Source: an uncultured bacterium (lineage in GTDB: Bacteria; Patescibacteriota; Minisyncoccia; Phycocordibacterales; Phycocordibacteraceae). From it: a DNA stretch of 64,000 nucleotides. The stretch is taken from contig CAWKPH010000001.1 of assembly GCA_963851445.1 (NCBI GenBank), positions 159,943-223,942 on the forward strand. The letters run 5' to 3'. Shown here one piece after another: positions 1 through 64,000 of the stretch (position 1 is the stretch's first letter; every line of letters begins with the position of its first letter). The position numbers and the translations under genes are program-made. A model generated the notes under the pieces. That model ran no database searches. It had not been told where the DNA came from and worked only from the letters and a program-made list of their open reading frames with translations.

Positions 1-646
1 TGGGGGCAGTTACTTTTATAGTAGCACTTGAAAGAGAACTGTACGTATTTACTCCACCTACTTTCGCAAAGATTGCAGTGCTTATGTCAGGCCTAAGGAA
101 GGTTATATTTAGGTCATCTAATGCTTCATTACCAGCATAGGGATAGTTGCTGCAAGCAAGAATGCCTTGGGCCGGTACACCACAGAAACTGAGAGTGAAG
201 GCGCCTGTAAGGGTATACGATTGGACGACCACATCTCCAGAGGACTCGTAGACACAATCGCCAGGGCGCTCTTCCGGATTACCAGTTTGCGTGTTCGTGT
301 GTCCCGGACAAGCGCCGCTTTGATCGTTCCCAGGCGCAGAGGGGTAGATATCTGCGAATTCTAGATAGGAATTATTGTCGGCTTCGAAATGAAGTCCGTA
401 TCCTGTATCGTAGGTCGCGGGAAGAGTTGCACTTGAAAGTCCGTACGACTGCGCATCACGTAGCGAAAGTCCGATAGAATAGGCGGCATTCGTGAGAAGG
501 AGTGTGTCATTAAAGGTTGATTCTGTCACAATTGTACCGATGAGTAAAATTCCTATGATCGCAAGCACTACAATCATTTCAAGGAGTGTGTAACCCCGTA
601 GTGCAGGTCTGGTTGTATTTTTTTTTAGAAAGGAAAAATATTCCAT
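1..646 (-). CDS. Type IV pilin-like protein (minor pilin/pseudopilin) with prepilin N-terminal cleavage/methylation domain; C-terminus cut by the window edge
   Basis: Manual minus-strand translation from ATG at 644-646: MEYFSFLKKNTTRPALRG/YTLLEMIVVLAIIGILLIG... Class III signal peptide with Gly-1 and Glu+5, open to position 1. Not in the ORF track because it leaves the window. Overlaps the pilD stop by 22 nt. Confidence 0.7.
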   Translation of the reverse strand, partial: MEYFSFLKKNTTRPALRGYTLLEMIVVLAIIGILLIGTIVTESTFNDTLLLTNAAYSIGLSLRDAQSYGLSSATLPATYDTGYGLHFEADNNSYLEFADIYPSAPGNDQSGACPGHTNTQTGNPEERPGDCVYESSGDVVVQSYTLTGAFTLSFCGVPAQGILACSNYPYAGNEALDDLNITFLRPDISTAIFAKVGGVNTYSSLSSATIKVTAP

Positions 647-1374
647 CCGGTAAATAGGGCGAGAAGGAACCCTGCGGCAAGAAAAGGAACGAAGGGTATC
701 TCACTTTGCATTGTAGTGCCGTTTCGCCCCAACACCAAGAGCGTTATCCCGTAAATTGCGCCGATCCAGAAGGAGAAAACGAGGCCGGTGAGAGCAACCG
801 GTCCTGCAAGGAGAGCCCCCGCAAACGCAACCGGTGCGTCTCCCAGGCCCATCGCGCGTCCGCGCGACAAGAAATAGATAAGGTAGAATGCGATGCCAAT
901 AAAAGCAGCAATTATAATCTCGACTCCGAGAACTTTCAGCGTTGGAGCCTTAAGAAACGCGTAGAGAAGGGCAAGAACCACGAAGATGCTCGTTGCTATG
1001 GGGGGGACGATGGTATGCCGAATATCGTAGACTACAATGAGCATAAGGACGACCAGCGATGCAAGAAAAAATGCCAAGGAAAGGCTAGCTCCTAAGATCA
1101 AAAACGAAACTGCAAAGCTCAGTCCAAGCGCTATCTCGACCCACAGGTACGTTATGGGAATGCGCGAACGGCACGTCCGACATTTTCCGCCTGTACTCAC
1201 CCATGACAGTATTGGCAAAAGATCAAAAAAACCAAGGGGCCGGGCACAGGAATTACAACGTGAACGGCCTTGAAGCCACGATTGATGGGTATAGATGCGC
1301 TCTGCAACGACGCAAATGAAACTACCCAGAACTGCACCGAGAATGAAAAAAAATAGAGCGAGTGTAAATGTCAT
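625..1374 (-). CDS. pilD: Prepilin peptidase (A24 family, PilD)
   Basis: N-terminal CxxC...CxxC zinc motif (CNSCARPL...GKCRTCRSRI) followed by polytopic membrane domain. Start placed at internal Met (MTFTLALFFF...) because the ORF-track start at 1464 lies inside the pilin terminator hairpin. Confidence 0.85.
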   Translation of the reverse strand: MTFTLALFFFILGAVLGSFICVVAERIYTHQSWLQGRSRCNSCARPLGFFDLLPILSWVSTGGKCRTCRSRIPITYLWVEIALGLSFAVSFLILGASLSLAFFLASLVVLMLIVVYDIRHTIVPPIATSIFVVLALLYAFLKAPTLKVLGVEIIIAAFIGIAFYLIYFLSRGRAMGLGDAPVAFAGALLAGPVALTGLVFSFWIGAIYGITLLVLGRNGTTMQSEIPFVPFLAAGFLLALFTGWNIFPF

Positions 1375-1436
1375 AAGCTCAGTATAACTCTCTATAATTC
1401 TTATACTTCGGGGATTGTTGAGTGAGGCTCTAACAA

Positions 1437-1462
1437 AGAAAAAGCCCCGAAGGGCTTTTCCC
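1437..1462 (-). terminator. Rho-independent terminator downstream of major pilin gene
   Basis: AAAAGCCC-CGAA-GGGCTTTT perfect stem-loop. On the minus strand it is followed by TTTCTTTGTT. Confidence 0.6.
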
Positions 1463-1485
1463 AAAGAATCTCACTATGCTGACTA

Positions 1486-2061
1486 CTAACAGTTAGTTGT
1501 AGAAATAACGGTAGATTCAACCTGTTGTTTCCCTGTGGAGTCTACACAGAAGTAACCAGCGCCAGGAGTCGTAAGAGCTGCTTCGACCGCCCACGCACTA
1601 GAAGTAATGTCATAAGTGAGACCTCCTCCAGAATAACCTGCGGCCTGGTTCAAAGCATTTGCTGCTGTTTGGTCGGCATTTGCTAATCCTGCTCCAGAGG
1701 CAGCGCACCAGAGACCAACGCCACTTTGCCCACCCGTTCCAGTACCTTGTGGGAAAGAAGTTACTGCTGCGGAGCCGCCACCAACAAGTCCACTTCCAGC
1801 CTTGGTACACCCAGCGCCAGTGGTTTGATTCACATAGTTACTGCTGTCGCCATCATAATCGAGAGCTGCTTCTGTGGAGACCGTTGTAAGGTCAGACTTG
1901 ATATTTGCGTCAACGCCTTTCGAACGCGCAGTGTTAAGCGCAGCCAAGATGACTGCTGACAAGATGCCAATAATTGCGATCACAACGAGGAGTTCGATGA
2001 GGGTAAAACCCGCAAGGTGCCCTTTGCGTTGAGCGCGAGCGAGAGAAGATGCTTGTATCAT
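1486..2061 (-). CDS. Type IV major pilin (PilA-like)
   Basis: Leader MIQASSLARAQRKG then FTLIELLVVIAIIGILSAVIL (canonical prepilin motif, E+5). Gly/Ser/Thr-rich globular part and C-terminal Cys pair. Strong terminator follows. Confidence 0.85.
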   Translation of the reverse strand: MIQASSLARAQRKGHLAGFTLIELLVVIAIIGILSAVILAALNTARSKGVDANIKSDLTTVSTEAALDYDGDSSNYVNQTTGAGCTKAGSGLVGGGSAAVTSFPQGTGTGGQSGVGLWCAASGAGLANADQTAANALNQAAGYSGGGLTYDITSSAWAVEAALTTPGAGYFCVDSTGKQQVESTVISTTNC

Positions 2062-2189
2062 ACTTTAAAGTATTAGTGTAAGGCTATGCGGGTTATGAGT
2101 AATATCCGCTCCCTTCATTGTACTTAACTCTAAATATAATGTGAGGAACCTCTGTGGATAACACGAATAAAGTTAGAATCTGAATTCTC

Positions 2190-3396
2190 CTAACTAATAG
2201 CTCCTGCAAGATCGTAGATAGGAATGAGCACGGCTGCCACGAGTGTCCCAACGCCAAGGCCGAGGAATACAATCATGAGTGGCTCGATAAGATCGACCAG
2301 CGTATCAATTGCGGTAGACACTTCACGTCGATAAAATTTCGCGAGTGTGTTCAAAATGTTACCAAGTTCTCCTGTCTCCTCACCCACTTTGATCATTGCA
2401 ATCATAATACCCGGAATCTCGGCGTGACTGCGCCAGTGCATCAGATATGATGAACCGCCTTTAACCGAATCGCTCACATCATGCATGATCGTTTCATAGA
2501 TACTACTTCCTATAATCGGGCAGTAATATCAACCATTTCAATGACTGGGACGCCTGAGGAAAGCATCGTCGAGAAGTTGTCAGCGATACGCGAAAGATAA
2601 AGTTTCTTGATAGAGATCCCCAACGTACGGAATGGAGAGTTTGAGGCCATCGAAATAGAGTCTGCCCGACCCCGTCTGAAGTGCGCGATATACGAAAAAC
2701 CCAGCGATTGCAATCCCAATGAGAATAAAAATACCGAAGTGAAGATTATGTTGGATAGATCAATGACAATTTGCGTATACAGAGGCACTGCCGTTCCAGA
2801 ATCGATCAGGATTGCTGTTATTTTTGGAATGACAAGCGTGAGCATGAGAGTCATAACGACAATAAACACAACGACAACAAACGCAGGGTAGATAAGAGCA
2901 TTCTGTGCTTTGCTCATAACTCATACGTACGATCAAGGTAGTCGGCGAGGTAGCCGAATGTGTCAGAAAGCTTTCCCGACTCCTCCCCCGATCGAACCAT
3001 GTTGACGTAAAAAATAGAGAACGCCTTGGGGTGACGCGCCATAGCTTTTGAGATCGGACTTCCCCCCTGAAGATCATCTGCCACCTGCGTGAGTATTTCT
3101 GCGAAATACTTATTATCTACCTCCGAAGCGATGAGCCTGAATACACGAAGCGCAGACACCTGGGCCTCAAACAAAGTTGCAATTTGGCGTGAGACGATGA
3201 CGATTTCCTTATTGCTGACGTGCTTGAACAAGCCAATATCCATCGAGAGAAGAGATTTCTTCGCGAGCGGTTCGATGGAAGATACAATGAGGTTTCGGCG
3301 CTGAAGCGTTGCGACGGCTATATCCATCGACAAAGCCTCAATCGTGCCTTGGCGCTCGTGCCCATCCTTATCGAGTGAGTGGTAGGTAAAGAGCAT
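2190..3396 (-). pseudogene. pilC: Type IV pilus platform protein PilC (GspF family), disrupted by two frameshifts
   Basis: Three consecutive ORFs in three frames (2914-3396, 2510-2917, 2190-2486) together give a complete PilC: N-terminal cytoplasmic domain, TM1, and C-terminal GspF repeat (...GEETGELGNILNTLAKFYRREV...). ATGA overlap at 2914-2917. About 20 residues of PilC are missing between 2486 and 2510. Confidence 0.8.
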
Positions 3397-3407
3397 AGAA
3401 AATTATA

Positions 3408-4472
3408 TTACAGGTAGCGCTCGAACGTCTTAGGATCAAGCGCATGCTCATAGGCATGGTCTATCGTCACTTCCCCTTTTCGTACGAGTTCAGCAAGAGA
3501 GCGGTCCATATCGATCATCCCATCTTGTGAGCTTGTCTGAATAACGGTTGCGATCTCCTGTATGCGCGCATCGCGAATAAGATTTGCAACCGCGGCGTTG
3601 TTTATGAGAAGTTCGTATGCAGGAACAAGTCCGCCTTGGATACGTGGGACAAGACGCTGGGAGAAAATACCAATCAAAGACCCTGCAAGCTGAACGCGCA
3701 CCTGATCTTGCTGTTCTGCTGGGAACATATCGATAATACGATCGATCGTCTGTGCAGCATTATTGGTATGCAAGGTTGAAAACACGAGGTGTCCGGTCTC
3801 GGCAGCGGTGACCGCTGAGGAAATAGTTTCTAGGTTGCGCATCTCTCCGACAAGGATGACATTCACATCCTCACGCAGTGATGCTTGAAGCGCGATGCCA
3901 AAATCGGGTGTATCAATGTGCACTTCACGCTGATGGATGAGTGATTTTTTTTGCTCATAGAGATATTCAACGGGATCCTCTATGGTAATGATATGCTCGG
4001 CGCGTGTCTCGTTGATGCGATCCACCATAGCGGCAAGCGTCGTCGACTTCCCTTGTCCTACGGGACCCACAACGAGAAAGAACCCCTGGGTGCGCTGGGT
4101 GAATACTTCGAGTATTGGTGGCAAATTGAGTGCTGCAAAACCCCGAATCTCTTTTGGAATGAGACGCAGCGCGAGCGCTACACTTCCTTGTACGATGTAT
4201 CCATTCACCCGAAAACGCACGCCGCCGTATGCATATGAAAAGTCTACTGATTGATTCTCCGCAAAGACGGGCCACCTATTTTCAGGAAGAATACTCCGTA
4301 GCATCTGCTCGGTCTGCGCGGGGGTGAGTGGCTGTTGCTGAAGAAGCGGCACAAGTGCGCCAGATACACGAATAATCGGCGGCGATCCTGCTGAAATATG
4401 TATATCCGAACCTCCTTCTCTGATTACGACATCAAGAAGCGCGTCAATACCTGCATGGGATGCGTCACTCAT
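3408..4472 (-). CDS. pilT: Type IV pilus retraction ATPase PilT
   Basis: Walker A GPVGQGKSTTLAAM, IEDPVEY Asp box, His box, 354 aa. Typical PilT length and motifs. Confidence 0.85.
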   Translation of the reverse strand: MSDASHAGIDALLDVVIREGGSDIHISAGSPPIIRVSGALVPLLQQQPLTPAQTEQMLRSILPENRWPVFAENQSVDFSYAYGGVRFRVNGYIVQGSVALALRLIPKEIRGFAALNLPPILEVFTQRTQGFFLVVGPVGQGKSTTLAAMVDRINETRAEHIITIEDPVEYLYEQKKSLIHQREVHIDTPDFGIALQASLREDVNVILVGEMRNLETISSAVTAAETGHLVFSTLHTNNAAQTIDRIIDMFPAEQQDQVRVQLAGSLIGIFSQRLVPRIQGGLVPAYELLINNAAVANLIRDARIQEIATVIQTSSQDGMIDMDRSLAELVRKGEVTIDHAYEHALDPKTFERYL

Positions 4473-4852
4473 ACCGGTTGCTCAATTATCTTTATTGTTT
4501 CAGCATATACCTCCGAAGGTATGGCAGAAGCTTTAATAATATATCCCTTGGCGCCGAGCGCTTTCGCGCGCTCTATATCCGATTCTTGACCTTGGTTTGA
4601 AAGGACAATTTTCTTCATGAGGGGCGCAATATTCTCATTGTGAATTGCCTCAAGCACCTGGAACCCATCGATCTCCGGCATCACAATGTCGAGAAGGAGC
4701 GCGTCGGGTATCTTACCACTCCGCAGTGCGTCAAGAAGCTCACGTCCATTTTGAAATGCCGTAACCTCATGCCCCGCATTTTTGAATTTGACCGCGTACA
4801 TATCAAGCAAGAACCGGTCATCATCAGTAATAAAAATTTTGTAGGTAGCCAT
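4469..4852 (-). CDS. Stand-alone response regulator receiver (CheY-like) domain protein
   Basis: MATYKIFITDDD...LLLDIVMPEIDGFQVL...KKIVLSNQG...KALGAKGYIIKA: acidic pocket, phospho-acceptor Asp, conserved Lys. No output domain. Lies between pilB and pilT. Confidence 0.8.
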   Translation of the reverse strand: MATYKIFITDDDRFLLDMYAVKFKNAGHEVTAFQNGRELLDALRSGKIPDALLLDIVMPEIDGFQVLEAIHNENIAPLMKKIVLSNQGQESDIERAKALGAKGYIIKASAIPSEVYAETIKIIEQPV

Positions 4853-4856
4853 ACGG

Positions 4857-6602
4857 TTACTTGACCGGTGCGTCCTGATCAATGAGCAAATCGCCGCCGA
4901 GCGAATTTACTTCCTCGAAGGGAATCTCTCCGGCAAGTGCTTTTATGATAGCATCCTCGCGCATTGTAAACATACCTTTTGCACGGGCAGCCTCATAGAT
5001 CTTCTCTTCGACCGGACTCGTGAGTACGGCATGCTCGAGATCCTTATCCATGCGCATGATTTCGAAGACCGCCAAGCGCCCACGGGTACCATTCGGGCAG
5101 TCAGGCGTTGATTTGGCTTCATAGATATGCTCAAACTTTGGTATTTTCGCGCGATATTGAAGTGGCAAGTCCGCAAACTCTTCGTTCAAAATACCCTGGA
5201 TGCTTTCTGAAATTGGTATGGGGTTCCCCGCTCCTGGACAGAGCTTACGTACCAGACGCTGGCCCATAGCAGCAATCAAGGTTGGGGCGATAAGGTACGG
5301 ATCTACACCCATATCAACGAGACGTGGTATAACACCTGCCGCGGTGTTGGTGTGAATTGTCGAGAATACAAGGTGGCCCGTGAGCGCAGCCTGTATGGCA
5401 AGCGACGCGGTCTCATTATCTCGAATCTCTCCGACCATGATTACATCGGGGTCCTGACGAAGTATCGAGCGAAGTCCCGAGGCAAAGGTGTAGCCAATTT
5501 CTGGCCGTACTTGGGATTGCGAAACACCAGGGATTTCGTACTCAACTGGATCTTCGACCGATACGACATTTTGAGAATCACGATCGAGTTCCGAAAGCAT
5601 GGAAAAAAGTGTCGTTGATTTTCCAGAGCCTGTAGGTCCAGAAATAAGGATGATCCCATATGGAGCTCGTATAATGTCTCGGACCTGAGCGATATTTTCG
5701 GCAGAGAGACCGAGCGAATCGAGGTTTGTGACTGATTTTGCACTATCAAGAATACGCATTACAACTTTTTCACCGTATTGGGTCGGGAAAGTCGAAACGC
5801 GAAAATCAATACGTCGCCCTTCGACCGTTGCTGAAAATCGTCCATCCTGAGGTTTACGGCGCTCATCGAGTCGCAATTGCGCAAGAATCTTGATGCGCGC
5901 AACAACTGCTGCATGAACTTTTAATGGCAGTTCAAGTGACGTATGAAGTTCTCCATCCATACGAAACCGCACCTGTACTTTCTCTGGAGTTGCCTCGACA
6001 TGAATATCCGAGGCTCCCCCTTCGACCGCATACCGTAGTATGGTGGCAACAATCTTCGTGACCGGCGCATCGGCCTTGATTGTACGCTCGACCGAAATTT
6101 CATCGTCTTTATCCTTTTTTTCGTCGGCATGAACAGTTTCGTTAAATTCTGAAAGCGCTTCATCCACTTCTCCCGTAAGGGAGGCATACTCCTCAACCAC
6201 GTGCGCAAAATCCTCTTGGCTTACCAGAAAGAGTTTGTAGGGGATACCGATTTTTGCTGAAATGAACTGGAGCGCATCAAGTGCTTCAATATTGTCAGGA
6301 TCAACAATACCTACTTCGAGTGCCCCACTCTCTACACTAAGCGGTATGATCTTATAATGTTCAGCCGATTCTTGGGGTATATACGCAAGCACGTCATGCG
6401 CAACAGGGTCAATTGCGGGCAACTTGCGAATCGGTATGTTATAGCGTTCGCTTTCAGCAGAAAGTATGGCGTCCGAAGAAATTCCATGCTTCTCGAGCAC
6501 GGCCGTTATCGGAATACCCGAAGCGCGTGCTTCTTCAGTGAATGCACTTTTATCCTCGGGCTTTATAACTCCCTTATCGCTGAGAAGTGCAACGAGATCC
6601 AT
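4857..6602 (-). CDS. pilB: Type IV pilus assembly ATPase PilB (GspE family)
   Basis: N-terminal GSPII_E_N domain, Walker A GPTGSGKSTTLFSML, 581 aa. Confidence 0.9.
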   Translation of the reverse strand: MDLVALLSDKGVIKPEDKSAFTEEARASGIPITAVLEKHGISSDAILSAESERYNIPIRKLPAIDPVAHDVLAYIPQESAEHYKIIPLSVESGALEVGIVDPDNIEALDALQFISAKIGIPYKLFLVSQEDFAHVVEEYASLTGEVDEALSEFNETVHADEKKDKDDEISVERTIKADAPVTKIVATILRYAVEGGASDIHVEATPEKVQVRFRMDGELHTSLELPLKVHAAVVARIKILAQLRLDERRKPQDGRFSATVEGRRIDFRVSTFPTQYGEKVVMRILDSAKSVTNLDSLGLSAENIAQVRDIIRAPYGIILISGPTGSGKSTTLFSMLSELDRDSQNVVSVEDPVEYEIPGVSQSQVRPEIGYTFASGLRSILRQDPDVIMVGEIRDNETASLAIQAALTGHLVFSTIHTNTAAGVIPRLVDMGVDPYLIAPTLIAAMGQRLVRKLCPGAGNPIPISESIQGILNEEFADLPLQYRAKIPKFEHIYEAKSTPDCPNGTRGRLAVFEIMRMDKDLEHAVLTSPVEEKIYEAARAKGMFTMREDAIIKALAGEIPFEEVNSLGGDLLIDQDAPVK

Positions 6603-6637
6603 TCATTTGAGTATAGCGCGTTAATTTCCCCCGGTAC

Positions 6638-6934
6638 CTAAATTGGTGCAAAAGGATCCGTGCGTCCAGTCGCTTCAGGTAATATCGGTGTGTGAATATC
6701 GATGAGAGAGGTAAAGCGAGGGTCGGTGAGGATAGCGGTCACGCTCGGATCGAACGATATCGGTTGAAGTTCCTGAGTGAGCGCAATAAAGGTGGCTTCA
6801 TCGGCACTTGAGGGAGCTGCAGTAGCAGAGACTGCGGTAGATTGATTGTTATTATTGAAAAACAGGAAGTACCCGCCGATGAGAACGACGATGACAAGAC
6901 CTATAGCAAAGATGATTTGGGTTTGTTTAGACAT
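6638..6934 (-). CDS. Small membrane-anchored protein of the pilus locus (PilP-like position)
   Basis: N-terminal TM helix (IIFAIGLVIVVLIGGYFLFF) then hydrophilic domain. Sits between pilB and pilO. Confidence 0.45.
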   Translation of the reverse strand: MSKQTQIIFAIGLVIVVLIGGYFLFFNNNNQSTAVSATAAPSSADEATFIALTQELQPISFDPSVTAILTDPRFTSLIDIHTPILPEATGRTDPFAPI

Positions 6935-6938
6935 ACGT

Positions 6939-7505
6939 TTACTGTAGCCAGTAGATCTGGAAGGTTACGTTATAGGTATACACACCATTTGGGGCTGATT
7001 GAACCGATAGATTCACAACATCAAGCGGGCGCAGACTTTGCTCAGCAGCCATAAGGAAGGTTTTGAAAGCAGCATAGGTACCTGTTGCCGTTACAGAAAG
7101 ATTGAGCGATTGGACTTGGTCAGACGGCGCGCCTGAGGTAACGGTTCCGGAATCGCTGGAACCAGCACCTTGGCTCGAGGTAGTATTATCCGAAATACTA
7201 AAGTTAGAGAGTGATATCCCAGTTCGTGCAGCTAGCGAATTAAGATCTAAAAGAAGCTGTATGTTGTCGACACCATCGGGGAGAAATTCCTCAAGACGAC
7301 TGATGCTCGTTGGAGGAATCTGATTCACTTCAGCAGTTAATTGGTTTTCTTTAGCGGTAAATGCCGCTGCAGCGGTAAGTGCTTGATTGTCCGTATTTAT
7401 ATTTTTTTGCGCTTCAACAATTTGAGTGTTGTAGGTCGGACCAATATAGGCGAAGTAAAGCCCTACCGCTAGTAACACCGAAAAAATTGGAAATATTCTA
7501 CTCAT
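6939..7505 (-). CDS. PilO-like pilus assembly protein
   Basis: N-terminal TM, coiled-coil region, then periplasmic domain. Position and size fit PilO. Overlaps the pilN stop. Confidence 0.6.
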   Translation of the reverse strand: MSRIFPIFSVLLAVGLYFAYIGPTYNTQIVEAQKNINTDNQALTAAAAFTAKENQLTAEVNQIPPTSISRLEEFLPDGVDNIQLLLDLNSLAARTGISLSNFSISDNTTSSQGAGSSDSGTVTSGAPSDQVQSLNLSVTATGTYAAFKTFLMAAEQSLRPLDVVNLSVQSAPNGVYTYNVTFQIYWLQ

Positions 7506-8182
7506 GGCGTTGTGGAGCTTACACTAGCAGTCGATGGCGCCGTTTCGGAAGGAAAACTTGGTGCGGTAGAGGATGCCGCAGGGAGCGTTGATTGTGTAGT
7601 TGGTGCGCTGGCCTCGACAATGATGCTCGGATTAAGACTCGCACTTATGGTGAAATTGACAGTATTATCCTTATTTAGGGATATGCCCGAGAAAATGGCA
7701 CTCTGGATATTTGTCGTACTTGCAAACTCCTGTGATTCCACAGCTAGTGCGTTGAAATCCTGTGCTTTACCAGCCATATTAAGCGTGGCTGTTCGATCGG
7801 GAGCAACTTGGATAGTAAGCGAATTGAAATCGACATTCTGAAGTGTAATGCCTTCAAGCTCCGTCAGGAATTGTGACAGCTCTACGTGATTATTAAGAAT
7901 TGTTTCCGATTGAACCAATCGGTCCCGCAACCGAAGGAACTGATCGACGGTACTTTCTGTTATGGTATTTTCAGCGGTCGTGAGCTGCGCCTGTTTTGCC
8001 TTCTCTACAGATTGCAAATATTGGCCGTATAAAAAAACCCCGAGGCACGCGAGTAGTGCGCCGCCCGAAATGAGGCAGGATATCATAAAAACGATATTAT
8101 TTCCGCTCGAGCTAGGACGCCGGTTAGGAGCAACCGGTTGTTTTGGAACAAATGAGGTTGGTATGGTTGGGGAAAGAGCCAC
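7502..8182 (-). CDS. PilN-like pilus assembly protein
   Basis: Pro/Ser-rich N-terminus, single TM (LISGGALLACLGVFLYG), coiled coil, S/T/P-rich C-terminus. Immediately downstream of pilM. Confidence 0.6.
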   Translation of the reverse strand: MALSPTIPTSFVPKQPVAPNRRPSSSGNNIVFMISCLISGGALLACLGVFLYGQYLQSVEKAKQAQLTTAENTITESTVDQFLRLRDRLVQSETILNNHVELSQFLTELEGITLQNVDFNSLTIQVAPDRTATLNMAGKAQDFNALAVESQEFASTTNIQSAIFSGISLNKDNTVNFTISASLNPSIIVEASAPTTQSTLPAASSTAPSFPSETAPSTASVSSTTP

Positions 8183-8242
8183 GAGGTAAGTATAGAGCTA
8201 TTTTATCCAGCATGCACCGGTTTATACACAGCAGAGACTTGT

Positions 8243-9328
8243 TTACCCAAGCTCTTCAAGTTTACGAAGTGCGAGTCCTACGGTAACGGCAAATTCTGGA
8301 CCGATTTCTTGTAGAACTGGGCGCATGAATGCGGGGGCTTGTACCTTCGCAAATGGATCAGCGACGGTAATATCGACTGAAAAAAATTCTCGCGCAAATG
8401 CATCGAGGTTCTTTGTTACCGCACCTCCACCGGTAAGCACGATATTCTTGACCTTCTTTCCATGCCCCAATTCATATTGCACAAGTGCGCGCTTCGTTTC
8501 TTCGAAAATACGCGAAAATACTATCTCAATTGTTTCGCGTTTGTAGACATCGGGCGTCACGGCGAAACCATACTGCTTCTTAAGAGTCTCAGCTTGATCT
8601 ATCGAAATATTTCCCACACTCGAAATATTGCGTGTGACATCCTGACCTCCCTGGGGAATGTTATGAGAAAGCGCGACAACTCCGCGTTCTACTACGTACA
8701 CCTTTGTTGCAGATGCTCCTATGTCGAGCACCATAATCGGATTCACAGGGTCATCGACAACCGAACGTATCGTACTAAATATTTCGATCTCATAGAAACT
8801 TGTCTGTAGGGCGGTTCCTGTCGTTACACTTTGTAAGAGCGTTAACTCGTCATTGTGGACAGCGACAATGAGCACTCTTACTTTCGGAGAAAGCTCCTTC
8901 CCTTCTGAAATAGGATCCGGCACGACAAACCAATCGAGTTGGACTTCAGTTACGGGAACAGGTATATATTTTCGTGCCTCGAGTTCAACAATTGTTTTTT
9001 GTTCCTCAGGTGTTTTCGCACGAGGTAATTCAACAAGCGTAAGAAGTGAGCGCGAGAACGGAATTGAAATACCGACCTCACTGCTTGTTACATTTGCTTC
9101 CCGAACAAGATCCTTGAGATTTTCAATAATCTTATCGGCAGGTAGATTCGTGGCCTGCCCTACCGCAAGACCTCCATACGGACCGAGTGCAAGTTCTCCA
9201 TAGGTTTCAAGAACTGCGGCTTGGTTTTCTTTACGCAGCTGTACGATCTTGAGAGAGGAGCTACCTATATCGAGACCAAGGACACTTTTTTCTTTCTTTG
9301 AACCGAAAAGATTTGAAAGAAAATTCAT
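8243..9328 (-). CDS. pilM: Type IV pilus assembly protein PilM (actin-like ATPase)
   Basis: LGLDIGSSSLKIVQL phosphate-1 motif, ...LDIGASATKV..., GGGA motif. 361 aa. Confidence 0.8.
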   Translation of the reverse strand: MNFLSNLFGSKKEKSVLGLDIGSSSLKIVQLRKENQAAVLETYGELALGPYGGLAVGQATNLPADKIIENLKDLVREANVTSSEVGISIPFSRSLLTLVELPRAKTPEEQKTIVELEARKYIPVPVTEVQLDWFVVPDPISEGKELSPKVRVLIVAVHNDELTLLQSVTTGTALQTSFYEIEIFSTIRSVVDDPVNPIMVLDIGASATKVYVVERGVVALSHNIPQGGQDVTRNISSVGNISIDQAETLKKQYGFAVTPDVYKRETIEIVFSRIFEETKRALVQYELGHGKKVKNIVLTGGGAVTKNLDAFAREFFSVDITVADPFAKVQAPAFMRPVLQEIGPEFAVTVGLALRKLEELG

Positions 9329-9419
9329 GAGTGGATTGTAGCATGCAGAGATGAATCGCTTGACTCATCAAAAAGAAAAGTTGAGAAAAAAGGTCATAGG
9401 CTGTAGTTTATAGATACCT

Positions 9420-9510
9420 GGAGACGTGGCTGAGTGGTCGAAAGTACCTCACTGCTAACGAGGCAGGGGTTAATAGCCCCTCGAGGGTTCGAATCCCTCC
9501 GTCTCCGCCA
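9420..9510 (+). tRNA. tRNA-Ser (anticodon GCU), class II with long variable arm, CCA encoded
   Basis: Acceptor GGAGACG/CGTCTCC, anticodon loop CUGCUAA, long variable arm, T-arm GAGGGTTCGAATCCCTC, 3' GCCA. Confidence 0.85.
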
Positions 9511-9564
9511 ACTAGTATTTAACTCCTGAGATTCGGGGGGTACCTAGCAAAATCGTACAGCCAT

Positions 9565-12375
9565 CTATGAATGAAGAAGGTGGTTGAGTGTCTGAATGAG
9601 CTCCGCAATACCAGCTCCGACCGAAGCAAGGAGTGTAGAGCGATTGAGGGTAGTGCTTTCGGAAACGAGAGTTGTTGGTGCAGTCACACCGTAATTAGCA
9701 GCAGGGGTGCCAGGTGTCGGTGTGACGTTGAACTCATAGCTGGTCGGCTTAAAACCTGGGAGGTACGAGAGCAGATTCGGATCCGCGGTGTTATTCGACC
9801 AATTAGGTTCGGCGTTGTTATCGAAGACTTGTGCACCATTTACACAATTGGCGGTGTTGTTGTTTGAAGGCACAAGGTTATGGGTGAATTTAGCACTTGG
9901 TTCCTCTTGAAATAAGTACGGGACAATATTGTTTTCCACCGATACTGCTGGTGTGGAAGTGACCCCACAATTAGCATCTCCCACAGCTATCCATATTTGT
10001 CCGTCGTTACCACTTATATTTGTGCCGTCATCAAGAATAGTGTTATTCGCTACGATACCGCTATCAGTATCAAGCAATCCAACACCCCAGTATGAGCTCG
10101 TGATTATAGTGTTATCAAGAACTTGCACATTGTTCCAGACAATGCCGAGGGTGTCGAAAACATCAATCCCCTGGAGATTTCCTGGAAAGGCTGTAACACC
10201 CGGACTCCCGGTCGGCCCCGTCTGGCGTATGACGGTGTTGCCGCTGATGAGGACATTGCTATGCGCTTCAACAGGGGCGCCGTATCCTGTAAAGCCTTGG
10301 AAGGCGTCGTTGTGGTTGCTGTCACCAATGTAGTTGCTGTTGGTAAAGGTATTATTGGTCATGAACTGATTATTGTATCCAGTGTAGTCGAGTGCATCGT
10401 CGCCAAAGTCGTTGAGAGTGTTGCCGGAGAAGAGGCTGTTGTCGATGCCAAAGAAGATGCCAGCATCTACATTGGAGATCGCGTTATTTGTCACCTCAAC
10501 ACAACCCGAACCGCTGTATTCGCCCATATTCATATCCAATCCATTCGCCATTTGGTTTTGCCACTGCGTCGTGGTCCAGCCCTGAGAGCTGTCGACGGTA
10601 TTGATGGTATTGCCATCAAGGATGATATCGGTTACGGGGAGTGATTGACCATTGGGGTTTATATGCACAATCCACGCATAGGGCGCCGCTTCTGGTCCCG
10701 TTTGAATCTTGAGGCCATGGATATACCAGTGGCTAGCACCGTTCACGGTGAGTGTGTGGAGAATTGGTGTCTGCCCAGGAGCTGCTTCAAGGCCGATAAA
10801 ACCGCTGTTAACATTCGTAATGGTGACGTCGCCGTAGTTACCGGATTCGAGATAGATGACGTCGCCAGGTTGAACAGGGCCCGAGCCCCCGACCTCGGTT
10901 GCAAGCACGGTTGCAAGCGAAGTCCATGGGTTGCTTTGCGAGCCGTTTTGTCCAACTGATGAAGCTGTGGGATTCACATAAAAAGCAGTGCTGAAAGATG
11001 ACGGAGCCGAAGGGCAATTAAGGGAACTGAAGTTCAGAATGGGAGGGGTGCTAGAAGATGAAACAGTCACCGTAGCCGACCCTGTCGCATTCCCTCCCGC
11101 TCCCGTACACGTAATCGAGTACGTGGTCGAAGTGGTTGGAGAGACTGAAGTGGAGCCACTCGTACCGCTTCCTGAGAAGCCAGTGGTGGTACACGAAGAA
11201 GCGTTTGTTGAACTCCACGTGAGGGTTGAGGATCCTCCTGAAGTTATAGAAGTTGGTGATGCAGAGAGAGAGACGGTTGGGGCTGGAGTAGCAGCATTCA
11301 CCGATATCGTAGCCGATCCTGTCGCACTTCCCCCTGCTCCTGTACACGTGACAGAGTAGGTGGTGGAGGTGGTTGGAGAGACGGTAGCTGAGCCACTGGT
11401 GCCGCTACCGCTAAAGCCGCTCGTGGTGCAGGAGGTTGCATTAGTGCTGCCCCACGTAAGGGTTGAGGACTGACCTGAGGTGATGGAGGTTGGTGAGGCG
11501 GAAAGAGAGACGGTTGGTGTCGGGGTGCTCTGAGAATTCACTGTCACGGTTGCTGAGCCTGTGGCTGAGCCTCCAGTACCTGTACAGGTGATGGCATAGG
11601 TAGTGGAAGTGGTTGGGGAGACGGAGAGACTCCCGCTCGTGCCATTTGCCGTGATGAAGTCCGTAGAGGTGCAAGAGTTAGCATTCGTTGAGCTCCAGGT
11701 GAGGGTTGAAGATCCTCCTGAAGTTATAGAGGTTGGTGATGCAGAGAGAGAGACGGTTGGTGCCGCTGGCGGGGGCGGGGTACTAGTGACGGTCACCAGC
11801 ACACTTTGGGACATACTTTTCTTGCCGCTCGAACACGTAAGGGTGTAAGTGGTAGAGAGGGCTGGGGTAACTGATAATGTACCATTGGGATTTTCTGAGC
11901 CGCTCCAACCACCGGAAGCACTACAGGACGAAGCGTTAGTTGTCGTCCACGATAGTGTGGTTCCCTGACCGGGAGCTATGTTTGTGGGAGATGCGGTAAG
12001 GGTAAGTGATATAAAGCCGGATTTTGGATTCGCCGCATTGAGCGCAGCTGCAGTAAGGGAACCGACGTACCCGGTGCCGTGCGTAAGATTAAGAGGTGTC
12101 AGTATGATATTTGCGTATGCATCCTGAAAGGCGACGACGGCTTGTTTGGTAACGTTACCAAAGAAGCCAGTTGCCACGGGATACATAAAGAACCCCTCAT
12201 CTTTAAGTATCTGTTGAAGGAGAACGACTGCATTCCCTTGTGATCCAAATTGTAATCCTGGTTCAATAGCTTGAGCTCTGGTTGGAACGGCGAAGGTGAC
12301 AAAAAAGAGAAGGAAGACAAGGGAGAAAATGAGACTCTTCTTCATGGAAATAGTGTTATGGGTACCACAGGTCAA
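9565..12375 (-). CDS. Large secreted surface protein: signal peptide, peptidoglycan-binding domain, four Ig/PKD-like repeats, C-terminal right-handed beta-helix (pectate-lyase-like) domain
   Basis: 936 aa. N-terminal signal peptide. PG_binding_1-like segment (LQFGSQGNAVVLLQQILKDEGFF...GNVTKQAVVAFQ). Four ~88-aa repeats (VSLSASPTSITSGGSSTLTWSSTNA.SC...TTYS.TCTG.GG). C-terminal NxxI/beta-helix repeats (NNTI..., DNTI...). Confidence 0.8.
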   Translation of the reverse strand: MTCGTHNTISMKKSLIFSLVFLLFFVTFAVPTRAQAIEPGLQFGSQGNAVVLLQQILKDEGFFMYPVATGFFGNVTKQAVVAFQDAYANIILTPLNLTHGTGYVGSLTAAALNAANPKSGFISLTLTASPTNIAPGQGTTLSWTTTNASSCSASGGWSGSENPNGTLSVTPALSTTYTLTCSSGKKSMSQSVLVTVTSTPPPPAAPTVSLSASPTSITSGGSSTLTWSSTNANSCTSTDFITANGTSGSLSVSPTTSTTYAITCTGTGGSATGSATVTVNSQSTPTPTVSLSASPTSITSGQSSTLTWGSTNATSCTTSGFSGSGTSGSATVSPTTSTTYSVTCTGAGGSATGSATISVNAATPAPTVSLSASPTSITSGGSSTLTWSSTNASSCTTTGFSGSGTSGSTSVSPTTSTTYSITCTGAGGNATGSATVTVSSSSTPPILNFSSLNCPSAPSSFSTAFYVNPTASSVGQNGSQSNPWTSLATVLATEVGGSGPVQPGDVIYLESGNYGDVTITNVNSGFIGLEAAPGQTPILHTLTVNGASHWYIHGLKIQTGPEAAPYAWIVHINPNGQSLPVTDIILDGNTINTVDSSQGWTTTQWQNQMANGLDMNMGEYSGSGCVEVTNNAISNVDAGIFFGIDNSLFSGNTLNDFGDDALDYTGYNNQFMTNNTFTNSNYIGDSNHNDAFQGFTGYGAPVEAHSNVLISGNTVIRQTGPTGSPGVTAFPGNLQGIDVFDTLGIVWNNVQVLDNTIITSSYWGVGLLDTDSGIVANNTILDDGTNISGNDGQIWIAVGDANCGVTSTPAVSVENNIVPYLFQEEPSAKFTHNLVPSNNNTANCVNGAQVFDNNAEPNWSNNTADPNLLSYLPGFKPTSYEFNVTPTPGTPAANYGVTAPTTLVSESTTLNRSTLLASVGAGIAELIQTLNHLLHS
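10960..12015 (-). repeat. Four tandem ~265-bp intragenic repeats encoding the Ig-like modules
   Basis: Near-identical nucleotide blocks recur at about 265-bp spacing. Example: gagggttgaggatcctcctgaagttatagaagttggtgatgcagagagagagacggttgg near 11222, 11701 and related copies. Confidence 0.7.
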
Positions 12376-12489
12376 TTATAACTATCCACCCAGAATATAA
12401 CTCGGGCACTGTGTATAAGCCTTTAAGACATTTATAGGGTCCACCTCCGATCTGGCACAAATCACTGCGGTTACCTCTGTCTTGGCCAA

Positions 12490-12666
12490 TTACACTCCAA
12501 AATATTTACCGAGCTTGAACCCGGCCCAGATACCAATAAGACCGCCGATTGCGCTCAGAATGACTGAGCTAAATGAGAAAAATCCTGCGGTAGAATCCCA
12601 CAGGACTGGTAGTGTACCTCCGATTGTCGAACCAATACCAAGACCAATCCAGATGAATTTCTTCAT
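12490..12666 (-). CDS. Small (58 aa) glycine-zipper membrane protein, not in the ORF track
   Basis: Manual translation: MKKFIWIGLGIGSTIGGTLPVLWDSTAGFFSFSSVILSAIGGLIGIWAGFKLGKYFGV*. Same strand as both neighbours. The 83-aa plus-strand ORF on the other strand is low-complexity and likely spurious. Confidence 0.45.
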   Translation of the reverse strand: MKKFIWIGLGIGSTIGGTLPVLWDSTAGFFSFSSVILSAIGGLIGIWAGFKLGKYFGV

Positions 12667-12706
12667 TGAATATATCTTACCGCATCTAATTTATATAACC
12701 GATGTA

Positions 12707-13264
12707 TTACTGTGCGGTCGGGGCTTGCGGTGAGTTGCCGTACATCCCATACCCATTCCCTGCGGAGCTAGGCGTTGAAGAACCCATTCCCGGGTACATC
12801 ATTCTCATACCACGGAACTGACCAGGTGCTGGGGGCGTACCAGTTAGAATGCGAAACGCTGCGATAGAAGCATCGGCTTGTGGCACGCCAATAACCTCTA
12901 CTTGTTCGCCCACAGAGAGTTGGTTAAAGGTGATCATAGTTGGGGTCGAAGAAGCAGTTACGAAATTTTCTATAGTTGTGGTTGCAGTTGTCGTAACATT
13001 TTCGGTTGTACCGTTTTGGAGTGTCAGCGTGAAGCCATTATCACTAAGGACTTCAATTGAACCGGTCACGAATCCACCATACATCATATGGTGACCATAG
13101 GGAGTTGTAGAGGCGTTGCCGTTCGACATTCCAGGTCCTTGAAGATTGCGATGCCATCCAAGTGCTGCGGCGACCTGTGGGTTCGAGAATGCATACCATC
13201 CCCCGAGTGCAACGATTATTATAAGGAGACCAACGCCAATGCTTATGGATGTGGATTTTTTCAT
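12707..13264 (-). CDS. Secreted hypothetical protein
   Basis: Signal peptide/TM (SISIGVGLLIIIVALGGWYAF), Thr-rich middle, Met/Gly/Tyr-rich C-terminus. Confidence 0.55.
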   Translation of the reverse strand: MKKSTSISIGVGLLIIIVALGGWYAFSNPQVAAALGWHRNLQGPGMSNGNASTTPYGHHMMYGGFVTGSIEVLSDNGFTLTLQNGTTENVTTTATTTIENFVTASSTPTMITFNQLSVGEQVEVIGVPQADASIAAFRILTGTPPAPGQFRGMRMMYPGMGSSTPSSAGNGYGMYGNSPQAPTAQ

Positions 13265-13306
13265 ACGAGCGATAGATACATTGGGTTGCTATACGAAAAT
13301 TATAAA

Positions 13307-14041
13307 TTAGGATTGACTCGCATTTGATGGGGCTACGTGTGGAGTGCGTACCATAATGTTTACGCTCGTCGCACTAGCGACATTACCCGAACTATCTTTT
13401 GTACCCATAACCACTACGCGCTGACCAACCGCAAGATCACCAGCAGTGTCTACCTGGCCGTTCTTCTTGTACGTAGTCGCACCTGTAGTTGTGATGGTGA
13501 CAGTCGAGGTACCAGTCTTTGTCTTATGGGTAAGTGTAAACGTCGAGCCATCTACATTCGCAACGGTTCCAAATGAGGCATTTTGACTCGCGCTCCCATA
13601 CCAGCTCCTTCTTGCAGTCGCAGTACGAACAGGGATACCGTCATGGACTGTCGTTGCAGTAACTGAATTACCGCTCACCGTACCTTGCACCGCAACCATA
13701 TCGTTCACCGCAATGTTTGAAAGCGCAAGTGTGGTCTCGTTCTTCCCAAACCCCTTTTCTATACTTGCATTGGTTGCATCAACGCTGTAAGCGGTACCCT
13801 TACTAGTAGTAACTGTAAGCGTGGGGCCATTAATAGCTGAGACCGTGCCAATGACCACGGGGCGCGTACCTTTGTGTATAAAACGGCCGCTATAGGCGGA
13901 AGAAATGACATTGGTGGTTGCCGCAAACGCAGGAATACCTATGAGAAGGGTTATCACGGTTGCACCACCTACAAATAATGCTTGAGTTTTGCTGATCTTT
14001 TTGTTCATGAGGTCAATAGTTACTGCACGAGCGTTCGTCAA
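13307..14041 (-). CDS. Secreted DUF5666-like repeat protein
   Basis: N-terminal TM, then two similar beta-rich modules (..GTVSAINGPTLTVTT.. / ..GTVANVDGSTFTLTH..), typical of DUF5666-type proteins. Confidence 0.55.
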   Translation of the reverse strand: MTNARAVTIDLMNKKISKTQALFVGGATVITLLIGIPAFAATTNVISSAYSGRFIHKGTRPVVIGTVSAINGPTLTVTTSKGTAYSVDATNASIEKGFGKNETTLALSNIAVNDMVAVQGTVSGNSVTATTVHDGIPVRTATARRSWYGSASQNASFGTVANVDGSTFTLTHKTKTGTSTVTITTTGATTYKKNGQVDTAGDLAVGQRVVVMGTKDSSGNVASATSVNIMVRTPHVAPSNASQS

Positions 14042-14106
14042 AGCCCTGATTTACGTTCCACTATATGAGGGTCCTTTCACTATATACGTATGGTTCTCCA
14101 TGAGCG

Positions 14107-14589
14107 TTGCATGGCATACTTATTTATATGGAAGATACGAATGATATCCCCCGCACGTACTCAGCCGGCGGCATAGTGCTCGGTACGGCAGGCCAAGTGG
14201 TACTCGTGCAAGGAAAGAATGGCAACGGAGCATGGTTATTTCCGAAAGGCCATATAGAGGAGGGCGAAACAAAGGAGGAAGCTGCTCGGCGTGAAATTCA
14301 AGAAGAAACTGGCCTCAAGAATTTAGAGTATGTTGGCGAACTCGGGAGTTTTGAGCGACATCCTATCAATAAAGATGGTACCTACCGAATTAGTGAAATA
14401 AAGGTTATGTATATGTTCCTCTTTTTTGCAGAAGAGGGCGCAATTCTCGCGCCAGAAATGCCTGAGGAAATCGGGGAGGCTCGCTGGTTTCCGTATCGTG
14501 AACTTGCAAATCATATTGGGAACGAGAAGGAACGGGTCTGGTATGCCTCGGTCTTTGATCGTGTACGTGAAGCGATCCAACGCGACTGA
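14107..14589 (+). CDS. NUDIX hydrolase
   Basis: Nudix box GHIEEGETKEEAARREIQEETG (Gx5Ex7REUxEExGU). Confidence 0.85.
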   Translation: MHGILIYMEDTNDIPRTYSAGGIVLGTAGQVVLVQGKNGNGAWLFPKGHIEEGETKEEAARREIQEETGLKNLEYVGELGSFERHPINKDGTYRISEIKVMYMFLFFAEEGAILAPEMPEEIGEARWFPYRELANHIGNEKERVWYASVFDRVREAIQRD

Positions 14590-14604
14590 TTCAAGAAATC
14601 AGCT

Positions 14605-15789
14605 TTAGCGAACTGCTTTCGCGACTGCAGGAACTACACGCTTATCGAGGTTATCGGGAAGGATCTTATTCGCACTTGGCTTTGGTACAAGCTGTGCAAG
14701 TGCTTTCGCCGCACGCAGTTTCGTTTCGTTCGTAATCTTATGAATTCCTCTATCAAGAGCACCGCGAAAGACACCCGGAAATACCAGCGAGTTATTGATT
14801 TGATTTGGAAAGTCCGAGCGACCGGTTGCAATGACCGCAGCTCCTGCACGCTCGGCATCGCTAGGCATGATTTCTGGCAGCGGGTTTGCAAGTGCGAATA
14901 CAATCGCCTTACCGGCCATAACCTTGATATGGCTAGGCGTTAGGAGACCTGGACCGGAAACGCCTATGAAAACGTCCGCTTCAATAAGGGCGTCCATCAG
15001 ATCTCCTGAAACAACACGGGGGTTTGTCGTTTCCGCCACTTCTTGCTTAATGGTTGGTAGATCCTTGCGTCCTTGATTAATGATGCCCTGGCGATCCGTC
15101 ATGATGATGTCCTTAATACCCGCGATCGTGAGCAGTTTCATGATTGCGATTCCCGCAGCGCCTGTTCCTGAAATTACTACTCGTAGCTTCTTAAAATCTT
15201 TCTTCACAACTTTGGCAGCATTCATGAGGCCTGCAAGCACCACGATTGCCGTACCGTGCTGATCGTCATGCATGACAGGAATATCGAGTGCTTCAATAAG
15301 GCGACGTTCAATTTCAAAACAATTCGGAGCCGCGAAATCCTCGAGATTTATACCGCCAAATCCTGGCGCAATTGCGATGATCGTCTGTACGATCTCATCG
15401 ATATTCTGTGTTGAGAGTACGATTGGCCACGCATCGATATTTGCGAGTTCTTTGAAAATAAGTGCCTTCCCTTCCATAACGGGTAATGCGCCGTAGGGAC
15501 CTATGTTTCCTAGACCAAGGACGGCGGAACCATCGGAGATTACTGCAACACTATTTCTTTTGAGCGAATACATCCGGGCTTCTTCTGGATGCCCTGCAAG
15601 GAACCGCGCCATCGTCGCAACGCCCGGCGTGTAATACAGGGCGAGGTCCTCCTTGTTGCGAAGCTTTACGCGTCCTTTCGTTTCAATGCGCGCACCGACC
15701 TTTTTGAATGACCCTAGGATTTTTTGCGTTCTCAACGCATTTCTTTTTGTAGCGGGTAGTACTGCTTTTTTCGGCTTCTTTTTTGGCAT
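14605..15789 (-). CDS. NAD(P)-dependent malic enzyme (short form)
   Basis: ...LALYYTPGVA..., GTGAAGIA Rossmann motif, 394 aa. Confidence 0.85.
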   Translation of the reverse strand: MPKKKPKKAVLPATKRNALRTQKILGSFKKVGARIETKGRVKLRNKEDLALYYTPGVATMARFLAGHPEEARMYSLKRNSVAVISDGSAVLGLGNIGPYGALPVMEGKALIFKELANIDAWPIVLSTQNIDEIVQTIIAIAPGFGGINLEDFAAPNCFEIERRLIEALDIPVMHDDQHGTAIVVLAGLMNAAKVVKKDFKKLRVVISGTGAAGIAIMKLLTIAGIKDIIMTDRQGIINQGRKDLPTIKQEVAETTNPRVVSGDLMDALIEADVFIGVSGPGLLTPSHIKVMAGKAIVFALANPLPEIMPSDAERAGAAVIATGRSDFPNQINNSLVFPGVFRGALDRGIHKITNETKLRAAKALAQLVPKPSANKILPDNLDKRVVPAVAKAVR

Positions 15790-15867
15790 ATGAATGGCTA
15801 GGAGTTTCTAGTATACCGTGAGGCTTTCGTTTTCCCTCCTAACCCCTAAAAAGATATACTTTACAGT

Positions 15868-18066
15868 ATGCAGTCGGATGATCCTCTCGTTAGACACTTC
15901 GCCCGACTCCGTAGCGATCAAAAAGCGGCACTTGAACGACTGGGTATTCGTACCATCCGAGACCTTTTGTATCACTTCCCCGCGCGCTATGAAGCTGCGG
16001 GCCCAACAGGCACGATCGTTAGTGCTACACCCGGAACCGATGTAACGCTTTTTGGCACAATCAGGAAGCCAGAAATGCGTAAGGCCTGGAAGAGCAGGAG
16101 GCCCATTGCTGAGGCATGGCTTGAGGATGCGTCTGGAAAGATAAAACTTATGTGGTTCAACCAGCCCTATATCGCGAAGATGCTCGCAGACGGAATGGTA
16201 GTACGTGCAAGCGGTCGCATGTCAGGAACTGCTGAGAAAATGTACCTTGCGAATCCGGAAATTGATCGGTCTCCTATTACACCCGAGGATGTGCATGACA
16301 CACTGTTCACGAAAGCCGAAGGTATTTTCGACGAAACGCTATACGCAATTTATCCAGAAAGTAAGGGGATTTCATCACTTTGGTTCCTGCATGCACTAAA
16401 GCGTGTGTTTGAAGCGCATGTGCACGAAACGATTCCCGATCCGATCCCTAAGGACATCCTTGAAAAATACAACTTGCCGATACTCGCAAGTGCCTTGGTA
16501 TGGATTCATGCGCCTCGCACAACCGATAATGCCGCAGCAGCAAGGAAGCGATTCGCTTTTGAAGAAGTGTTTATGCTCCAACTTGCTCTCGCGGAGGCAC
16601 GGCGTGAGGCCTCCCAAGAAAAAGCACTCCCGGTAACGGTCGATCGCAGAGCGATCAAGGATTTTATTTCGACCTTCCCGTTTCCACCTACCGAGGCTCA
16701 GCAGAAATCTATCGATGAGATCGTTACGGACTTCGAGAAGCCACATCCTATGCGTCGCCTGCTTGAAGGTGATGTGGGCAGCGGGAAAACTGCTGTTGCG
16801 GCAGCGACAGCGTACCTCGTCGCTACCTCGCGGCCGCCTCGAGGCTCTGTATCGACTACTGGGAAAACAGTGCTTCGCGATTCTGGCACTCTTCAAGTCG
16901 CCTATATGTGTCCAACAGAAATACTCGCAAAGCAGCATTTTTCTACCTTTGTCTCTTATTTCAAAGATCATCCCATTCCAATCGGGCTTATCACTGGCAG
17001 TGAGTGTCGCAAATTCCCCTCGAAGATTAAGCGCGAAGAATCCACGAAGATATCACGTGCACAATTCAGAAAATGGGTAGCAAATGGCGAGATCCCGATT
17101 GTTATTGGCACGCATGCACTTATTCAGAAATCGCTTGAGTTTAAAACACTTGCGTACGCGATCATCGATGAGCAACATCGCTTTGGAAAAGTCGCGCGTC
17201 ATCACCTTGCACAAAAGAACGGACTCTGGCCACATCTCCTTTCCATGACTGCTACCCCTATCCCGCGCACGCTTGCTCTCACCATTTATGGAGATCTCGA
17301 CCTTTCTCTACTCGACCAAATGCCTCTAGGTCGTAAACCAATCATTACCGAGGTCTTAGGTCCCGAAAAACGAGAGCGTGCCTATGAGCGTGTGCGTGAA
17401 GAAATGAAAAAAGGACACCAAGCATATGTCATCTGTCCACGCATCAATGAACCTGATCCGATGAAAGAGCTCGCCATCCAGGCGAAGTCAGTGAAGGCCG
17501 AGGCGGAACGACTTAGGAAAGAGGTATTCCCCGAAGCCACCATTGGCATACTTCATAGCAAAATGACTCCTGCAGAAAAGGAAATGGCTATGAACAAGTT
17601 CGAGAATGGCGAGACAAATATTCTTGTTGCAACGTCAGTCGTGGAGGTCGGTGTAAATGTACCAAATGCGACCGTCATACTGATTGAAGGAGCCGAACGT
17701 TTCGGTCTTTCGCAACTACATCAACTACGGGGTCGCGTTATTCGTTCAAACAACCAAGCATATTGTTTCGTGCTGCCAGAAAAATTAGGGCTCCAGACTA
17801 GAGATCGACTCAAGGCGCTCACAACTGCGAAAAATGGTTTTGAACTGGCCGAATACGATCTTGCACTACGAGGTGCCGGTGAATTCTATGGCGCGCGGCA
17901 ATGGGGTATATCTGACATCACCATGGAAGCAATCAAGAATTTGAAGCTAGTAGAAGCAGCGCGTACAGAATCTGCCAAGCTTATTAAGGATGATCCGACA
18001 CTCGCGAAGCATCCACTCCTACGTGTGCTGCTTGTCGGCAAAGCAGAAAAAATTCATATTGAGTAA
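15868..18066 (+). CDS. recG: ATP-dependent DNA helicase RecG
   Basis: N-terminal wedge domain, DEAD-box helicase motif I GDVGSGKT, DEQHRFG, helicase C motifs. 732 aa. Confidence 0.85.
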   Translation: MQSDDPLVRHFARLRSDQKAALERLGIRTIRDLLYHFPARYEAAGPTGTIVSATPGTDVTLFGTIRKPEMRKAWKSRRPIAEAWLEDASGKIKLMWFNQPYIAKMLADGMVVRASGRMSGTAEKMYLANPEIDRSPITPEDVHDTLFTKAEGIFDETLYAIYPESKGISSLWFLHALKRVFEAHVHETIPDPIPKDILEKYNLPILASALVWIHAPRTTDNAAAARKRFAFEEVFMLQLALAEARREASQEKALPVTVDRRAIKDFISTFPFPPTEAQQKSIDEIVTDFEKPHPMRRLLEGDVGSGKTAVAAATAYLVATSRPPRGSVSTTGKTVLRDSGTLQVAYMCPTEILAKQHFSTFVSYFKDHPIPIGLITGSECRKFPSKIKREESTKISRAQFRKWVANGEIPIVIGTHALIQKSLEFKTLAYAIIDEQHRFGKVARHHLAQKNGLWPHLLSMTATPIPRTLALTIYGDLDLSLLDQMPLGRKPIITEVLGPEKRERAYERVREEMKKGHQAYVICPRINEPDPMKELAIQAKSVKAEAERLRKEVFPEATIGILHSKMTPAEKEMAMNKFENGETNILVATSVVEVGVNVPNATVILIEGAERFGLSQLHQLRGRVIRSNNQAYCFVLPEKLGLQTRDRLKALTTAKNGFELAEYDLALRGAGEFYGARQWGISDITMEAIKNLKLVEAARTESAKLIKDDPTLAKHPLLRVLLVGKAEKIHIE

Positions 18067-18071
18067 TTTCT

Positions 18072-18971
18072 TTAGGTAAACACGAACCTAAGAAGAGCCA
18101 TTCTGATGAGTACGCCATATTTTGCTTGCTTGAAATATGCTGCTTTTGGAGATGCGTCGACTTCCGGAGCTATCTCATCGACGCGCGGCAGCGGATGCAT
18201 GATGATCGACTTCGGTTTCATCATGTCTGCCTGCTTCATCGTGATGATGTATCTTCCTTTGTGTTTTTCATAGCTTTCGATATCCGGAAATCGTTCCTTC
18301 TGAATGCGTGTCTGGTATATCACATCAACTTTTCCCAGTGTGCTTTCGAGGTCTTCAACTTCCGTATAGGGCACCTTGTGCCTTTCTAGATATTCTTTTA
18401 TATCCTCACCGACAGCGAGTTCTCGAGGCGAGACGAAGAGAATTGTGATCCCGGTATATTTGCCTAAAAGATACGCTAATGATCTTACTGTCCTGCCATT
18501 CTTCAGATCTCCCACAAATGCGACCGTGAGGTTATCCAAGCGGCCGAGCTCGCGTTGTATCGTGTAGAGATCGAGGAGCGCTTGCGTCGGATGCTGTCCG
18601 GGCCCATCTCCGGCATTGATGATGGGGGTAGCAGAAATTTTTGCGGCGCGCTCACACGCTCCAATCTCGTTGTGACGCATGACGATGACGTCGGCATAGT
18701 AATTAATGACTGCGATCGAATCTTCGAGTGTCTCTCCTTTTGCTGCAGATGAGAACTCCCGAGCGTTCTCGGTCGTAATGACGCTTCCTCCGAGACGGAG
18801 CATCGCTGACTCGAAAGAAAACCGAGTTCTGGTGCTCGGTTCGTAAAAGAGGGAGGCCATGATCTTGCCTTTCATCGAATCATCGTGTGCGGTCTCAAGA
18901 TAAGTCGCATCGGTGAAGATCCTCTTGATGTCCTCGCATGATAGGTCTTGTGAATAAACGATGTGTCTCAT
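18072..18971 (-). CDS. pyrB: Aspartate carbamoyltransferase catalytic subunit
   Basis: STRTRFSFE carbamoyl-phosphate binding motif, HPTQALLD, 299 aa. Confidence 0.9.
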   Translation of the reverse strand: MRHIVYSQDLSCEDIKRIFTDATYLETAHDDSMKGKIMASLFYEPSTRTRFSFESAMLRLGGSVITTENAREFSSAAKGETLEDSIAVINYYADVIVMRHNEIGACERAAKISATPIINAGDGPGQHPTQALLDLYTIQRELGRLDNLTVAFVGDLKNGRTVRSLAYLLGKYTGITILFVSPRELAVGEDIKEYLERHKVPYTEVEDLESTLGKVDVIYQTRIQKERFPDIESYEKHKGRYIITMKQADMMKPKSIIMHPLPRVDEIAPEVDASPKAAYFKQAKYGVLIRMALLRFVFT

Positions 18972-18978
18972 TGCTATA

Positions 18979-20049
18979 TCACGAGAATGTCGCCTTCACT
19001 TCTTGTGCAAGATTGGGGTTCCACATCGCACCGGTCGCTGACATGACGATATCTGCACCAGCCTCGCGGTACTCCTGAAAATCGGCCGTCGTCGTTACGC
19101 CGCCGACACCGATAATAGTGAAGTCAAGATTGAGTTCTTCACGAAGTGCCTTTAGTTTCTTCGCCATGGTAGTTCCCGCCCACTTGATCGAATGGCCGCA
19201 AACGCCGCTACGCAGTCTCCCTTCACCTGGTAGTGCCTGATTCCCCTCCGCATCGACAATCTCGGCCGCAATGGTATTTATCGCAGAAATTCCATCCACG
19301 ATTGGTCCCACTTTTGCGACAAAATCCCTAAGCGCATCGTCATCTTTGTAATAGGCGGTCTTCACGATGAGCGGCAAATCGCCAACTTCGTTTTTAATAG
19401 CGTCCGCTACGACGGCGCTTCGATCGATATCAAAACACAGGAGATGCGCTGTTCCCTCATTCGGACAGCTAAGATTCACTTCTATGACTTTGACGCCCGT
19501 CTCTTTGAGCAATCGCGCTGCTAATCGGAAATCATCGATATAACTCTCGACATCCCCGTCCACAGTCTTCGTTCCTTGGAAACCGCCTACGACGATCTGT
19601 CCGGGGCGCGTATTCTTGACGACACGAGCCAAATCCTCCTGCCAGAATTCTGGATCTTGCGACGGAACACCAAAAGAGTTCGTGATCGAAAGCGGCTCAT
19701 GATAGTTGTGGTTCGCGACCAACCTCCCGCTTGCCATTTCAAGCGTGAGGTCTCCAGGAATATCAACGGATAGGACGTTGGGCCATGGGTGACAAGGATG
19801 GGCTTTTGTGCGAACGGTTTTGTACGTCGCGATATCGAAACCTTTGTCGAGGGCTGCTTGAACAAAATTACCGTTGAGGAGCGGTCCTGCTGGGATTCCG
19901 AATGGCATATGAATCTTGTACCCAAAGAAATCATAGCGAGGATCTGTCTTGTCACTTAGCGCTTGTCCATTACCGAAATCACCAAAAGGGCCTTCTTTAA
20001 GATTTTCTTCGTAGGACTTTTCTGGATCGAAAAAGGGTTTGTGCAGCAT
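18979..20049 (-). CDS. pyrD: Dihydroorotate dehydrogenase family protein
   Basis: TIM-barrel flavoenzyme motifs (IIGVGGVTTTADFQEYREAGADIVMSATG). Placed between pyrC and pyrB. Confidence 0.65.
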   Translation of the reverse strand: MLHKPFFDPEKSYEENLKEGPFGDFGNGQALSDKTDPRYDFFGYKIHMPFGIPAGPLLNGNFVQAALDKGFDIATYKTVRTKAHPCHPWPNVLSVDIPGDLTLEMASGRLVANHNYHEPLSITNSFGVPSQDPEFWQEDLARVVKNTRPGQIVVGGFQGTKTVDGDVESYIDDFRLAARLLKETGVKVIEVNLSCPNEGTAHLLCFDIDRSAVVADAIKNEVGDLPLIVKTAYYKDDDALRDFVAKVGPIVDGISAINTIAAEIVDAEGNQALPGEGRLRSGVCGHSIKWAGTTMAKKLKALREELNLDFTIIGVGGVTTTADFQEYREAGADIVMSATGAMWNPNLAQEVKATFS

Positions 20050-20071
20050 GCTGGTGGTTAGCGAATTATCT

Positions 20072-21112
20072 TCATACGATTATCTTTCCATGGTCGAGCA
20101 ATTTCTTTCCGCGTAACACCACCGTCTCTACTTTCCCGTAAAGCGTCCAGCCATCGAACGGTGACCAGCCACACTTGCTCTCGTAGCCCTCTTCACCTGC
20201 GACATATTCCTTTTGAGGATCAAGCTCGATATAGGTATCCGGTTGATCAGGAACAGCAAATATAGCTTTCGGATTTGTATATAAGACCCTCGTCACATCA
20301 GCTTCGCCGATGCGTCCATCTTTCGCTGCTTTGAACATGAGGCCTACGGCGGTTTCAAGTCCTGGGACACCGAAGGCGGGCGGGTCTTTCTCTTTCTCTT
20401 CCTTAGTATGTGGCGCGTGATCTGTTTCGACGATATCGATCGTTCTTTCGATCAGTCCTTTCCAGAGGGCTTCTTGATCCTCCTTTGTACCAAGAGGCGG
20501 CTTCATGATGGCATATCCTTTTAGTGTTTCTCTTGCTTCAGCCGTCATGAAGAGGTGGTGCGGACAGACTCCCGCTGTGACACTTTGGCCTTTTATTTTG
20601 GCAAGTCTTACAAGCTCAACTTCGATAGCTTGGGTGATGTGGCAGACATGGATACGACGGTCGTACAAATTCCCGAGAGCGAGAACAGCTGCGAGCTGGA
20701 CGCCTTCAGCGTGCACAAGTATTGGCTTCTCGCTTTCCCATGCAGAGAATACTTTCTCCATAAGACCTAGATCCTCGATGAGCATGTCACCAGTCGTATG
20801 ATTGCAATAGAGCTTGAGTCCGAAGACACGGGGCGAAAGCATTACTGCCGCAAATTGCTCGGTATTCTTGCCGTTCGTTCCAAAATGGAATCCCACATCG
20901 CATAGCGCTTTACGCTGTACAAGTGCGATCTTTTCATCGAGACGCTCCTTGGTAATTGTCGGCGTAGGATTATTAGGCATATCGAGGATATAAGTGAAGC
21001 CACCTTTTATGGCTGATCTGCTCCCGGTATTGAAATCTTCTTTCTGTATTGCCCCCGGGTCGCGCAGGTGTACATGTGCATCGATGAACCCGGGAAATCG
21101 TTTGAGCGCCAT
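20072..21112 (-). CDS. pyrC: Dihydroorotase
   Basis: FIDAHVHLRDPG signature, amidohydrolase fold, 346 aa. Confidence 0.85.
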   Translation of the reverse strand: MALKRFPGFIDAHVHLRDPGAIQKEDFNTGSRSAIKGGFTYILDMPNNPTPTITKERLDEKIALVQRKALCDVGFHFGTNGKNTEQFAAVMLSPRVFGLKLYCNHTTGDMLIEDLGLMEKVFSAWESEKPILVHAEGVQLAAVLALGNLYDRRIHVCHITQAIEVELVRLAKIKGQSVTAGVCPHHLFMTAEARETLKGYAIMKPPLGTKEDQEALWKGLIERTIDIVETDHAPHTKEEKEKDPPAFGVPGLETAVGLMFKAAKDGRIGEADVTRVLYTNPKAIFAVPDQPDTYIELDPQKEYVAGEEGYESKCGWSPFDGWTLYGKVETVVLRGKKLLDHGKIIV

Positions 21113-21201
21113 GGTTGGTTTTTCCCATAGTACTACATAGTTCGTTTTCTTTTATTCATTTTATTTACAGGTTCCTTCCGACAGGATATGCTCGAGGGAC
21201 T

Positions 21202-22077
21202 ATGTCACGACAACGGTTACTTAAAATGGCCAAATTCATCGGTGTATGCCTTGTTTGCATCTTCGCAGCCATCGGCTTTACGCTGGTTGCTGGGTATGTC
21301 GCGCTGGAGCTCGGCCTTACCAAAACCCCGGGAATTATAGACATGCAGCGCACAGCATTTCTCGATAGTGGCACCTCTACATCAACAGCAGATTTAGCTC
21401 CTGAATATCCTAATGGAACACCTTGGCAAAATACGCAGGAATGGGCAGTGCTCGCAGCTGCAATCACGAAAGATGCGCCGGTGATCGACCAGGCTGCTGC
21501 TGCGTCTGGAGTACCTGCGCGCCTCATTGTTGCGAATCTTATCGTTGAGCAACTGCGACTTTTCTTCACTGAACGAGGCTACTATGAACAATTCTTTGCG
21601 CCTTTGAAGATTCTCGGCGCACAGACACAATTCTCGTGGGGCGTCATGGGAATGAAAGACGACACAGCAACTGAGGTAGAGAGCAACCTTACAAATCCTT
21701 CTTCGCCCTTTTATCCAGGGGCCCAGTATCAGCACCTTCTTGACTACAGCGCGACTTCCACAGCATTAGACAGTATCGATGATCAGCGATTTGCTCGACT
21801 AACTGATCAAGACAATCATTACTACAGTTATCTCTATGCAGGTCTGTACTTAAAGGAAATAGAAACACAGTGGCAGAACGCTGGCTTCCCTATCGCAAAT
21901 CGTCCTGATATTCTCTCCACGCTCTATAACATTGGCTTCCAATACTCAATGCCCAAAGCAAATCCAGAAGTTGGTGGTGCTGCAATAGCTATCAATGGGG
22001 TTACCTATAGTTTTGGCGGTCTTGCGAATCAATTCTACGAGTCCAATCTACTGACGAATCTCTTCCCTATACAGTAA
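21202..22077 (+). CDS. Hypothetical membrane-anchored protein
   Basis: Start taken at MSRQRLLKMAKF. One TM helix, then a 250-aa extracytoplasmic domain. No recognised motif. Confidence 0.5.
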   Translation: MSRQRLLKMAKFIGVCLVCIFAAIGFTLVAGYVALELGLTKTPGIIDMQRTAFLDSGTSTSTADLAPEYPNGTPWQNTQEWAVLAAAITKDAPVIDQAAAASGVPARLIVANLIVEQLRLFFTERGYYEQFFAPLKILGAQTQFSWGVMGMKDDTATEVESNLTNPSSPFYPGAQYQHLLDYSATSTALDSIDDQRFARLTDQDNHYYSYLYAGLYLKEIETQWQNAGFPIANRPDILSTLYNIGFQYSMPKANPEVGGAAIAINGVTYSFGGLANQFYESNLLTNLFPIQ

Positions 22078-22115
22078 ATTGAAGCTGCAGCCGCCATGCG
22101 GTAAGCTAAGTGAAC

Positions 22116-22189
22116 CCATCCTTAGCTCAGTTGGTTAGAGCATCGAGCTTATACCTCGAGGGTCCCTGGTTCGAGTCCAGGAGGATGGA
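22116..22189 (+). tRNA. tRNA with anticodon UAU (would read AUA; tRNA-Ile-like), no encoded CCA
   Basis: Acceptor CCATCCT/AGGATGG, D-arm GCTCAGTTGGTTAGAGC, anticodon stem TCGAG/CTCGA with loop CTTATAC, T-arm CCTGGTTCGAGTCCAGG. Confidence 0.7.
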
Positions 22190-22233
22190 CCGATTATGCT
22201 ATGCTTGGGTGCATATAATAAAGTATAGAGATT

Positions 22234-22482
22234 ATGTCTATTGAAGATCCTTTCAGATCAGGAGAAGTCTCACCAGAGGATGTGAATGCGGCTCTTGAGT
22301 CTTTGAGACAAACATACTTTCATCCACTCGACTCAAATTCCGACAGTGAGGCATGGAGAGAGGCATGGAGAGCGGCCGTTGCATACTATAAAACACAAGG
22401 TGTCGATGCGCTCGACGGAGCTCCAAGAAACTTTGAGAAGGTACTAGAAAGTAAGGGCGTTAAGGTTGAAGAAGGATATTAA
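22234..22482 (+). CDS. Small hypothetical protein
   Basis: 82-aa ORF convergent with ftsH. No recognisable motif. Confidence 0.35.
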   Translation: MSIEDPFRSGEVSPEDVNAALESLRQTYFHPLDSNSDSEAWREAWRAAVAYYKTQGVDALDGAPRNFEKVLESKGVKVEEGY

Positions 22483-22493
22483 GCAAGAGATAT

Positions 22494-24527
22494 TTATCCT
22501 AAAGCGTTTCCTTCGATTTCGTCCCCACTCTTTTTAAGATTCTCCTGGATAATTACACCTGTTTCGTCTTCTTTCTTTTTTGGCGTGATGCCATTAAGTA
22601 TAAGTAGTTTTTCGAATTCTTCACGTTCGAGAGTCTCTACCTCAACAAGTCTGAGTGCAATTGAATCAAGCGCCTTGCGGTGGGTTGTGATGACTTCAGT
22701 CGCCATTCGTTTACCATCTTCAATGAGACGCGCGACCTCTGAATCTATCTTTGCAGCAAGCTCTTGTGAATAAACCTCATTGCCAAATGAATTACGCTCC
22801 ACAGCGAACGCTGCAGGACCAATCGCGTCGCTCATACCATACTTAGAAACCATATCGCGTGCGAGACCAGTCGCAACGGCAAGGTCATTTGATGGCCCGG
22901 TTGTAAGATCATCGAAAATAAGGACCTCGGCTGCGTATCCACCAAGCATGGTCGCCAAATCATCGATAAATTCCTTCTTCGAAGGCATCTTCTTGTCCTC
23001 GAATGGAAGTTTAAGTGTGTAACCGCCCGCTCGCCCACGGCTAATAATTGAAACTTTGTGGACAGGATCGGCGTAGGGAAGAACGGATGAAACCAGTGCG
23101 TGTCCTGCTTCGTGATAGGCCGTGATTTTCTTTTCCTTACGCGAGAGAAGGTGTGATTTACGTTCAGGACCAAGCATCACTTTCTCGATGGAACGCAGCA
23201 AATCGTACTGCGTAATCTCTTTACGATTCTCACGCGCCGCAAGAATTGCTGCTTCGTTCATAAGTGAATAGAGTTCGGCGCCCGAAAATCCCGGTGTGCG
23301 CTCCGCAAGGACCGCTAGGTTCACGTCGGGACCAAATGGTTTCTTGCGCGCGTGCACTGCAAGTATCTCTTCGCGATCTTTGCGATCAGGAAGATCGATG
23401 GTAACGCGACGATCGAAACGTCCTGGCCGTAGAAGTGCTGGATCGAGTACATCAGGACGGTTTGTTGCAGCCATGACAATAACTTTTTCAGTCGGCTCGA
23501 ACCCGTCCATTTCAACAAGGATTTGATTAAGTGTCTGTTCACGCTCATCGTTTCCTCCCCCTACGCCTGAGCCACGCATGCGACCGACAGCATCGATTTC
23601 ATCTACAAAAATAATTGCAGGAGCAGAACGCTTTGCAAGCTGGAACAAATCTCGGACACGTGACGCACCAACGCCTACAAACATCTCAACAAATTCTGAA
23701 CCCGAAATCGAGAAGAATGGCACGCCCGCCTCCCCCGCGACTGCTCGTGCAAGCAGCGTCTTTCCGGTACCTGGAGCACCCATTAACAAAATGCCTTTAG
23801 GTATTCTTGCACCAATATCCAGGAACTTCTTAGGATTCTTCAAGAAATCAACAATTTCGAGCAACTCTTCTTTTGCCTCTTTTGCACCAGCAACGTCTGC
23901 AAACGTAACACGCTGATTTGTGTCGGCAGGATCAATCATGCGCGCCTTAGATTGTCCAAACGTGAATGCCTGCATACCAGCACCGCGCACCTGACGAATG
24001 AGAAACCAGAATAGGACTGCAATGAGGATAATCGGCAATATGATGGGCGCGAGCTCGACGAGCCAATACATAAATCCTGATTGGTCGGTAATTGAGAGAT
24101 TTACCGCAGAAAGTTCTTGCGGTGTAACACCGTACGGAACGAGCGTTTGTGGGAGTGCGTCATCAGGGTCCTTCATTGAGGTCTTCTGACTGCCGTCCTT
24201 ATAGGTGAGCGTAAGGTCATTGCCTGAGACGACAAGTGTCGTCACATCTCCCGATTTAATATCGTTTGCAACCTGTGAGAGTGATATAACTGGCTTTGAT
24301 TTCGTGCCGGTAGCAATGAGTGTGTAGGCACTCATGAGAAGGAGGAATATGAGGATTATGGAAACAAGATTGCTCGTGAAGCCCCCGCCAGGCGTTAGCC
24401 AGTTTCGAGGACCGGTATCCTTGCCAGTCCCTCCTGTATTACTGCCCTGGACGGGTCTTTTGCCGCCACCTCTTTTATCGGTGGGTGGCTTCTGTTTAGT
24501 AGGCGCCATAGTGAAGACACTATACAA
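22494..24527 (-). CDS. ftsH: ATP-dependent zinc metalloprotease FtsH
   Basis: Two N-terminal TMs, AAA Walker [19 protein letters not shown] zinc motif. 677 aa. Confidence 0.9.
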
Positions 24528-24582
24528 TGAGTGGCACGAGATGGAAACTCGGTGATGAAATCCTTATACGAGCTTGTGATAT

Positions 24583-25026
24583 ATGACCTATATTGAAAAC
24601 AAGAAAGCCCGGCTGCGGTTCTCAGTTTTGGAGACATTCCAAGCAGGAATTGAGCTGTCAGGATCTGAAGTAAAGGCTATACGGAGCAAGCTCGGGAGTA
24701 TTGAGGGTGCCCGGGTATTGGTACGAGGAGGCGAAGCGTACATTGTAGGAATGACGGTGCCGCCGTACCAAGCGGCCAATACTGCCGCTGCCTATGATCC
24801 TGAACATACACGTAGACTTTTGCTTTCGAAGAAAGAAATCGCGCAATTAGCAGAGTCCGAAGCAAAAAAGGGCTTGACAACAGTGCCTTTAGAAGTGTAT
24901 AATGCGGGAAGATATATCAAAGTTCGCGTGGCGATCGTACGAGGTAAACGTAAAGAAGACCGTCGCGAAGAACTAAAGAAGAAGGATGCGGAGCGTGAGA
25001 GTGCTCGCGTCCTAAAACGTACCTAA
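24583..25026 (+). CDS. smpB: SsrA-binding protein SmpB
   Basis: Full-length SmpB fold (ARLRFSVLETFQAGIELSGSEVKAIR...). tmRNA gene follows immediately. Confidence 0.9.
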   Translation: MTYIENKKARLRFSVLETFQAGIELSGSEVKAIRSKLGSIEGARVLVRGGEAYIVGMTVPPYQAANTAAAYDPEHTRRLLLSKKEIAQLAESEAKKGLTTVPLEVYNAGRYIKVRVAIVRGKRKEDRREELKKKDAERESARVLKRT

Positions 25027-25064
25027 GCCACTCGCAGAGAGCAGGAAATGATTTTCTCTTCTCT

Positions 25065-25476
25065 GGGGGTGACTGGTTTTGACGGTCTGCTCTTTGAAAG
25101 ACGTGCGACGCGATGGAAGCTTGTTGACCATCTAAATCTCGCAAGCACCTAAACTTGCTAACAATTCTGTTGCAAGCGCAAAGCTTTCACCTTTCCAGAT
25201 GAAAGATTTTGCGTTCGCGTACGTAGGAGCTCGAGCGTAAGCTCGCTTCGCCTATGCGACGTTCACTAACCCCGGGTTCCTATAGCCGGATTAGTGGGCG
25301 GAATCTTCTATAGGATCGGTAGTCGTGTGCCCACACGTACTGTCTAAACTACGGGCGTAGATGTACAGGGTTTCGTTTCCGTTTTTACCTGTACATTGAA
25401 ACTTCAATTGAAACTATGCGTCGTAGATTCGCTTTCAAAGCCGGATTCGGACGGGAGTTCAACCTCCCCACCTCCA
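25065..25476 (+). ncRNA. ssrA: tmRNA (SsrA)
   Basis: 5' GGGGGUGACUGGUUUUGACGG and 3' GGACGGGAGUUCAACCUCCCCACCUCCA-A-CCG form the tRNA-Ala-like acceptor with the G3:U70 wobble pair. Tag ORF starts about 92 nt in (GCU AAC ...) and stops with UAA at 25238-25240. Lies directly after smpB. Confidence 0.75.
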
Positions 25477-25483
25477 CCGATAT

Positions 25484-25520
25484 AAAAAGAGCACCTCACA
25501 ATAGTGAGGTGCTCTTTTTA
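25484..25520. terminator. Bidirectional rho-independent terminator
   Basis: AAAAAGAGCACCTCAC-AATA-GTGAGGTGCTCTTTTT, with A-tract and T-tract flanks. Ends ssrA and the convergent small gene. Confidence 0.65.
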
Positions 25521-25527
25521 TATACAT

Positions 25528-25773
25528 TTAGTATCCTGACTGCGGCATTGGTCCGCGCATCATCATGTGAGGAGCACCCATTCCTGTGCTGCTCCAGGAT
25601 GCTATGGTGAGCACTTCAATCGTGCGCTGATACTGCGTACCGATATAGAACGCAAGAACCGGAATAATAAGTAGAAATACCAAAAGTGCCCAGAGACGCG
25701 AGTACCACGTGACTCGGTTCCATTCGAGACCGTTACGAGTACTGGAACGTGAAGATTTTGTTTTGTTTGCCAT
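25528..25773 (-). CDS. Small membrane protein
   Basis: 81 aa. Basic N-terminus then a TM helix (LWALLVFLLIIPVLAFYIG). Confidence 0.4.
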   Translation of the reverse strand: MANKTKSSRSSTRNGLEWNRVTWYSRLWALLVFLLIIPVLAFYIGTQYQRTIEVLTIASWSSTGMGAPHMMMRGPMPQSGY

Positions 25774-25927
25774 ATTAGTATCATAACTGAGAAGAATCTT
25801 GCGGTGCGCGTAAAAGCTCTTAGGCTGTGTATAATTCGCGTTCTTCGCCTATCCCCATGCGGCGGTAAAATATATTTTTGATGCCCATACTTCTCTTATA
25901 CTTAGTACATATCCTTAATGACCTCTT

Positions 25928-26914
25928 ATGAGCACTAATTCATCCGCTGCGCATTCCGCACCGCAATTCCCAAGCACACTCGATCTCTTTCGAGATGGCT
26001 ATCAGATATTTAAACAGGAGTGGAAGGTTTTCCTCCGGCTTGGTCTTGCTTATATTGGTGCACTTATCTTCTTCATAGTTGTTGTAGGAACGTTGTTCTC
26101 AGTTGCCGCACCTGCTCTCTCAAGCCTTGGCGTACTGGGCGCTCTCATTTTCGTCCTCATAGGACTTGTGGGCTTAATCTTTTTCTACTGGCTCTTGTCG
26201 TGTGTGATGCTCACGATCTTGTATGTAATTCAGAAAAACGGAAAACCACTGGATGTGACAGACCTATTTATGAAAGCGCGCCATCACGTATGGTCATTCA
26301 TATGGGTAAATATTCTTACGCTACTTGTAGTTCTTGGGTTGGTCGTACTTCTTGCTATGGCTTCCTTTATTGTTTTTGGACCACTTGCGATCATGTTGCC
26401 GGCAGCGCTCACGTTCGTCTCCCAGGTTGCCGTGTTCTTCATGCTTGTAGCCGCTGCTCTTCTCGCAGACACCTGGTTTGGATTTACCACATGGACCTTC
26501 GTCGACAAGGATGCCCGCGGACTTCAAGCGATTGCGTTTAGCCGACACCTTTCACATCACCACTTTGTAGATATTGCGTGGCGACTCTTTTGGATAGCAC
26601 TCGTATACGTTGCAATTGATCTCGTAGTCAAACATGTCCTGGGGGCGCTCTTCTTCGTACTTCCTGGTCGCCTTGACCAAGTGCTTACAGGAATTATTAG
26701 CGACTGTGTAGTAATTCTATTGTTGGTTCCTATACTTGGTAGCGCTCTCTTCTCGCTCTATAAGTCAGCTGAAAAAGCAGTGGGTGACGCAGATACAGAC
26801 TCTGCCGATTATGGAGAACATCGCGGCATACTGATCGTTCTAGCGACAATTGGTCTCCTTACGATGCTTGCGAGCGTTAGCATATTCATCGCAAGTGCCA
26901 GATTTATTCTCTAA
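25928..26914 (+). CDS. Polytopic membrane protein (hypothetical)
   Basis: 328 aa with about six predicted TM helices. Confidence 0.6.
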   Translation: MSTNSSAAHSAPQFPSTLDLFRDGYQIFKQEWKVFLRLGLAYIGALIFFIVVVGTLFSVAAPALSSLGVLGALIFVLIGLVGLIFFYWLLSCVMLTILYVIQKNGKPLDVTDLFMKARHHVWSFIWVNILTLLVVLGLVVLLAMASFIVFGPLAIMLPAALTFVSQVAVFFMLVAAALLADTWFGFTTWTFVDKDARGLQAIAFSRHLSHHHFVDIAWRLFWIALVYVAIDLVVKHVLGALFFVLPGRLDQVLTGIISDCVVILLLVPILGSALFSLYKSAEKAVGDADTDSADYGEHRGILIVLATIGLLTMLASVSIFIASARFIL

Positions 26915-26940
26915 TAGCGGACACTCCTTCGCTATAAAGC

Positions 26941-27531
26941 TTATAAACTCCCCTCCCTCTTAACCTGCTTATCAAAACCAATATAAGAATATTCAAGGTC
27001 ATTAATACCGTACATCTTGAATACCTGAGTTGCTGAGCATATTTTTGCTTCTTTTGGGTCAAAGCCGAGCTCTCGCGCAGCTTCCTCAATGGCTTCCATC
27101 GAGGGGCCCTCAATCTCAAGATAAGTAGGCAGGAGTGGCCATGTATCGATATCGTATTCAATATCGCCTTTTTTGTAGCGTACACGTTTCTTTTCTTGGT
27201 AGAACTTCTCTATCATGCCTATACGCTGAAGAATGAGCGTCGCGCGTTCGAAGTCTGATACTTTCACTTCTATTTCTTCCATACCTTCGTCAGGAATACT
27301 CGCGTCGGAAGACTTGACTCCAAGGCGTTGTTTGTAGGAAAACTCGACTTCTTTTCCGTCGTCTCGAAGTCGTACCCACGCATACTTCTCGGTAGCAAGC
27401 GGTAACCCAGGAAAATCAAAGGCGCGAATGCGGTAGAAGAAATCATCGGTGTGGGTGGCACCGATTGAAAGTAGTTTGTCCTCGAGAGCCTGTTGGTCTA
27501 TCTCAAGAAACTTAATTTCTATTTCGTGCAT
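26941..27531 (-). CDS. CYTH-domain protein (class IV adenylyl cyclase/triphosphate tunnel metalloenzyme family)
   Basis: N-terminal EIEIKFL motif and acidic tunnel residues. 196 aa. Confidence 0.7.
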   Translation of the reverse strand: MHEIEIKFLEIDQQALEDKLLSIGATHTDDFFYRIRAFDFPGLPLATEKYAWVRLRDDGKEVEFSYKQRLGVKSSDASIPDEGMEEIEVKVSDFERATLILQRIGMIEKFYQEKKRVRYKKGDIEYDIDTWPLLPTYLEIEGPSMEAIEEAARELGFDPKEAKICSATQVFKMYGINDLEYSYIGFDKQVKREGSL

Positions 27532-27628
27532 GAGGTTAGTATAACTTAAGCATAGTTCAAAGCCGTACTCCGGTGCCTTGTTCTGGTAATTATCCTTAAT
27601 TTATGCTATGGTTTGGTGACATACTACT

Positions 27629-28183
27629 TTGTCTGACGTACGAACCCGCATAAATAAAGAGATACGCGCAAGTGAACTTCGCGTCATCGGAGCCGAGGGA
27701 GAAAACCTGGGCGTTTTGTCTTTTGCGGCCGCACTAAAGGCAGCAGAAACGGCGGGCCTCGACCTTATTGAAATCTCTCCAAACGCCGTCCCGCCGGTTG
27801 CGAAAGTCATGGATTATGGTAAATTTCAGTACGAGCAGAAGAAACGGGAGGGTGCCGCTCGGGCCAAGGCCAAGATTTCAGAAACCAAGGAAGTACAGAT
27901 CAAGGTAGGCACGGGCGAAAATGACATGCGACTCAAGGCACGAAAAGCCGCTGAATGGCTTGCAGAGGGTCATCGCGTACGCATGGAGCTTTTCCTCAAG
28001 GGTCGTTACAAAGCTATGGATGAGGCATTCCTCAAGACACGGCTTGAGAAGTTCATGCTCCTCATTCCGTACGCATATCGCGTTGCCGAACCCATTGCCA
28101 AAGCCCCGAAGGGTTTCGCAGCCATTATTGAGCGCGATCCGAAGGCTACGACAGGTGCAGCAGTTCAAAAGTCAGACAATTAA
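27629..28183 (+). CDS. infC: Translation initiation factor IF-3
   Basis: TTG start. VRTRINKEIRASELRVIGAEGENLGVL... and YGKFQYEQKK motifs. Followed by rpmI and rplT (canonical operon). Confidence 0.85.
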   Translation: MSDVRTRINKEIRASELRVIGAEGENLGVLSFAAALKAAETAGLDLIEISPNAVPPVAKVMDYGKFQYEQKKREGAARAKAKISETKEVQIKVGTGENDMRLKARKAAEWLAEGHRVRMELFLKGRYKAMDEAFLKTRLEKFMLLIPYAYRVAEPIAKAPKGFAAIIERDPKATTGAAVQKSDN

Positions 28184-28187
28184 TTTC

Positions 28188-28373
28188 ATGAAAACAACCA
28201 AATCATATTCAAAGCGCATCAAGGTGACCCGTAAGGGGAAGCTTATTTCGCGCCGCCCTGGGCAGGACCATTTCAATGCGAAGGCATCAGGCGGACAACG
28301 CCAGGCAAAGCGCCGCACCCAGGGCCTTACGGTTACTACCCGTGTGCGCCGGCGTTTTCTTGCCGGAAAGTAG
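28188..28373 (+). CDS. rpmI: 50S ribosomal protein L35
   Basis: MKTTKSYSKRIKVTRKGKLISRRPGQDHFNAK..., 61 aa. Internal start within a longer track ORF. Confidence 0.8.
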   Translation: MKTTKSYSKRIKVTRKGKLISRRPGQDHFNAKASGGQRQAKRRTQGLTVTTRVRRRFLAGK

Positions 28374-28409
28374 CCCATTTGCTAGTATTTTCTGACTAAT
28401 TGATTTTCT

Positions 28410-28760
28410 ATGCCACGTGTAAAAGGAGGACTTATATCGCAGAAGCGTCGCCGCAACGTACTCAAGCGTGCCAAGGGCTATCGCCATGGCAGGGGTACCA
28501 AGGAGCGCCAGGCTAAGGAGTCATTAGTTCATGCAGGAAAGAATGCTTTCGCACACCGCAAGGATAAGAAAAGTGATTACCGCTCCCTTTGGATAGTGCG
28601 TCTTAATGCGGCAGTTCGCGAAAACGGCTTCAAATCGTACAGCACCTTCATCAGTGCTCTAAAAAAGCAGAATATCGAGCTTGACCGCAAGGTGCTCGCC
28701 GAATTCGCTCAGAAGGAACCTGAAATTTTCACGCGCATCGTGAAAAAAGTGAACGTCTAG
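28410..28760 (+). CDS. rplT: 50S ribosomal protein L20
   Basis: MPRVKGGLISQKRRRNVLKRAKGYRHGRG..., 116 aa. Confidence 0.9.
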   Translation: MPRVKGGLISQKRRRNVLKRAKGYRHGRGTKERQAKESLVHAGKNAFAHRKDKKSDYRSLWIVRLNAAVRENGFKSYSTFISALKKQNIELDRKVLAEFAQKEPEIFTRIVKKVNV

Positions 28761-30154
28761 ATTTTCTTCACTCCTTCCTTGGTGATCATAAAACTCTCGC
28801 CCTTCACAGGGACGTACGCCTGTGCACCGAGGTAGTCATGAATGCGCTGCGCAAGGAAGCGGGCAGAGGAGGGTTCGCCTAGCGCCACGAAGAAATTCTT
28901 AGTTTTACCACCTGACTCAGGTTGAGCAGCATGGGCGAATTCGAGAAGCTCGTCGCGATCAGCATGCGCTGACCACCCCACAAAGGTCTCTATTTTGGCG
29001 CGTACGGAGACGTCATAGCCTTCTATGCGAACTGTTGGTGCCCCGTCCTGAAGCATGCGCCCGGGGCTTCCTGGAGCCTGGTAGCCTACAATGAAAAGCG
29101 TGGTCGAGGCATCGGGTAGATATTTCTGCTCCCAGCGCCCAATGCGTCCCCCATGACTCATGCCAGCACCTGCCATGATTATTTTTGGGTTTGGAGCTTT
29201 TTCTATCTCTTGAGACTCTTCGCGTCGGAGAGTCTCGTGGAGAAATGGAAATTTGAATAGTTCATGTCGTTGTTTTAATTCATCTTCCGCTTCCGGTTTG
29301 AAATAGCTGCTTCCCCATTTTTCATACACTTCAGTAACCTTGATGGCGAGCGGCGAGTCGAGGTACACGGGAATATGTGGTAGTTCGCCACTTTCCATCA
29401 ATTTCGATAATTCGTATAAAAGCAGCTGCGTTCGTTCTATCGAGAATGCGGGCATGAGAATTACACCGCCACGCTCAAGTGCACGTGTAACGGAATCTCG
29501 CAGAAGCGCAACACGATCTCGCTTGTCCTTGTTTACACGATCACCATAGACACTTTCCATGAGGACTGCATCAGCGTCAGTGATAGATTCCCAATTGGGC
29601 AAGTAGGGTGAGGGTGAGTTTCCGATATCGCCCGTGAGTGCGAGTGTCGTACCATCTTCATCCTTCACTCGTACACTCGCGGAACCAAGAATGTGACCCG
29701 TAGGTCGCAGCAGCACCGAAAGTCCCGGCGCCACATCGATTTCCTTGTGGTACGGAATAGTTTCGACGAGTGCCATGAGTTTACTCACATCCTCATCGCT
29801 ATAAAGTGGCGATAGGTTATATCTGTTGGCTTCTTGCAGAAGGATGCCCACCGTATCACGCAGCATGAGCTCGGTAAGATCCTTTGTTGGTTCGGTCATG
29901 TAGACCTTTCCCTTGAATCCTTCTTTCACCAGTTTTGGTGCTCTCCCGATGTGATCGAGGTGCGCATGGGTGATCACAACGGCATCTACCGATGAAACGT
30001 CATACGGGAATGGTCCGTACATCTCTTTTTGAACAAAATCGCTACCCTGCTCGATACCGCAATCAACAAGAATTTTTCCCTTAGTGCCCTCAACCATAAA
30101 ATTTGAACCTGTTACTATTTCCGCACCTCCATAACAAGTTAGTTTGAGTGCCAT
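28757..30154 (-). CDS. MBL-fold beta-CASP family ribonuclease (RNA-metabolising metallo-beta-lactamase)
   Basis: HAHLDH metal motif, beta-CASP motifs, C-terminal RNA-specificity region. 465 aa. Confidence 0.75.
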   Translation of the reverse strand: MALKLTCYGGAEIVTGSNFMVEGTKGKILVDCGIEQGSDFVQKEMYGPFPYDVSSVDAVVITHAHLDHIGRAPKLVKEGFKGKVYMTEPTKDLTELMLRDTVGILLQEANRYNLSPLYSDEDVSKLMALVETIPYHKEIDVAPGLSVLLRPTGHILGSASVRVKDEDGTTLALTGDIGNSPSPYLPNWESITDADAVLMESVYGDRVNKDKRDRVALLRDSVTRALERGGVILMPAFSIERTQLLLYELSKLMESGELPHIPVYLDSPLAIKVTEVYEKWGSSYFKPEAEDELKQRHELFKFPFLHETLRREESQEIEKAPNPKIIMAGAGMSHGGRIGRWEQKYLPDASTTLFIVGYQAPGSPGRMLQDGAPTVRIEGYDVSVRAKIETFVGWSAHADRDELLEFAHAAQPESGGKTKNFFVALGEPSSARFLAQRIHDYLGAQAYVPVKGESFMITKEGVKKI

Positions 30155-30171
30155 GAGTAGACTTTAGCATG

Positions 30172-30201
30172 AGAAAACCGCAGCAGAGGCTGCGGTTTTC
30201 T
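30172..30201 (-). terminator. Terminator-like hairpin 10 nt upstream of the MBL RNase start
   Basis: AAAACCGCAGC-AGAG-GCTGCGGTTTT. On the minus strand it is followed by a short U-rich stretch. Confidence 0.5.
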
Positions 30202-30210
30202 CTGGAACCA

Positions 30211-30370
30211 TCCATTTAGTGGCAACTTTTTGGTGCCACGTGGGTTTCCGCACCCGGCGCCATTGAAAGTGCCGACAAGCGGGACTTTGCAGGTTCGCGA
30301 GATTTAAGATTCCCGAAATATAAGCAAGTTGCGTTTTAACGAATGGCTCCAGAGACAGTATACAGGGAAA
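30211..30370 (-). other. GC-rich structured non-coding region between ndk and the terminator (candidate small RNA or leader)
   Basis: 160 nt with no ORF. Local GC-rich palindromic segments (GGTGCCACGTGGGTTTCCGCACCCGGCGCC). Bounded by the ndk stop and the terminator hairpin. Confidence 0.2.
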
Positions 30371-30374
30371 GTAT

Positions 30375-30998
30375 CTAGTCCAAAATCCCGTCTAGATTTA
30401 CGTCATACAGGATTTGCTCATTCATGAGGCGGTAGTCTATGAGTTCGCTTGGTAGAAACCAGTGCTTAATTTCCATGTCGGCTTCCTCCGGTGAACCTGA
30501 AGCGTGAATGATATTACGTATAGCCCGATTATCCATATCTGACATCTGATAAGAGTCGAGTACGTAGTCTCCGCGGATCGTACCGACATCAGAGGTAAGC
30601 GGTTCGGTACCTCCCGTCAATTTGCGCACTATCTTGATAGCATGAGCACCTTGCCACACCATAAACACAACAGGGCCGGCGGTCATGTAGGTCTTTAAGT
30701 TCCTGAGAAGGATTGTGGTGATTTCGAGCGGATCTTCTGACGGAGGAGTGAGGCCTTTTGATTTATATCCAGCGATTGTCTTCTCTCCCGTTACCGTGCG
30801 CCAATTTGGATCAAGTGTATAGTGCTGTTCTACTTTCTCAGCCGTTGGAACTGCAATTTTTATGGCAACAAGCTTGAGCCCAATATTTTCATATCGCTTG
30901 ATGACTTCTCCGATGAGACCGCGCTGAACACCGTCGGGCTTTATCATCACGAGGGTACGCTCAGTGCTTGGGTGTGGTCCGTTTTCTGTGGTAGTCAT
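30375..30998 (-). CDS. ndk: Nucleoside diphosphate kinase (with insertion)
   Basis: RTLVMIKPDGVQRGLIGEVI, TIRGD, NIIHAS(G) motifs. 207 aa. Confidence 0.8.
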   Translation of the reverse strand: MTTTENGPHPSTERTLVMIKPDGVQRGLIGEVIKRYENIGLKLVAIKIAVPTAEKVEQHYTLDPNWRTVTGEKTIAGYKSKGLTPPSEDPLEITTILLRNLKTYMTAGPVVFMVWQGAHAIKIVRKLTGGTEPLTSDVGTIRGDYVLDSYQMSDMDNRAIRNIIHASGSPEEADMEIKHWFLPSELIDYRLMNEQILYDVNLDGILD

Positions 30999-31067
30999 AA
31001 TGCTTTTTAAGTAAAAAATCGCCTCAGGCGCTAATAAGTTGAGTATAAAGGAAAACTCTCGTAATAG

Positions 31068-31841
31068 CTATTCATGGGGACGGCGTGTCAAAACAATGGT
31101 TCCCTTTTCCTCAACGAGGATGGTGTGTTCGAAATGCGCGGAGAGCGAACCATCGCGCGTACGAAATGTATATCCATCGGTGCTGAGTACGACGGAGGCT
31201 TTGCCAAGATTTGCAATCGGTTCAATCGCAAGCATCATACCTGGCACAATCTCAGGACCCGTTCCTGCGTGCCCGGTGTTTGGTATAAATGGTTCTTCAT
31301 GCACCTCACGCCCAACACCATGTCCACCTAGTACCCTGACAACGGCAAATTTTGTTCCCTTGAATGCTTCGCCTGTTGCATGCGAGATGTCGCCGATACG
31401 ATTGCCAACCTTTGCTGCCTTGATTGCTGCCTCAAGAGCTGCCTGCGTCGTCTCCATAAGTTTTCTGACCTCACCTGAAACTTTCCCAATCGCAATGGTG
31501 AGGGCTGAATCCATAATGAAACCTTTATGCATGAGGCCAAGATCAAGCGATACGATATCACCTTCTTTTAGGATACGCGATTCACTCGGAATACCGTGCA
31601 CAACTTCGTCGTTCACGGACACACACAGGCTTGCAGGATAGGCCTTTGAGGCACCATCGATCTTGTATCCCTTGAATGGAGGTGTGTCGCCCCCCTCACG
31701 AATGAGTTTCTCGGCAAGTCGGTCGAGTTCTGCAGTCGATACGCCTGCGTGTGCCGACTGTGCTACTTTTTCGAGAATGATGCCAAATCGTCTTCCTGCT
31801 TCGATAGCGTCAGCTCGCTCTTCTTTCGTTCGAACGATCAT
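31068..31841 (-). CDS. map: Methionine aminopeptidase type I
   Basis: Pita-bread fold metal ligands (D..D..H..E..E pattern), 257 aa. Confidence 0.9.
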   Translation of the reverse strand: MIVRTKEERADAIEAGRRFGIILEKVAQSAHAGVSTAELDRLAEKLIREGGDTPPFKGYKIDGASKAYPASLCVSVNDEVVHGIPSESRILKEGDIVSLDLGLMHKGFIMDSALTIAIGKVSGEVRKLMETTQAALEAAIKAAKVGNRIGDISHATGEAFKGTKFAVVRVLGGHGVGREVHEEPFIPNTGHAGTGPEIVPGMMLAIEPIANLGKASVVLSTDGYTFRTRDGSLSAHFEHTILVEEKGTIVLTRRPHE

Positions 31842-31843
31842 AC

Positions 31844-32425
31844 TTAGATGCTGAGAGCTTCCTTTATATCGCTCGCTACCTTTTCTGGTGTTTGTTCCCC
31901 ATTTATTTCTACAAGTACGTTCTGCTCTTTGAAGAGGGTGAGTGCGGGTATTGTCTTCTCCGAGAACTCCGCAAAGCGTGCACGAATTTTTGCTTCTACG
32001 TCACTGTCAGGACGATCTTCTTTTTTCCCCCGTTCAAGTTGGCGACGAAGCGCTTCGTCTTCAGAAACTGCAAGATGCATGACCTTGAAGTCGCGCCCAA
32101 GCCACGAGAAAAGTTCAAGCAAATGGTGTGCTTGATTCTCGGTGCGTCCGAATCCCTCAATGACGATTCCCTGATTTGAATCCATATTCAAAAGCACATC
32201 TTCAACAAGATAATCGGCGAACCAATCGGGCATGAATTTACCAATGTCATACACCGCACGAACGCGCTCGGCAAGAGGTCCTGCGCCGTCACGTATTTCC
32301 TTAAATCTATCTCCCGAGGAAAGTCGCTTCCATCCAAGTGTCTGGGCTAGCATCTTTGTCTGTGTTCCTTTTCCTGATCCCGGTCTTCCAATCAAAAGCA
32401 CTGCCGTAGCGGTTGCGTGTTCCAT
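31844..32425 (-). CDS. adk: Adenylate kinase
   Basis: P-loop GRPGSGKGTQ, 193 aa. Confidence 0.85.
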   Translation of the reverse strand: MEHATATAVLLIGRPGSGKGTQTKMLAQTLGWKRLSSGDRFKEIRDGAGPLAERVRAVYDIGKFMPDWFADYLVEDVLLNMDSNQGIVIEGFGRTENQAHHLLELFSWLGRDFKVMHLAVSEDEALRRQLERGKKEDRPDSDVEAKIRARFAEFSEKTIPALTLFKEQNVLVEINGEQTPEKVASDIKEALSI

Positions 32426-32475
32426 GAATATCGTTATGATTCGTTAATAGTAGCAAAAATCTATTTATTCGCACA

Positions 32476-33033
32476 ATGAAGTCATCCATCATAACGATTG
32501 CCGGATCTCTCGGGAGCGGGAAATCAAGTACTGCCAAACAAGTCGCTGATTCTCTCGGATACCGGCACTTCTCCTCAGGTGACTTATTCAGAGCCATCGC
32601 CGCAGAACGCGGTCTTACGGTCCTTGAGATCAACCAGCAGGCGGAACTCGAGCACGAGATTGATCATATAGTCGATGAGCGTCTACGGAATATGGCTTCC
32701 GAAAATGATTTAGTTATTGACTCGCGCATGGCTTTTCATTGGATGCCTAATTCATTCAAGATATATCTCTCCCTCGAGCCAGAAATTGCTGCACAGCGTA
32801 TCTATTCACAAATGCAAAGTGGAGGTCGCGTGAGTGAACATTCACAATCGGTAGAAGAAGTGCTACAAAGCATTGCTGAGCGACGCGTGAGCGAACAGAA
32901 ACGCTACAAGAATCTCTACGACATCGATGTCCTTGATATGACACCCTTCGATCTTGTTATCGATACGGCAAAGAATTCACTCGATGAAGTTGTCGCGTTA
33001 GTCCTGGCTGCCTATACTAAGCATCAAGATTAA
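32476..33033 (+). CDS. Cytidylate kinase family protein
   Basis: P-loop GSLGSGKSST. (d)CMP kinase-like fold. 185 aa. Confidence 0.65.
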   Translation: MKSSIITIAGSLGSGKSSTAKQVADSLGYRHFSSGDLFRAIAAERGLTVLEINQQAELEHEIDHIVDERLRNMASENDLVIDSRMAFHWMPNSFKIYLSLEPEIAAQRIYSQMQSGGRVSEHSQSVEEVLQSIAERRVSEQKRYKNLYDIDVLDMTPFDLVIDTAKNSLDEVVALVLAAYTKHQD

Positions 33034-34307
33034 TACTCGCGTAGTGATGCTTGCGCATCAACTTTACGCACGAGATCGAGTACCACCTGGACCGCAATGA
33101 GAAGCGCGGTACCTCCCACAAGGATAGTCGTAATACCGGTGATGCCTTGAACGATAAATGGAATGACCGCAACAAAGCCCAGGAATACTGCACCTGGAAG
33201 CGTGATGCGATTCACAATGGTGCTGATGTACTTTTCAGTCTCACGACCAGGACGAACGCCAGGAACGAATGCACCTGATTTCTGAAGATCATCGGTCATA
33301 CGCTTTGGATCAAAGACGATGGCGGTATAGAAGTAGGTGAAGACAACCACGAGGATGAAGTACACGATGCCATACTCCCAGAGGTTTGCAGAGAATGCGG
33401 TATACCACGCGGTTGCAGCAGCAAGACCTTTCACACCGACCGCAGCCAGACCTGCGAGCGCTATCTGCGGCAAAAGAAGAAGTGAGAGCGCAAACACAAT
33501 TGGAATCACACCTGTTTGAAGGATGCGTATCGGAAGGTACGTTGCAGCGCCCTGCTGCATGGCGGCACCACGTATAGCCCGTGCGTATGCAATCGGAATA
33601 GAACGTTCCGCATCAGAAACAGCAACCACCGCGTAAATAACGACGAGTGCAAGTACGAAAAAACCAAGATAAGCCGGAATCTGGGCAGTTGTTGCGGTAT
33701 AGATTGTTTGTGAAATTCCTGCAGGGATGCGCGCAACAATACCGAAGAAGATAATGAGCGAAACACCGTTTCCAATACCAAACTCAGTGATGAGTTCACC
33801 AAGCCACATAAGGAGGATCGAGCCGCCCATTACGAGAAATACGTTCGATGCAAATGCGAGCGGTGAAAGCGGACCAATGATGATGCCTTGATTCTCAAGC
33901 AGCGAAAGGAACGCAACACCTTGGAGAATCGCAATCGGAATAGTAAGAAGACGACTCCACATGATAAATTTTGTGCGACCTGCCTCTCCTTCCTCTGTTT
34001 GCATGTACTTGATTTGCGGGAAGACGAATGATGCGAGCTGCATCATAATCGATGCGGTAATGTAGGGGCCGACGCCGAGCATCACGATTGAAAGTCGCGA
34101 GAAGCCACCGCCCGAAAAGACGTTTAGCAGTCCAAGGAACTGATTATTTTGGAAGAACTGCTCGAGACGACCGCGGTCAACACCTGGAATAGGAATTGCA
34201 GCGAGGAAGCGGAATACAACAACAGCGCCTACGACAAAGAGTATGCGGTTACGAATAGCTGCATCCCCGAAGATGACCCGGAGCTTATGTATAGCGTTTT
34301 GGATCAT
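33030..34307 (-). CDS. secY: Preprotein translocase SecY
   Basis: Ten TM helices with conserved SecY motifs. 425 aa. Follows rplO. Confidence 0.9.
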   Translation of the reverse strand: MIQNAIHKLRVIFGDAAIRNRILFVVGAVVVFRFLAAIPIPGVDRGRLEQFFQNNQFLGLLNVFSGGGFSRLSIVMLGVGPYITASIMMQLASFVFPQIKYMQTEEGEAGRTKFIMWSRLLTIPIAILQGVAFLSLLENQGIIIGPLSPLAFASNVFLVMGGSILLMWLGELITEFGIGNGVSLIIFFGIVARIPAGISQTIYTATTAQIPAYLGFFVLALVVIYAVVAVSDAERSIPIAYARAIRGAAMQQGAATYLPIRILQTGVIPIVFALSLLLLPQIALAGLAAVGVKGLAAATAWYTAFSANLWEYGIVYFILVVVFTYFYTAIVFDPKRMTDDLQKSGAFVPGVRPGRETEKYISTIVNRITLPGAVFLGFVAVIPFIVQGITGITTILVGGTALLIAVQVVLDLVRKVDAQASLREY

Positions 34308-34310
34308 AGC

Positions 34311-34757
34311 TTAGACAAGCGAACCGCCGGCCGACTCGATGGCGCTTTTAGCGGACGCTGATGCTGGGATTCCTGAAATTGAGAGTGCCTTGGTGAGCGT
34401 ACCCGTGCCAAGAATTTTGGCATGAGCGACTTTGCCACCACGCATGGATATAAGTCCCTTACGGTAAAGCTCTGCGATCGTCACGGTGTCCCCTGCAGAA
34501 AAGGTAGCCTCAAGGACGCTAATGTTTACCGGCGAGTAGCTCTCGGCTACGCGAACGGTGCGGGAACGATTCTTGCCATGACCTCGAAGTTTCGGGATCT
34601 TCTTGATGATGTCGCGCATCTCGGGACGATTCTTGTGTCCTGCACGTGCGTTCTGTCCCTTGGTACCACGACCTGAAGTTTTGCCGCGCTTGCCACCACG
34701 ACCAACGCGCATAGAGGTGACGCGAGTATGGGCTGCTTTTAGGGTGTTTGATTGCAT
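34311..34757 (-). CDS. rplO: 50S ribosomal protein L15
   Basis: GRGGKRGKTSGRGTKGQ motif. Directly follows rpsE with no rpmD between. Confidence 0.9.
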   Translation of the reverse strand: MQSNTLKAAHTRVTSMRVGRGGKRGKTSGRGTKGQNARAGHKNRPEMRDIIKKIPKLRGHGKNRSRTVRVAESYSPVNISVLEATFSAGDTVTIAELYRKGLISMRGGKVAHAKILGTGTLTKALSISGIPASASAKSAIESAGGSLV

Positions 34758-34778
34758 ATATGTAAATCTAACAGAAAA

Positions 34779-35426
34779 CTACGCTGATTTCAGCTGCTTG
34801 AGGGCTTCGACCGTTGCGCGAGCAATAGTGAGCTTATTCTTTGAACGGGAAAGAATCTTCGTGACGACGTTTGTGACACCGCCGTACTCAAGAACGATGC
34901 GCATGGCGCTACCGGACACAAGACCGCGACCAGGTGAAGGAATTATTGAAACAGTCGATGATGCATACTTGGCACTAACGTCGTGTGCGATAGATCCTTC
35001 TTTTGTAAGAGGAATCGTGATCAAATTCTTTTTTGCAGCGCGAACCGCTTTGTCGATCGCGAGCGCAGTATCGTTTCCCTTTCCAATACCAACACCTACG
35101 CGACCCTTACGATCACCAATGACAACGGTGACGCTGAATGAAAAGCGGCGACCGCCAGCCATGACGCGCGCAACACGACGTACGTCTATGGTAACTTGAT
35201 CGAATTCGCTGCGCTCGCGAGGAGCACGATCGCGACCGCGACCGCCGCCACGTGCGCCCCGCCCTGCATCGCGACGCTGACGGATGGCCGTCGGCGCCTC
35301 AGTAGGAGCTGCCTCGAGAACTACCTCCTCTTCAACGGGCGTGCCCTCAGGCATTACAAGCCCTTCCGCTTCTTCGTTCTCTTGCACTGTCTCTGCTTCA
35401 TCCATAAGAGTTGTAGCTTCGGCCAT
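34779..35426 (-). CDS. rpsE: 30S ribosomal protein S5 (with acidic then Arg-rich N-terminal extension)
   Basis: ...RRFSFSVTVVIGDRKGRVGVGIGKGND... Confidence 0.9.
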   Translation of the reverse strand: MAEATTLMDEAETVQENEEAEGLVMPEGTPVEEEVVLEAAPTEAPTAIRQRRDAGRGARGGGRGRDRAPRERSEFDQVTIDVRRVARVMAGGRRFSFSVTVVIGDRKGRVGVGIGKGNDTALAIDKAVRAAKKNLITIPLTKEGSIAHDVSAKYASSTVSIIPSPGRGLVSGSAMRIVLEYGGVTNVVTKILSRSKNKLTIARATVEALKQLKSA

Positions 35427-35432
35427 AAATCA

Positions 35433-35795
35433 TTAAAAAGCAAGGCCGCCTTCGCGTGCTGCTTCCGCGAGTGACTTTACTTGGCCGGTGTACGTATAGC
35501 CTGAGCGATCAAATACAATGGTCGTGATCCCTGCAGCCTTTGCCTTCTTCGCAATCTCAGCACCAACTGCCTTTGCCTGTGCTGAGGCTGGTCCTTTCAC
35601 GCTGCGACCATGGGCTGCGGCGATAGTGTGACCTTTTGTATCATCAATGAGCTGCGCCGAGACGAAACGGTTTGAACGGAAAATGGTAAGGCGGGGGCGC
35701 TCTGTTGTTCCAGAAATCTTCGAACGGACGCGCACGTGACGACGGTCGCGAAGTTCCTTTTTGGTACTGAGTTTTGTTGTTGGTAGTTGTGGCAT
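35433..35795 (-). CDS. rplR: 50S ribosomal protein L18
   Basis: RLTIFRSNRFVSAQLIDD... Confidence 0.9.
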   Translation of the reverse strand: MPQLPTTKLSTKKELRDRRHVRVRSKISGTTERPRLTIFRSNRFVSAQLIDDTKGHTIAAAHGRSVKGPASAQAKAVGAEIAKKAKAAGITTIVFDRSGYTYTGQVKSLAEAAREGGLAF

Positions 35796-35804
35796 ATGAA
35801 AAGG

Positions 35805-36365
35805 TTATGCAGCTTTCTTACCCTGCTTACGGCGAATGACCTCTCCCTCATACGCAATACCCTTACCTAGATATGGCTCTGGACGTTTTACATCTCGTAC
35901 CTCAGCCGCAAATTGTCCGACGTGTTCTTTATCAGCGCCTTCAATAGTAATTGTGTTCTTGTTGACGGTTGTGGTGAGTCCTTCAGGAACCTTGAGTATG
36001 ACGGGGTGCGAGAAACCAACAGTGAGCACAAGATCGGTACCACGTAGTTCGACGCGATAGCCAACACCCGTAAGAATAAGCACCTTCTTGAATGGCGTTT
36101 CAACACCCTGCATCATTGATTTAAGGTGGGCGGCAAATGTTCCCGTGAGTGCGTTGGCGAGTCGGCTCGTATCCTTTGCGGCGATAACCACACCTTCGGG
36201 TGTTACCTCCATCGAAATTGAAGAATGGTAGTTCTTTGAAAGTGTTTCCTTAGGACCTTTAACGGTAAGGGTACCGTTATCGGTCGTCACCTGGACCTTT
36301 GGCGGTACGGGAATCGGTTTTTTTGCGAGGCGAGATGGCATACGAAAATAAGTAGGATGGAGCAA
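35805..36365 (-). CDS. rplF: 50S ribosomal protein L6
   Basis: Two-domain L6 fold, 186 aa. Confidence 0.9.
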   Translation of the reverse strand: MLHPTYFRMPSRLAKKPIPVPPKVQVTTDNGTLTVKGPKETLSKNYHSSISMEVTPEGVVIAAKDTSRLANALTGTFAAHLKSMMQGVETPFKKVLILTGVGYRVELRGTDLVLTVGFSHPVILKVPEGLTTTVNKNTITIEGADKEHVGQFAAEVRDVKRPEPYLGKGIAYEGEVIRRKQGKKAA

Positions 36366-36371
36366 ATGCTG

Positions 36372-36764
36372 TTACCAGACTTCAAAAAGTGTTTCGCCTC
36401 CTGCACGAACCTTGCGTGCTTCTTTATCAGAAAGAATTCCTTTTGGCGTTGAAAGAATACGAGAGCCTTGTCCGTTTTTTACGGTGTGTGCATCACGAGC
36501 TCCTACATAGAGCCTACGACCTGGTTTCGAAATTCTCTTCACATCATGAATCTTGTGCTTACCATTTGCGTCATATGAAAGAGTTACCTCCATGACGTGC
36601 GCATCCTTTTTTGACATGGCAACATTTTCGACAAATCCAAGCTCCTTGAGTTTATTTGCAATAGCTTCAATATGCTTGGAATAAGGAACAACCACGGTCT
36701 GGTTACCGATTGCGCCTGCATTTTTAAGGCGAATTATGAAATCTCCAACGCGATCAGTTACCAT
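36372..36764 (-). CDS. rpsH: 30S ribosomal protein S8
   Basis: MVTDRVGDFIIRLKNA... Confidence 0.9.
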   Translation of the reverse strand: MVTDRVGDFIIRLKNAGAIGNQTVVVPYSKHIEAIANKLKELGFVENVAMSKKDAHVMEVTLSYDANGKHKIHDVKRISKPGRRLYVGARDAHTVKNGQGSRILSTPKGILSDKEARKVRAGGETLFEVW

Positions 36765-36768
36765 ACAA

Positions 36769-37038
36769 TTACCAGGAAGCCTTCTTTACCCCAGGGACTT
36801 TTCCTTCACGTGCAAGCTCACGAAATACGATACGCGAAACGCCAAAAGCCCTGAGGTATGCACGACTACGACCAGAAACGGCACAGCGATTTTTGATGCG
36901 AGATGGCGAGGAGTTGCGGGGAAGCTTTTGTAGACCCTCATAGTCTCCGGCAGCTTTAAGAGCCGCGCGCTTAACCGCGTATTTTTCGGAGAGTTTTATC
37001 TTCTTGCGATTGCGCGCAAGTTGTGAGGTTTTAGCCAT
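36769..37038 (-). CDS. rpsN: 30S ribosomal protein S14
   Basis: [13 protein letters not shown]...[11 protein letters not shown]... Confidence 0.85.
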
Positions 37039-37068
37039 ACTAAAAAGCGCTCCGAAGAGCTTGCCTCT

Positions 37069-37097
37069 ACCATATCAGGTAAGAAATACGCTGTCAA
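37069..37097 (-). promoter_or_regulatory. Candidate sigma70-type promoter for rpsN-...-secY
   Basis: Minus strand: TTGACA (37092-37097), 17-nt spacer, TATGGT (37069-37074), about 30 nt upstream of the rpsN ATG. Confidence 0.4.
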
Positions 37098-37107
37098 ACA
37101 AAAGAAA

Positions 37108-37137
37108 AGGCGCTACCGGCTATTGCCAGTGGCGCCT
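37108..37137 (-). terminator. Hairpin terminator for the inserted gene 37120-37680
   Basis: AGGCGCTAC...GTGGCGCCT stem enclosing the stop codon. On the minus strand it is followed by TTTTCTTTTGTTT. Confidence 0.45.
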
Positions 37138-37680
37138 GAAAAAGGAATCCCAGAGAGAGAGGGCTTGGGGGCTCACGACGAGAGCGAATACGCAGCCCTT
37201 ACTCCAGTATCCGAGTGCAAGATGTCCCGTGCTATTGCCAATGACTGGGTGGTACTTGATTTTGCCAGTCTTCACGCGTAAGTAGGACGTTTTGAGGGCG
37301 CAAATTCCGGGCCGATCCGCAGCTTGTTGGAATTGTCCTGCAAATGAGAGGAGTTCCTTCTCATCAGCAGGCCTCCATGTCCTGTAAACCGAAGCGCCCA
37401 TGCTGACAGGATCCATCATTGGCAGAAGCGCGACGCGGATCACTGCGCTGCCCGTTTTACGAGGCAGCTCTTCGTAGTCTCCCGGAATATAGTCTGGATC
37501 CATTGCCACGTTGGGGGCAATCTCGTGACCTGACTTACTGTAATCCACGAGAACCAGGTACTCGTGGGGACTATGTCGCCGGTCACGACGATAGGACTGA
37601 TGTTCACATCTTGTCAGCTCGAGGAGTGGGGCCACTATCACAAAAACTAGCAAGATCGAGGCGAGAATTCGATTTCTCAT
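37120..37680 (-). CDS. Secreted/membrane-anchored hypothetical protein inserted in the spc operon
   Basis: Signal peptide/TM (ILASILLVFVIVAPLL). Has a GHLALGYWSKGCV segment (possible His/Cys catalytic pair). 186 aa. Confidence 0.5.
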   Translation of the reverse strand: MRNRILASILLVFVIVAPLLELTRCEHQSYRRDRRHSPHEYLVLVDYSKSGHEIAPNVAMDPDYIPGDYEELPRKTGSAVIRVALLPMMDPVSMGASVYRTWRPADEKELLSFAGQFQQAADRPGICALKTSYLRVKTGKIKYHPVIGNSTGHLALGYWSKGCVFALVVSPQALSLWDSFFRRHWQ

Positions 37681-37850
37681 TATTTGCCCTTCCCTATAGG
37701 GGTTTTGTTCGTTCTAAACGCATAATACTGTCAATTCTAAAATTGTCAAAATAGCTTTCCGCCCAATTCTCCGCGTGATAGAAGACGTTAGAACCTATTT
37801 ATGAAAATAAATCGAAGCACGTATAAGACTGATTGTCTGGATTAGTTGAT

Positions 37851-38405
37851 CTAACGATTTTTCCCTCTAAAGAATGAAGTAGGGAAGAATCTAACAATTG
37901 GAGCAACAAGAGCTGCTGCATCACGTTTCGCATGTCCTTCATGATCTTTGTGCACGATCGGATTCTTTTCATGCGCCAGTTCCTCAACTGTTGTATGTGC
38001 AGCTGCTTCATAGTCTAAAAGGGCCTTTTTTGCTCTTTCCCATTCAGCCACTGCTGATTGATATTTTCCATTTCCGGCTCTAAGTGGACTATCCAGAATA
38101 CTTGTGTCCCCCCCAACTCTAAGCCCTTGTTGCAGTTCCAATGCTCTTCGAGCATCCTCTTCTACTTTGACGAGCATTTCATGCGTTTCAAGAGTTCGCT
38201 CGGCAGATGCATCTTTCAATCTGGTTAAAATAGTTTCGGCAGCTGCGCGATCCTCCGCGGCTATAGATTTTGCTTCGAAGTCGAGTAGGCCAAGTTTCTT
38301 TATTTTTTCTTCTTCAGCGGCTATACCTGCGCTCTCTGAAGACTGATTAGCCTGTTCGCTGGAATTACCTTCTGCTGATTTTTTTGTAGGGTCTTCGAGT
38401 GACAT
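37851..38405 (-). CDS. Acidic coiled-coil hypothetical protein
   Basis: 184 aa, Glu/Ala-rich predicted helices. No known motif. Confidence 0.45.
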   Translation of the reverse strand: MSLEDPTKKSAEGNSSEQANQSSESAGIAAEEEKIKKLGLLDFEAKSIAAEDRAAAETILTRLKDASAERTLETHEMLVKVEEDARRALELQQGLRVGGDTSILDSPLRAGNGKYQSAVAEWERAKKALLDYEAAAHTTVEELAHEKNPIVHKDHEGHAKRDAAALVAPIVRFFPTSFFRGKNR

Positions 38406-38429
38406 AAATAAATTTTAGTCTCGGATTTC

Positions 38430-38830
38430 GCTAATAGATATGGCATTCTTCACATCCCTAATCCTACCATGCAAGGCATTAGAATTAGAAAAGGTAGAGC
38501 AAAGGACAAGTTCGGAGCACTTTTAAATCGTCCTGTGATAACGGGCTCCGTCTCGTGTATGAGGTTAGGATCTGCTTTGTATGAAACAGCGTGGGGCCGG
38601 CACACGCTTGGTGTACCGGCCCCAGAGATGAGATGACCCCTAGGTCAAGTCCAGGACGCCGCGGCGTCCATGAAAATCAACTTCGGCTACAAAGCAGGCT
38701 GTGCACTAAGTCCTATTCCTATCGGACCCGGATTTTGACCTCGAAAAGTCTAATCCACCTGTTCTGCTCTCACCTCTAAGGAACCCGCTAAAGACAAGTG
38801 TATCAGATTCTTAAGCGTATGGTCAAATTT
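38430..38830 (-). other. Non-coding GC-hairpin-rich region (candidate structured RNA)
   Basis: Perfect or near-perfect hairpins GGGGCCGGCACAC-GCTTG-GTGTACCGGCCCC (38593-38623) and palindrome GGACGCCGCGGCGTCC. Long-range GGTCAA...TTGACC pairing. No convincing ORF. Confidence 0.25.
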
Positions 38831-38918
38831 TCTTCCCAATGTCGTCTCCGACATTCTGGGGGTATAAAAGAAGCCTTCGATCACTTGGACCAAAGACTTC
38901 AACAATTCTTACTGGGAG

Positions 38919-39176
38919 TTACCCCGCGACTACGCTAAGAAAACCTGTTTGTGTAGGCAGTGGCAGATCGCGCATAAAGCTTAAGGCTTTGGGCAATCTT
39001 TCGATTATGCCGCTGCTAACCCTCAAACTTACCGAGGTATTAATAATATTTCTCGCAACTTTCGTCGCCTCAATATCATCTTCAGCAGAAAAACCGTGAG
39101 TGGTTTCGTCCCAGAAAACATCATCACCCTTACCGGACAGATAAGGTGCTCGATACACCAAACGATAACGCCCCAT
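38919..39176 (-). CDS. Possible small hydrophilic protein
   Basis: 85-aa ORF from ATG (MGRYRLVYRAPYLSGKGDDVFWDETTHG...) with a G-rich stretch upstream. Weak evidence. Confidence 0.25.
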   Translation of the reverse strand: MGRYRLVYRAPYLSGKGDDVFWDETTHGFSAEDDIEATKVARNIINTSVSLRVSSGIIERLPKALSFMRDLPLPTQTGFLSVVAG

Positions 39177-39312
39177 ACTAAAGCCCCCCAATTTATTTAT
39201 GCTAGAGCCCTCTCCCTAGACACTTCTATTAACACGATAGTCTTATTTATCAAGTCGGTCAATGTTCAATAAATACAAACGCGTTCGTAGAGTACGTTGT
39301 AGAGAATTTGTT

Positions 39313-39843
39313 TTACGCAGTGCGGAGTGGAATACCAAGGTGGCGATAAAATGCTTCTGCTTCCTTTACAGTCTTTGCGGTGGTCACAAGTGTAATTGCG
39401 ATGCCGAAGACATCTTTAAGATCCTCTTCGCTCGCTTCAGGAAAAATTGTGTGCTCGCGGATGCCAAGCGTCATATTACCCATCTCATCAATAGCACCTA
39501 GCGAAAGGCCTCGGAAGTCACGTGTACGTGGGAGTGCGATGTGTACGAGCTTGTCGAGGAATTCATACATGCGGGTGCCGCGAAGTGTCACCTGGTAGCC
39601 TATGATGTCGCCTTCACGCATCTTGAATTGTGCAATCGATTGCTTTGAAGGACGTGGAGCAGCTTTTTGTCCGGTGATGCGCGCAAGTCGCTCTTCAACC
39701 ATCGCTTTGCGGTTCTTGTCTGCCTTCCCAACACCCGTTGATACCACGATCTTGAGGAGCTTTGGAGATTGCATGACATTGGTATAGCCAAACTCCTTTG
39801 AGAGAGTCTTGAATGCGTCGTTCTGTCGGTCTTTGGTAAGCAT
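39313..39843 (-). CDS. rplE: 50S ribosomal protein L5
   Basis: Conserved L5 motifs (…LGIREHTIFPE…), 176 aa. Confidence 0.9.
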   Translation of the reverse strand: MLTKDRQNDAFKTLSKEFGYTNVMQSPKLLKIVVSTGVGKADKNRKAMVEERLARITGQKAAPRPSKQSIAQFKMREGDIIGYQVTLRGTRMYEFLDKLVHIALPRTRDFRGLSLGAIDEMGNMTLGIREHTIFPEASEEDLKDVFGIAITLVTTAKTVKEAEAFYRHLGIPLRTA

Positions 39844-39851
39844 AAGAAAAA

Positions 39852-40163
39852 TTATGAGAGCACCTTAGCACCTTTCTTCGTGACACGCACGAGGGTACCG
39901 TCACGGTATTCGCGGCCGATGCGTGTTCCCTTTTTCGAATCAGCGTCGTAGTACATCACGTTCGATGCATCAATAGCGCGCGGTGCTTCGACGATTTGGC
40001 CGACTTTCCCATTAGTGCCTTTGACGTGACGCTTCTTCATGCCGATGCCATCAATGACAACTTTGTTTTCAGCAGGAATAACCTGGTAGATTGTACCGGT
40101 CTTTCCTTTGTCCTTGCCGGACACTACTATCACGTGGTCGCCTTTCTTGAGTTTCATTTTCAT
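39852..40163 (-). CDS. rplX: 50S ribosomal protein L24
   Basis: KOW motif KKGDHVIVVSGKDKGKTG. Confidence 0.9.
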   Translation of the reverse strand: MKMKLKKGDHVIVVSGKDKGKTGTIYQVIPAENKVVIDGIGMKKRHVKGTNGKVGQIVEAPRAIDASNVMYYDADSKKGTRIGREYRDGTLVRVTKKGAKVLS

Positions 40164-40181
40164 ACGTAAATAGTTAGGCGC

Positions 40182-40559
40182 TTACACTACTTCTGGCGCA
40201 AGGGACGCAATGCTTTGCCAGCCACGCTCGATGAGGTCACGTGGCACTGGACCGAAAACGCGATTGCCTTTCGGACCCATTTCCTTGCCCTGCTTCTCAA
40301 TAAGTACTACGGCATTGTCATCGAAGCGGATGTACGAACCATTGGCGCGACGGTACGCTTTTACCTGGCGTACAACGACTGCTTTGTATATCTCTTTCTT
40401 CTTTGCGGCCTTGCGTGGTTGTGCGCTCTGTATGGAGACGACCACTACATCGCCAAGTTCAGCATAGCGACGCTTGGAACCACCGAGTACTTTGAAAACA
40501 CGGGCCGTAAGAGCTCCGGTGTTGTCTGCGACTTTGACGATGGTTTGGTCCTGGATCAT
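40182..40559 (-). CDS. rplN: 50S ribosomal protein L14
   Basis: MIQDQTIVKVADNTGA... Confidence 0.9.
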   Translation of the reverse strand: MIQDQTIVKVADNTGALTARVFKVLGGSKRRYAELGDVVVVSIQSAQPRKAAKKKEIYKAVVVRQVKAYRRANGSYIRFDDNAVVLIEKQGKEMGPKGNRVFGPVPRDLIERGWQSIASLAPEVV

Positions 40560-40570
40560 ACAAGTGTTAA

Positions 40571-40831
40571 TTACTGAGCCTGTGCTACAAGCTTGAAACG
40601 CTTAAGCTTTGAAATCGGGCGGCACGCAACGATGGTGACGTTATCGCCAACTTTTGCGGTGTTATCAGGGTCATGCACCTGGTACTTCTTCGTGCGAACC
40701 TGATATTTCTTGTACTTCGGATGCTTTACGTAACGCGAAACTGCAACGGTTGCAGTGTCCTTCATTGCTGTCTTAACGACAACGCCACGGAAAGTCTGAG
40801 GTCGGACGGTGAGTGTAGTTTTTGGTTCCAT
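40571..40831 (-). CDS. rpsQ: 30S ribosomal protein S17
   Basis: ...FRGVVVKTAMKDTATVAV... Confidence 0.9.
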   Translation of the reverse strand: MEPKTTLTVRPQTFRGVVVKTAMKDTATVAVSRYVKHPKYKKYQVRTKKYQVHDPDNTAKVGDNVTIVACRPISKLKRFKLVAQAQ

Positions 40832-40840
40832 AAAAATAAT

Positions 40841-41098
40841 TTAAGCGCTCTTTGTCTTTGTTTCGGTTTTTGCTTCTTCCACAGGTAGCGCTGCTTCCAT
40901 CGCAGCTATGTTTCTGCGTGCATGAAGTTCCGTGAGTATACGTGCAACCTGGGCACGCGACTTGCGGGGAGCGGAGCTGTCCTTTGGACGAGCACCTGCT
41001 GCTGCAAAACGAAGAGTGCGAAGTTCACCGCGTTCTTTCGAAAGCATCTCAGTGAGTTCAGCTGGGTTCTTCCCTTGGAGTGTTTGTTTCTTAGCCAT
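40841..41098 (-). CDS. rpmC: 50S ribosomal protein L29 (with C-terminal extension)
   Basis: ...ELTEMLSKERGELRTLRF... Confidence 0.8.
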   Translation of the reverse strand: MAKKQTLQGKNPAELTEMLSKERGELRTLRFAAAGARPKDSSAPRKSRAQVARILTELHARRNIAAMEAALPVEEAKTETKTKSA

Positions 41099-41104
41099 AT
41101 ATGT

Positions 41105-41524
41105 TTAGCGAGTGACGATCGTAGACTTGAGCGGGAGTTTTGCACCTGCGCGGCGAAGTGCATCGCGCGCAATAGGCTCCGCAACGCCATCCAGCTCGAA
41201 CATGACGCGACCAGGGCGCACCTCAAATACGAAATGCTGCGGATCTCCCTTTCCCTTACCCATGCCTACTTCTGCAGGCTTCTTGGTAACGGGGCGATCA
41301 GGGAATATACGAATCCACATCTTGCCTCCCTTACCAGTTACACGTGTAAGGACTTTACGTGCAGCCTCAATTTGATTGCTGGTAACGCGCGAGGCGCTCG
41401 TTGCCTTAAGGCCATACGAACCGAAAGCAACGGTAATGCCACGCGTGTCAGGACGCGCAAGACGCTCTGGGCTCTTGCGGCTTGTCTGCCACTTTCGGTG
41501 TTTTACTTTTTTCGGGAATAGCAT
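41105..41524 (-). CDS. rplP: 50S ribosomal protein L16
   Basis: MLFPKKVKHRKWQ... Confidence 0.9.
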   Translation of the reverse strand: MLFPKKVKHRKWQTSRKSPERLARPDTRGITVAFGSYGLKATSASRVTSNQIEAARKVLTRVTGKGGKMWIRIFPDRPVTKKPAEVGMGKGKGDPQHFVFEVRPGRVMFELDGVAEPIARDALRRAGAKLPLKSTIVTR

Positions 41525-41538
41525 AAGCCTCTGTAAAA

Positions 41539-42303
41539 TTATCGTGCCGTGCCCGCGCGAGAAGGAGTACGTCCAGGAGCTCGCTCTTGTGACTGACCGC
41601 CTTGGCGCGTAGTAGCTGCGACCTGACCTGTTTGTGGCTTGGCTTCCGGAGCGAATTGATCACCTAGATATACCCACACCTTAATACCGATCTTTCCGTA
41701 CGGAAGAAGAGCTTCTTTGTGTGCGTAGTCGATATTTGCACGGAATGTCTGGAGCGGGATACGACCGCGCTTAATTTGCTCAGTACGCGACATATCAGCG
41801 CCACCAAGGCGTCCTGACATGACGATACGGACACCTATAACCTCACGCACTGCCATAACCTTTTCAACTGTCTGCTTCATGACGCGGCGAAATGGCATAC
41901 GCTTCTCAAGTCCTTCGACAACCATATAGGCGACGACTGCCGCATTTGTTTCAGGCTGACGAATTTCCATAATATCGAGTTTGATAGCACGACCATGAGA
42001 AGGGGCGATTTTGTGAATTGCACCCGTGAGTTCCTTGCGAAGTTTTGTCGCGTTCTCGCCTGAGCGTCCGATCACAAGACCAGGACGAGCGGTGTGAAGA
42101 ATAACGCGTACTTCGCTTTGCGTGCGTTCGATCTCTATTTCCGATACATGCATGCCCTTGAGACGCTTATCGAGGAATGCGCGAATAACTGAATCTACTT
42201 GAAGATTCTCGCGGTACTGTTTCTTATCAACCGCAAACCAGCGACTACGCCAGTCGCGTATGATGCCGAGTCGATGTGCGTATGGATGGACGGTGTGTGT
42301 CAT
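41539..42303 (-). CDS. rpsC: 30S ribosomal protein S3
   Basis: KH domain plus S3 C-terminal domain, basic tail. 254 aa. Confidence 0.9.
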   Translation of the reverse strand: MTHTVHPYAHRLGIIRDWRSRWFAVDKKQYRENLQVDSVIRAFLDKRLKGMHVSEIEIERTQSEVRVILHTARPGLVIGRSGENATKLRKELTGAIHKIAPSHGRAIKLDIMEIRQPETNAAVVAYMVVEGLEKRMPFRRVMKQTVEKVMAVREVIGVRIVMSGRLGGADMSRTEQIKRGRIPLQTFRANIDYAHKEALLPYGKIGIKVWVYLGDQFAPEAKPQTGQVAATTRQGGQSQERAPGRTPSRAGTAR

Positions 42304-42314
42304 GGTATGAAAAT

Positions 42315-42731
42315 TTATGCGGCGGACTTTGCTGTTTTACGAGGAGCTCGTGGCTTTGCAACCTTTGCCTTTGTAACCTCAGCAGCAGGTAGTGCAACTT
42401 TTGCTTTTTGATCTACAGAAAGGGTTACAAGTACACGGCTCTTACGACGGCGAATTGGCGCGCCTCTACCCATTGCGCGTGGCATCATACGCACGAGCAT
42501 GCCCGCGCTGTTAACCGTGATGTTCTCAATGCGAAGCGTTGTAGGATCCTCTCCCTGATTCTTTGCATTGGCTGCTGCCGACTCAATGAGCTTCACGATT
42601 GGGAGCGAGGCACGCTTCGGAAGAAATGAAAGCTGCGCGAGTGCTTCTGACACACGCTTTCCCTTTACCAGCTCCGTCACAAGGCGAACCTTGCGAGGTG
42701 ATTGGTTGTAACTGGTGAGTTCAGCTTTCAT
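42315..42731 (-). CDS. rplV: 50S ribosomal protein L22
   Basis: ...RKVRLVTELVKGKRVSEALAQL... Confidence 0.9.
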   Translation of the reverse strand: MKAELTSYNQSPRKVRLVTELVKGKRVSEALAQLSFLPKRASLPIVKLIESAAANAKNQGEDPTTLRIENITVNSAGMLVRMMPRAMGRGAPIRRRKSRVLVTLSVDQKAKVALPAAEVTKAKVAKPRAPRKTAKSAA

Positions 42732-42734
42732 GGA

Positions 42735-43079
42735 TTACTTCTTAGCCGCAGGTGTAGCTTTTGCCGCTTTTGCCGCAGTAATTTCAGCTTGCTGGCGCTT
42801 CTGCTCGAGGTCCTTCTGCATCTTTCCGCCGTGACGGACGAATTTCTTCGTAGGAGAGAATTCTCCCAAACGGTGACCGACCATATCTTCCGTTACTAGC
42901 ACCTCTACATGCTGCTTGCCGTTATGAACGCCAAAGGTGAACCCGACGAATTCAGGCGCTATTTGGCTACGGCGCGCCCACGTCTTAATAACCCCGGAGG
43001 AACCAGGGCGACCAGCGGCACCAACCTTCTTCATGAGCTTTAGGTCGATGAAAGGGCCTTTCTTGAGTGATCGGGACAT
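42735..43079 (-). CDS. rpsS: 30S ribosomal protein S19 (Lys/Ala-rich C-terminal tail)
   Basis: Start at internal Met [15 protein letters not shown]... The 21-aa upstream extension in the track ORF is not S19-like. Confidence 0.85.
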
Positions 43080-43112
43080 GCGAATTAAAAACCCGCGGCG
43101 CGGGGATATACA

Positions 43113-43142
43113 AAATCTATAGGAAATCAGCTGTAGTGTCAA
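43113..43142 (-). promoter_or_regulatory. Candidate sigma70-type promoter for rpsS-rplV-rpsC...
   Basis: Minus strand: TTGACA (43137-43142), 18-nt spacer, TAGATT (43113-43118). Leader contains CCCGCG..CGCGGG hairpin plus U5 directly before the ATG. Confidence 0.4.
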
Positions 43143-43159
43143 ATTGAGGCCGTATATCC

Positions 43160-43993
43160 ATGTCGCGGGTGAGGTACAATGACTCTATGAAGCACACGGT
43201 ACGGGATCTCATCTTTGTCATCATTCTGCTCCTTCTTATGGTGGGTGGTTTAGTTTGGTACATTTTCTATAAGCCACACGCTGCCCTTCCTGTAACGGCC
43301 ACCTCTACAAGCCCTTTTTCGGCAGCTACCACGCCAAGCACCTCGCAAGGCCTCCCTCAGCACATCATCAATAACTCCCAGTATTACGCCATCGACATGC
43401 AATACCCTTCATCAACGCCTCTAGCACAAACGGCCGGAGCGAGTGCTGACGCGGCGGCGGTGGCAGTAATGCAGTCGTTCAGCCAGAATAGTGTCGACAC
43501 CTTCATCAAGGATGGCGATTTTGCCGATATGACTCCGCAAGTGCTTAAGGACATGGGTGGGCAGCAAGAAACGATGAGTGACTCGTATCAGTTGTATACC
43601 TCACCTACAACCATTTCCTACGTATTCACCGTTACCCAGGATACGGGAGGGGCACATCCTAACAGCTACTACCAAACCTTCACCTTTGACTCGAAGACGG
43701 GGCAACAGCTCATGCTCTCTGATCTCTTCATGCCTGGTAGCGACTATCTCTCTACCCTTAGCTCACTTTCACGGTCGGCACTCCTTTCGCAGGAGGGTGC
43801 CAATGCTCAATCTGAATTGATTGACCAAGGTACGCAGGCTAGCAGCACTAGTTTTGCAAACTTCGCTCTCGACGGTGCTAATTTTGATATTTTCTTTGCA
43901 CCTTACCAAGTAGCTTCCTATGCGCTTGGCCCGCAGACAGTACAAATCCCACTTACTCAGCTTACGAGCATTCTCAATACGGAGTATCAATAA
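43160..43993 (+). CDS. Membrane-anchored DUF4163/DUF3298 (RsiV/PdaC C-terminal-like) domain protein
   Basis: N-terminal TM ([21 protein letters not shown]). [19 protein letters not shown] matches the DUF3298 GGAHP signature. 277 aa. Opposite strand to the flanking ribosomal genes. Confidence 0.6.
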
Positions 43994-44116
43994 GAAAGTG
44001 GAAGCGACTCGAATGAATAGGCGCCCCATCTATTAAACAGAGAGACTGTTGCACAGCCTCTGTAAGGAAGCCGAATATCTGGTACTCTAAGGTCAGGTTT
44101 CAGGAGGGTCTTTGTT

Positions 44117-44758
44117 ATGGGCATTGTTCAAATAGCGCTCGAAAAGGCGAGGCACGCAAGCAAGGAAAGGGTACGGGCTGAGGCGAACGAAAAAGCTGCC
44201 TGGGACGCACTGCGGGCTAGACTCAGGGCTGGCGGAACAACGGGGGATTATCTTTGGGACTTCCTTTTCGTTGGATATGGGCCACGCAGCTCCCAAGCCG
44301 AAGTCGATGAACACTACAAGCGCTACCTTGCAGTCAACGAAAGGCTAAAGGGACAGGCGGGCCAGCTGGTTCTCTACTTTCGTTACGAGAAACGCCTTGA
44401 GTCCTGCCACTTCACGCACAGCAGCTATAGAACTGACAACTGCTGGTATCTGGCTGTGCTCAGTGGTGAGCAGCTCATTTGTCGGCTTCAGCCAGATATG
44501 AAGATGGGCTGCTATCTTCCCGTGAAGTGTTACTGCAACCAGCTGCATCAGCCCATCATCACCAAAGGACGCCTTCGCGAAATACCGATCAGAGGTTGGT
44601 TCGATGAATCATCCCTTGTTATAGGGGACGAGGCAGTTATCGCAAGGCTCAAGCAAGACGGCCTCTGGGATATTACGCGGGGGCCGGGTTTTAGGGCCTT
44701 CCTCGATGAGTTGGGACATTTCGACTTGACTCCCGAGCCAGAAGAAGAGACGGCGTAG
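44117..44758 (+). CDS. Orphan cytoplasmic hypothetical protein (locally higher GC)
   Basis: 213 aa. GGAGGG RBS 8 nt upstream. Cys-rich middle (CHFTHSSYRTDNCWY...CYLPVKCYCNQLHQ). About 55% GC, above the neighbours. Confidence 0.5.
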   Translation: MGIVQIALEKARHASKERVRAEANEKAAWDALRARLRAGGTTGDYLWDFLFVGYGPRSSQAEVDEHYKRYLAVNERLKGQAGQLVLYFRYEKRLESCHFTHSSYRTDNCWYLAVLSGEQLICRLQPDMKMGCYLPVKCYCNQLHQPIITKGRLREIPIRGWFDESSLVIGDEAVIARLKQDGLWDITRGPGFRAFLDELGHFDLTPEPEEETA

Positions 44759-44936
44759 GACGTGCGTCCAAGGGTGCTTTGCAAATGCGAGGCACTCTTT
44801 TTCTTTTCTCCCTGTTCTCGATATTCAACGTTCTGCTTCCAAGTAGGCTAATGAAGGACACGCAAAAGTCCCAAGCTCCAGGACCTTATTACGTACTCAA
44901 CATCATAGAGGTAGGAACGAATGCTAGAATCTCTAC

Positions 44937-45314
44937 ATGGATTCATCATTGAACTCCCGCAAAACGCACCCCATATTAAAACCAATAGCCCTTGTTTGTT
45001 TATCTCTCCATGGCTTGGTACTTGTTGGAGTAGTAGTACTCTGTTTGTTTAATATAGTACTGATATTACTTGCAGCATTTTTCACAGTGGGATTGGCACT
45101 TCTCATAATACTGGGGATCATATTTGTTATTGGCTACAGCTTCGTCATAAGTTTAAAGTATTATAAGCGCTCGAATTTCTCTAAATCGATCCTTGTGTCG
45201 GTATTAGTAATATTTGCAGTCGCTGAAGCTGGGTTCTATACCATTAGACAAATAGGTCTGCCGTCTCTAGAGCAACTTATACCCGGGCCGGGCAGTTGGA
45301 TGAAAGTTGGGTGA
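44937..45314 (+). CDS. Small polytopic membrane protein
   Basis: 125 aa with three or four predicted TM helices. AT-rich. Confidence 0.5.
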   Translation: MDSSLNSRKTHPILKPIALVCLSLHGLVLVGVVVLCLFNIVLILLAAFFTVGLALLIILGIIFVIGYSFVISLKYYKRSNFSKSILVSVLVIFAVAEAGFYTIRQIGLPSLEQLIPGPGSWMKVG

Positions 45315-45383
45315 GATAGTTTTTGAAACAGATTTCACTGGACGAAGCGCGGCGATGCGCACACTGCAAGCTTAACGAGAGGT

Positions 45384-45416
45384 CCTGCTCAAGAGCAGGT
45401 ACCATTACTATTTTTA
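45384..45416 (+). terminator. Hairpin plus T-tract terminator closing the inserted plus-strand gene block
   Basis: CCTGCTC-AAGA-GCAGG followed by TACCATTACTATTTTT. Confidence 0.4.
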
Positions 45417-45426
45417 TTATAGGCTC

Positions 45427-46269
45427 TTAGCGCTTCTTCCCCACCTTACGTCTCGAAACGATGAAAACATTTGAATACTTCTTTGGAGTACGAGTCTTCT
45501 GCCCTTTACCCGTTGGCTTGCCCCACATGCTCTTGGCGCGACGAAGTCCTCTTCCCTGGCGTCCTTCACCACCACCGTGTGGATGGTCGACAGGATTCAT
45601 CGCCGTACCACGAACGGTAGGACGAATACCTTTCCAACGTGAGCGACCTGCCTTGCCGTAATTAACAAGACGCTGCTCTTCGTTACTCACCGTGCCTACT
45701 GATGCGTAGCAAAGATCAGAGACGCGACGTACTTCGCTTGAAGGAAGCTTTATCTGTGCATAGCCAGCGTCGTGAGCGACAACTTCTGCATAGTTACCTG
45801 CTGAGCGAGCGAGGCGAGCACCTGCGCCAAGCTTAAGCTCAATATTGTAGACAAAGGTGCCTGAAGGAATTTTACCGAGCGGCATGCGATTCCCAGGACG
45901 TACCGGTACATTCTCGCCAACGAGGAAGGTGTCGCCTACTTTCATTTCCTTAGTTGCAAGAACGTAGCGGCGTTCGCCATCGGCGTATACAACGCGTGCA
46001 ATGAATCCTGTGCGAAATGGATCGTATTCAATTGTTTCAACGCGTGCGGGAATATCGCGCTTGTTGTATGAGAAATCGACATCGCGTAGACGCTTCTTAT
46101 GACCACCACCCTGATGACGAGTTGTGATGCGACCTGCGTTGTTACGACCTGCGCGCGCCTTCTTCGAAAGCATAAGCTGCTTCATCGGCTTGTCGCCTGA
46201 AAGCACACCGCGATAGGTCACGGTGGTCATGCTACGACGGCTCTTGGAAGTTGGTTTGTAGGATTTCAT
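45427..46269 (-). CDS. rplB: 50S ribosomal protein L2
   Basis: ...DHPHGGGEGR... motif, 280 aa. Confidence 0.9.
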   Translation of the reverse strand: MKSYKPTSKSRRSMTTVTYRGVLSGDKPMKQLMLSKKARAGRNNAGRITTRHQGGGHKKRLRDVDFSYNKRDIPARVETIEYDPFRTGFIARVVYADGERRYVLATKEMKVGDTFLVGENVPVRPGNRMPLGKIPSGTFVYNIELKLGAGARLARSAGNYAEVVAHDAGYAQIKLPSSEVRRVSDLCYASVGTVSNEEQRLVNYGKAGRSRWKGIRPTVRGTAMNPVDHPHGGGEGRQGRGLRRAKSMWGKPTGKGQKTRTPKKYSNVFIVSRRKVGKKR

Positions 46270-46274
46270 AAATA

Positions 46275-46646
46275 TTAAAATTGGATCGTATCACCCTTTT
46301 GTAGGTATACGTATGCCTTATGGCGCGCAGCGCGCGTACCCTGACCGTTACGAGTGCGTAGTGCTTTCTTCTTTGCAGGAAGATTCACCATGCGGACCTG
46401 ACGAGGAGCCACATTGTAGATAACGTGTATCGCCTCTGCGACCTGCTGCTTAGTCGCGCTCGCAGGGACCTTAAATACGTAGATGCCTTTCTCCGTACCA
46501 ATGAGTGCCTTTTCAGAAAGCCACGGCGCCTGGAGAACGGTGTGATGACGTCCGTCCGCGTGCGCGACCGCTGTCTTTGATGGTCCAGCCTTCTTTGCGC
46601 CTGTGGCTTTAGAAGAAGTATTCGTGTTTCGAGAAAAGATATTCAT
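46275..46646 (-). CDS. rplW: 50S ribosomal protein L23 (N-terminal extension)
   Basis: ...VLQAPWLSEKALIGTEKGIYVFKV... Confidence 0.85.
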   Translation of the reverse strand: MNIFSRNTNTSSKATGAKKAGPSKTAVAHADGRHHTVLQAPWLSEKALIGTEKGIYVFKVPASATKQQVAEAIHVIYNVAPRQVRMVNLPAKKKALRTRNGQGTRAARHKAYVYLQKGDTIQF

Positions 46647-46656
46647 ACGATTTTTA

Positions 46657-47484
46657 TTATGCAGCTACCTTCTCGCCTTTCTTCGAAAGTCGTGCCTTTA
46701 GTACCTCGAATGCTCCTGCAGGATTCTCGATAATGAGAAATCGCTTATCAAGGAGGTCAACTGTATTGAGGTTACGCACTTCTTCGGAGATGACGCTCCC
46801 GATGTTGCGGAAACTCTTTTCAGCAACGCTGTCCTTCGTGGTGAATGCGATGACTGCGGCGTTCACACGCTTCGTTGCGAGCGTTTCTGATCCTGAGGAC
46901 TTTGCGATTGCTACCAAAATTGCTTTTGCGTCACGCGTCTTTGGAGCCGCAAATGAAAACTTATCGATAAAAATAATCTCACCATCTTTCGCTTTCTTCG
47001 AAAGCACTGAAAGAAGTGCTGCAACACGCATCTTGCGATTTATTTTCACCGTGTAGTCTCGCTCTGCACGTGGACCATGTGTCACACCGCCCGTGCGCCA
47101 TATTGGTGAACGAGTCGAACCATGACGCGCGCGTCCGGTTCCCTTCTGCTTCCACGGCTTCTTGCCTCCTCCACTAACCTCACCGCGAAACTTTGTGTGT
47201 GCGACTGTTGGACGAGCGTTTGCCCGCATGCCTACATATACCTGATGCACAAGGTCTGCATTCCATGGAACGTTAAAGAGTTCTGGTGGAAGTGCGATAG
47301 TTCCGGTTTCCTTTCCGGCTACGCTCCAAACTTTCGCTTCAGCTACTCCTGTGGCAGGGGTAGCTTTCACTTTCTTTTCGACAGGAGTTTTAGCTACCGT
47401 CTTTTTAACGGCTGCCTTCTTTGCGACTGATTTTTTTGGTGCGTTTGCCATGGTATTAAAATTACTTCGCAACGATCTCGACAA
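46657..47484 (-). CDS. rplD: 50S ribosomal protein L4 (Lys/Ala-rich N-terminal extension; alternative start at Met12 = 47451)
   Basis: ...GGGKKPWKQKGTGRARHGS... Starting at Met12 would remove the 23-nt overlap with rplC. Confidence 0.85.
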   Translation of the reverse strand: MSRSLRSNFNTMANAPKKSVAKKAAVKKTVAKTPVEKKVKATPATGVAEAKVWSVAGKETGTIALPPELFNVPWNADLVHQVYVGMRANARPTVAHTKFRGEVSGGGKKPWKQKGTGRARHGSTRSPIWRTGGVTHGPRAERDYTVKINRKMRVAALLSVLSKKAKDGEIIFIDKFSFAAPKTRDAKAILVAIAKSSGSETLATKRVNAAVIAFTTKDSVAEKSFRNIGSVISEEVRNLNTVDLLDKRFLIIENPAGAFEVLKARLSKKGEKVAA

Positions 47485-48085
47485 GAGAACCTGGTGCGCC
47501 TGGAATTGCTCCGGAGATGATGATTTCCCCTGCCTTTGGATCTATATGAATGACCTGAAGGTTCTTCACGGTAACGCGATCACCGCCCATGCGCCCACCC
47601 ATGCGTAGACCTTTGGCAACGCGACCACCTGCGCGACCGCCGCCACCAATTGATCCTGGTTCGCGCTCTGAGTGCTTTTGACCATGCGAGCGGCGACCGC
47701 CATGGAAACCGTGACGCTTAACGACACCTGCGAATCCGTGGCCCTTACTCGTTCCCACAACCTCAACGCCATCACCAACTGCAAACGTGTCTAGGGTGAT
47801 TTCACTTCCTACGGTGTAGTTTCCAAGATCAGCGCTGTCCTCAAGACGAAATTCCTTGAGGATCTTAAAGGCCTTATCTTTAAGGTGACCACGAACTGCC
47901 TTTGAGAGGCGTTCTGGCTTTTGCTCGTCAAATCCTACCTGCACCGCAGCGTATCCGTCAGTATCAACGGACTTTACCTGAGTCACGGTAACAGGACCCG
48001 TTTTGAGGACGGTTCCAGCTTTGACGCGACCGTCCTCTTGGAAAATCTGCGTCATGCGGCCTTTGCGGGCGAGAATGAATTTCAT
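47462..48085 (-). CDS. rplC: 50S ribosomal protein L3
   Basis: MKFILARKGRMTQIF... Confidence 0.9.
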   Translation of the reverse strand: MKFILARKGRMTQIFQEDGRVKAGTVLKTGPVTVTQVKSVDTDGYAAVQVGFDEQKPERLSKAVRGHLKDKAFKILKEFRLEDSADLGNYTVGSEITLDTFAVGDGVEVVGTSKGHGFAGVVKRHGFHGGRRSHGQKHSEREPGSIGGGGRAGGRVAKGLRMGGRMGGDRVTVKNLQVIHIDPKAGEIIISGAIPGAPGSLVEIVAK

Positions 48086-48299
48086 AAAAAGTAAAATGCG
48101 CTCAATGGCGCAAGATTTCAGTAGAAATCCTTACCATTGGTCCGGCCGTCAGCCGTACGTAGCGTTTCAGGTACTCTACACTAGTCTTTTAAAGGACGCA
48201 ACGATGAGTCCGACGTTAGCTTAATTTGTATAAAATAGTTCGGCCCTCGCCCAGCCGAAGCTGAGCGAGGAACCGTGTTGATGTTAGCCCATTTAAGGG

Positions 48300-48560
48300 C
48301 AACGATCGCCGCTGGTCAGGTGATGACGACGTCCGCCGCCGCGCCGCTGACCGAGCCGACGGCGCGCATGGCGCCGACCTCCTGGTGATCCGCGACGGTG
48401 AGATGGCCCTTGGCGGCGGCGATGTTCAGGATTTGCCGGGAATGCGGCGACGGGTGAAACCCGTGCCGGGCTGGGTTTTGGTGCATTATCATCCTCCAGA
48501 GGAATGGTCGCCAGCGGGTTGCCGACGACCTTCGTAGTCTATACCCACTTTTTTCCAAAT
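48300..48560. other. 260-bp GC-rich (about 68%) segment without an intact ORF; probable foreign or degraded coding fragment
   Basis: Sharp GC step relative to about 50% flanks. Protein-like fragments appear in two frames (...GADLLVIRDGEMALGGGDVQDLPG... plus strand, ...ILNIAAAKGHLTVADHQEVGAMRAVG... minus strand) but no start-to-stop gene. Confidence 0.4.
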
Positions 48561-49084
48561 CAAGAAGTTATGCACTGTTAGATAAATGGATTCCAACCTA
48601 ATAACAGGTTGTAGATTTTGACTTGAGAATGGGTGCTAAGCTATGAATAGGTCACGCATTGGCTGACCTTGTAATGGAGAGATTGCCATGATGAAGTTTT
48701 TTACCCTTCGGGGAAAGACCGCAGCCTTGGAGACACATTTCATCGAGGGGAGGTGATCCTTCATATCTCGTAAGCCGCACCGGCGCACTTACGCACCCGC
48801 AGGCCCGATGCATCCGCGTCGGGCCTAATGATTTTCATGCTATATTCCTTAAGTCAGCACAGGTCTGACAGAAAGGAATTGTTCCCATGATCGATGGCAT
48901 CACCCGTGAAGCCCCGTGGCCTACGGACGGCCTATGGTCACCGGATGGCGGCTCGGAGATCTGAAGTCTAGGGACCCAGACTCAATTTTCAAGAGCTACC
49001 CATGGCGCTCCAGACTATCGGAACGCCATTTTAATTTAGTGGATGTATTTATTTAAATGAATGACCCTGAGCACGAAGCCTGGG

Positions 49085-49411
49085 TCATTTAGTCCTGAGG
49101 GAACTTGTTTGCAAAGCGTAATGCCTGAGCCCAAGAGACTTTGCTCGCTCTCCTGGAAGCGGTTTTTTAGCAAACCGACCGCCTGTGTGACCATTCGGTT
49201 CACGCCAAACTTCACGCCATTTTCCTGTTCGCTTATCTACCCAACCGTGGCGCCACTTAGCCATGTGTTTACTGATCTTGAGAGGTGTATTGTCCTCTTC
49301 ATAAACATAGCCAGCAAAGAGAGCTCGTTGGGCATTGTGAACTCTATCGACCTCTTCTCTGGCTCCTGGTGGTAGACGCCAACCAGGAGGCTTAGAACCC
49401 GGTGGTCGCAT
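49085..49411 (-). CDS. Orphan small basic protein with a perfect Shine-Dalgarno sequence; weak resemblance to tyrosine-recombinase N-terminal arm-binding domains
   Basis: ATG at 49409-49411, preceded 5 nt upstream by GAGGAGGAG. 108 aa. KRTGKWREVWREPNGHTGGRFAKK segment resembles integrase N-terminal [K/R]RG..W.V.W..P.G motifs. Identification is low-confidence. Confidence 0.45.
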   Translation of the reverse strand: MRPPGSKPPGWRLPPGAREEVDRVHNAQRALFAGYVYEEDNTPLKISKHMAKWRHGWVDKRTGKWREVWREPNGHTGGRFAKKPLPGERAKSLGLRHYALQTSSLRTK

Positions 49412-49465
49412 ATCACTCCTCCTCAAAAGATCAGAGTTTCAGAATACTCTTCAGAGAGAACAAAA

Positions 49466-49495
49466 GCAAAACCGCTCGTGCACGAGCGGTTTTGC
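49466..49495. terminator. Bidirectional terminator (perfect 15-bp palindrome) after rpsJ
   Basis: GCAAAACCGCTCGTG|CACGAGCGGTTTTGC with A-tract and T-tract flanks. Confidence 0.6.
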
Positions 49496-49517
49496 TTTTG
49501 TTGATTTATTCTTCGAG

Positions 49518-49929
49518 CTACACCATCTTCACATCAATCGTAACGCCTGAAGGAAGATTGAGATTCGTGAGAGCCTCAATAACCTTTGCGTGATGGCGAA
49601 AGAATGTCGATGAGACGCTTGTGGATGCGCATTTCGAACTGTTCGCGTGAGTCCTTGTGGATGAATGTCGAACGGTTCACGGTCCAGCGCTTTATCTCAG
49701 TTGGAAGCGGAACGGGACCGACAATTTTCGCATCGAAGCGATTAGCGGTATCCATGATCTGCTTCACCGAGAGATCAAGAATCTTGTGCTCATAGGCGCG
49801 TACGCGAATGCGAAGCTTTGGTTCTGCGCAGGCTCAGCTTCTTTTTTCGAAGCTCTTTTGGCAGGCGTTTAGCGGCTGCTTTTTTACCGCAGCTTTCGCT
49901 ACAGTCTTTTTTGCGGTTGAGTTTGCCAT
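49518..49929 (-). pseudogene. rpsJ: 30S ribosomal protein S10, interrupted by at least three 1-nt indels
   Basis: Lys/Ala-rich N-extension from ATG 49927-49929 (MANSTAKKTVAKAAVKKQPLN...). Core ...AQNQ(K)[39 protein letters not shown]...[11 protein letters not shown] is recovered only by switching frames at an A-run (ccaaag). C-terminal [23 protein letters not shown] is in yet another frame. Confidence 0.75.
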
Positions 49930-49965
49930 ATACGATTCAAAGATCCAGTTTCAGTTACAAATTGA

Positions 49966-51170
49966 TTATGCGACGATCTTGGTTACAACACCAGCACCGA
50001 CGGTCTTGCCGCCTTCACGAACTGCGAAGCGAGTGTTGTCCTCAAGTGCGATAGGAGCAATGAGCTTTACCTTGAAGGTAACAGTGTCGCCTGGCATAAC
50101 CATTTCCTTTCCTTCAGGAAGAGTAACTTCGCCGGTCACGTCCGTCGTGCGGATGTAGAACTGAGGCTTGTACCCAGAGAAGAATGGAGTGTGACGACCG
50201 CCTTCGTCCTTAGTGAGAATGTATACTTCAGCTTCGAATTCAGTGTGAGGAGTCACTGAACCAGTCTTTGCAAGAACCTGACCGCGGTGTACATCTTCTT
50301 TCTTCGTACCGCGGAGAAGGATACCAGCGTTGTCGCCAGCCTGACCTTCCTGGAGCTGCTTGTTGAACATTTCGATACCAGTAACAGTCGTCTTTGCGGT
50401 TGGCTGAATACCGACGATTTCGACTTCTTCACCAACCTTGACGATACCGCGCTCGATACGGCCGGTGACAACCGTTCCGCGACCTTCAATAGAGAAGATG
50501 TCTTCGATAGGCATAAGGAATGGCTTGTCGAGTCTCGCGCTCTGGGTTGGGAAGTAGGTGTCCATTGTGTCAACGAGTTCCTTAACCTTTAGAGCCCAAG
50601 GATCGTCAGCTGAAGTTAGCTTCAAGAGCCTTAAGACCTGAGCCGCGGATAACTGGCGTAGCTGCGCCATCAAAGCCCTGCTTGGTGAGAAGTTCACGGA
50701 TTTCCTCTTCAACGAGGTCGACCATGTCCTGGTCATCAACCATGTCTACCTTGTTAAGGAAGACGATGAGTCTTAGGCACACCAACTTGCTTTGCAAGAA
50801 GGATGTGCTCACGAGTCTGAGGCATCGCGCCGTCAGTCGCAGCAACCACGAGCACTGCGCCGTCCATCTGAGCGGCACCAGTAATCATGTTCTTGATGTA
50901 GTCGGCGTGGCCTGGAGCATCAATGTGCGCGTAGTGACGATTCGGCGTCTCGTACTCCGAGTGGTGGAGGGCGATAGTAATACCACGAGCCTTTTCTTCA
51001 GGCGCGTTGTCGATATTATCGACCTTCTCGGCGCGGGCCTTGTAGCCAGCATCCTTGTTGAGATTGAGGACGTTGAGGATAGCAGCGGTGAGCGTGGTCT
51101 TGCCATGGTCAACGTGACCGATGGTGCCTACGTTCATGTGCGGCTTGCTGCGATCGAATGCTTCTGCCAT
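49966..51170 (-). pseudogene. tuf: Elongation factor Tu, split over three reading frames (at least two frameshifts)
   Basis: G-domain [27 protein letters not shown] (50754-51170). Middle ...[27 protein letters not shown]... in a second frame (50606-50878). Domains II-III ...[27 protein letters not shown]... in a third (49966-50739). Confidence 0.85.
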
Positions 51171-51336
51171 ACGTTTGTAAAGTTACAATAAAAGTTACTA
51201 ATTCGGAGTATTTCCCCGCGAGACGCTATCTCCTACCCCTGTATTGCTACAGATAGCAAAGAAACGCCGTGACACGCGTTGTAGTAAAAATACACGGCCG
51301 TTCGCCAAAGGTCAAGCATTTTGTTGCTCCAACGGG

Positions 51337-52740
51337 CTAAGGATGAGTGTGACCTCCCCCCGCTTGTTGAGCACCACCTCTGGCAGAGGCTCTCTTGGGA
51401 GCAGTTGTGCCTCCTCCACCTCCCTTGAATACCGGTTTACCACCGTTGAATATTGAAAGAAGGTCATTTGCTATTGATTTGCCACCTTCCCAGTTATTTC
51501 TCGAAAGCGCTCTAAAAAGTTCCCACGCCATAAAATCCAGAAAACCAACCCCAAGGAAATTGACGGCCGTCATTGAAAAACCAGCACTTACTCCATAGAA
51601 TTGCGCCGCTGATGTCACTACTGGTGCCACCCCTAACACTTGCTCAAGACCGGCGAGTCCTATGAGCGTCAACCCCACGCCACCTATCGCTAAGCCCCCG
51701 ACACCAAGGTTTCCAGCTATCCTTTGTCCTAAGGTTTTTTCTTTACGCTCCTTGCCACTTTTCTTTGCTTTCTCTTTTGAGTCACCCCCGGTAGTTTCTT
51801 TTTTCACTGCATTTTCTTCTTCCTTATTTTTCTCAGCATTTTTTTCAGCTTCCTTAGACTCGTTCCCATTCTTAACTTTCTCAAGATTTGCGTGTAGCTC
51901 CGCATAGCGTGCCGCTATTTCGGGCTTCATCTGCTCGGAGTGAATTTCATTGACTCGCACACTACGCAGAGCTTCTTGACGACTCATTTCTTCTTTAAGT
52001 GTCTCGTGCTTGTCCTTATAGGCAGCAGCTTTCTCTGGATGGGTTTTCGCGAAGGCGCCCCATTGCTCTTCCTGAACCTTCACGCGTTCCTCGTTACTTT
52101 TCGCTTCCCCTGCAAGTCGGACGTCGCGTTCTATGACTCCCTTAAGCACAGGATCTTTATCAGGATTGCTACGTATGCGCGTTCGCTCGGGGTCAGGAGG
52201 TACGAGGCCTCTGGCTTTCATTGTGTTCCACTCCTCCGCAGGGCCCTTTTTCTTTTCCTCTCTTCCAACTGGATAATTATTACGAACACGCGGGGGACTC
52301 CATGAACCGATGAGCTGTGGCTCGCCCCTGAGATCTTCAAGGTGCATCACCTTCTCTTCTGGTTTCTTCGCTTCTTCTACTACAGGCGGTGTAACGACCT
52401 CGGCATGTAAATTTTTAGCTATTGCTGAACTCTTTGCTCGTTGTGCTGCCATACTGTCTTTCATTTCCTGATACATATTTTCATACGCATGGGCTTTTTC
52501 AGGGTACGCTTTTATAAAAGCATCTGTCTGCGTCTTTATTTGCGCATCAGTTGCAAACGCGAAAGAATTTATCACCGCTCGTATGATCGGATCGTCTTCG
52601 GCATAGTAGGGGTGATCCATGTACGTCTTCGTTCTTTCAGGATCTCTTTCAATTCCATACTCATCTCTTTTTTTTCTATTCCAATCTTCTGCTGGAGTGG
52701 GCGATACTGATTCGATTATGCGTGGAGGTTTCTCTGACAT
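51337..52740 (-). CDS. Repeat-containing Lys/Glu-rich protein with C-terminal Gly-zipper membrane segment, inserted between tuf and fusA
   Basis: 467 aa. Two ~110-aa internal repeats (..AEDWNRKKRDEYGIERDPERTKTYMDHP..YPEKAHAYENMYQEMKD.. and ..AEEWNTMKARGLVPPDPERTRIRSNP..HPEKAAAYKDKHETLKEEM..). KE-rich linker. GNLGVGGLAIGGVGLTLIGLAGL hydrophobic Gly-rich C-terminal region. Confidence 0.55.
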   Translation of the reverse strand: MSEKPPRIIESVSPTPAEDWNRKKRDEYGIERDPERTKTYMDHPYYAEDDPIIRAVINSFAFATDAQIKTQTDAFIKAYPEKAHAYENMYQEMKDSMAAQRAKSSAIAKNLHAEVVTPPVVEEAKKPEEKVMHLEDLRGEPQLIGSWSPPRVRNNYPVGREEKKKGPAEEWNTMKARGLVPPDPERTRIRSNPDKDPVLKGVIERDVRLAGEAKSNEERVKVQEEQWGAFAKTHPEKAAAYKDKHETLKEEMSRQEALRSVRVNEIHSEQMKPEIAARYAELHANLEKVKNGNESKEAEKNAEKNKEEENAVKKETTGGDSKEKAKKSGKERKEKTLGQRIAGNLGVGGLAIGGVGLTLIGLAGLEQVLGVAPVVTSAAQFYGVSAGFSMTAVNFLGVGFLDFMAWELFRALSRNNWEGGKSIANDLLSIFNGGKPVFKGGGGGTTAPKRASARGGAQQAGGGHTHP

Positions 52741-52815
52741 ACCTCAAGCATACCAGTCAGGATATAGATAGAAAGAAACCCTGGGGAGATTCCAGGGTTT
52801 CTTTCTGAATTTTTG

Positions 52816-53022
52816 TTAGCCCTCACTTTGACCGCGGTCAAAGTACTCATCGGTCCTGGAGGCTAGTTCGTTCAGCTGGTTCGCCACCTGCCGAAGTATT
52901 CCTGAAGTTACATTTGGCCCTTCAAGAGCTTTGAGGATTCCGACCATTTCGGTTCTAGCCATTTGATCTAGATGGCTTTGGCCTTCCAGACCTGAACTCG
53001 CTCTTCGAGCTTCCATTCCCAT
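52816..53022 (-). CDS. Small helical hypothetical protein
   Basis: 68-aa ORF between the fusA terminator and the 467-aa gene. Confidence 0.3.
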   Translation of the reverse strand: MGMEARRASSGLEGQSHLDQMARTEMVGILKALEGPNVTSGILRQVANQLNELASRTDEYFDRGQSEG

Positions 53023-53062
53023 AGGTACGTAAACTTATTTGTAAGCTCACATAGTATATACC

Positions 53063-53090
53063 AAAAGCGCGCCCTCTAGGGCGCGCTTTT
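53063..53090 (-). terminator. Rho-independent terminator after fusA
   Basis: AAAAGCGCGCC-CTCTA-GGGCGCGCTTTT. Confidence 0.55.
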
Positions 53091-53110
53091 ATATGCTGGT
53101 TAAATTTGGC

Positions 53111-55272
<2,162 letters not shown>

Positions 55273-55344
55273 AGATAGGTGAAAAATAAAACGCCCGGAG
55301 GCATTAGCTCTAGAGTACTGAAATTAAAGTTAAAAAGCAAATGC

Positions 55345-55370
55345 AAAAACGCGCCTCTGGGGCGCGTTTT
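55345..55370 (-). terminator. Terminator-like palindrome (variant of the 53063 element)
   Basis: AAAAACGCGCC-TCTG-GGGCGCGTTTT, downstream of the small membrane protein gene and upstream of fusA. Confidence 0.5.
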
Positions 55371-55390
55371 CTTTTCACCTGTTTCTTTTA

Positions 55391-55648
55391 TTACTGAGCG
55401 GTTGTTGGCATCGCGCTTCCTGTTGACGGGGTCTGTTGCGAAGCTGCCTGTTGAAGTTCCTGTTGAAGTTGCTGATCATTTGCAACAGAGTTTGACGGAT
55501 GCAAGGCTTCAACAATTCCTACGCCGAGTGTGAGTACTATGTAGAGCGCTACTGATGCACCGAGTAAGAAAATACCGAGTCCAACGGGCGACTTCCAACT
55601 TGCCCATGAGACCATTCCCCCCTTACCGCCCTTTTTGATTTCATCCAT
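55391..55648 (-). CDS. Small membrane protein inserted between rpsG and fusA
   Basis: 85 aa. One TM helix (LGIFLLGASVALYIVLTLGVGIV) and Gln-rich C-terminus. Confidence 0.45.
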   Translation of the reverse strand: MDEIKKGGKGGMVSWASWKSPVGLGIFLLGASVALYIVLTLGVGIVEALHPSNSVANDQQLQQELQQAASQQTPSTGSAMPTTAQ

Positions 55649-55700
55649 AAATTTCTATGAACCAATAATATTCGCCTAGTATAGCGAACCTTCTACCGAA

Positions 55701-56165
55701 TTACCACGCGAAGTGTGCGAATGCCTTGTTGGAATCAGCCATGCGGTGCATGTCGTCCTTCTTTTTGATGGCGTCGCCTTCGTTTTTGACGGCAAGGAGA
55801 ATTTCGTTAGCAAGCTTCTCAGCCATTGGCTTACCCTTCTTGTTACGAGCTGCATTAATGAGCCAGCGGTATGCAAGAGAAACGCGACGCTGCTGGGGAA
55901 CTTCTCGGGGAACCTGGTAGTTAGCACCACCTACGCGGCGTGAGCGCACTTCCATTAAAGGAGAGACGTTGCGGATTGCAGTCTCAAAGGTTTCGAGTGG
56001 ATCAAGGTCTGCCTTCTTGATGATCTCAAGTGCATCGTAGACGACGGTGCGAGCAACATCCTTCTTTCCATCCCACATAACAGTATTTATAAAACGAGAG
56101 ATAGCCTCTGATTGATAGACGAGGTCAGGACGGCGAACAGGTTTGTTTTTGATTGGACGACGCAT
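55701..56165 (-). CDS. rpsG: 30S ribosomal protein S7
   Basis: MRRPIKNKPVRRPDLVYQSE... Confidence 0.9.
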   Translation of the reverse strand: MRRPIKNKPVRRPDLVYQSEAISRFINTVMWDGKKDVARTVVYDALEIIKKADLDPLETFETAIRNVSPLMEVRSRRVGGANYQVPREVPQQRRVSLAYRWLINAARNKKGKPMAEKLANEILLAVKNEGDAIKKKDDMHRMADSNKAFAHFAW

Positions 56166-56170
56166 GGGGT

Positions 56171-56578
56171 TTATTTAGGTTTCTTGGCTCCGTACTTCGA
56201 GCGGCCACGGCGACGCTTGTCGATACCTGCGGTATCGAGGCGACCACGAACGATTGTGTACTGAACACCAATGTCCTTCACACGACCACCGCGAAGCATA
56301 ACAACGGAGTGTTCCTGAAGGTTGTGTCCTTCTCCAGGGATATAGGCAGTTACTTCCATGCCATTGGTTAGACGAACCCTCGCTATCTTACGAATAGCGG
56401 AGTTTGGTTTGCGGGGAGTCTTAGTGGTTACTTTCGTGCAGACGCCACGCTTAAAAGGAGCGGGGTAGAAGGTTGGACGATTCTTGAGGGCATTGAAACC
56501 ACGCCCAAGAGCCACGACCTTGCTTTTGCGTGAATTACTCTTGCGACTCTTCTTTGAAAGTTGGTTTATGGTGGCCAT
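56171..56578 (-). CDS. rpsL: 30S ribosomal protein S12
   Basis: ...[37 protein letters not shown]... Confidence 0.9.
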
Positions 56579-56672
56579 TTGAATAGAAAACTCCCCGCTC
56601 GGGAGCTAAAGACAATATATAGGAATGGGTAGGTAAATGCAAACAAAGAGCATCTCTACGATAAGAATCCCA

Positions 56673-57119
56673 TTAGGGGTTACAATCACTATAAATTGTT
56701 CGCGCAAGCCAGTTCTCAACGACTTTCTTGCTCGAAATAAACATTGGTTCTGGTAGAGAGGTTGGATCAATCCACTGCCAATTGCGAGATTTCTCCGGTT
56801 CTGCATCGCGGGGTTCCCCTGATTTCCACTTCGCGAGCATGCTGATGTTGGCGTAATGCTTTCCATAGTCGCGCTCGTTGGAGACGGAGACGAGTCCCTC
56901 AATTTCTATGTCTGTGATACCTGTTTCTTCTGCGACTTCGCGCATTGCGGTTTCTTCAAACGTCTCACCAAATTCAAGATGGCCTCCCGGAATCTGCCAG
57001 GTGTTTGCGCCGTGACTAGCAATTCTCTCTCCCATAAGTATCTTCCCATCCTTCACAACAATTACTCCGACTCCTACTTTCGGACGTTCCTTATCCATAC
57101 CTACTGAGCTCGTTTCCAT
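56673..57119 (-). CDS. NUDIX hydrolase (MutT-like)
   Basis: GGHLEFGETFEETAMREVAEETG Nudix box. Alternative start at Met8 (57098). Confidence 0.8.
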   Translation of the reverse strand: METSSVGMDKERPKVGVGVIVVKDGKILMGERIASHGANTWQIPGGHLEFGETFEETAMREVAEETGITDIEIEGLVSVSNERDYGKHYANISMLAKWKSGEPRDAEPEKSRNWQWIDPTSLPEPMFISSKKVVENWLARTIYSDCNP

Positions 57120-57595
57120 TCGGACTTATCACCGCGACGCCTGGCGTCTGCCATCGCAATTTCATCAAAGATGCCGTCGATAAGATCGTATCCTTTCGCT
57201 TCTTCAAGTGATACCCAAGCAAATTGATCGGTCTCGCTCTCTTGAAGAGTCACTTCTCCCGACTCGTAGTCGGCCATGCAGGAGATGACGAGCGAAGGAC
57301 TACCATCAGCGTGAATGGTCGCAAGACTTGTAACGTATTCGATATTCGTGATTGCAAGTCCCACCTCTTCTTCTACTTCGCGACGCAAAACTTTCTCGAG
57401 AACGTTATACCAGTACTCAACACTATCTTTGGGGAGTGAAATATAATCGGATGTCTCAAGGTGACCGCCAGGCACTGTCCATTTTCCGGGGAAACGCTTT
57501 TTCGAGAGTGTTCGCCTTGTAATAAGGTATTTATCGTCTTTGACGATAATTGCCGTAATAATTACTTCGTGGAGAAGCTGTGGGCTTTGTTCCAT
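57101..57595 (-). CDS. NUDIX hydrolase
   Basis: GGHLETSDY...VLRREVEEEVGL Nudix box. 164 aa. Confidence 0.8.
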   Translation of the reverse strand: MEQSPQLLHEVIITAIIVKDDKYLITRRTLSKKRFPGKWTVPGGHLETSDYISLPKDSVEYWYNVLEKVLRREVEEEVGLAITNIEYVTSLATIHADGSPSLVISCMADYESGEVTLQESETDQFAWVSLEEAKGYDLIDGIFDEIAMADARRRGDKSEWKRAQ

Positions 57596-57710
57596 AGTTA
57601 TGGTAAGTATAGCGCTGTTTTGACGTCTTCTCTCGTATAGGAATAAGGGCTCATTGTTTCTTCATCCTGGGTATGAGAAATATTCTAATTACAGAGTATA
57701 GTAAGTATAT

Positions 57711-59702
57711 ATGCGCACTATTTTTGAAAAGAACCGTAAAATTATCATAATTGGATCAGCAGGCATTCTTTCTGTAGCCTTTATACTCCTTGGCACTCCA
57801 GGAACGGTAATGCAAGCGAAAGCAGCTGGCACTGATACCAATGACGTGCAGTACACGACATTCCTTGATTACACACCTACCGATGTACTCCTCGAGGAGG
57901 CGGGGTTTGCTGCAAGTACAACGTACGACTGTTCTATCGCTACGCTTAACTGCTCTGCGGTTACAAGCTCAACAATCAGCCTCACTCCTACCGCGCTTTC
58001 AAACAACAGCACAGCACAGATAAGTCCCGACAAAACAGAAGCACTGGTGCCAACCTATACTCCTGGCGTTTCTCCAACGGAAACTCTTTATACAATTCAA
58101 GGAAACTCACTTATCTCACGAGCAACGCTTCCAGCAATTAACGGGCTTGTCACGAGCGTACAGTGGTCAAGCGATGATAATGTGCTCCTCCTTACGGAAA
58201 GCGATGGAGTTGTCCAGAAATATAACGCTACCACCGACACGCTCACGACACTTACCGCAATTCCCGAAGGAGTAAATTGGACGACACTATCTCCTAACGG
58301 AGAGTACCTCGCCTATTATATTGATGCGACTGTCTCGAGTGGGGTGCGCACCTATGGAATAGTTAATACGGATACTGATACGAATTACTCAATGAGTGAA
58401 AACGTCAGCTACTGGGATCTTCTTTCTGAAGGAGTACGTATATTCGCCTTCTCTCCTGACAGCACGAAGCTCCTCTATCTCGATGACCGAAGCGGCTACC
58501 AAACGCTCTATGAAGTAGACCTTTCGCAACTTGCTAGTGCGACTCCGACACCGGTGGCTACACTCTATGCTTCTCCATCTGTACCAATTGCAAACGCCGT
58601 ACTCATGGGTACGCCAATCACCACAAAGCCATATTCCATGGAGGATGTCGTTTGGGAAAACGATTCTACGATTCTCTTCAGCGCAAATCGCAGCAACCCA
58701 ATGATTTGGTCGCTCTATGAGTACAATCTCGATACCTACACACTCACAAAGGTAGATAATTTTATCGCCTATAACCAGGCGATGGAGTTAGATGGTAATA
58801 ATGTCATCTTCCAGACTGCCGACGCTAACGGTCGTATGACACACCTGTACAACATCCTCACCAAACAGGTCTACAACTTCAACATTCCTGGTGTTGATCA
58901 GTCGAAGGTTGGTACGGCAAACACCATTGTTGAGGAGGATGGTGTATACGGCGTCTACCAACCAGTGGCAGAAGCAACAAGTACTCTTCTGGTGTGGCTT
59001 CACGGCGGCCCCGACAGGCAATCAACTCCTGACTATGATTCCTACATGAGTTACAGCGGCTATGACTGGGTACTCGACAATGTCCAAAAGGCAGGAGTAC
59101 CGGTGCTCAAGCTTGATTACCCGGGAAGTCTTGGGTATGGGACTGCGTATGCAAAAGAGGTTGTTGATGGCGTAGGTACTGTTGATGCAAGCACTACCAT
59201 GCAGGCAATCAGTGATTTTGCAGCATCTAATGGATTCAAGAATATTTATGTGATGGGTAACAGCTATGGTGGGTATCTTGCGCTCAAGCTTCTTGTTTCC
59301 TACCCAAACCAGATTGACGGCGTTTTCTCTGATTCAGGTGTTACCGATTGGCAAACACTCCTTAACAATGTACCGAGCTCAATATTCAGCGCTGACTTCA
59401 ATGGTCCTCCCGGTCCCGCAAACGCGCAGCTCTATGCAAACGCCTCCATTGTGAATAACATAGCCAACATTGGAAATCAGAAGATCTACCTCGTACAAGG
59501 AAACGTTGATACTGAAGTCCCGTACGGACAATCAGTTCTTATGAATGCAGCACTAACTGCTGCAGGAAAGAACGTCACGTACACGACGCTCCAAGGTGAA
59601 AATCATATCTACCGAAACCCTTCTTCCTACACGCTCATCTGCAATCAAACAATGAACCTCGTCGGTCTTCCCGACACCCCAATGTGCACCATGGGAAGCT
59701 AG
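57711..59702 (+). CDS. Secreted S9-family serine peptidase (prolyl oligopeptidase/dipeptidyl peptidase-like) with N-terminal beta-propeller
   Basis: Signal peptide. C-terminal alpha/beta-hydrolase with nucleophile elbow GNSYGG, Asp and His in ...GNVDTEVPYGQS... and ...GENHIY. Confidence 0.75.
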   Translation: MRTIFEKNRKIIIIGSAGILSVAFILLGTPGTVMQAKAAGTDTNDVQYTTFLDYTPTDVLLEEAGFAASTTYDCSIATLNCSAVTSSTISLTPTALSNNSTAQISPDKTEALVPTYTPGVSPTETLYTIQGNSLISRATLPAINGLVTSVQWSSDDNVLLLTESDGVVQKYNATTDTLTTLTAIPEGVNWTTLSPNGEYLAYYIDATVSSGVRTYGIVNTDTDTNYSMSENVSYWDLLSEGVRIFAFSPDSTKLLYLDDRSGYQTLYEVDLSQLASATPTPVATLYASPSVPIANAVLMGTPITTKPYSMEDVVWENDSTILFSANRSNPMIWSLYEYNLDTYTLTKVDNFIAYNQAMELDGNNVIFQTADANGRMTHLYNILTKQVYNFNIPGVDQSKVGTANTIVEEDGVYGVYQPVAEATSTLLVWLHGGPDRQSTPDYDSYMSYSGYDWVLDNVQKAGVPVLKLDYPGSLGYGTAYAKEVVDGVGTVDASTTMQAISDFAASNGFKNIYVMGNSYGGYLALKLLVSYPNQIDGVFSDSGVTDWQTLLNNVPSSIFSADFNGPPGPANAQLYANASIVNNIANIGNQKIYLVQGNVDTEVPYGQSVLMNAALTAAGKNVTYTTLQGENHIYRNPSSYTLICNQTMNLVGLPDTPMCTMGS

Positions 59703-59720
59703 CGACCTCAGGATGTTGTA

Positions 59721-60095
59721 TCAAAATGCACCGTCCTCGTTTGTTACCTTTGTAACGTCCTGCGCTATATCCCAAAACTCAACGATTTTGCCATTTGAAA
59801 ACCGGAGTAGATGAACTGCCGTAAAATCAGTGACGTCTGCCTCAAGCGTTAGATGGGAGTGGACCGCTACCAAATCTCCTTCAGCTATAACATGCTGAAT
59901 TACAAACTGTTTGTGTGGAAACTTCCCTTCTGCATCCTTCATACCATCTCGTAGTGCTGCAAGGCCTGCTGGGGTGAATATGTTGTGATGCTTACCTTTC
60001 GTGTCAACGTATTTTTCATACGCCTCGTCGATTTTACCGGCGATAACCATTTCAAGAAAATCTACCGCCGCTTTTTTGTTTTCTTCTGTTTGCAT
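59721..60095 (-). CDS. SnoaL-like/NTF2-fold protein
   Basis: 124 aa, pattern typical of ester cyclase/NTF2-like superfamily (..AAVDFLEMVIAGKIDEAYEKYV..). Confidence 0.55.
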   Translation of the reverse strand: MQTEENKKAAVDFLEMVIAGKIDEAYEKYVDTKGKHHNIFTPAGLAALRDGMKDAEGKFPHKQFVIQHVIAEGDLVAVHSHLTLEADVTDFTAVHLLRFSNGKIVEFWDIAQDVTKVTNEDGAF

Positions 60096-60176
60096 AGTGC
60101 AAGTATAACTCGCTCATGAAAATGAGTGGGTGACTTTGATACAAAAAACCAGACACCTGCCGTGCCTGGAAATACT

Positions 60177-60680
60177 TCAAAAAGGAAACGTTCCTAGTTT
60201 ATACTGGGTTCTGACCACCTTGGCTTTGGACATATCCCGCTCAATCAGTGTTAGATGTTTTGCCGCGTATCTAGTTCCAGACCTGAGTGAGCGATTCCCC
60301 GAGTTTGTGACATGCGGACGATATCCCGCACCAATCCATCGAAACTCTTTTGGCAGACTGTCGTTCTTTGCCAAGAATCTGAACAGATGATTGTGCAGGA
60401 GGACCAGCTTTACGTTTGGTTGCAAGACATGAGCCGGAATGTTTCCATTAGGCCCGAATAATTCCCGTTGTCCTGAAACTATTTCTATTTCCTTGCCGAC
60501 CTCACAGGCTGCGACAAATATTAGTTCATAGTCGAGAGCTGCAAAACTAGATTCCGCATTCAACTGAAACCAATGCATAACCGTGCAGTGTAGGGGCAAG
60601 GATGCGGCGGGTGCGTAAGAAGCGTTCTCAACCATCCTGTCGATCGGTAGTACGATTAGATATTCTTTTTCGCTAGGCAA
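60177..60680 (-). CDS. 2H phosphoesterase superfamily protein (LigT-like)
   Basis: Two H-x-T-x motifs (LHCTVM and PHVTNS) at the expected spacing. 167 aa. Confidence 0.6.
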   Translation of the reverse strand: MPSEKEYLIVLPIDRMVENASYAPAASLPLHCTVMHWFQLNAESSFAALDYELIFVAACEVGKEIEIVSGQRELFGPNGNIPAHVLQPNVKLVLLHNHLFRFLAKNDSLPKEFRWIGAGYRPHVTNSGNRSLRSGTRYAAKHLTLIERDMSKAKVVRTQYKLGTFPF

Positions 60681-60776
60681 GACGGCCTCCCGGTTTTTCT
60701 GGAGGTAGTATACATAAAATATAGTTTCTATAAATCAAGCGCAGCTCGATATGGTGTTGGACCTCTCTCATCTTAC

Positions 60777-60815
60777 GCAAACAACCACCGGCCCTTAGGG
60801 CCGGTGGTTGTTTGC
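60777..60815. other. Perfect 18-bp GC-rich hairpin (terminator or REP-like element)
   Basis: GCAAACAACCACCGGCCC-TTA-GGGCCGGTGGTTGTTTGC, immediately downstream of the minus-strand gene ending at 60836. No clear U-tract. Confidence 0.4.
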
Positions 60816-60835
60816 TCTTAAACTGGAATATTCCT

Positions 60836-61726
60836 TTAATCGTGCTTATCTTGGGGATACATATTCTTCCAGAAATCGTTACTGGTTGTACCTGTTGTTG
60901 ATGCGCTGTTCCACAAATTTCCAAATGGTTCGTGGTTAAACCAATCACCATTCGTTGTTGTTGCCGTCGTTGAGCTAAAGAAGAAATTTGGAGTTGTCGT
61001 TGAGAAGTTCGGGTTATCTCCTTCTCCTGGGGCTCCGGCATCACAATGAATGTGGTAGAAGTTACGCGAGAGTGGTCCGAAATATCCCGTTGCGGGAATA
61101 CCGTTCTGCTGCTGATAGCGTATAACTGCAATCTCTGTATCAGGTCCGAAGAATCCTGTTACGCTTCCTTGTGGGTAGATACTTGGATACTGCGCAAGGA
61201 ATTGCTGAAGTGCTGAGACATCGCTTCCGTGGTCACCTTTGAAAAGATCACGGGTAAAAATTGAGCAGCTTCTCCCGTTTCCATTGTTGTCTCCATTGTT
61301 ACCTGGGGGTGTGATCGTTGTGCCGCTACCAGACTGCGAACCCAGGAGTGCACGAAGTTGGGCCTCGAGGCTCGCAATTTCTGCTAGAAGATTGGCAACT
61401 GTTGTCGTTGGCGTCGTGGTGCCTGTGACTGTGGCTGAACAAGTGGTTGTGGCGACCGTTGACGAGGCATCAGTTACCTTGAGTGATGTCGAGTATGTTC
61501 CCGGCGCATAGGAAACGACATCGGACGTCCCGGTTGTGCCGTCACCCCACAGCAGGGTGTAAGGAGCTATACCGCCAGTAACAGAGGATGCCCAAGTGAT
61601 TTGAGTTGTCGAGGAAGAACCGGTGCATGAAGCACTGAGAGCGGGGACCGTTTGTGCAAAGGTCGCAAGCGGCGAGAGCACTAAGACTGCGAAACCTATG
61701 AGAGACGAGATTGCGAGAGTTTTCAT
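60836..61726 (-). CDS. Secreted protein with PKD-like N-terminal domain and peptidoglycan-binding (PG_binding_1) domain
   Basis: Signal peptide. DLFKGDHGSDVSALQQFLAQ...GFFGPDTEIAVIRYQQQNGIPATGYFGP matches the PG-binding repeat. The same domain type occurs in the 936-aa protein. Confidence 0.65.
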   Translation of the reverse strand: MKTLAISSLIGFAVLVLSPLATFAQTVPALSASCTGSSSTTQITWASSVTGGIAPYTLLWGDGTTGTSDVVSYAPGTYSTSLKVTDASSTVATTTCSATVTGTTTPTTTVANLLAEIASLEAQLRALLGSQSGSGTTITPPGNNGDNNGNGRSCSIFTRDLFKGDHGSDVSALQQFLAQYPSIYPQGSVTGFFGPDTEIAVIRYQQQNGIPATGYFGPLSRNFYHIHCDAGAPGEGDNPNFSTTTPNFFFSSTTATTTNGDWFNHEPFGNLWNSASTTGTTSNDFWKNMYPQDKHD

Positions 61727-61930
61727 AGCATGTATGTTGTTGGGTAATTTTCGTTATTTTTACGATACAGACGCTCGGGCGTACTCAAGTAGTATACCTT
61801 GCGTTACTCAATCAAGACGTCTAAAGGTCGCTTTCCTTACGGAGGTTAGAATTTGAGCCCTATGGAAACAGAAGATTTTACTGCAGAGACTATAGAGTAT
61901 TTGCTCAGTCACATCCCCCTCTCTCCTTTG

Positions 61931-62488
61931 CTACTGATCACTCGACTTAAATGAAGTAGATGGTCCAACTGTCGATGGTATCTGGCTAGTCGAAGTAGCT
62001 GGTACCGGAGAGGTTGATGTGGCTAGTGGTAGCTGTACGGTTGGGGGAGCGACAGGGTTGTTAGCCTGACACACGGTTATAGCAGCGCTGTAAGAGTTAG
62101 TGGCTTTTTGATCTGCACTCTTAAGTGTGGCCTGAGCAGCGGTCATGTTTTTGAGGAAGGAGGTGAAGGCTGTATTGATTCCTTTAGTCACGTTGGTCCA
62201 GGAGGATCCGGTGTAGGCAGCACTAAGAGCGATACCGCGAGCCTTATAGGCAGCATTAACCGTTTGTTCATATGCCATATTGGCCTTCACCACAGCTTGT
62301 TCACGAGCATTGATAGCAATACGACCACAGGCGATCTGTCCTGGTATCCCGTTGCCTGAGGTGAGAGCTGAAGCAACGCTTGCAGTGAGCCCTCCTAAGG
62401 GAAAGACATCGGGGAGGGTGAGGATAATGACCACAAGGACCACTCCTCCAAGAAAGCTTATGATACCAGTGATAAGGGTTTTGTTCAT
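61931..62488 (-). CDS. Membrane-anchored hypothetical protein
   Basis: N-terminal TM, then a helical Ala/Thr-rich domain and a Ser/Thr/Pro tail. 185 aa. Confidence 0.5.
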   Translation of the reverse strand: MNKTLITGIISFLGGVVLVVIILTLPDVFPLGGLTASVASALTSGNGIPGQIACGRIAINAREQAVVKANMAYEQTVNAAYKARGIALSAAYTGSSWTNVTKGINTAFTSFLKNMTAAQATLKSADQKATNSYSAAITVCQANNPVAPPTVQLPLATSTSPVPATSTSQIPSTVGPSTSFKSSDQ

Positions 62489-62513
62489 ATAGACAATAAT
62501 AAGCTTAAATTAT

Positions 62514-64000
62514 TCAAAAGTATTCCGTATAATAAATTTGATCATCAGAACCCCCTCCACCTCCAGAGTCTCCAGCAGCATCACTGGTGTCAGTGTTGTT
62601 GGTAGAAGCAGTGTCACCGGAGTTCCCCGTGTCGTTGTTGTCGTCATTACCACCCGTATCATTTCCTGCACCCGAGCCATTGTTAGAAGCTGGAACATAG
62701 AAACTCACCGTGAGGGGTATGTGCGAACCCGTAACGGCACCGGTCACTGTATAGTTAGTGTTACCCAGACTATCGGTTGTCGATGTATAGGTAACTTCAC
62801 CGCCATTGGCATCTGGACCAAGAGTCCCACTCATACTGGTGCCAGAGTCGAAATCACCAGCATCTGCAGTCCCAGCAGAAGCTCCACTTGCTTCCCCACC
62901 ACCAGTGTATGCTGAGTCGACGGGATTGCCAGTCTCTCCTGACGTGTTGCCTGATGTGGCACCTAGGGAATAGGTTGGGAGGTTGGGGTCGTTATTCGCA
63001 AAGCTAAGGAGGTAGTCGCCTTCTACTTGAGTGGAAGGCGTTACCAAGATTGGATCATCGCCAAAGTTTAAGGGTTCGTTGTCAACAACAGATCCACTTG
63101 AGATTACGCCCGTGTTGTTATTAGGTGCAGTTACGACAACCTCTGAGACGGTAGTCGGGGTGTTGTCATCAGCAGCTGTAGTGTTTGTTCCAGCGCCGTT
63201 GCTAATTGTACTCGGATCGAAAGCAAGGGAAGTTGCATTTGCTTTCATGTACGCAAGAATTGTTGCAGAATCGGTTGGAAGACCGTTTGCACTGAGCCAC
63301 TCTGCCGTCATGGCTGCCACAGCTGCTGTTCGTGGAGATGCAAATGAGCTACCAAACACAGCATCACTCGGATCCGTTGTGCCGTCCGCCTCATAGGTAG
63401 CTGAATAAGGGGTCACACCATCAGTGCCAAACAGTGGGTCGTGTAAATATGCATTAAAAGCGCCTGGGGCTGGATTATTCGGAGTTTCCAGAGCCCAAAA
63501 CGAAGCAAGTTGATTGGACAAGTTCGGATCCGGTATATTCGAACCTGGGACGTATCCTCCTGTTGCAACAACAGTAGCTCCATACAGAGCTCCATATTGG
63601 GCAAACATATTTACTTCCGACGGAGTATTTCCTGAAGGCACGAAGAGGATGGCGTCATTCGCCGCCAGCGCCAAAAACATTGCTACATCATTGGCAGTTG
63701 GAGTGGTATCTACTGGAGCATACGATAAATTTATAAACTGGGCGCCATTATTAACTGCTGCAATAATTTGAGCGTCTATAAAATCTGTATTTACCTGGCC
63801 CGTCGGAGTCGTTGCCAAACCAGTCCCAGGGTCTATTTGGCTGTTCGGAACAGCAGAGATATTCTGTACCGTGATTCCACTGCCGCACTGGCCGTTGCAC
63901 TGCGATTCAATGGCCTGGTCAACTCCATTTAAATGGGGTTGACCGAACCAATTGGCATCGATTACGAAAATGGTTTCATGTACTTGGTTCGTAGAGTCAG
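62514..64000 (-). CDS. Subtilisin-like (S8) serine peptidase, N-terminus beyond the window; low-complexity Gly/Asp/Asn/Thr-rich C-terminal tail
   Basis: Reading frame is open upstream of the track start to the window end. ...NDAILFVPSGN... (oxyanion Asn region) and GSSFASPRTAAVAAM (catalytic Ser, GTSxAxP motif). Tail NNGSGAGNDTGGNDDNNDTGNSGD... Confidence 0.7.
   Translation of the reverse strand, partial: DSTNQVHETIFVIDANWFGQPHLNGVDQAIESQCNGQCGSGITVQNISAVPNSQIDPGTGLATTPTGQVNTDFIDAQIIAAVNNGAQFINLSYAPVDTTPTANDVAMFLALAANDAILFVPSGNTPSEVNMFAQYGALYGATVVATGGYVPGSNIPDPNLSNQLASFWALETPNNPAPGAFNAYLHDPLFGTDGVTPYSATYEADGTTDPSDAVFGSSFASPRTAAVAAMTAEWLSANGLPTDSATILAYMKANATSLAFDPSTISNGAGTNTTAADDNTPTTVSEVVVTAPNNNTGVISSGSVVDNEPLNFGDDPILVTPSTQVEGDYLLSFANNDPNLPTYSLGATSGNTSGETGNPVDSAYTGGGEASGASAGTADAGDFDSGTSMSGTLGPDANGGEVTYTSTTDSLGNTNYTVTGAVTGSHIPLTVSFYVPASNNGSGAGNDTGGNDDNNDTGNSGDTASTNNTDTSDAAGDSGGGGGSDDQIYYTEYF

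Follow-up and report, generated by a model that had tools for sequence, protein, structure and literature searches.

The window, by which we mean the whole 64-kb stretch of DNA analyzed here, carries a tRNA gene with a UAU anticodon close to ftsH and smpB. The features of this neighborhood are as follows.

21115..22077 (+): 320-aa ORF, predicted protein, same strand as the tRNA, ends 38 nt before it
22116..22189 (+): tRNA-Ile(UAU), 74 nt, from ARAGORN, Rfam RF00005, an identical Logan assembly and a covarying family
22148..22154 (+): anticodon loop C32-U33-U34-A35-U36-A37-C38, from the sequence, the ARAGORN anticodon position (35) and the Rfam alignment
22234..22482 (+): 82-aa ORF, hypothetical, between the tRNA and the ftsH 3' end; called as a gene in the Logan contig
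22494..24527 (-): ftsH (Pfam M41/AAA/FtsH_ext), conserved syntenic partner of the tRNA
24583..25026 (+): smpB (Pfam SmpB), divergent from ftsH, in the slot where tilS sits in TilS-using bacteria
25065-25479 (+): tmRNA, 415 nt, adjoining smpB; Rfam 86.5 bits, missed by ARAGORN

The tRNA gene and its neighborhood

The first-pass annotation had described a clean cloverleaf, and two programs bear this out. ARAGORN, run on the window as had been proposed, places a tRNA-Ile (tat) gene at 22116-22191(+), its anticodon located at position 35 of the gene. The Rfam tRNA model RF00005 aligns full length to 22116-22189(+), scoring 68.9 bits (gathering score 29, E 6.3e-13) with zero non-canonical pairs. 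The two calls describe a canonical elongator cloverleaf whose 7-nt anticodon loop has U33 and a purine at position 37. The loop, already read in that annotation as CUUAUAC with U33, A37 and anticodon UAU, falls in the consensus anticodon-loop columns of the Rfam alignment; C32 lies at 22148, the anticodon at 22150-22152 and C38 at 22154, and sequence, ARAGORN and Rfam concur on all of this. The acceptor stem has 7 bp (CCAUCCU/AGGAUGG), opening with C1-G72 and followed by discriminator A73. CCA is not encoded, CCG standing directly 3' of the gene, unlike tRNA-Ser(GCU) at 9420-9507, which does encode CCA.

A C-to-T error in the anticodon was worth checking for because tuf, in the same window, carries two frameshifts. 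An independent Logan assembly, made from another read set (ERR11630394; L001), agrees with the window at 100% identity over 2,995 bp, anticodon loop included; T34 is therefore not an assembly error. The gene is continuous over its 74 nt in both ARAGORN and Rfam, and with L001 added, these sources turned up no other fold or anticodon, no intron and no misread loop. The single-sequence MFE fold of the window tRNA failed to recover the cloverleaf core (z -1.9), which is usual for unmodified tRNA sequences; structure was judged by the covariance model and family covariation, not by the MFE fold. A promoter and terminator scan around the window tRNA was uninformative, shuffled sequences containing more such sites.

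The tRNA lies 305 nt beyond the ftsH 3' end, in convergent orientation. Among 60 loci showing ftsH (window counted), 58 place the tRNA downstream of it, 44 co-directionally and 14 convergently, with a median gap of 193 nt. These loci were picked via a tRNA pattern, and a separate sample was picked by FtsH similarity alone. The three relatives chosen in this second way, L156, L157 and L159 (83%, 80% and 75% FtsH identity), all have tRNA-Ile(UAU) directly after ftsH, with smpB upstream; retention of the position in FtsH-selected relatives indicates that the tRNA is a stable chromosomal feature, not an insertion. The 320-aa ORF on its other side has no Pfam or NCBIfam match. It has tblastn matches of 46-57% identity in L010, L058 and L077, and counterparts at the same position in L156, L157 and L159 (unannotated ORFs of 276-291 aa); judged from these matches, the predicted protein is a conserved neighbor of the tRNA in close relatives.

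Elsewhere the window holds a pyrB/pyrD/amidohydrolase cluster, recG, malic enzyme, pilB/pilT/pilM and an S10-spc ribosomal-protein operon with secY. The nearest FtsH homologues (73-87% identity) are labeled Pacebacteria, Paceibacterota, Parcubacteria, Minisyncoccia or Patescibacteria group. On these labels, the window is part of the chromosome of a Paceibacteria-type member of Patescibacteria (CPR).

Several further observations concern individual genes. The tmRNA has large insertions relative to the Rfam model, and its 3' end reads ACCG. The tuf (EF-Tu) gene, 49966-51170 (-), occupies its canonical place upstream of the S10 operon, and its coding sequence runs through three reading frames, with frame changes of single-base type near 50770-50780 (CCTAAG[A]CTCATC) and near 50610-50620, neither in a homopolymer; it is either a consensus error or a pseudogene. 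At 28757-30154 (-) lies a 465-aa beta-CASP metallo-beta-lactamase RNase, conserved beside ndk in the relatives L156, L157 and L159, which scores 341 bits on the type VII CRISPR Cas14 model and 279 on archaeal aCPSF1, both far below the cut-offs. Ribosomal protein S5 (34779-35426, -; 215 aa) has an N-terminal extension of ~70 aa before the region covered by the bacterial model, and scores 139.5 against an NCBIfam equivalog cut-off of 164. Two FtsH homologues, P0033 and P0036, are 1081-1097 aa long with intein/LAGLIDADG Pfam domains (PF14890, PF14528), by which they are classed as predicted intein-containing FtsH proteins of related Patescibacteria.

The meaning of AUA and the spread of the tRNA family

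In the 16 confidently annotated genes of the window, ATA makes up 18.6% of Ile codons and occurs 13.0 times per 1000 codons, a frequency that counts as "high" on the scale of PMC12514573. The ribosomal-protein/secY/tuf block uses it less (6.9 per 1000), and ATA is nevertheless present in 16 of its 20 ORFs; the presence of the codon in so many parts of the translation apparatus makes AUA decoding indispensable. What the codon means was approached through alignments of FtsH (45 sequences) and SmpB (28), in which we took the nine columns where the window has ATA and counted the orthologue residues encoded by non-ATA codons. These columns hold I at 45%, L at 13%, V at 11.5% and M at 1.7%, a profile indistinguishable from that of ATT/ATC columns, whereas ATG columns hold 51% M. 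Nine columns are few, but the difference is wide. Because the ATA columns resemble ATT/ATC and not ATG columns, AUA is, on this comparison of sequences, read as Ile here. The codon usage and the column profiles together uphold the first-pass expectation that the UAU tRNA decodes AUA as Ile.

The same annotation had suggested comparing identity elements with those of tRNA-Ile, and the comparison favors Ile at the major positions. A73 and the anticodon are recognized by IleRS, with t6A37 as a further element for enzymes of the bacterial type (PMC9976931, from which the determinant list is taken); the major determinants A73, A35, U36 and A37 (the t6A site) are all present in the window tRNA. Minor elements are mixed. 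U12-A23 is present, whereas the tRNA has U4-A69 in place of C4-G69 (found in 77 of 96 family members) and G29-C41 in place of C29-G41; all three were defined for the type-1 IleRS of E. coli and may not apply here. The pair C1-G72 together with C38 is atypical for a bacterial tRNA-Ile, and the amino-acid assignment by ARAGORN derives from the anticodon alone.

A search pattern that fixes only the D-arm, the loop CTTATA and, in the variable region, GGTC found the tRNA in at least 119 species-representative genomes. Among the matches listed, nearly all are labeled CPR, namely Saccharibacteria, Parcubacteria/Paceibacterota, Nomura-, Kaiser-, Taylor-, Adler-, Uhr-, Magasanik-, Falkow-, Dojka- and Shapirobacteria and Peribacteria/Peregrinibacteria. 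Twelve matches bear other labels (L008, L021, L036, L046, L078, L086, L114, L116, L117, L017, L059 and L062): they comprise "uncultured Gammaproteobacteria" co-assembly MAGs, including the 931-kb chromosome OZ246400.1, one "archaeon," one Chloroflexi and one Flavobacterium, and are either mislabeled small-genome MAGs or additional lineages with tRNA-Ile(UAU).

From 114 full-length copies (96 distinct sequences) it emerges that 99.0% of stem cells in the distinct sequences form standard pairs, with three to five pair types at most stem positions, and that A73 is invariant in 114/114 copies. Stem pairing kept through compensatory changes, along with the invariant discriminator, marks this as a working tRNA rather than a pseudogene. 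Two subtypes can be told apart. The first, to which the window tRNA belongs, has the loop CUUAUAC (C38), usually with G31-C39 and C2-G71; C1-G72 occurs in 45 of the 114 copies. The second is conventional, with G1-C72 and A38. A C at position 1 is found in only three of 50 other tRNAs of the same loci, all of them tRNA(CAU) genes with initiator-like CGCGGGG/CGGGGGA 5' ends. The 1-72 pair varies even among close relatives, L156 and L157 sharing the CCAUCCU acceptor of the window and L159 having GCAUGCG.

The first-pass statement that a UAU tRNA-Ile is rare holds for bacteria generally and fails within Patescibacteria, given the species representatives above and the three FtsH-selected relatives that carry the gene. 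There it is a conserved, standard feature of the group (CPR), and its annotation is ordinary for the lineage. Full-text searches on lysidine, TilS or the decoding of AUA in CPR groups yielded no relevant paper; in the full texts searched, subscription journals and tRNA databases aside, the CPR-wide spread, the ftsH linkage and the C1-G72/C38 signature appear to be undescribed.

TilS, CAU tRNAs and the competing readings

Telling AUA from AUG is a classic problem of the genetic code, for which bacteria are usually said to rely on TilS; to our knowledge, this enzyme is essential in most bacteria studied and exclusive to bacteria. That lysidine and TilS are the norm, and that UAU genes are known from a few lineages lacking tilS, had been noted in the first pass in agreement with PMC3575796. 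The record as of 2013-2014 comprised nine species without tilS, belonging to three clades, with TAT genes in 19 bacterial species in total, some of which had both systems, and 371 metagenomic TAT tDNAs of unknown origin (PMC3575796, PMC4013482). Bacterial tRNA-Ile(UAU) is a known kind of molecule, and by its sequence features the window tRNA is one of them.

With T at 22150, on which L001 agrees, the window tRNA lacks the C34 (CAT) of a TilS substrate. No ORF in the 64-kb window has TilS, IleRS or MetRS character. TilS was absent from the window and from ~1.03 Mb of UAU loci by PP-loop motif screen, by tblastn with genuine TilS and by profile HMM, an outcome unremarkable in itself, since with one tilS placed at random per ~0.8-Mb genome a sample of ~1 Mb would miss it about one-third of the time. 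The HMM was built from 120 sequences, gathered by a homologue search seeded with the TilS of metagenome contig L148, whose matches were Desantisbacteria and Firmicutes enzymes only; it recovers TilS beside CAU tRNAs in five control loci. These negatives apply to the window, which is ~9% of its source contig (687,765 bp), and to the sampled loci.

More telling positions could be inspected directly. Of the 31 UAU loci with at least 1.2 kb visible upstream of ftsH, none has TilS in that slot, and 24 have smpB there, within 2.5 kb. Six loci combine the UAU tRNA with clustered CAU tRNAs, and in each of them the CAU tRNAs number exactly two. A CAU version of the CPR tRNA scaffold was not found among 34 CAT matches in 241 M metagenome records. 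The tilS-free ftsH slot, the two CAU tRNAs, the missing CAU scaffold and the negative TilS searches favor, without proving, a replacement of the lysidine system.

Not all Patescibacteria lack TilS; Southlakia is a TilS user. In this cultivated Saccharibacterium (Southlakia epibionticum), the gene directly upstream of ftsH is tilS (SEML1_0730), which two of three essentiality columns score as essential; in its vicinity are three tRNA-Met(CAU) genes, and the annotation lists a single tRNA-Ile (PMC10633639 supplements). Metagenome contig L148 shows the order tRNA(CAU)-tilS-ftsH. We also observed TilS-adjacent tRNA(CAU) genes whose loop, CUCAUAC, has an unusual C38, in L148 (232-2127), L122 (10159-11936), L137 (5247-7043), L128 (3-1591) and L131 (3-408); the closest named TilS is that of Candidatus Desantisbacteria (60% identity), and by their sequence these pairs look like a compact tRNA-Ile2/tilS module. 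Parts of both AUA-decoding systems are linked to ftsH, with tilS upstream (Southlakia, L148) and tRNA-Ile(UAU) downstream (58/60 CPR loci), which may be more than coincidence.

We put at roughly 70% the probability that the window encodes a functional, vertically inherited tRNA-Ile(UAU) that is most likely the principal decoder of AUA, and probably the sole one, in place of tRNA-Ile2(CAU) and TilS. An unlikely alternative, though one to be taken seriously, is that decoding is redundant, with TilS and tRNA-Ile2(CAU) encoded elsewhere in the genome and AUA read by both L34 and U34 tRNAs. The window covers only ~9% of the contig, Southlakia shows that a cultivated Patescibacterium can have TilS, and dual-system bacteria are documented (PMC3575796); against this count the failure of a profile that recovers five positive controls to find TilS in the window or the UAU loci, its absence from the ftsH-adjacent slot in 31/31 informative loci, and the two clustered CAU tRNAs where TilS-using Southlakia has three.

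The remaining readings fare much worse. That the tRNA is not charged with Ile, AUA having changed its meaning (to Met, for instance, as it has in many mitochondria) or the tRNA serving outside translation, could draw on the anticodon-only ARAGORN assignment and the atypical C1-G72 and C38, but is very improbable given ATA columns that fit the ATT/ATC profile (M 1.7%) and not that of ATG (M 51%), and given A73, A35, U36 and A37, which fit Ile (PMC9976931). It is just as hard to credit an artefact or foreign DNA, whether a CAU tRNA with a C-to-T sequencing or assembly error, a pseudogene or a gene carried in by a phage or mobile element: the two frameshifts of tuf do indicate imperfect sequence quality, but the L001 assembly is identical, the same anticodon recurs in more than 100 species, covariation preserves the cloverleaf over 96 distinct sequences, and the position between core genes is conserved, with no mobile-element genes nearby. 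AUA reassignment, pseudogene, phage origin and sequencing error were each considered and are disfavored by the column test, covariation, synteny and L001.

A proposed route for AUA decoding and its known counterparts

If tRNA-Ile(UAU) is the main AUA decoder, it would read the codon by direct U34-A pairing. Charging would fall to IleRS, via A73, A35, U36 and probably t6A37, and the anticodon-binding domain of that enzyme would have to tolerate U34. The E. coli-type IleRS rejects U34 through Trp905, an obstacle solved by Arg865 in Mycoplasma mobile and by type-2 IleRS in Bifidobacterium and Neorickettsia (PMC3575796). By analogy, tolerance in the window organism might come from a type-2 C-terminal domain, as in the latter two, or from a basic residue, as in M. 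mobile. A class-I synthetase motif screen of the window and loci gave ValRS-like ORFs and no IleRS. The annotation of Southlakia IleRS has no C-terminal Zn-finger Pfam match and shows two tandem C-terminal subdomains, so that in sequence it looks like type 2, which we offer as a lead.

Avoidance of AUG could likewise be achieved in either of two candidate ways. U34 may stay unmodified, with properties of the ribosome and the competing tRNA-Met keeping AUG out, as in M. mobile, or it may carry a modification. The Southlakia table lists MnmA and not MnmE/MnmG (PMC10633639 supplements), a hint that the phylum may lack xm5U-type wobble modification. We speculate that decoding may be tuned by the conserved C32/C38 and G31-C39, which adjoin an anticodon made up of A and U only, and by the frequent C1-G72.

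A far broader proposition is tentative, and we hold it to be somewhat doubtful: that lysidine plays no part in AUA decoding in much of Patescibacteria/CPR (Paceibacteria, many Saccharimonadia and other classes), which would rely on an ancient, vertically inherited, ftsH-linked tRNA-Ile(UAU) with C32/C38, G31-C39 and frequent C1-G72, while a minority such as Southlakia retained or regained TilS. Should it be true, lysidine-free AUA decoding would be a clade-defining trait of a major fraction of bacteria and not of a few exceptions, and the 2013 list of nine species in three clades would grow into a major evolutionary branch. The proposition would also be relevant to the idea that AUA was originally read by UAU (PMC3575796), and a new modification of U34 or an adaptation of the ribosome could be at work. 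A superphylum that bypasses TilS would also make the enzyme less universal as a marker gene or drug target than assumed, and would offer CPR as a natural system for studying how the ribosome or U34 modification keeps AUG from being misread. Taken alone, the window provides the correct annotation of a known tRNA type and points to an exception to the TilS rule on the scale of a superphylum.

Among known systems, the eukaryotic cytoplasmic tRNA-Ile(UAU), with its pseudouridine-A-pseudouridine anticodon, is likewise a UAU-encoded AUA reader and is served by a type-2 IleRS. Its genes need an intron for pseudouridine formation at positions 34 and 36, and such an intron, 3' of position 37, is absent from the window tRNA. 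The tRNA-Ile2(CAU)/TilS system of E. coli, B. subtilis, Southlakia and L148 performs the same task, assigning AUA to Ile while avoiding AUG. It differs in that C34 stands where the window tRNA has T34, so that the latter cannot be a TilS substrate (and no TilS was found nearby), and in that tilS lies upstream of ftsH in Southlakia and L148, whereas the UAU tRNA of the window lies downstream. Bacteria with both tilS and tRNA-Ile(UAU), such as Lactobacillus casei/plantarum, Cyanothece PCC 7424 and Ferrimonas balearica (PMC3575796), are isolated species; the window tRNA, by contrast, is conserved over many classes of a superphylum, with no tilS in the DNA sampled.

Closer counterparts are found among tilS-less bacteria. 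Bifidobacterium and Neorickettsia have tRNA-Ile(UAU), lack tilS and possess an eukaryote/archaea-type IleRS2 whose C-terminal domain is thought to accept U34 (PMC3575796); the apparent type-2 IleRS of Southlakia resembles theirs, yet Southlakia uses TilS, so the resemblance serves only as a lead. The tRNA-Ile2(UAU) of M. mobile (Taniguchi et al. 2013, PMC3575796) shares with the window tRNA a gene-encoded UAU, AUA read as Ile with no need of lysidine and the lack of an intron, and in both genomes AUA is a commonly used codon. For M. mobile, the absence of tilS, an unmodified U34, Arg865 of IleRS and ribosomal rejection of AUG have been shown experimentally (PMC3575796), whereas the window tRNA is known from sequence. 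M. mobile is also a species-level exception within the unrelated Tenericutes, while the window tRNA belongs to a syntenic family that extends across a clade of Patescibacteria and is set apart by C1-G72 and C38.

Follow-up and report, generated by a model that had tools for sequence, protein, structure and literature searches.

A probable clade-ancestral variable-gene hotspot between rplE and rpsN in a reduced Patescibacteria genome

Introduction

The canonical S10-spc ribosomal protein cluster, known from E. coli and B. subtilis, has rplE next to rpsN, with the two genes co-transcribed. Hotspots for integration and flexible genes between conserved core genes are a general concept of comparative bacterial genomics. 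The intrinsic terminators and sigma-70 promoters of bacteria, and the diverged RNase P RNAs of CPR genomes, provide two further points of comparison for the locus described here. For the latter, an RNase P RNA came to light only below the standard thresholds in 10 of 35 circular CPR genomes, and the diverged forms were still found with those same models once the thresholds had been lowered (Lui et al. 2021, PMC8172020).

The locus lies within a 64-kb stretch of DNA, referred to here as the window, and consists of a 2,274-nt gap between rplE and rpsN, both of which are encoded on the minus strand. Relative to the canonical cluster, the ribosomal-protein genes checked have the same order (L2-S19-L22-S3-L16-L29-S17-L14-L24-L5-S14-S8-L6-L18-S5-L15-SecY) and most junctions are tight, but in this clade the cluster is cut at two junctions, L5|S14 and L2|S19, and a predicted terminator is followed by a dedicated, conserved rpsN promoter. 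The L5|S14 junction shares with flexible-gene hotspots its fixed core flanks, variable orphan small ORFs, atypical composition and presence/absence polymorphism between close relatives; it differs from the usual ones in lying inside a ribosomal-protein super-operon of a reduced genome, and in having no associated integrase, tRNA or recognisable mobile-element gene. An earlier reading of the letters and their open reading frames (the sequence-only reading) had described the gap as a two-gene insertion accompanied by a possible structured non-coding RNA.

Results

Gene content of the gap

Three lineage-specific genes and a non-coding spacer rich in hairpins occupy the gap, arranged as follows in the direction of transcription.

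39313-39843, minus strand: rplE (ribosomal protein L5), upstream flank; Pfam Ribosomal_L5 and Ribosomal_L5_C, E=2e-29.
38919-39176 (TTG-extended form to 39191), minus strand: ORF85, an orphan ORF of 85-90 aa, from the ORF list and the gene call on a Logan contig.
38578-38792, minus strand: hairpin-rich structured stretch, a leader of ORF184 or an orphan sRNA; z=-4.5.
37851-38405, minus strand: ORF184, 184 aa, helical, mildly acidic; codon score 0.12.
37120-37680, minus strand: ORF186, 186 aa, predicted membrane-anchored or secreted; conserved in its N-terminal half only.
36769-37038, minus strand: rpsN (ribosomal protein S14), downstream flank; Pfam Ribosomal_S14, E=1.6e-26.

The interruption of the spc operon between L5 and S14 by lineage-specific genes stands as first described, except that two genes had been counted and a third ORF, of 85 aa, was overlooked. 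Similarly, the region of about 0.5 kb said to lack an ORF corresponds to positions 38406-38918, which are indeed ORF-free, but ORF184 and rplE are 907 nt apart, and the 85-90 aa ORF lies between them. The hairpins had also been thought to stand out from a genome of moderate GC, a contrast that disappears on inspection: regional GC of 0.46-0.51 equals the genome average and the stems alone are GC-rich. GC falls to 0.39-0.41 at 37650-38100, and the codon scores of the gap ORFs are atypical.

ORF85 was also picked out by automated gene calling on a Logan contig assembled independently, has no homolog among 5.8 billion proteins and carries an ambiguous codon score (-0.02, versus 0.14-0.33 in confident genes). 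ORF184 is a real gene, with one full-length homolog (P0003, 38% identity) that sits in another genomic context, on L083, where the 126-nt region upstream is without the structured element. Its product had been called an acidic coiled-coil protein; the ORF exists and its product is mildly acidic (pI 5.6), but the two long helices of the AlphaFold model are of low confidence (mean pLDDT 58).

For ORF186, the proposal of a secreted or membrane-anchored protein is upheld by an N-terminal hydrophobic helix at residues 2-31, predicted with confidence (pLDDT 77-86). The structure prediction that had been suggested for this protein gave an AlphaFold2 single-sequence model with a mean pLDDT of 39, too poor for fold assignment, in which that helix is the sole confident part. 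The further suggestion that a GH...SKGCV segment might form a His/Cys active site finds no backing. ORF186 has no Pfam, NCBIfam, PHROG or PADLOC match, the structure model is unusable, and the only homolog, P0005 (55% identity over residues 6-88 only), has no counterpart of the segment in any frame. An L,D-transpeptidase (YkuD) or a Cys/His peptidase is likewise unsupported, with no profile match and no GH...SKGCV in P0005. A phage origin of ORF184 and ORF186 was rejected, as searches gave no viral relatives and no PHROG or PADLOC matches for either protein.

Predicted transcription signals

Promoter-like sites and terminator-like hairpins accompany these genes throughout the gap.

39234-39262, minus strand: promoter-like site ahead of ORF85, TTGACC-17-TATCGT; consensus scan, 9 of 12 matches.
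38870-38900, minus strand: predicted intrinsic terminator of the rplE/ORF85 transcript, a 13-bp stem followed by UUUUA; -16.7 kcal/mol, z=-5.2.
38835-38860, minus strand: second stem-loop just past that terminator; -13.5 kcal/mol, z=-4.2.
38797-38826, minus strand: putative second rpsN-type promoter, TTGACC-18-TACACT, preceded by CTGATA.
37722-37749, minus strand: putative ORF186 promoter, TTGACA-16-TATTAT; 11 of 12 consensus matches.
37108-37137, minus strand: predicted intrinsic terminator of the insert, -25.4 kcal/mol, z=-3.9; followed by UUUUCUUUU / UUUUCUUUUGUUUG.
37069-37097, minus strand: putative rpsN promoter, TTGACA-17-TATGGT; 10 of 12 matches with TG, conserved across the clade.
37049-37060, minus strand: short rpsN leader hairpin, GCUC-UUCG-GAGC, which includes GGAG.

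From the rplE stop to the promoter-like site of ORF85 there is no terminator hairpin (fold z=-0.5). The stem-loop at 38870-38900 lies 19 nt past the ORF85 stop and combines a GC-rich stem with a U tract, as an intrinsic terminator would. The one at 37108-37137 overlaps the ORF186 stop, has a stem-loop with the U tract UUUUCUUUU and was flagged as terminator-like in the Rfam search of the region at E<=10; the strength of this stem-loop bears out the claim that the insert has its own terminator. These two U-tract stem-loops resemble known intrinsic terminators, and the TTGACA-like hexamers with an extended -10 and 16-18 nt spacing resemble sigma-70 promoters. In contrast, the hairpins at 38592-38624, 38654-38669 and 38835-38860 are without a good U tract; terminators ahead of rpsN in relatives also tend to have weak tails.

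The TTGACA-N17-TGATAnnnT promoter and the short leader hairpin are found ahead of rpsN in 13 relatives whose gaps range from 64 to 2,666 nt. Hexamers, 16-18 nt spacing and a position kept in all 13 make this a candidate sigma-70-type promoter, and the leader hairpin is paired in 93% of cells over 14 sequences; a single pair shows compensatory change, from U-A to G-C. The near-consensus promoter that had been proposed to restart rpsN is thus present, but it is not a consequence of this particular insertion, as it occurs in 13 relatives with a gap of any size. Because the promoter is conserved across the clade, the L5|S14 operon break appears to be ancestral there and not a one-off disruption. 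The related pattern TTGAC-N13-16-TGATA occurs only twice in the window of 64 kb, at the rpsN promoter and at 38797-38826.

Comparison with relatives

Long gaps at this junction are a property of the clade. In Patescibacteria the median L5|S14 gap is 632 nt, with 25 of 35 loci above 200 nt, and the L2|S19 gap has a median of 1,546 nt (above 200 nt in 21 of 22 loci), whereas the other 14 ribosomal-protein junctions stay at or below 200 nt in every Patescibacteria locus. In other phyla the extrapolated L5|S14 median is -72 nt, and a single locus out of 103 is above 200 nt. What the L5|S14 gap contains varies from one relative to another, small ORFs without annotation making up most of it; the remaining cargo includes genes of Peptidase_C39-like, SPFH, HATPase_c_3 and methyltransferase type.

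The close relative L164 (rplE at 82% nucleotide identity, 91 of 93 residues identical) bears directly on the age of the gap contents, and defines the following segment.

37752-39312, minus strand: segment of ~1.5 kb with ORF85, the spacer and ORF184, missing in L164 (blastn of L164 against the window).

In L164 the rplE stop is separated from the promoter of the ORF186 homolog by 47 nt, compared with 1,561 nt in the window (blastn), so that rplE, a terminator and this promoter all fall within 47 nt and ORF85, the spacer and ORF184 are missing. The ORF186 promoter and 5' UTR are kept in L164 (0 of 1,000 shuffles scored as high). Since L164 is without ORF85, spacer and ORF184, the ~1.5 kb is, as judged from this alignment, a recent indel at the strain or species level. 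The indel junctions have no significant direct repeats, target duplications or duplicated promoter (similarity not above shuffles, p=0.16-0.77).

Folding and homology of the spacer

Is the spacer itself an RNA gene? The elements that bear on this question are given below.

38592-38624, minus strand: GC-rich hairpin GGGGCCGGUACAC/GUGUGCCGGCCCC, 14 bp, -30 kcal/mol; possible terminator with a weak U tail.
38654-38669, minus strand: palindrome GGACGCCGCGGCGTCC, -13.5 kcal/mol.
38490-38511 (3' arm) and about 38755-38777 (5' arm), minus strand: predicted long-range helix of about 20 bp, in minimum-free-energy and centroid folds.

The first two of these confirm the perfect GC-rich hairpins that had been noticed from the letters. 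The larger is fully paired on the minus strand only, a U-G wobble becoming a C-A mismatch on the plus strand, and its tail, ACGCUGUUUCAU, is a weak U tract for an intrinsic terminator candidate. The long-range GGTCAA/TTGACC pairing that had been proposed amounts to 6-mers, and one of the TTGACC copies serves as the -35 hexamer in a promoter-like site.

Relative to shuffles, the fold of 38406-38920 has z=-5.2 on the minus strand and -1.7 on the plus strand, that of 38480-38780 has z=-4.9 and -3.8, respectively, and the core multi-hairpin junction at 38572-38697 reaches z=-5.45. Positions 38403-38580 are not unusually structured (z=-0.5), and the signal is confined to 38578-38792. When that stretch is folded alone, the 5' arm of the long-range helix switches partner. 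A sliding scan of the whole window in 200-nt windows shows that the spacer is not its strongest structural signal. Moreover, L009 and L021 have spacers without ORFs at this junction that are denser still in hairpins (z=-8.1 and -8.7, respectively), and for this reason stacked hairpins seem typical of the junction and not of a specific RNA gene.

The covariance search that the sequence-only reading had proposed (Rfam 15) found no family at gathering score and nothing relevant at E<=3 over the whole window; on 36700-39500 at E<=10 with permissive filters it gave four matches at chance level (E 1.1-8.7) to unrelated families, and in 11 related loci nothing. The spacer has no homolog by nhmmer or blastn against 160 loci, by blastn against phages and plasmids or in viral contigs scanned with two patterns. 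Translated searches against relatives were negative, and a custom covariance model, R1, had no match in 52 related loci; by sequence, translation or covariance model, ~50 related Patescibacteria loci gave no homolog. The structured non-coding RNA that had been suggested thus has folding thermodynamics as its one line of support, set against the negative Rfam result, the missing homologs and its absence both in L164 and upstream of the ORF184 homolog. Missing as it is from a close relative, the spacer probably represents ordinary DNA of the junction, as opposed to a new RNA gene.

Discussion

We read the rplE-rpsN gap as a variable-gene hotspot ancestral to this Patescibacteria clade of Parcubacteria/Paceibacteria type; here the ORF-free 0.5 kb is non-conserved junction DNA within a ~1.5-kb indel. 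We assign this reading a probability of about 0.6. Should the predicted promoters and terminators be active, the gap would form three separate small transcription units, for ORF85, ORF184 and ORF186. The ribosomal-protein transcript arriving from upstream would continue through ORF85 and stop at 38870-38900. Transcription would restart at about 38790 from the rpsN-type promoter at 38797-38826 and run through ORF184, where the ORF186 promoter would join in; the ~200 nt of hairpin-rich transcribed sequence would then be a 5' leader or spacer of ORF184, and the 38592-38624 hairpin may end part of the transcripts. All gap transcription would stop at 37108-37137, and the conserved rpsN promoter would restart rpsN-rpsH-rplF.

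For the finding as first stated little changes: it becomes an orphan-gene indel with junction DNA, and the non-coding RNA and the active site are without comparative support. The more useful by-product is that the near-universal S10-spc cluster is cut at exactly two junctions in this Patescibacteria clade. Assumptions about operon and marker-gene synteny in CPR genome curation must allow for both breaks, the regulation of S14/S8 may follow a different scheme here, and the L5|S14 junction is a handy place to seek lineage-specific, possibly host-interaction, genes in reduced genomes. The literature library searched contained no paper found to describe the two-junction break or hotspot, which is not proof of novelty.

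An alternative is that the spacer is a lineage-specific structured sRNA gene of ~200 nt, starting from the promoter at 38797-38826, ending at the 38592-38624 hairpin and having arisen or been acquired inside the hotspot. The folding z-scores of 38578-38792 and of the core junction are consistent with such a gene, as are the better fold of the minus strand, the major hairpin that pairs fully on the operon strand only, the promoter of conserved rpsN type directly upstream, the likeness of the GC-rich hairpin and its weak U tail to terminators before rpsN promoters in relatives, and the non-coding codon scores of small ORFs in the stretch. However, it matches no Rfam family, sequence and covariance-model searches gave no homolog in the loci, phages and plasmids covered, and it is absent at the syntenic site of L164. 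The 5' arm also pairs with one or the other of two partners according to which fragment is folded, which means that the fold is not robust, and unrelated spacers at the same junction reach a similar or stronger hairpin density. On balance we consider an sRNA gene unlikely.

Could the hairpin-dense spacer instead be the substrate of the hotspot, with hairpins acting as recombination or insertion targets (attC-like or REP/IS200-type) or surviving as MITE remains, through which cassettes are swapped? The clade-wide hotspot with its heterogeneous cargo, the hairpin-dense ORF-free spacers in L009 and L021, the 1.5-kb indel between close relatives and a ~290-nt unit bounded by predicted inverted arms of about 20 nt would all suit this proposal. 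What makes it distinctly improbable is that the gap has no integrase or transposase ORF, that no part of the element has a second copy in 64 kb, and that the indel junctions show no significant direct repeats or target duplications, so that, apart from the predicted inverted arms, the features of a MITE or an integron attC site are missing within the window; in addition, terminators, in some cases with U tracts, account well enough for most of the hairpins, and those of different genomes share no sequence similarity. A broader version, in which the rplE|rpsN junction, together with rplB|rpsS, is a dedicated cassette-exchange site whose hairpin-dense spacers, here and in L009 and L021, would act not as passive terminators but as substrates of recombination or insertion, or as the birthplace of new structured RNAs and orphan genes expressed within the super-operon from duplicated rpsN-type promoters, is speculative and somewhat more doubtful still.

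It is extremely unlikely that the spacer encodes a strongly diverged and perhaps rearranged RNase P RNA of the CPR kind that standard models miss. At about 38712-38736 it contains the string GAGGUCAAAAUCCGGGUCCGAUAGG, which resembles CR-I, and upstream of this the string UAGAGGUGAGAGCAGAACAGGUGGAUUAG, which resembles CR-IV/V; both likenesses come from reading the letters against the E. coli M1 RNA sequence. The host genome is reduced (under about 1 Mb, longest contig 688 kb), and the rest of the 64-kb window gave no RNase P RNA either; as the window makes up no more than roughly a tenth of the genome, rnpB probably lies elsewhere. The size (~200-300 nt), the structure, the CPR setting, the lack of a match at standard thresholds and the CR-I- and CR-V-like strings all recall the diverged forms, for which sub-threshold searches were needed in 10 of 35 circular genomes (PMC8172020). 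Those forms are detectable with the same models, unlike the spacer, which gives no match even at E<=10 with permissive filters over 2.8 kb, and none at E<=3 over the whole window. The motif order is wrong for the P4 pseudoknot, the CR-I-like strand finds its only complement 20 nt upstream, in a simple local hairpin that lacks the conserved bulged U, and the downstream ACAAAGCAGAUCCUAAC is unable to pair with the CR-I-like string. An essential RNA would moreover be unexpected inside a 1.5-kb indel of a variable hotspot, absent from a close relative. The sequence-only reading was therefore correct to reject an RNase P match, and a 'permuted' arrangement of the CR-like strings fails for the same reasons, having no covariance-model signal and no possible P4.

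Other RNA identities (6S RNA, SRP RNA, introns, ribozymes and riboswitches) were rejected for lack of Rfam matches, the predicted fold being multi-branched and not rod-like. A pseudogene or frameshifted gene was likewise rejected, given many stops in every frame, negative codon scores and no translated similarity to relatives. That reading had been considered because two genes of the same assembly, tuf and rpsJ, are frameshifted.

Anatomy of the rplE-rpsN gap

The ribosomal-protein cluster is encoded on the minus strand, and 2,274 nt separate its L5 gene (rplE) from its S14 gene (rpsN).

Features of the rplE-rpsN interval in operon order
39313-39843, minus: rplE (Pfam)
39234-39262, minus: promoter-like site
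38919-39176, minus: ORF85, 85 aa; an identical Logan contig carries the same gene call
38870-38900, minus: terminator, 13-bp stem then UUUUA
38835-38860, minus: second stem-loop
38797-38826, minus: promoter-like site
ending at 38406, minus: ORF-free stretch
38654-38669, minus: hairpin
38592-38624, minus: hairpin, -30 kcal/mol
37851-38405, minus: ORF184
37722-37749, minus: near-consensus promoter, 11/12 matches
37120-37680, minus: ORF186
37108-37137, minus: strong terminator, -25.4 kcal/mol, with U tract
37069-37097, minus: promoter TTGACA-17-TATGGT, then rpsN
36769-37038, minus: rpsN (Pfam)

The sequence-only reading had described a two-gene insertion with its own terminator, several GC-rich hairpins and a promoter restarting rpsN. 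ORF184 and ORF186 are indeed present, a third ORF (ORF85) had been overlooked, and both the terminator and the two hairpins quoted in that reading are real. The putative rpsN promoter is found as described, and its form TTGACA-N17-TGATAnnnT is conserved together with a short leader hairpin in 13 relatives with gaps of 64-2,666 nt; conservation at any gap length argues that this predicted promoter is real and was present ancestrally. In the 64-kb window the pattern TTGAC-N13-16-TGATA has two matches, the rpsN promoter and 38801-38826 on the same strand within the non-coding stretch, and the latter, as the sole other match, is therefore a credible promoter.

The conserved rpsN 5' leader (37039-37068 in the window; relatives' loci L003, L005-L008, L010, L011, L013, L015, L017 and L086-L088) consists of a 4-5-bp hairpin, GCUCC-CC-GGAGC (CGC-NNNN-GCG in two genomes), that takes in the GGAG; a U-rich tract and then the AUG come after it. 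Pairing holds in 93% of the alignment cells, one compensatory change (U-A to G-C) is present, and no Rfam family corresponds to this leader. The hairpin could serve as a translational operator for S14 or S8.

Expansion of two junctions across Patescibacteria

To place the gap among related genomes, rplE loci were fetched from genomes and metagenomes and all junctions of the ribosomal-protein cluster were measured; the closest L5 proteins (76-78% identical) come from Patescibacteria/Parcubacteria/Paceibacterota MAGs. In Patescibacteria the L5|S14 junction has a median of 632 nt (maximum 4,124) and exceeds 200 nt in 25/35 loci, and the L2|S19 junction has a median of 1,546 nt and exceeds 200 nt in 21/22. 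None of 14 other junctions in these loci exceeds that length, such that expansion is confined to the two sites. In other phyla, 1/103 loci surpass 200 nt at L5|S14 and 0/71 at L2|S19. The contents of the L5|S14 gap are unrelated from genome to genome: six of ten sampled gap ORFs lacked a Pfam match, and annotated ORFs (loci L007, L016, L020, L022) comprise Peptidase_C39-like, SPFH/Band 7, 502-aa HATPase_c_3 and class I methyltransferase proteins, the scan covering one of the two neighbouring ORFs at the SPFH/Band 7 site.

A close relative is represented by L164, a 979-bp ENA contig that carries P0005, the homolog of ORF186. The contig opens with 284 nt from the 3' end of rplE (82% nucleotide identity to the window, 91/93 residues identical), a canonical terminator follows the rplE stop, and the promoter and 5' UTR of the ORF186 homolog begin 47 nt past that stop, aligning with window positions 37681-37751 (0/1000 shuffles as high). 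The same landmarks lie 1,561 nt apart in the window, and therefore ORF85, the non-coding stretch and ORF184 constitute an indel between close genomes.

The best-supported interpretation is that the operon break between rplE and rpsN is ancestral and that the gap acts as a hotspot for variable genes. This finding is itself ordinary; the two-site split of the S10-spc cluster across the clade is the more interesting by-product, and no description of it was found in the literature searched. At the second site, the window's rplB-rpsS gap (43160-45314) holds three plus-strand genes (277, 213 and 125 aa) antisense between L2 and S19, and the 277-aa DUF3298 protein is kept there in 11 relatives at 34-46% identity (among L003-L017, L087 and L093).

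The gap proteins

ORF85, ORF184 and ORF186 have no match in Pfam, NCBIfam, PHROGs or PADLOC, and no homolog of ORF85 was found among the proteins searched. ORF184 (pI 5.6; AlphaFold model of two long helices, low confidence) has one homolog among 5.8 billion proteins, P0003, at 38% identity over its full length. P0003 comes from a JGI contig of 1 kb and has a different context, following an unrelated gene and a terminator; the 126 nt available upstream of P0003 contain no element comparable to the non-coding stretch. These comparisons mark ORF184 as a real gene that is mobile or fast-evolving.

A word-index search returned no homolog of ORF186, and scanning 1.84 billion representatives in full with HMMER recovered P0005 (E=1.6e-17). 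The two proteins are 55% identical over residues 6-88, and their C-terminal halves show no relationship in any reading frame; the GH...SKGCV segment of ORF186, previously suggested as a possible His/Cys active site, is therefore not conserved, and with no family match either, that suggestion is unsupported. A single-sequence structure model of ORF186 (pLDDT 39) is unusable except for the N-terminal helix. Codon-usage scores (0.12 for ORF184, about -0.02 for ORF186 and ORF85, 0.14-0.33 for confident genes) and a GC dip to 0.39-0.41 in the gap are consistent with young or foreign genes.

The non-coding stretch

Is the ORF-free stretch a structured RNA? It is moderately structured beyond chance, with z (folding stability versus shuffled sequence; more negative is more stable) of -5.2 on the minus and -1.7 on the plus strand for 38406-38920, and -4.9 and -3.8 for 38480-38780. 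The signal localises to 38578-38792 (z=-4.5), and its core, at 38572-38697 (z=-5.45), is a multi-hairpin junction; nothing stands out in 38403-38580 (z=-0.5). In the predicted long-range helix, the 5' arm changes partner with the fragment folded, and the global fold is therefore not robust. Scanned in 200-nt steps of sequence (mean z -0.33, sd 1.5), the window as a whole has its strongest signals in the rpsJ-rplC gap and the tmRNA, not in this stretch. Small ORFs within it have non-coding codon scores, and every frame has many stops.

The earlier idea of a structured non-coding RNA thus holds as far as folding better than shuffles, and fails to find an Rfam family or similarity in any relative (nhmmer, blastn, translated search, covariance model of the core); phages, plasmids and viral contigs gave no match. 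Comparable spacers without similarity occur between rplE and rpsN in two relatives, L009:6526-7190 (z=-8.1, longest ORF 56 aa) and L021:3824-4347 (z=-8.7, longest ORF 72 aa). Neither has an ORF of at least 80 aa or, in its locus, an Rfam family match; both exceed the window's stretch in hairpin density, with stacked terminator-like palindromes. Several perfect palindromes of 15-25 bp and a long imperfect hairpin of ~60 bp are found among the two spacers.

Under the hotspot interpretation, the 0.5-kb stretch would be non-conserved junction DNA in which a terminator and an rpsN-type promoter accompany hairpin-rich sequence serving ORF184 as leader or spacer. A discrete ~200-nt orphan sRNA, for which an upstream promoter-like site, a possible terminator hairpin and a strand-specific wobble pair speak, is unlikely given the missing family and relatives. 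Weaker still is the proposal that the hairpins are a recombination substrate, which we consider improbable; the indel junctions between the window and L164 carry no significant repeats. RNase P RNA is a very remote prospect and, as in the sequence-only reading, is rejected: the gap region gave four chance-level Rfam matches at E<=10, RNase P absent, the whole window gave none to RNase P at E<=3, the RNase P models still detect diverged CPR forms that score under their thresholds, as shown by Lui et al. (PMC8172020), and the sole pairing partner of the CR-I-like string lies 20 nt upstream, making a plain local hairpin. The only RNA genes found in the window by Rfam or ARAGORN are as follows.

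RNA genes of the window (Rfam/ARAGORN)
9420-9510, plus: tRNA-Ser(GCU)
22116-22191, plus: tRNA-Ile(UAU)
25065-25479, plus: tmRNA, 86.5 bits

Other irregularities of the cluster

Two essential genes are frameshifted: S10 once near 49590 (rpsJ, 49540-49640) and EF-Tu twice in the same direction, near 50745 and 50610 (tuf, 50560-50800). The shifts lie away from homopolymers and probably reflect errors of assembly or sequencing in that part of the MAG, which calls for caution with ORF calls near rpsJ and tuf. The cluster is interrupted a third time by ~1.5 kb between S10 and L3 (rpsJ-rplC, 48086-49575); this gap has no convincing gene, its ORFs of 113 and 80 aa having poor codon scores, and no Rfam match above chance. 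It holds the window's strongest RNA-structure signals (49401-49600, z=-9.6 minus and -6.4 plus; 49001-49200, z=-6.95) and, at about 49461-49572, a perfect hairpin that resembles a bidirectional terminator.

Follow-up and report, generated by a model that had tools for sequence, protein, structure and literature searches.

A probable lineage-typical break of the ribosomal-protein gene string at rplB|rpsS in Paceibacteria, with a conserved promoter and leader ahead of rpsS

Introduction

In E. coli, the leader of the S10 operon mediates attenuation by L4, and S10-spc operons contain internal promoters. Uncultured bacteria are placed with the aid of a 16-protein ribosomal block, which serves as a syntenic marker. 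A promoter followed by a structured leader with a hairpin and a U-tract, placed before a ribosomal-protein block, is the arrangement of S10-spc internal promoters and ribosomal-protein leaders (candidates in PMC7247131), and ribosomal leaders that act through terminators have been described (PMC7247131, PMC3616713).

Two other kinds of described systems are relevant to the locus reported here. The first is the family of proteins with a DUF3298 domain. RsiV, the anti-sigma-V factor and lysozyme receptor of Firmicutes, combines a DUF4163 and DUF3298 ectodomain with a single membrane span, and lysozyme binding is not general in the RsiV/DUF3298 family, MPT64 being a member that does not bind lysozyme (PMC5014341). 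MPT64 (Rv1980c) and its DUF3298 relatives, among them BF2082 (PDB 3S5T), are exported or extracytoplasmic proteins that carry Pfam DUF3298 and a GG(A/T)H motif with no catalytic domain attached. The second comprises integration hot spots and plasticity zones, in which fixed core flanks enclose a content that varies strongly among related genomes.

Here, we describe a locus in a 64,000-nt window of the genome of an uncultured patescibacterium, in which the minus-strand genes rplB and rpsS lie 2.35 kb apart and are separated by three plus-strand ORFs (Table 1). Opposite-strand genes that interrupt rplB|rpsS are unusual among bacteria in general. An earlier note on this DNA interpreted the three genes as a horizontally acquired envelope-sensing module inserted into the S10 operon. 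Based on a comparison with relatives, we suggest a different interpretation, in which the break itself and the leader of rpsS, rather than the three genes, are of interest, if modestly so.

Results

The rplB|rpsS junction is open in most Paceibacteria

The 2.3-kb stretch with three plus-strand genes is real, with open frames at 43160-43993 (ORF1), 44117-44758 (ORF2) and 44937-45314 (ORF3). On its far side, rpsS opens the downstream block rpsS-rplV-rpsC-rplP-rpmC-rpsQ-rplN-rplX-rplE; its canonical start is at 43079 rather than at the TTG at 43142. In the assembly, tuf, fusA and rpsJ contain frameshifts and, as a consequence, the boundaries of the ORFs, including those of ORF2 and ORF3, carry some risk. 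None of the three ORFs has a Pfam match to an integrase or transposase, there is no tRNA near the gap, and a search for flanking repeats around it returned just short chance repeats.

Table 1. Features of the rplB-rpsS region in window coordinates
Feature	Position	Strand	Basis
rpsS (S19)	42735..43079	-	Pfam Ribosomal_S19, 4.3e-33
rpsS leader: hairpin CCCGC-GCC-GCGGG (43104-43092), then TTTTTAATTCGC, then ATG; no Shine-Dalgarno site	43080..43104	-	terminator scan, fold
rpsS promoter, TTGACA-17-TAGATT	43114..43142	-	promoter scan, 10/12 matches
ORF1 -10 box TACAAT, candidate leaderless promoter	43175..43180	+	6 nt before ATG 43187; inferred from sequence
ORF1, membrane-anchored DUF3298 (MPT64-like) protein with a candidate DUF4163 domain	43187..43993	+	Pfam, PDB matches, homologue N-termini
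ORF2 Shine-Dalgarno site AGGAGGG	44102..44108	+	8 nt before ATG, sequence
ORF2, soluble protein of 213 aa; member of a small uncharacterised family	44117..44758	+	HMMER homologues, AlphaFold2 model
Predicted intrinsic terminator closing the ORF1-ORF2 unit: stem of 13 bp, then TTTTTCTTTTCT	44770..44809	+	terminator scan, fold
ORF3 extended -10 box TGcTAGAAT	44922..44930	+	6 nt before ATG; sequence
ORF3, 125-aa hydrophobic ORFan, about three membrane segments, 40.5% GC	44937..45314	+	searches, hydrophobicity
Candidate terminator hairpin CCTGCT-CAAG-AGCAGG, weak	45383..45402	.	sequence; between convergent ORF3 and rplB
rplB (L2), end gene of the upstream block rplC-rplD-rplW-rplB	45427..46269	-	Pfam Ribosomal_L2_N and Ribosomal_L2_C

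The earlier note had proposed comparing the rplB-rpsS spacing in related genomes. The relatives were the best 80 by rplB similarity, which was the sole sampling criterion, and junctions were surveyed in 64 species-level genomes of Paceibacteria (Patescibacteria). The junction is open across the class: rplB and rpsS are separated by more than 300 nt in 84% of 64 loci, with a median of 943 nt and a maximum of 7.3 kb. In the same survey, spacings above 300 nt were present at rplE|rpsN in 62% of 42 loci and at rpsJ|rplC in 33% of 58 loci, while at 16 other junctions of the cluster this was the case in merely 0-3% of loci. What fills the gap varies strongly between relatives, with 92 of 139 gap ORFs being singletons. 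The genes present include DUF3298, DgkA-like, IS200/RAYT-like, 2OG-Fe oxygenase, NUDIX, HIT, purC/purE and rplJ genes; except for DUF3298 and the oxygenase, these names were assigned by eye from the sequences. We consider it likely that the locus represents a lineage-typical break of the ribosomal-protein gene string and not a recent insertion of three genes.

A conserved promoter and hairpin leader precede rpsS

The earlier note had identified a near-consensus promoter ahead of rpsS, which is present with a spacer of 17 nt instead of the 18 nt given there, and had suggested that rpsS re-acquired it. The comparison with relatives argues against the latter. The same TTGACA-17-TAnnnT element was found in 62 of 70 sequences carrying rpsS (68 fetched loci, two duplicates among these, and the window), and 49 of 60 loci, compared to 0.94 expected, have a hairpin with a T-tail at a distance of 3-13 nt downstream of the -10 box. 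Promoter, hairpin and T-tract are all present even where rplB and rpsS are only 82-156 nt apart (L007, L017, L018, L023, L043 and L059). By this comparative measure, the predicted rpsS promoter is ancestral.

In the window, the leader hairpin follows the -10 box by ~8-9 nt and formally fits the pattern of an intrinsic terminator in the terminator scan. Because the hairpin alone is no more stable than shuffled sequence (z = -0.6), the support for it is comparative: across the loci, there are 26 distinct stems, and each stem position shows 3-4 types of Watson-Crick pairs, consistent with covariation. This evidence was obtained with a custom structure-anchored script. MAFFT and RNAalifold gave no consensus structure for 42 rpsS leaders, as the alignment put the two main types of stem out of register with each other. 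A strand test on the hairpin by wobble pairs was indecisive (16 G-U versus 9 A-C pairs). In Rfam, the window had no match at the gathering threshold, and at E <= 10 positions 42950-43250 gave snoRNA noise only.

A terminator of rplB was considered as an explanation for the hairpin and rejected: in many loci, the rpsS -35 box is preceded by a distinct, larger terminator, and the hairpin is also kept at loci with a divergent upstream neighbor. Most likely, the predicted hairpin acts on the rpsS transcript, either as a stabiliser of the 5' end or as a promoter-proximal attenuator. A more specific function would be that of an autoregulatory leader, in which a protein of the operon binds the hairpin and T-tract to cause termination or to block initiation. 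The junction would then serve as a regulatory node, and not as a neutral site at which genes land. The conserved, covarying element lies directly upstream of rpsS, this layout recurs ahead of rpsN and tuf in the window and, in relatives, ahead of rpsN and rplC, and terminator-based ribosomal leaders have precedents (PMC7247131, PMC3616713). However, the stem has just 5-7 bp with unconserved loop sequence and bulges, the ~25-35 nt of the leader are too short for alternative structures, Rfam has no match to it even at E = 10, and tuf, which is preceded by the element, is not a ribosomal-protein gene. Given these observations, we regard autoregulation as unlikely.

ORF1 is a long-standing neighbor of rpsS

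The frame of ORF1 opens at 43160, and its probable start is the ATG at 43187 as the N-termini of homologues align to M10. The description of its product as a membrane-anchored DUF3298 protein with a GGAHP motif held up, with DUF4163 as a candidate second domain. Pfam PF11738 (DUF3298) matches with 47.1 bits (cut-off 24.1; E = 4.7e-12), whereas PF13739 (PdaC/DUF4163) is below its cut-off with 25.0 of 29.1 bits (E = 4.2e-5), with a match that spans positions 3-95 of the 95 in the profile; several homologues have a precomputed PF13739 match. TGGAHP is invariant in the family, and T162, G164, A165, H166 and P167 are identical across 13 sequences. Among PDB sequences, ORF1 matches MPT64 (2hhi, 4e-7) and 3s5t (1.2e-6); the matches span its C-terminal 130 residues and take in the GG(A/T)H motif. 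In the long ORF, residues 9-39 form a single hydrophobic segment. On this basis, ORF1 is inferred to be a surface-exposed, extracytoplasmic and putatively ligand-binding protein with the fold of MPT64 and the RsiV ectodomain. Compared to MPT64 and its relatives, it differs in that its N-terminal anchor is uncleaved and leads into a Ser/Thr/Pro-rich linker, in its origin in Patescibacteria and in its fixed position beside rpsS.

The suggestion that ORF1 is an RsiV-type anti-sigma factor or envelope sensor did not hold. ORF1 resembles RsiV in its ectodomain, with DUF3298 and a candidate DUF4163 domain behind one membrane span. Its cytoplasmic tail has 6-15 residues, or ~6 if translation starts at M10, and the sigma-binding domain of RsiV, which occupies several tens of residues on the N-terminal side of the membrane span, is absent. 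Against the RsiV equivalog model NF052658, ORF1 scores 16.1 bits (E = 0.0055) for a cut-off of 250 bits. RsiV is encoded adjacent to the gene of its ECF sigma factor, sigV. No sigma factor gene, and specifically no sigV, is present beside ORF1, the neighbors of which are rpsS, ORF2, ORF3 and rplB, and the genes neighboring ORF1 in six of the syntenic relatives (L081-L085 and L091) have no sigma-factor Pfam domain. Two enzymatic assignments were also rejected. There is no Pfam match to a polysaccharide deacetylase (NodB) domain as in PdaC, with DUF3298 ending at residue 265 of 277, and against the model of Rv3036c-type esterases (NF043047) ORF1 scores 62.7 bits for a cut-off of 200, making it a relative and not a member.

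A homology search identified 96 homologues of ORF1. In ~15 relatives, the gene occupies the same slot in the same orientation, head-to-head with rpsS (L001-L006, L010, L013-L015, L081-L085 and L091), and its distances track those of L2, with a modest correlation (Mantel r = 0.34, p ~0.003). The near relatives L007, L008, L009 and L012 are missing the DUF3298 gene and, therefore, loss or replacement also occurs. As far as sequence and synteny can tell, ORF1 is an old resident that has been vertically inherited head-to-head with rpsS in the clade of the window.

ORF2 and ORF3 are lineage-specific genes

ORF2 differs from ORF1 in distribution, and tblastn did not detect it in the 80 relatives. 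The view of ORF2 as an orphan stands for a word-indexed search, which returned just ORF2 itself, but not for an exhaustive HMMER search, which identified 13 remote homologues of similar length (E = 1e-16 to 6e-4). The alignment has G39, T42, G43, D48, G82, L115, L120 and G170 as invariants and contains no conserved stretch of 7-10 columns; the cysteines of the Cys-rich core emphasised previously are not conserved. With the alignment of 14 sequences, AlphaFold2 gave a confident model with a long helix at the N-terminus and a core rich in beta structure (pLDDT 83.5, pTM 0.73; pLDDT 36 for a single-sequence run). The structure prediction proposed in the earlier note thus succeeded, while no fold or family could be assigned: Foldseek with the model gave best matches of E = 0.24 in PDB and E = 0.03 in BFVD, profile searches gave no match in Pfam, PHROGs, PADLOC or PDB sequences, and tblastn against phage genomes gave none. 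The ORF2 family, therefore, has a confidently predicted structure and no detectable relative among the PDB and BFVD structures searched.

Several lines of evidence are consistent with the suggestion that ORF2 was acquired. Its homologues are patchily distributed at unrelated loci among unrelated housekeeping genes and never adjoin a DUF3298 gene. The ribosome-binding site reported for it is present and rare in its surroundings, a 5-mer Shine-Dalgarno core being found in only 3 of 71 window ORFs, and the homologues in L086, L087 and L089 are also preceded by such a site. The GC content of 54.4% is above the window mean of 48.9%, although within the 49-55% of the flanking ribosomal genes, and the homologue in L088 is richer in GC than its own neighbors. 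ORF2 was probably acquired horizontally. It is predicted to be co-transcribed with ORF1, to be translated from its own Shine-Dalgarno site, and to be followed by a strong terminator (-20.4 kcal/mol, z = -3.75; none of 200 shuffles equally stable).

ORF3 is AT-rich and polytopic, as had been proposed, with hydrophobic segments at residues 12-76 and 80-104. A word-indexed search of 5.8 billion proteins returned just ORF3 itself, tblastn gave no match in the 80 relatives, and no Pfam or NCBIfam model matches. ORF3 is an ORFan membrane protein with its own predicted promoter of the leaderless type, a layout (TAnnnT-6/9-ATG) that ORF3 shares with many genes in the window. The hairpin and T-tract terminator that the earlier note placed at the end of the block corresponds to a weak hairpin (-12.9 kcal/mol and z = -1.7 on the minus strand), which the terminator scan did not flag, which has its plus-strand T-run starting ~10 nt past the stem, and which does not fit the intrinsic-terminator pattern; the strong terminator is the one after ORF2.

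With singleton ORFs abundant in the spacers of relatives, ORF2 and/or ORF3 could be decaying remnants or chance ORFs in a spacer with fast turnover, leaving only ORF1 of importance. The lack of an ORF3 homologue anywhere searched, codon-usage scores near zero for ORF2 and ORF3 compared to 0.3-0.7 for ribosomal and other long genes, and the indels in the assembly are in line with this possibility. By contrast, the homologues of ORF2 with their similar lengths and invariant residues, its confident model, and its strong Shine-Dalgarno site and terminator are features of a gene; ORF3 is preceded by an extended -10 box of the native type and shows the coherent profile of a membrane protein; and for both, the annotated frame scores best by codon usage. 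We, therefore, give little credence to the idea that these ORFs are non-functional and treat both as genes.

The three genes do not form a module

The cargo consists of one old surface-protein gene and two unrelated lineage-specific genes and is not an imported sensing module. The ~15 relatives with ORF1 in the same place all lack ORF2 and ORF3; by the definition of an island as an atypical block that is absent from relatives, absence applies to ORF2 and ORF3 and fails for ORF1. The earlier note had named the occurrence of the same genes at unrelated loci as evidence against its proposal; this was found for ORF2 and for a distant ORF1 homologue, while the trio never co-occurs elsewhere. Thus, it is very improbable that the 2.3-kb block is a single acquired unit in which an RsiV-like sensor works with a partner in the cytoplasm and with a membrane protein to sense the envelope: the three genes do share the strand opposite to the operon, ORF1 does belong to the RsiV ectodomain fold family, and ORF2 is atypical for the genome in composition and translation signal, but ORF1 is syntenic in relatives without the other two, its tail is too short and its score too low for RsiV with no sigma factor in the gap here or in syntenic relatives, the homologues of ORF2 lie among housekeeping genes, flanking repeats and an integrase are absent, and a terminator separates ORF2 from ORF3.

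Discussion

Based on these data, we suggest a model for the organization of the ribosomal-protein gene string in Paceibacteria. In this model, the string consists of autonomous blocks, with cuts at rplB|rpsS and, at lower frequency, at rplE|rpsN and rpsJ|rplC. At the rplB|rpsS cut, rpsS would be the head of a separate transcription unit with its own promoter of the sigma-70 type, followed ~8 nt after the -10 box by a short GC hairpin, a U-rich tract and a start codon without a Shine-Dalgarno site. Because the two blocks would be transcriptionally independent, the DNA between them would be nearly neutral for ribosomal gene expression and, as a result, different lineages would have accumulated different genes there. 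In the window, the stretch from the 3' end of ORF1 to rplB would be a region of fast turnover, in which ORF2 would represent a horizontally mobile gene of a small Patescibacteria family.

In a literature search of limited scope, we found no account of the rplB|rpsS break or of the leader in Patescibacteria. With confidence slightly short of even, we propose that the break together with the conserved leader of promoter, hairpin and U-tract is an undescribed class-wide feature of Paceibacteria, in which S10-spc has been re-cut into insulated units that are independent of Shine-Dalgarno sites, and in which the joints are preferred landing sites for new genes such as ORF2. Compared to known S10-spc operons, the break is class-wide and interrupts genes that normally belong together in the S10 operon, and the junction is at the same time a hot spot at which unrelated genes are found. 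Compared to known ribosomal-protein leaders, the leader is a minimal hairpin of 5-7 bp, is located at the predicted 5' end of the transcript, and has neither a Shine-Dalgarno site nor an Rfam family. The locus shares with integration hot spots and plasticity zones the fixed core flanks and the strongly variable content; however, it has no tRNA, integrase or flanking repeats, its flanks are ribosomal-protein genes, and its DUF3298 occupant is stably inherited.

The three-gene block itself is no new system. For the analysis of uncultured bacteria, the finding means that the ribosomal marker block in Paceibacteria is regularly interrupted at rplB|rpsS, where unrelated genes take up as much as 7 kb, which affects contig-based marker extraction and chimera checks. 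The leaders with promoter and hairpin, the near-absence of Shine-Dalgarno sites, and -10 boxes that lie 6-9 nt ahead of the start codon together provide a concrete, testable picture of how transcription and translation are initiated in an uncultured group. Finally, because the DUF3298 gene has a fixed place beside the rpsS promoter, its protein may be made in large amounts, and this surface protein would be worth studying in what are presumed to be episymbionts.

The rplB/rpsS break in the window and its relatives

The anatomy in the earlier note, in which rplB and rpsS are split by three plus-strand genes (ORF1-ORF3), is real, with corrections. For instance, the longer rpsS reading frame from TTG 43142 is an artefact, and the S19 domain begins at ATG 43079. 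The source contig is 687,765 bp long, and the window rplB is 74-84% identical to those of genomes labelled Parcubacteria, Paceibacteria or Kaiserbacteria.

Features of the window discussed here
Feature	Position	Strand	Remark
tRNA-Ile	22116-22191		anticodon TAT (UAU)
tmRNA	25065-25479		Rfam RF00023, 86.5 bits
rplE/rpsN gap	37039-39312		~2.3 kb
rpsN -35 box	37097
rpsS	42735-43079	-	ATG at start of S19 domain and canonical N-terminus
rpsS leader hairpin	43104-43092		CCCGC-GCC-GCGGG
rpsS promoter	43142-43114		TTGACA-17-TAGATT, 10/12 matches
ORF1	43160-43993	+	likely start ATG 43187
ORF2	44117-44758	+
ORF2 3' terminator	44770-44809		-20.4 kcal/mol, z = -3.75
ORF3	44937-45314	+
Hairpin after ORF3	45383-45402		T-run displaced
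rplB	45427-46269	-
rpsJ/rplC gap	48086-49575		~1.5 kb
80-aa ORF	48316-48558		rpsJ/rplC gap; 64% GC
113-aa ORF	49085-49426		rpsJ/rplC gap; Shine-Dalgarno site GAGGAGG
tuf, two ORFs	50754-51170, 49966-50739
Broken essential genes (tuf, fusA, rpsJ)	49576-51170, 53111-54345
tuf upstream element	51263-51315		-35 box 51315
467-aa ORF	51337-52740		between fusA fragments and tuf

The rplB/rpsS gap is not special to the window genome. Among the 80 best rplB relatives, which were taken from one-genome-per-species contigs, chosen through rplB only and had their flanking ribosomal genes placed by tblastn, three junctions stood out for their spacing.

Spacing of ribosomal-protein gene junctions among the rplB relatives
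Junction	Loci	>300 nt	Median
rplB/rpsS	64	84%	943 nt (maximum 7,350)
rplE/rpsN	42	62%	659 nt
rpsJ/rplC	58	33%	154 nt
16 others	26-78 each	0-3%	-76 to 193 nt

The content of the rplB/rpsS gaps is very heterogeneous, with 92 singletons among 139 clustered ORFs (136 from relatives and the three of the window). A DUF3298 protein recurs (10 sequences including that of the window, on the opposite strand every time), as do a DgkA-like membrane protein (7 sequences) and an IS200/RAYT-like transposase (6 sequences), and relatives further hold a 2OG-Fe(II) oxygenase, NUDIX, HIT, purC/purE and even rplJ; the DUF3298 and oxygenase names come from Pfam and all others were given from the sequence by eye, without a family search. 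At L082, a locus fetched from another genome, a ParE-toxin gene with a small upstream ORF (193-668) lies just past rplE, at or near the rplE/rpsN joint; rpsN was not seen in the stretch examined.

The window also has gaps at the other two junctions, the rplE/rpsN gap containing ORFs of 186 and 184 aa. Pfam gave no match for the ORFs of these two gaps and no real one for the 467-aa ORF. In the same region, tuf is broken in two, fusA is in several pieces, and rpsJ is frameshifted near 49585 with its C-terminus running on in another frame. These breaks are most likely assembly indel errors.

The rpsS promoter and leader

The near-consensus rpsS promoter reported previously is confirmed. That it was re-acquired after an insertion is contradicted by its distribution: the same element lies 5' of rpsS in 62 of 70 rpsS-bearing sequences (68 fetched loci, with two duplicates, plus the window), and is kept in L007, L017, L018, L023, L043 and L059, where no more than 82-156 nt separate rplB from rpsS. 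Promoter and leader are thus ancestral.

In the leader, a GC-rich hairpin of 5-7 bp starts 5-9 nt past the -10 box and is followed by a T-rich run, with the rpsS ATG 5-27 nt further on and no Shine-Dalgarno site. In the window, the hairpin is followed by TTTTTAATTCGC and then the ATG. Under a strict definition, hairpin and T-tail are present in 49 of 60 promoter-bearing loci, compared to 0.94 expected from dinucleotide shuffles. The stems take 26 distinct forms (e.g. CCCGC/GCGGG, AAGCTC/GAGCTT, CGGCC/GGCCG, GCGCC/GGCGC and AAGCG/CGCTT), and by counts from our own script each of five stem positions has 3-4 Watson-Crick pair types, pointing to a leader conserved in structure and not in sequence. 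The support for the hairpin is comparative; by itself, the window hairpin (-8 kcal/mol, z = -0.6) is not unusually stable. In L005 and L015, the promoter-hairpin element lies ~100-130 nt away from the start codon of rpsS, with additional GC-rich sequence in the interval, and the hairpin of L084 has a 36-nt insertion.

One alternative is that the hairpin is simply the terminator of the upstream unit. We reject it because a separate, larger terminator lies just 5' of the -35 box in L017, L027, L031, L057, L059, L062, L072 and L079, and because the small hairpin is retained beside a divergent upstream neighbour, as in the window. The same layout is found in the window 5' of rpsN and of tuf, the latter with hairpin AACGCGTGTCACGGCGTT and a T-rich tail, and across loci ~45 times 5' of rpsS, ~8 times 5' of rpsN and twice 5' of rplC. 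The leader matches no Rfam family, and a survey of ribosomal leaders has nothing for S19 in the Paceibacteria group (PMC7247131).

The three gap genes

ORF1 is a DUF3298-family protein (Pfam 4.7e-12, above cut-off; PdaC/DUF4163 4.2e-5, below it). It matches the PDB sequences of MPT64 (4e-7) and the DUF3298 protein 3S5T (1.2e-6), GG(A/T)H motif included, and scores 62.7 bits with the Rv3036c-like NCBIfam model, below its cut-off of 200. Alignment with 12 homologues places its start at M10, with a TACAAT box 6 nt 5' of this ATG. The protein would then comprise ~6 cytoplasmic residues, a single membrane anchor, a linker rich in Ser, Thr and Pro, and the domain. An RsiV-type anti-sigma function, which the earlier note mentioned for such proteins in Firmicutes, is ruled out by this topology, which leaves a sigma-binding domain no room; moreover, the NCBIfam RsiV model gives 16.1 bits (cut-off 250) and no sigma factor gene is near ORF1. 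Since MPT64 does not bind lysozyme (PMC5014341), lysozyme binding should not be assumed for ORF1.

ORF1 homologues with 33-53% identity are found at the equivalent position and head-to-head with rpsS at L001-L006, L010, L013-L015, L081-L085 and L091, and pairwise ORF1 identity is correlated with that of the neighbouring L2 (Mantel r = 0.34, p ~0.003). Together, these observations make ORF1 a long-standing, fast-evolving occupant of the gap in the clade of the window. A more distant homologue, labelled Adlerbacteria, is at an unrelated locus.

ORF2 is no strict orphan. A word-indexed protein search matched only ORF2 itself, while exhaustive phmmer against 1.84 billion representatives gave 13 homologues (134-349 aa, E 1e-16 to 6e-4) with invariant G39, T42, G43, D48, G82, L115, L120 and G170, which makes ORF2 a genuine gene belonging to a small family. 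As for the Cys-rich core, the six cysteines of ORF2 are unconserved in this alignment, save that the C of a CxLP motif is partly conserved. An AlphaFold2 model from the homologues (pLDDT 83.5, pTM 0.73) has an N-terminal helix of 37 residues, two further helices, a core rich in beta structure, and helices at the C-terminus; this predicted structure appears to be without known relative, and no match came from Pfam, PHROGs, PADLOC, a profile search of the PDB or tblastn against phages.

The idea of acquired cargo holds in part, for ORF2. Four homologues placed on contigs have neighbours unrelated to each other and to the window locus (rlmH/TspO/aminotransferase/YceG, gyrA with an intein, an EVE-domain gene), none being a DUF3298 gene. 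ORF2 has an AGGAGGG site, while the Shine-Dalgarno 5-mer core precedes only 3 of 71 window ORFs (4-mer core, 7/71) and none of 19 inspected ribosomal-protein gene starts; such sites also precede the homologues of L086, L087 and L089. The L088 homologue has 58.7% GC compared to 50-52% in its three nearest neighbours of at least 77 residues. The GC content of the window ORF2 (54.4%) is indeed above the mean (48.9%) but inside the ribosomal-gene range. This distribution suggests horizontal movement, and we read ORF2 as a horizontally mobile gene. In the gyrA (L088, 1-2719) adjoining the ORF2 homologue, Pfam Intein_splicing lies within DNA_topoisoIV.

ORF3 is hydrophobic and had no homologue in protein searches or among relatives and no family match. 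The annotated frame has the best codon-usage score, and TGcTAGAAT lies 6 nt 5' of its ATG, a start arrangement shared by many genes of this genome. We lean towards a real, lineage-specific small membrane protein.

Transcription units of the gap genes are inferred from sequence signals. There is no plus-strand terminator between ORF1 and ORF2, a strong one follows ORF2, and ORF3 carries a start signal of its own. The hairpin after ORF3, previously taken to terminate the block, is weak. TAnnnT boxes lie 6-9 nt 5' of the ATG at many window genes, suggesting widespread leaderless transcripts in this genome. The window also carries a tmRNA gene and a tRNA-Ile gene with a UAU anticodon, which is uncommon in bacteria, where AUA is usually read by a modified CAU anticodon.

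A revised reading of the gap

A single acquired envelope-sensing module is not supported, and the block has no flanking repeats, integrase or tRNA. Instead, the best explanation of these comparisons is a class-wide, transcriptionally insulated break of the ribosomal gene string that would act as a landing pad; in the window, it would hold an old gene for a surface protein and two young, unrelated genes. We found no description of the break or the leader in the literature searched. The cargo is ordinary or uncharacterised, and of greater interest are the break as such and the conserved leader that goes with it.

Follow-up and report, generated by a model that had tools for sequence, protein, structure and literature searches.

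Patescibacteria have small genomes in which roughly every second gene lacks an assigned function. The closest described counterparts of the gene treated here come from other bacteria. YqjD, ElaB, and YgaM (DUF883) of E. coli are ribosome-associated inner-membrane proteins of ~100 aa, which are anchored C-terminally by a single terminal helix. Tethers of the ZipA type consist of a membrane anchor, a long flexible linker that is charged or Pro-rich, and an end that binds a partner. Another small membrane protein, SecE, is encoded next to tuf in many bacteria (tufB-secE-nusG).

The window, a stretch of 64,000 nucleotides from an uncultured bacterium, carries a 467-aa open reading frame between fusA and tuf that is denoted gene X. 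Like YqjD, ElaB, and YgaM, the product combines a cytoplasmic N-terminal helical part with a C-terminal membrane anchor, assigned for X from hydropathy and charge only. It differs from them in having no DUF883 match, nor a Pfam match of any kind at E <= 1; in a predicted two-helix hairpin with a long Gly/Lys/His tail in place of the single terminal helix; and in size, with 235-640 aa in the X family against ~100 aa. With ZipA-type tethers it shares conserved ends separated by a compositionally biased linker of variable length, but the orientation is reversed (the anchor of X is C-terminal and its peptide motif N-terminal) and there is no homology.

Narrower likenesses exist as well. Transmembrane proteins of the glycine-zipper or GxxxG kind also have Gly/Ala-rich hydrophobic helices with GxxxG-type motifs; the Pfam Gly-zipper models gave no match at E <= 10 with ten C-terminal modules, nor at E <= 0.01 with 23 full-length members. 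DUF2207 proteins also carry a poly-Gly tail after a membrane segment. DUF2207_C matched one true member of the X family (E 0.0077), as well as P0029, a probable false positive at 18.9 bits against a cutoff of 33 bits. As with secE, a membrane-protein gene adjoins the gene for EF-Tu. X lies upstream of tuf and not downstream, differs in size and architecture, and has no SecE match in Pfam or NCBIfam, and its identification as SecE was rejected.

Gene X and Its Surroundings

The features of the locus are listed below in the direction of transcription, with window coordinates.

53063-53090, minus strand: fusA intrinsic terminator hairpin, right after the fusA stop codon (53111-53113); -23.1 kcal/mol, then UUUU
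52816-53022, minus strand: 68-aa ORF, an orphan of doubtful coding status, bracketed by two terminator-like hairpins
52769-52807, minus strand: strong hairpin with a 15-18 bp stem, then a T-rich stretch, immediately upstream of X; -24.7 kcal/mol
52747-52755, minus strand: extended -10 element TGGTATGCT of X, ending 6 nt before the ATG
51337-52740 (stop codon included), minus strand: gene X, 467-aa ORF with ATG start, predicted clade-specific membrane protein
52720-52740, minus strand: N-terminal peptide MSEKPPR (family motif M-S-(x)-E-x-P-P; 21 of 23 family members fit ^MS.?E.{1,2}P)
52456-52719, minus strand: helical module copy 1 (residues 8-95), a diverged duplicate; profile domain i-E 1.2e-21 and self-alignment
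51991-52266, minus strand: helical module copy 2 (residues 159-250; AEEWN..PPDPERT..DPVLKGV..QWGAFAKTHPEKAAAY); profile domain i-E 8e-36
51721-51888, minus strand: Lys/Glu-rich low-complexity linker with a basic juxtamembrane end (residues ~285-340), from sequence and charge
51538-51720, minus strand: Gly/Ala-rich hydrophobic block (residues 341-401), two predicted membrane helices with a short G-x-A/G-P turn
51340-51537, minus strand: amphipathic segment (DFMAWELFRALSRNNWEGG), then a Gly-rich Lys/Arg/Ala/Pro tail ending GGGHTHP, from the family alignment
51287-51315, minus strand: tuf promoter TTGACC-17 nt-TATTTT, beginning 21 nt after the X stop codon
51263-51280, minus strand: short hairpin AACGC..GCGTT with a T-run, at ~+1 of the tuf transcript; -5.9 kcal/mol

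The first-pass annotation had reported the 467-aa and 68-aa ORFs, and both lie on the minus strand at the positions it gave. The larger frame might have been spurious, either open by chance or an assembly artifact of a low-quality region, because single-base indels in neighboring genes of the window (20 in fusA, 4 in tuf, and 1 in rpsJ) make the local sequence quality suspect. An indel artifact had been raised at the outset, and the frame did not dissolve. The ORF is intact, and a short-read Logan contig of 1923 nt (L004), an independent assembly, contains all of it plus 68 nt upstream at 100% identity. Homologs are 30-57% identical across both protein ends, the length differences among them all preserve the frame, and profile E-values reach down to 1e-165. 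The identical contig, the in-frame alignments, and the E-values rule out a spurious ORF, whose remaining probability is negligible. Gene X is a genuine protein-coding gene, previously unannotated.

The status of the 68-aa ORF (P0034), initially described as encoding a helical protein, is different. Its sole database match is itself, its codon-adaptation value (0.43) is the lowest measured in the window, and no relative has the ORF, with tblastn against L001-L003 returning no match. Searches of Pfam, NCBIfam, PHROGs, and PADLOC gave no match above threshold. Its description as a gene is thus unsupported.

The Family and Its Distribution

The X family is unannotated and comprises 33 cluster representatives among 1.84 billion proteins, ~23 of which have the full architecture; the close relatives of X amount to 4 cluster representatives in that collection. 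Alignments show both termini to be common to the members in a single frame. Hallmarks of the family are an N-terminal MSxEKPP peptide, a variable acidic middle, and a basic stretch beside the membrane, followed by a predicted two-helix hydrophobic hairpin, an amphipathic helix, poly-Gly, a Lys/Ala/Pro-rich tail, and a C-terminal His. All 23 members have a His among their last 4 residues, and 19 contain a run of >=4 Gly. The codon for Ser2 differs between loci (TCA, TCC, or AGT, from two codon families), which indicates that selection acts on the protein.

Across the family, constancy is confined to the N-terminal heptapeptide and to the C-terminal anchor with its tail. Total lengths run from 235 to 640 aa, and the middle region, of ~100 to 500 residues, can contain a single helical module or a pair of them, a region with HExxH, or nothing but acidic low-complexity sequence. 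The helical module occurs also in proteins without a membrane part, among them a calpain-like protease, which fits a role as an interaction module.

The position of X between fusA and tuf, noted in the first-pass annotation, is kept in relatives: the order fusA-X-tuf is found in the window and in all 11 representatives that were looked up. The prior suspicion that homologs might prove to be ordinary annotated proteins at the same site was borne out for the site and not for the annotation, as all are unnamed or labeled “hypothetical protein”. Carriers are monophyletic, and the sister lineage and 79 other Parcubacteria are without the gene. In an L4+L3+L2 neighbor-joining tree, the five placeable carriers form one clade whose sister, L013, lacks X. 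The absence of X from the 20 kb examined in L013 suggests that the gene is dispensable. Carriers are closely related (tuf 89-98% identical), and the conserved synteny may therefore reflect descent alone and not a functional link to tuf. Gene X is a fast-evolving gene restricted to one small clade of Parcubacteria (Paceibacterota).

Insertion at this site is not unusual in itself, since unrelated genes fill the spacer between fusA and tuf in many other Parcubacteria, where it measures from 119 to ~7000 bp and contains assorted genes. Like X, these genes occupy what looks like a permissive site between two transcription units. Unlike X, to which they are unrelated, they vary from genome to genome, whereas X is a constant feature of its clade, invariably beside the tuf promoter.

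Architecture of the Protein

The first-pass annotation had described two internal repeats, and these hold up: residues ~2-120 of the window protein align with residues ~145-275, with a local score of 145 against 34 +/- 5.8 for 300 shuffles. The module profile matches the protein twice, at residues 8-95 and 159-250. Alignments identify the second as the copy that relatives have in common, and its AF2 model is all-helical with a pLDDT of 76.

The Lys/Glu-rich linker (~285-340) and the C-terminal hydrophobic block (341-401) are likewise both present as initially described. The block is Gly-rich, spans 61 residues, and has no charged residue except E366. In the window protein, the Kyte-Doolittle maximum over 19 residues is 1.92, the second segment is marginally hydrophobic (~1.3-1.4), and the 20 residues preceding the block carry a net charge of +6. 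Across the 23 members, every protein has an uncharged stretch of 55-66 residues and the Kyte-Doolittle maximum is 1.59-2.21; the N-terminal part has a net charge of -1 to -31, and in 19 of these proteins the block is preceded by 20 residues of net positive charge. A secreted protein with a signal peptide was rejected, as X has no N-terminal hydrophobic segment.

The block had been called a Gly-zipper, a label that is loose. Motifs of this type do occur in the window protein, whose first hydrophobic segment contains a single strict GxxxG; its second contains two (G/A/S)xxxGxxx(G/S/T) motifs that overlap (residues 379-391). GxxxG or glycine-zipper-type motifs fall within the last 140 residues of 22 of the 23 members; many of these lie in the poly-Gly tail, and where they fall varies between family members. 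For the full-length protein, AF2 with 4 input sequences yielded a poor model (pLDDT 51, with 30-50 across the hydrophobic block), and owing to this low confidence the membrane assignment depends on hydropathy.

Transcription Signals and Expression

On the reading that X lies within the str operon, high constitutive expression had been expected, with X as an extra cistron transcribed together with fusA and tuf. X does share their strand and lies between them, and no strong terminator separates it from tuf, the -35 element of which is 21 nt from the X stop codon, so that read-through from X into tuf is possible. The first terminator-like element downstream of X is the short hairpin with a T-run, which is also found upstream of tuf in the wider Parcubacteria. 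Against co-transcription with fusA, strong hairpins and T-rich stretches part that gene from X in the window and in relatives. The fusA terminator was correctly recognized by the first-pass annotation, and equivalents of the hairpin just upstream of X occur in L001, L002, L003, L005, L007, L008, and L010.

Promoter signals also argue against a shared transcript. The motif TGnTAnnnT stands 6 nt before the X ATG (7 nt in one locus) in 12 of 12 loci, in a spacer that is otherwise unconserved. The tuf promoter is kept as TTGACCTTT-17-TAYYTT in these 12 clade loci and in sister L013, and as TTGACC-17-TAYYTT in all 12 clade loci, at a distance of 4-75 nt from the X stop codon; tuf has its own promoter across the wider Parcubacteria too. 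Codon usage points the same way. The CAI of X is 0.505, compared with 0.64-0.83 for the reference ribosomal-protein and EF-Tu genes and with a mean of 0.564 +/- 0.052 for the 38 other ORFs of the window, which ranks X 34th of 39; these values were scored against the codon usage of the ribosomal-protein and EF-Tu genes in the window, a small reference set. As far as sequence predictions go, X has neither the uninterrupted linkage of a str operon cistron (no intervening terminator or promoter) nor the codon usage of translation genes. Membership in a highly expressed str transcript is improbable, and the expectation of high constitutive expression is unsupported in view of the terminators before X, the separate promoters of X and tuf, and the below-average CAI.

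The conserved extended -10 element so close to the ATG suggests a leaderless mRNA that starts at or beside the A of the start codon; promoter and start are consensus matches backed by conservation. No SD-like motif is present upstream of X, which thus has the sequence signature of a leaderless gene, with a -10 element 5-8 nt ahead of the start codon and no Shine-Dalgarno site. Of 48 ORF starts in the window, only 4 are preceded by an SD-like motif, and TAnnnT lies 5-8 nt upstream of many. With almost no Shine-Dalgarno sites, this genome appears to use leaderless starts as a rule. Judged by these signals, fusA and tuf are predicted to be separate transcription units in these bacteria, and the spacer between them a probable landing site for new genes.

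Searches for Related Sequences

The first-pass annotation had recognized no family for the 467-aa protein, and Pfam, NCBIfam, PHROGs, PADLOC, and the PDB (by sequence and by fold) are in agreement, all without a match. In the first four of these databases, the only matches to X, to its relatives, or to C-terminal modules taken alone were compositional and below threshold (Sporozoite_P67, DUF6821, DUF2207_C, and a tape-measure protein). When the PDB was searched by sequence with profiles of the module and of the 23 members and with P0019, nothing but designed helical repeats or charged-linker proteins came back. Scans of GTDB genomes and IMG/VR with the family alignment yielded no relatives, and tblastn found none in phage genomes. 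A scan of JGI metagenomes also returned none and missed even known JGI-derived members, a negative that is uninformative. Rfam had no match in the spacer regions, and the literature held nothing relevant on gene X or on leaderless mRNAs in this group. An origin from a phage, defense system, or mobile element was rejected, with no support from PHROGs, PADLOC, or viral contigs and with one compositional match, to a tape-measure protein (E 0.0028).

Functional Interpretation

A constant N-terminal heptapeptide and a constant C-terminal anchor and tail, joined by a variable middle, make a tether the function thought most likely. The joint best explanation is that X is a clade-specific, separately transcribed (leaderless), membrane-anchored cytoplasmic tether, a best guess with a somewhat less than even chance of being right. 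X would form its own transcription unit in the permissive spacer between the separate fusA and tuf units and would be made as a leaderless mRNA. Its transcripts would either end at the short hairpin with a T-run where the tuf leader begins or continue into tuf. Lacking a signal peptide, the long acidic N-terminal part would stay in the cytoplasm. The basic stretch would precede a Gly/Ala-rich hairpin of two membrane helices, and the amphipathic helix and the Gly/Lys/His tail would return to the cytoplasmic face, giving a C-terminally anchored protein with a predicted N-in/C-in topology. The tether would hold out the conserved N-terminal peptide on a flexible charged spacer, together with a helical interaction module in some members, and may in this way recruit a putative cytoplasmic partner to the membrane.

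Other functions are considerably less probable. X may be a channel or pore-forming protein, holin- or viroporin-like, with an oligomeric pore built by packing of the Gly-rich helices and a regulatory role for the cytoplasmic part. GxxxG and glycine-zipper-type motifs in the C-terminal 140 residues of 22 of 23 members would suit this, as would a weak sub-threshold match of one member to a holin family (E 0.88) and a toxin-antitoxin pair that adjoins X in L011 and L012. The inconstant positions of the motifs, many of them in the soluble poly-Gly tail, speak against a pore, as do the lack of a relative in PHROGs, PADLOC, phages, or IMG/VR and a large, variable, acidic N-terminal part and strictly conserved chromosomal position unlike those of holins; a pore is accordingly considered unlikely. 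A metal-binding membrane protein for storage or chaperoning, in which the C-terminal His and Gly/His tail would bind metal with the aid of His-rich juxtamembrane stretches in many members, is also doubtful. It would account for the His in the last 4 residues of all 23 members, often as GGGHH or DHGGGH, for the HGHGH-type stretches before the hydrophobic block in P0014, P0015, P0017, P0018, P0020, P0024, P0025, and P0030, and for the HExxH motif in P0019, P0023, and P0025. However, the window protein and its closest relatives lack a His-rich stretch (10 His in 467 residues for the window protein), no metal transporter or chaperone genes are nearby, and no metal-binding family is matched.

Within the preferred tether explanation, the identity of the partner is more speculative. 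Given the translational gene context, a tether for the ribosome or a translation factor is conceivable. The specific proposal that the N-terminal S-x-E-x-P-P peptide, on its acidic spacer, docks EF-Tu, EF-G, or the ribosome at the cytoplasmic membrane is very unlikely to be correct; if true, it would explain why X is fixed against the tuf promoter while the rest of the spacer turns over.

Conclusions

As the evidence stands, X adds to the conserved hypothetical proteins and does not amount to a new mechanism. The predicted separation of the fusA and tuf units corrects the assumption that genes in the spacer are expressed like those of a ribosomal operon. The X family, which is fixed in one clade and keeps a fixed position at the EF-Tu promoter, joins sharply conserved motifs at both termini to a swappable middle. 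It is a concrete target for lineage-specific membrane biology in uncultured episymbionts.

Layout of the str region and reliability of the sequence

The gene for a 467-aa Lys/Glu-rich predicted membrane protein, here called X, lies between fusA and tuf. In gene order, the region contains the following features.

56171-56578, minus strand: rpsL, first in the region
55701-56165, minus strand: rpsG, next after rpsL
55391-55648, minus strand: 85-aa single-pass membrane ORF between rpsG and fusA
about 53111-55272, minus strand: fusA, upstream of ORF68
52816-53022, minus strand: ORF68, a 68-aa ORF between fusA and X
51337-52740, minus strand: X, 467 aa, between ORF68 and tuf
about 49966-51170, minus strand: tuf, downstream of X
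about 49521-49869, minus strand: rpsJ, followed by rplC and rplD on the same strand

The reliability of the X reading frame needs checking because the essential genes fusA, tuf, and rpsJ are frameshifted in the same window. Measured against the orthologues of L001, a locus of a relative, fusA carries 20 single-base indels, tuf 4, and rpsJ 1, mostly insertions and outside homopolymers; L3, L4, S7, and S12 are intact. X, situated between the broken fusA and tuf, is free of indels. The Logan short-read contig L004 matches the window at 100% identity from 52808 to the tuf start, its sole differences being 16 substitutions inside tuf, and the exact 467-aa protein is already deposited without a name in NCBI and ENA, as part of a contig of 687,765 nt. 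The indels in fusA, tuf, and rpsJ are probably consensus or assembly errors, with conserved genes recruiting reads from related strains.

The 85-aa ORF occupies the same rpsG-fusA position in three relatives (L001-L003) at 43-55% identity, and additional small lineage-specific ORFs are found in the rpsG-fusA, rpsJ-rplC, and rplB-rpsS gaps of relatives. The rplC-rpsJ gap (48086-49520, about 1.4 kb) holds no ORF longer than about 110 aa, has a GC spike of 0.61 at 48200-48499, and gave nothing significant in an Rfam search. Conservation there is confined to the ~90 nt directly before rplC (about 48093-48190; 82-88% nucleotide identity), which may be a leader. Elsewhere, a tmRNA gene and two tRNA genes (25065-25479, 22116-22189, and 9420-9507; Rfam gathering thresholds) are ordinary features.

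Genomic position and distribution of X

X is a real, conserved gene at a fixed position. The order fusA-X-tuf, with flanking genes on short contigs established by tblastn, holds in all 11 cluster representatives looked up (P0002, P0003, P0004, P0005, P0009, P0014, P0015, P0016, P0019, P0024, and P0027), bearing out in relatives the placement proposed in the first-pass annotation. Other inserts can separate fusA from X, namely a GH16/beta-helix protein (L003), a YafQ-type toxin pair (L011/L012), or, in the window, ORF68. X itself always adjoins the tuf promoter, 4-75 nt from stop codon to promoter.

The organism belongs within Parcubacteria/Paceibacterota, with 71% as its highest L4 match to any GTDB species representative. 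In a neighbour-joining tree of L4, L3, and L2, the carriers of X (window, L001-L003, and L011) are monophyletic, and the sister lineage (L013) lacks X. The X family has no member in the 80 Parcubacteria loci retrieved (L013-L092), where the fusA-tuf spacer is 119 to about 7000 bp long and contains unrelated genes. The spacer is an insertion hotspot across Parcubacteria. Small membrane ORFs are among its occupants, as are genes for beta-propeller-like repeat proteins and short-chain dehydrogenases and one resembling an alanine racemase gene. The 646-nt spacer of L013 (6221-6867) has two terminator-like hairpins and, on the other strand, what may be a small ORF for a multi-pass membrane protein; the same tuf promoter with its leader comes next.

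Architecture of the X family

A word-indexed search of 5.8 billion proteins recovered only four clusters; searching 1.84 billion representatives exhaustively with a profile (E <= 0.001) recovered 33. A single architecture is common to about 23 of these 33, in which the termini are conserved and the middle is variable. It begins with an M-S-(x)-E-x-P-P peptide (21/23). The Ser2 codon is TCA, TCC, or AGT depending on the locus, so this motif is under selection as protein rather than as an RNA signal. Next comes a net-acidic middle of about 100-500 residues, in many members consisting of acidic low-complexity sequence alone, and then a juxtamembrane stretch that is basic or His-rich and often reads KKKW..MSP.EK. 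The hydrophobic block is uncharged, Gly/Ala-rich, and 55-66 residues long, with a central G-x-(G/A)-P turn. The block is followed by the amphipathic segment L.K.LW.EG..W.KK, by a run of poly-Gly in 19/23 members, and by a Lys/Ala/Pro-rich stretch; every member (23/23) has a His among its last four residues.

In the window's subgroup, the middle region carries a helical module, DP.VK.V...QQW.AF.K..PEKAAAY, in two copies in the window and one in relatives. This is an unclassified domain. A form of it (DP.VK.V...QQW..F...YPEKA.AY) also occurs, often in tandem and without the membrane part, in P0021, P0022, P0028, and P0031-P0033; P0021 combines it with a neighbouring cysteine peptidase domain of the calpain type (Peptidase_C2, E 1.3e-8). 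In P0019 (locus L010), P0023, and P0025, the module is replaced by a ~300-residue region with a conserved HExxH (HEQQH or HELQH). It has no match in Pfam or PDB and may represent a metallopeptidase-like domain borne on the same membrane anchor.

All features that the first-pass annotation listed are found in the window. Its two internal repeats align locally with a score of 145 against 34 +/- 5.8 for shuffles, and the module profile finds one domain at residues 8-95 and another at 159-250. Also borne out are the Lys/Glu-rich linker, the Gly-rich tail, and, at residues 341-401, the uncharged Gly-rich block with its Kyte-Doolittle maximum of 1.92. The claim of novelty is supported at the protein-family level. 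Scans of X and its relatives against Pfam, NCBIfam, PHROGs, and PADLOC gave nothing above threshold, PDB sequence searches returned only charged-linker or designed helical proteins, and neither an IMG/VR scan nor phage-genome tblastn found viral relatives. The full-length model of X is unreliable (pLDDT 51). X evolves fast: its identity to the closest relatives is 34-42%, compared with an L4 identity of 66-69% and an EF-Tu identity of about 90%.

Transcription signals around X and tuf

Promoter-like and terminator-like elements around X are conserved. The fusA terminator hairpin (53063-53090) has a folding energy of -23.1 kcal/mol, and a strong hairpin with a T-rich stretch precedes X in the window and in 7/8 relatives compared (L093, L095, and L096 fall outside this comparison); the exception, L011, has a toxin gene in front of X. 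In an otherwise unconserved spacer, TGnTAnnnT ends 6 nt before the X ATG in 12/12 loci (7 nt in one). As an extended -10 element, it would by its position put the transcription start at the ATG and give a leaderless mRNA. This fits the genome, since of the window's 48 ORF starts only 4 are preceded by an SD-like motif, and a TAnnnT -10-like hexamer lies 5-8 nt before the start codon of many genes. The pattern suggests that leaderless mRNAs are widespread in this Parcubacteria lineage.

Downstream of X, TTGACCTTT-17-TAYYTT is present in 12/12 loci and in L013, followed at about +1 by a short AACGC..GCGTT hairpin (AACGCG hairpin) and a T-run; more distant Parcubacteria have a comparable promoter and hairpin upstream of tuf. 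The promoter and leader are conserved at 51168-51320 (minus strand) in the window and upstream of tuf in L001-L013. An invariant CGCGG lies about 70 nt after the hairpin, then a second hairpin (CCTGTC..GCAGG) that is missing in the window, and TTTACAA stands 3-4 nt before the tuf ATG. RNAalifold predicts 21 pairs, 5 with compensatory changes, with a weak covariation term. The leader has no match in Rfam and may be a cis-regulatory leader or 5' stabiliser.

The conserved hairpins and promoter-like elements argue that fusA and tuf are separate units in this group, with X a predicted third unit between them; read-through from X into tuf may occur. High expression of X had been proposed from its place within the operon. 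Given the signals for a separate unit and a below-average CAI of 0.505 (mean of 38 other ORFs 0.564 +/- 0.052, by the window's ribosomal-protein/EF-Tu usage), that argument is unsupported.

ORF68

The 68-aa protein described in the first-pass annotation is present as an ORF; its status as a gene is unconfirmed. Its only database match is itself, it has the lowest CAI measured in the window, and it is absent from relatives together with the whole ~300-nt segment. ORF68 is flanked by two strong terminator-like hairpins, and a 20-nt perfect palindrome (..TTTGACCGCGGTCAAA..) lies near its 3' end at 52825-52844. It is treated as an orphan ORF in a lineage-specific insert.

Proposed role of X

X would be anchored by a two-helix hairpin with both termini in the cytoplasm (N-in/C-in), because it has no signal peptide, an acidic N-terminal part, a basic flank before the block, and a positive tail. 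It would act as a tether, its N-terminal peptide and module recruiting a cytoplasmic partner. That this partner is EF-Tu or the ribosome, suggested by gene position only, is very improbable. Other readings considered would make X an operon cistron, which is at odds with its own promoter-like element and upstream hairpin, a pore-forming protein, a metal-binding protein, or an artefact. Apart from the expression argument, the original observation of X is confirmed. X, a conserved hypothetical membrane protein, is specific to a single clade. Its architecture is tidy and testable, and the fusA-tuf spacer readily accepts genes in this phylum.
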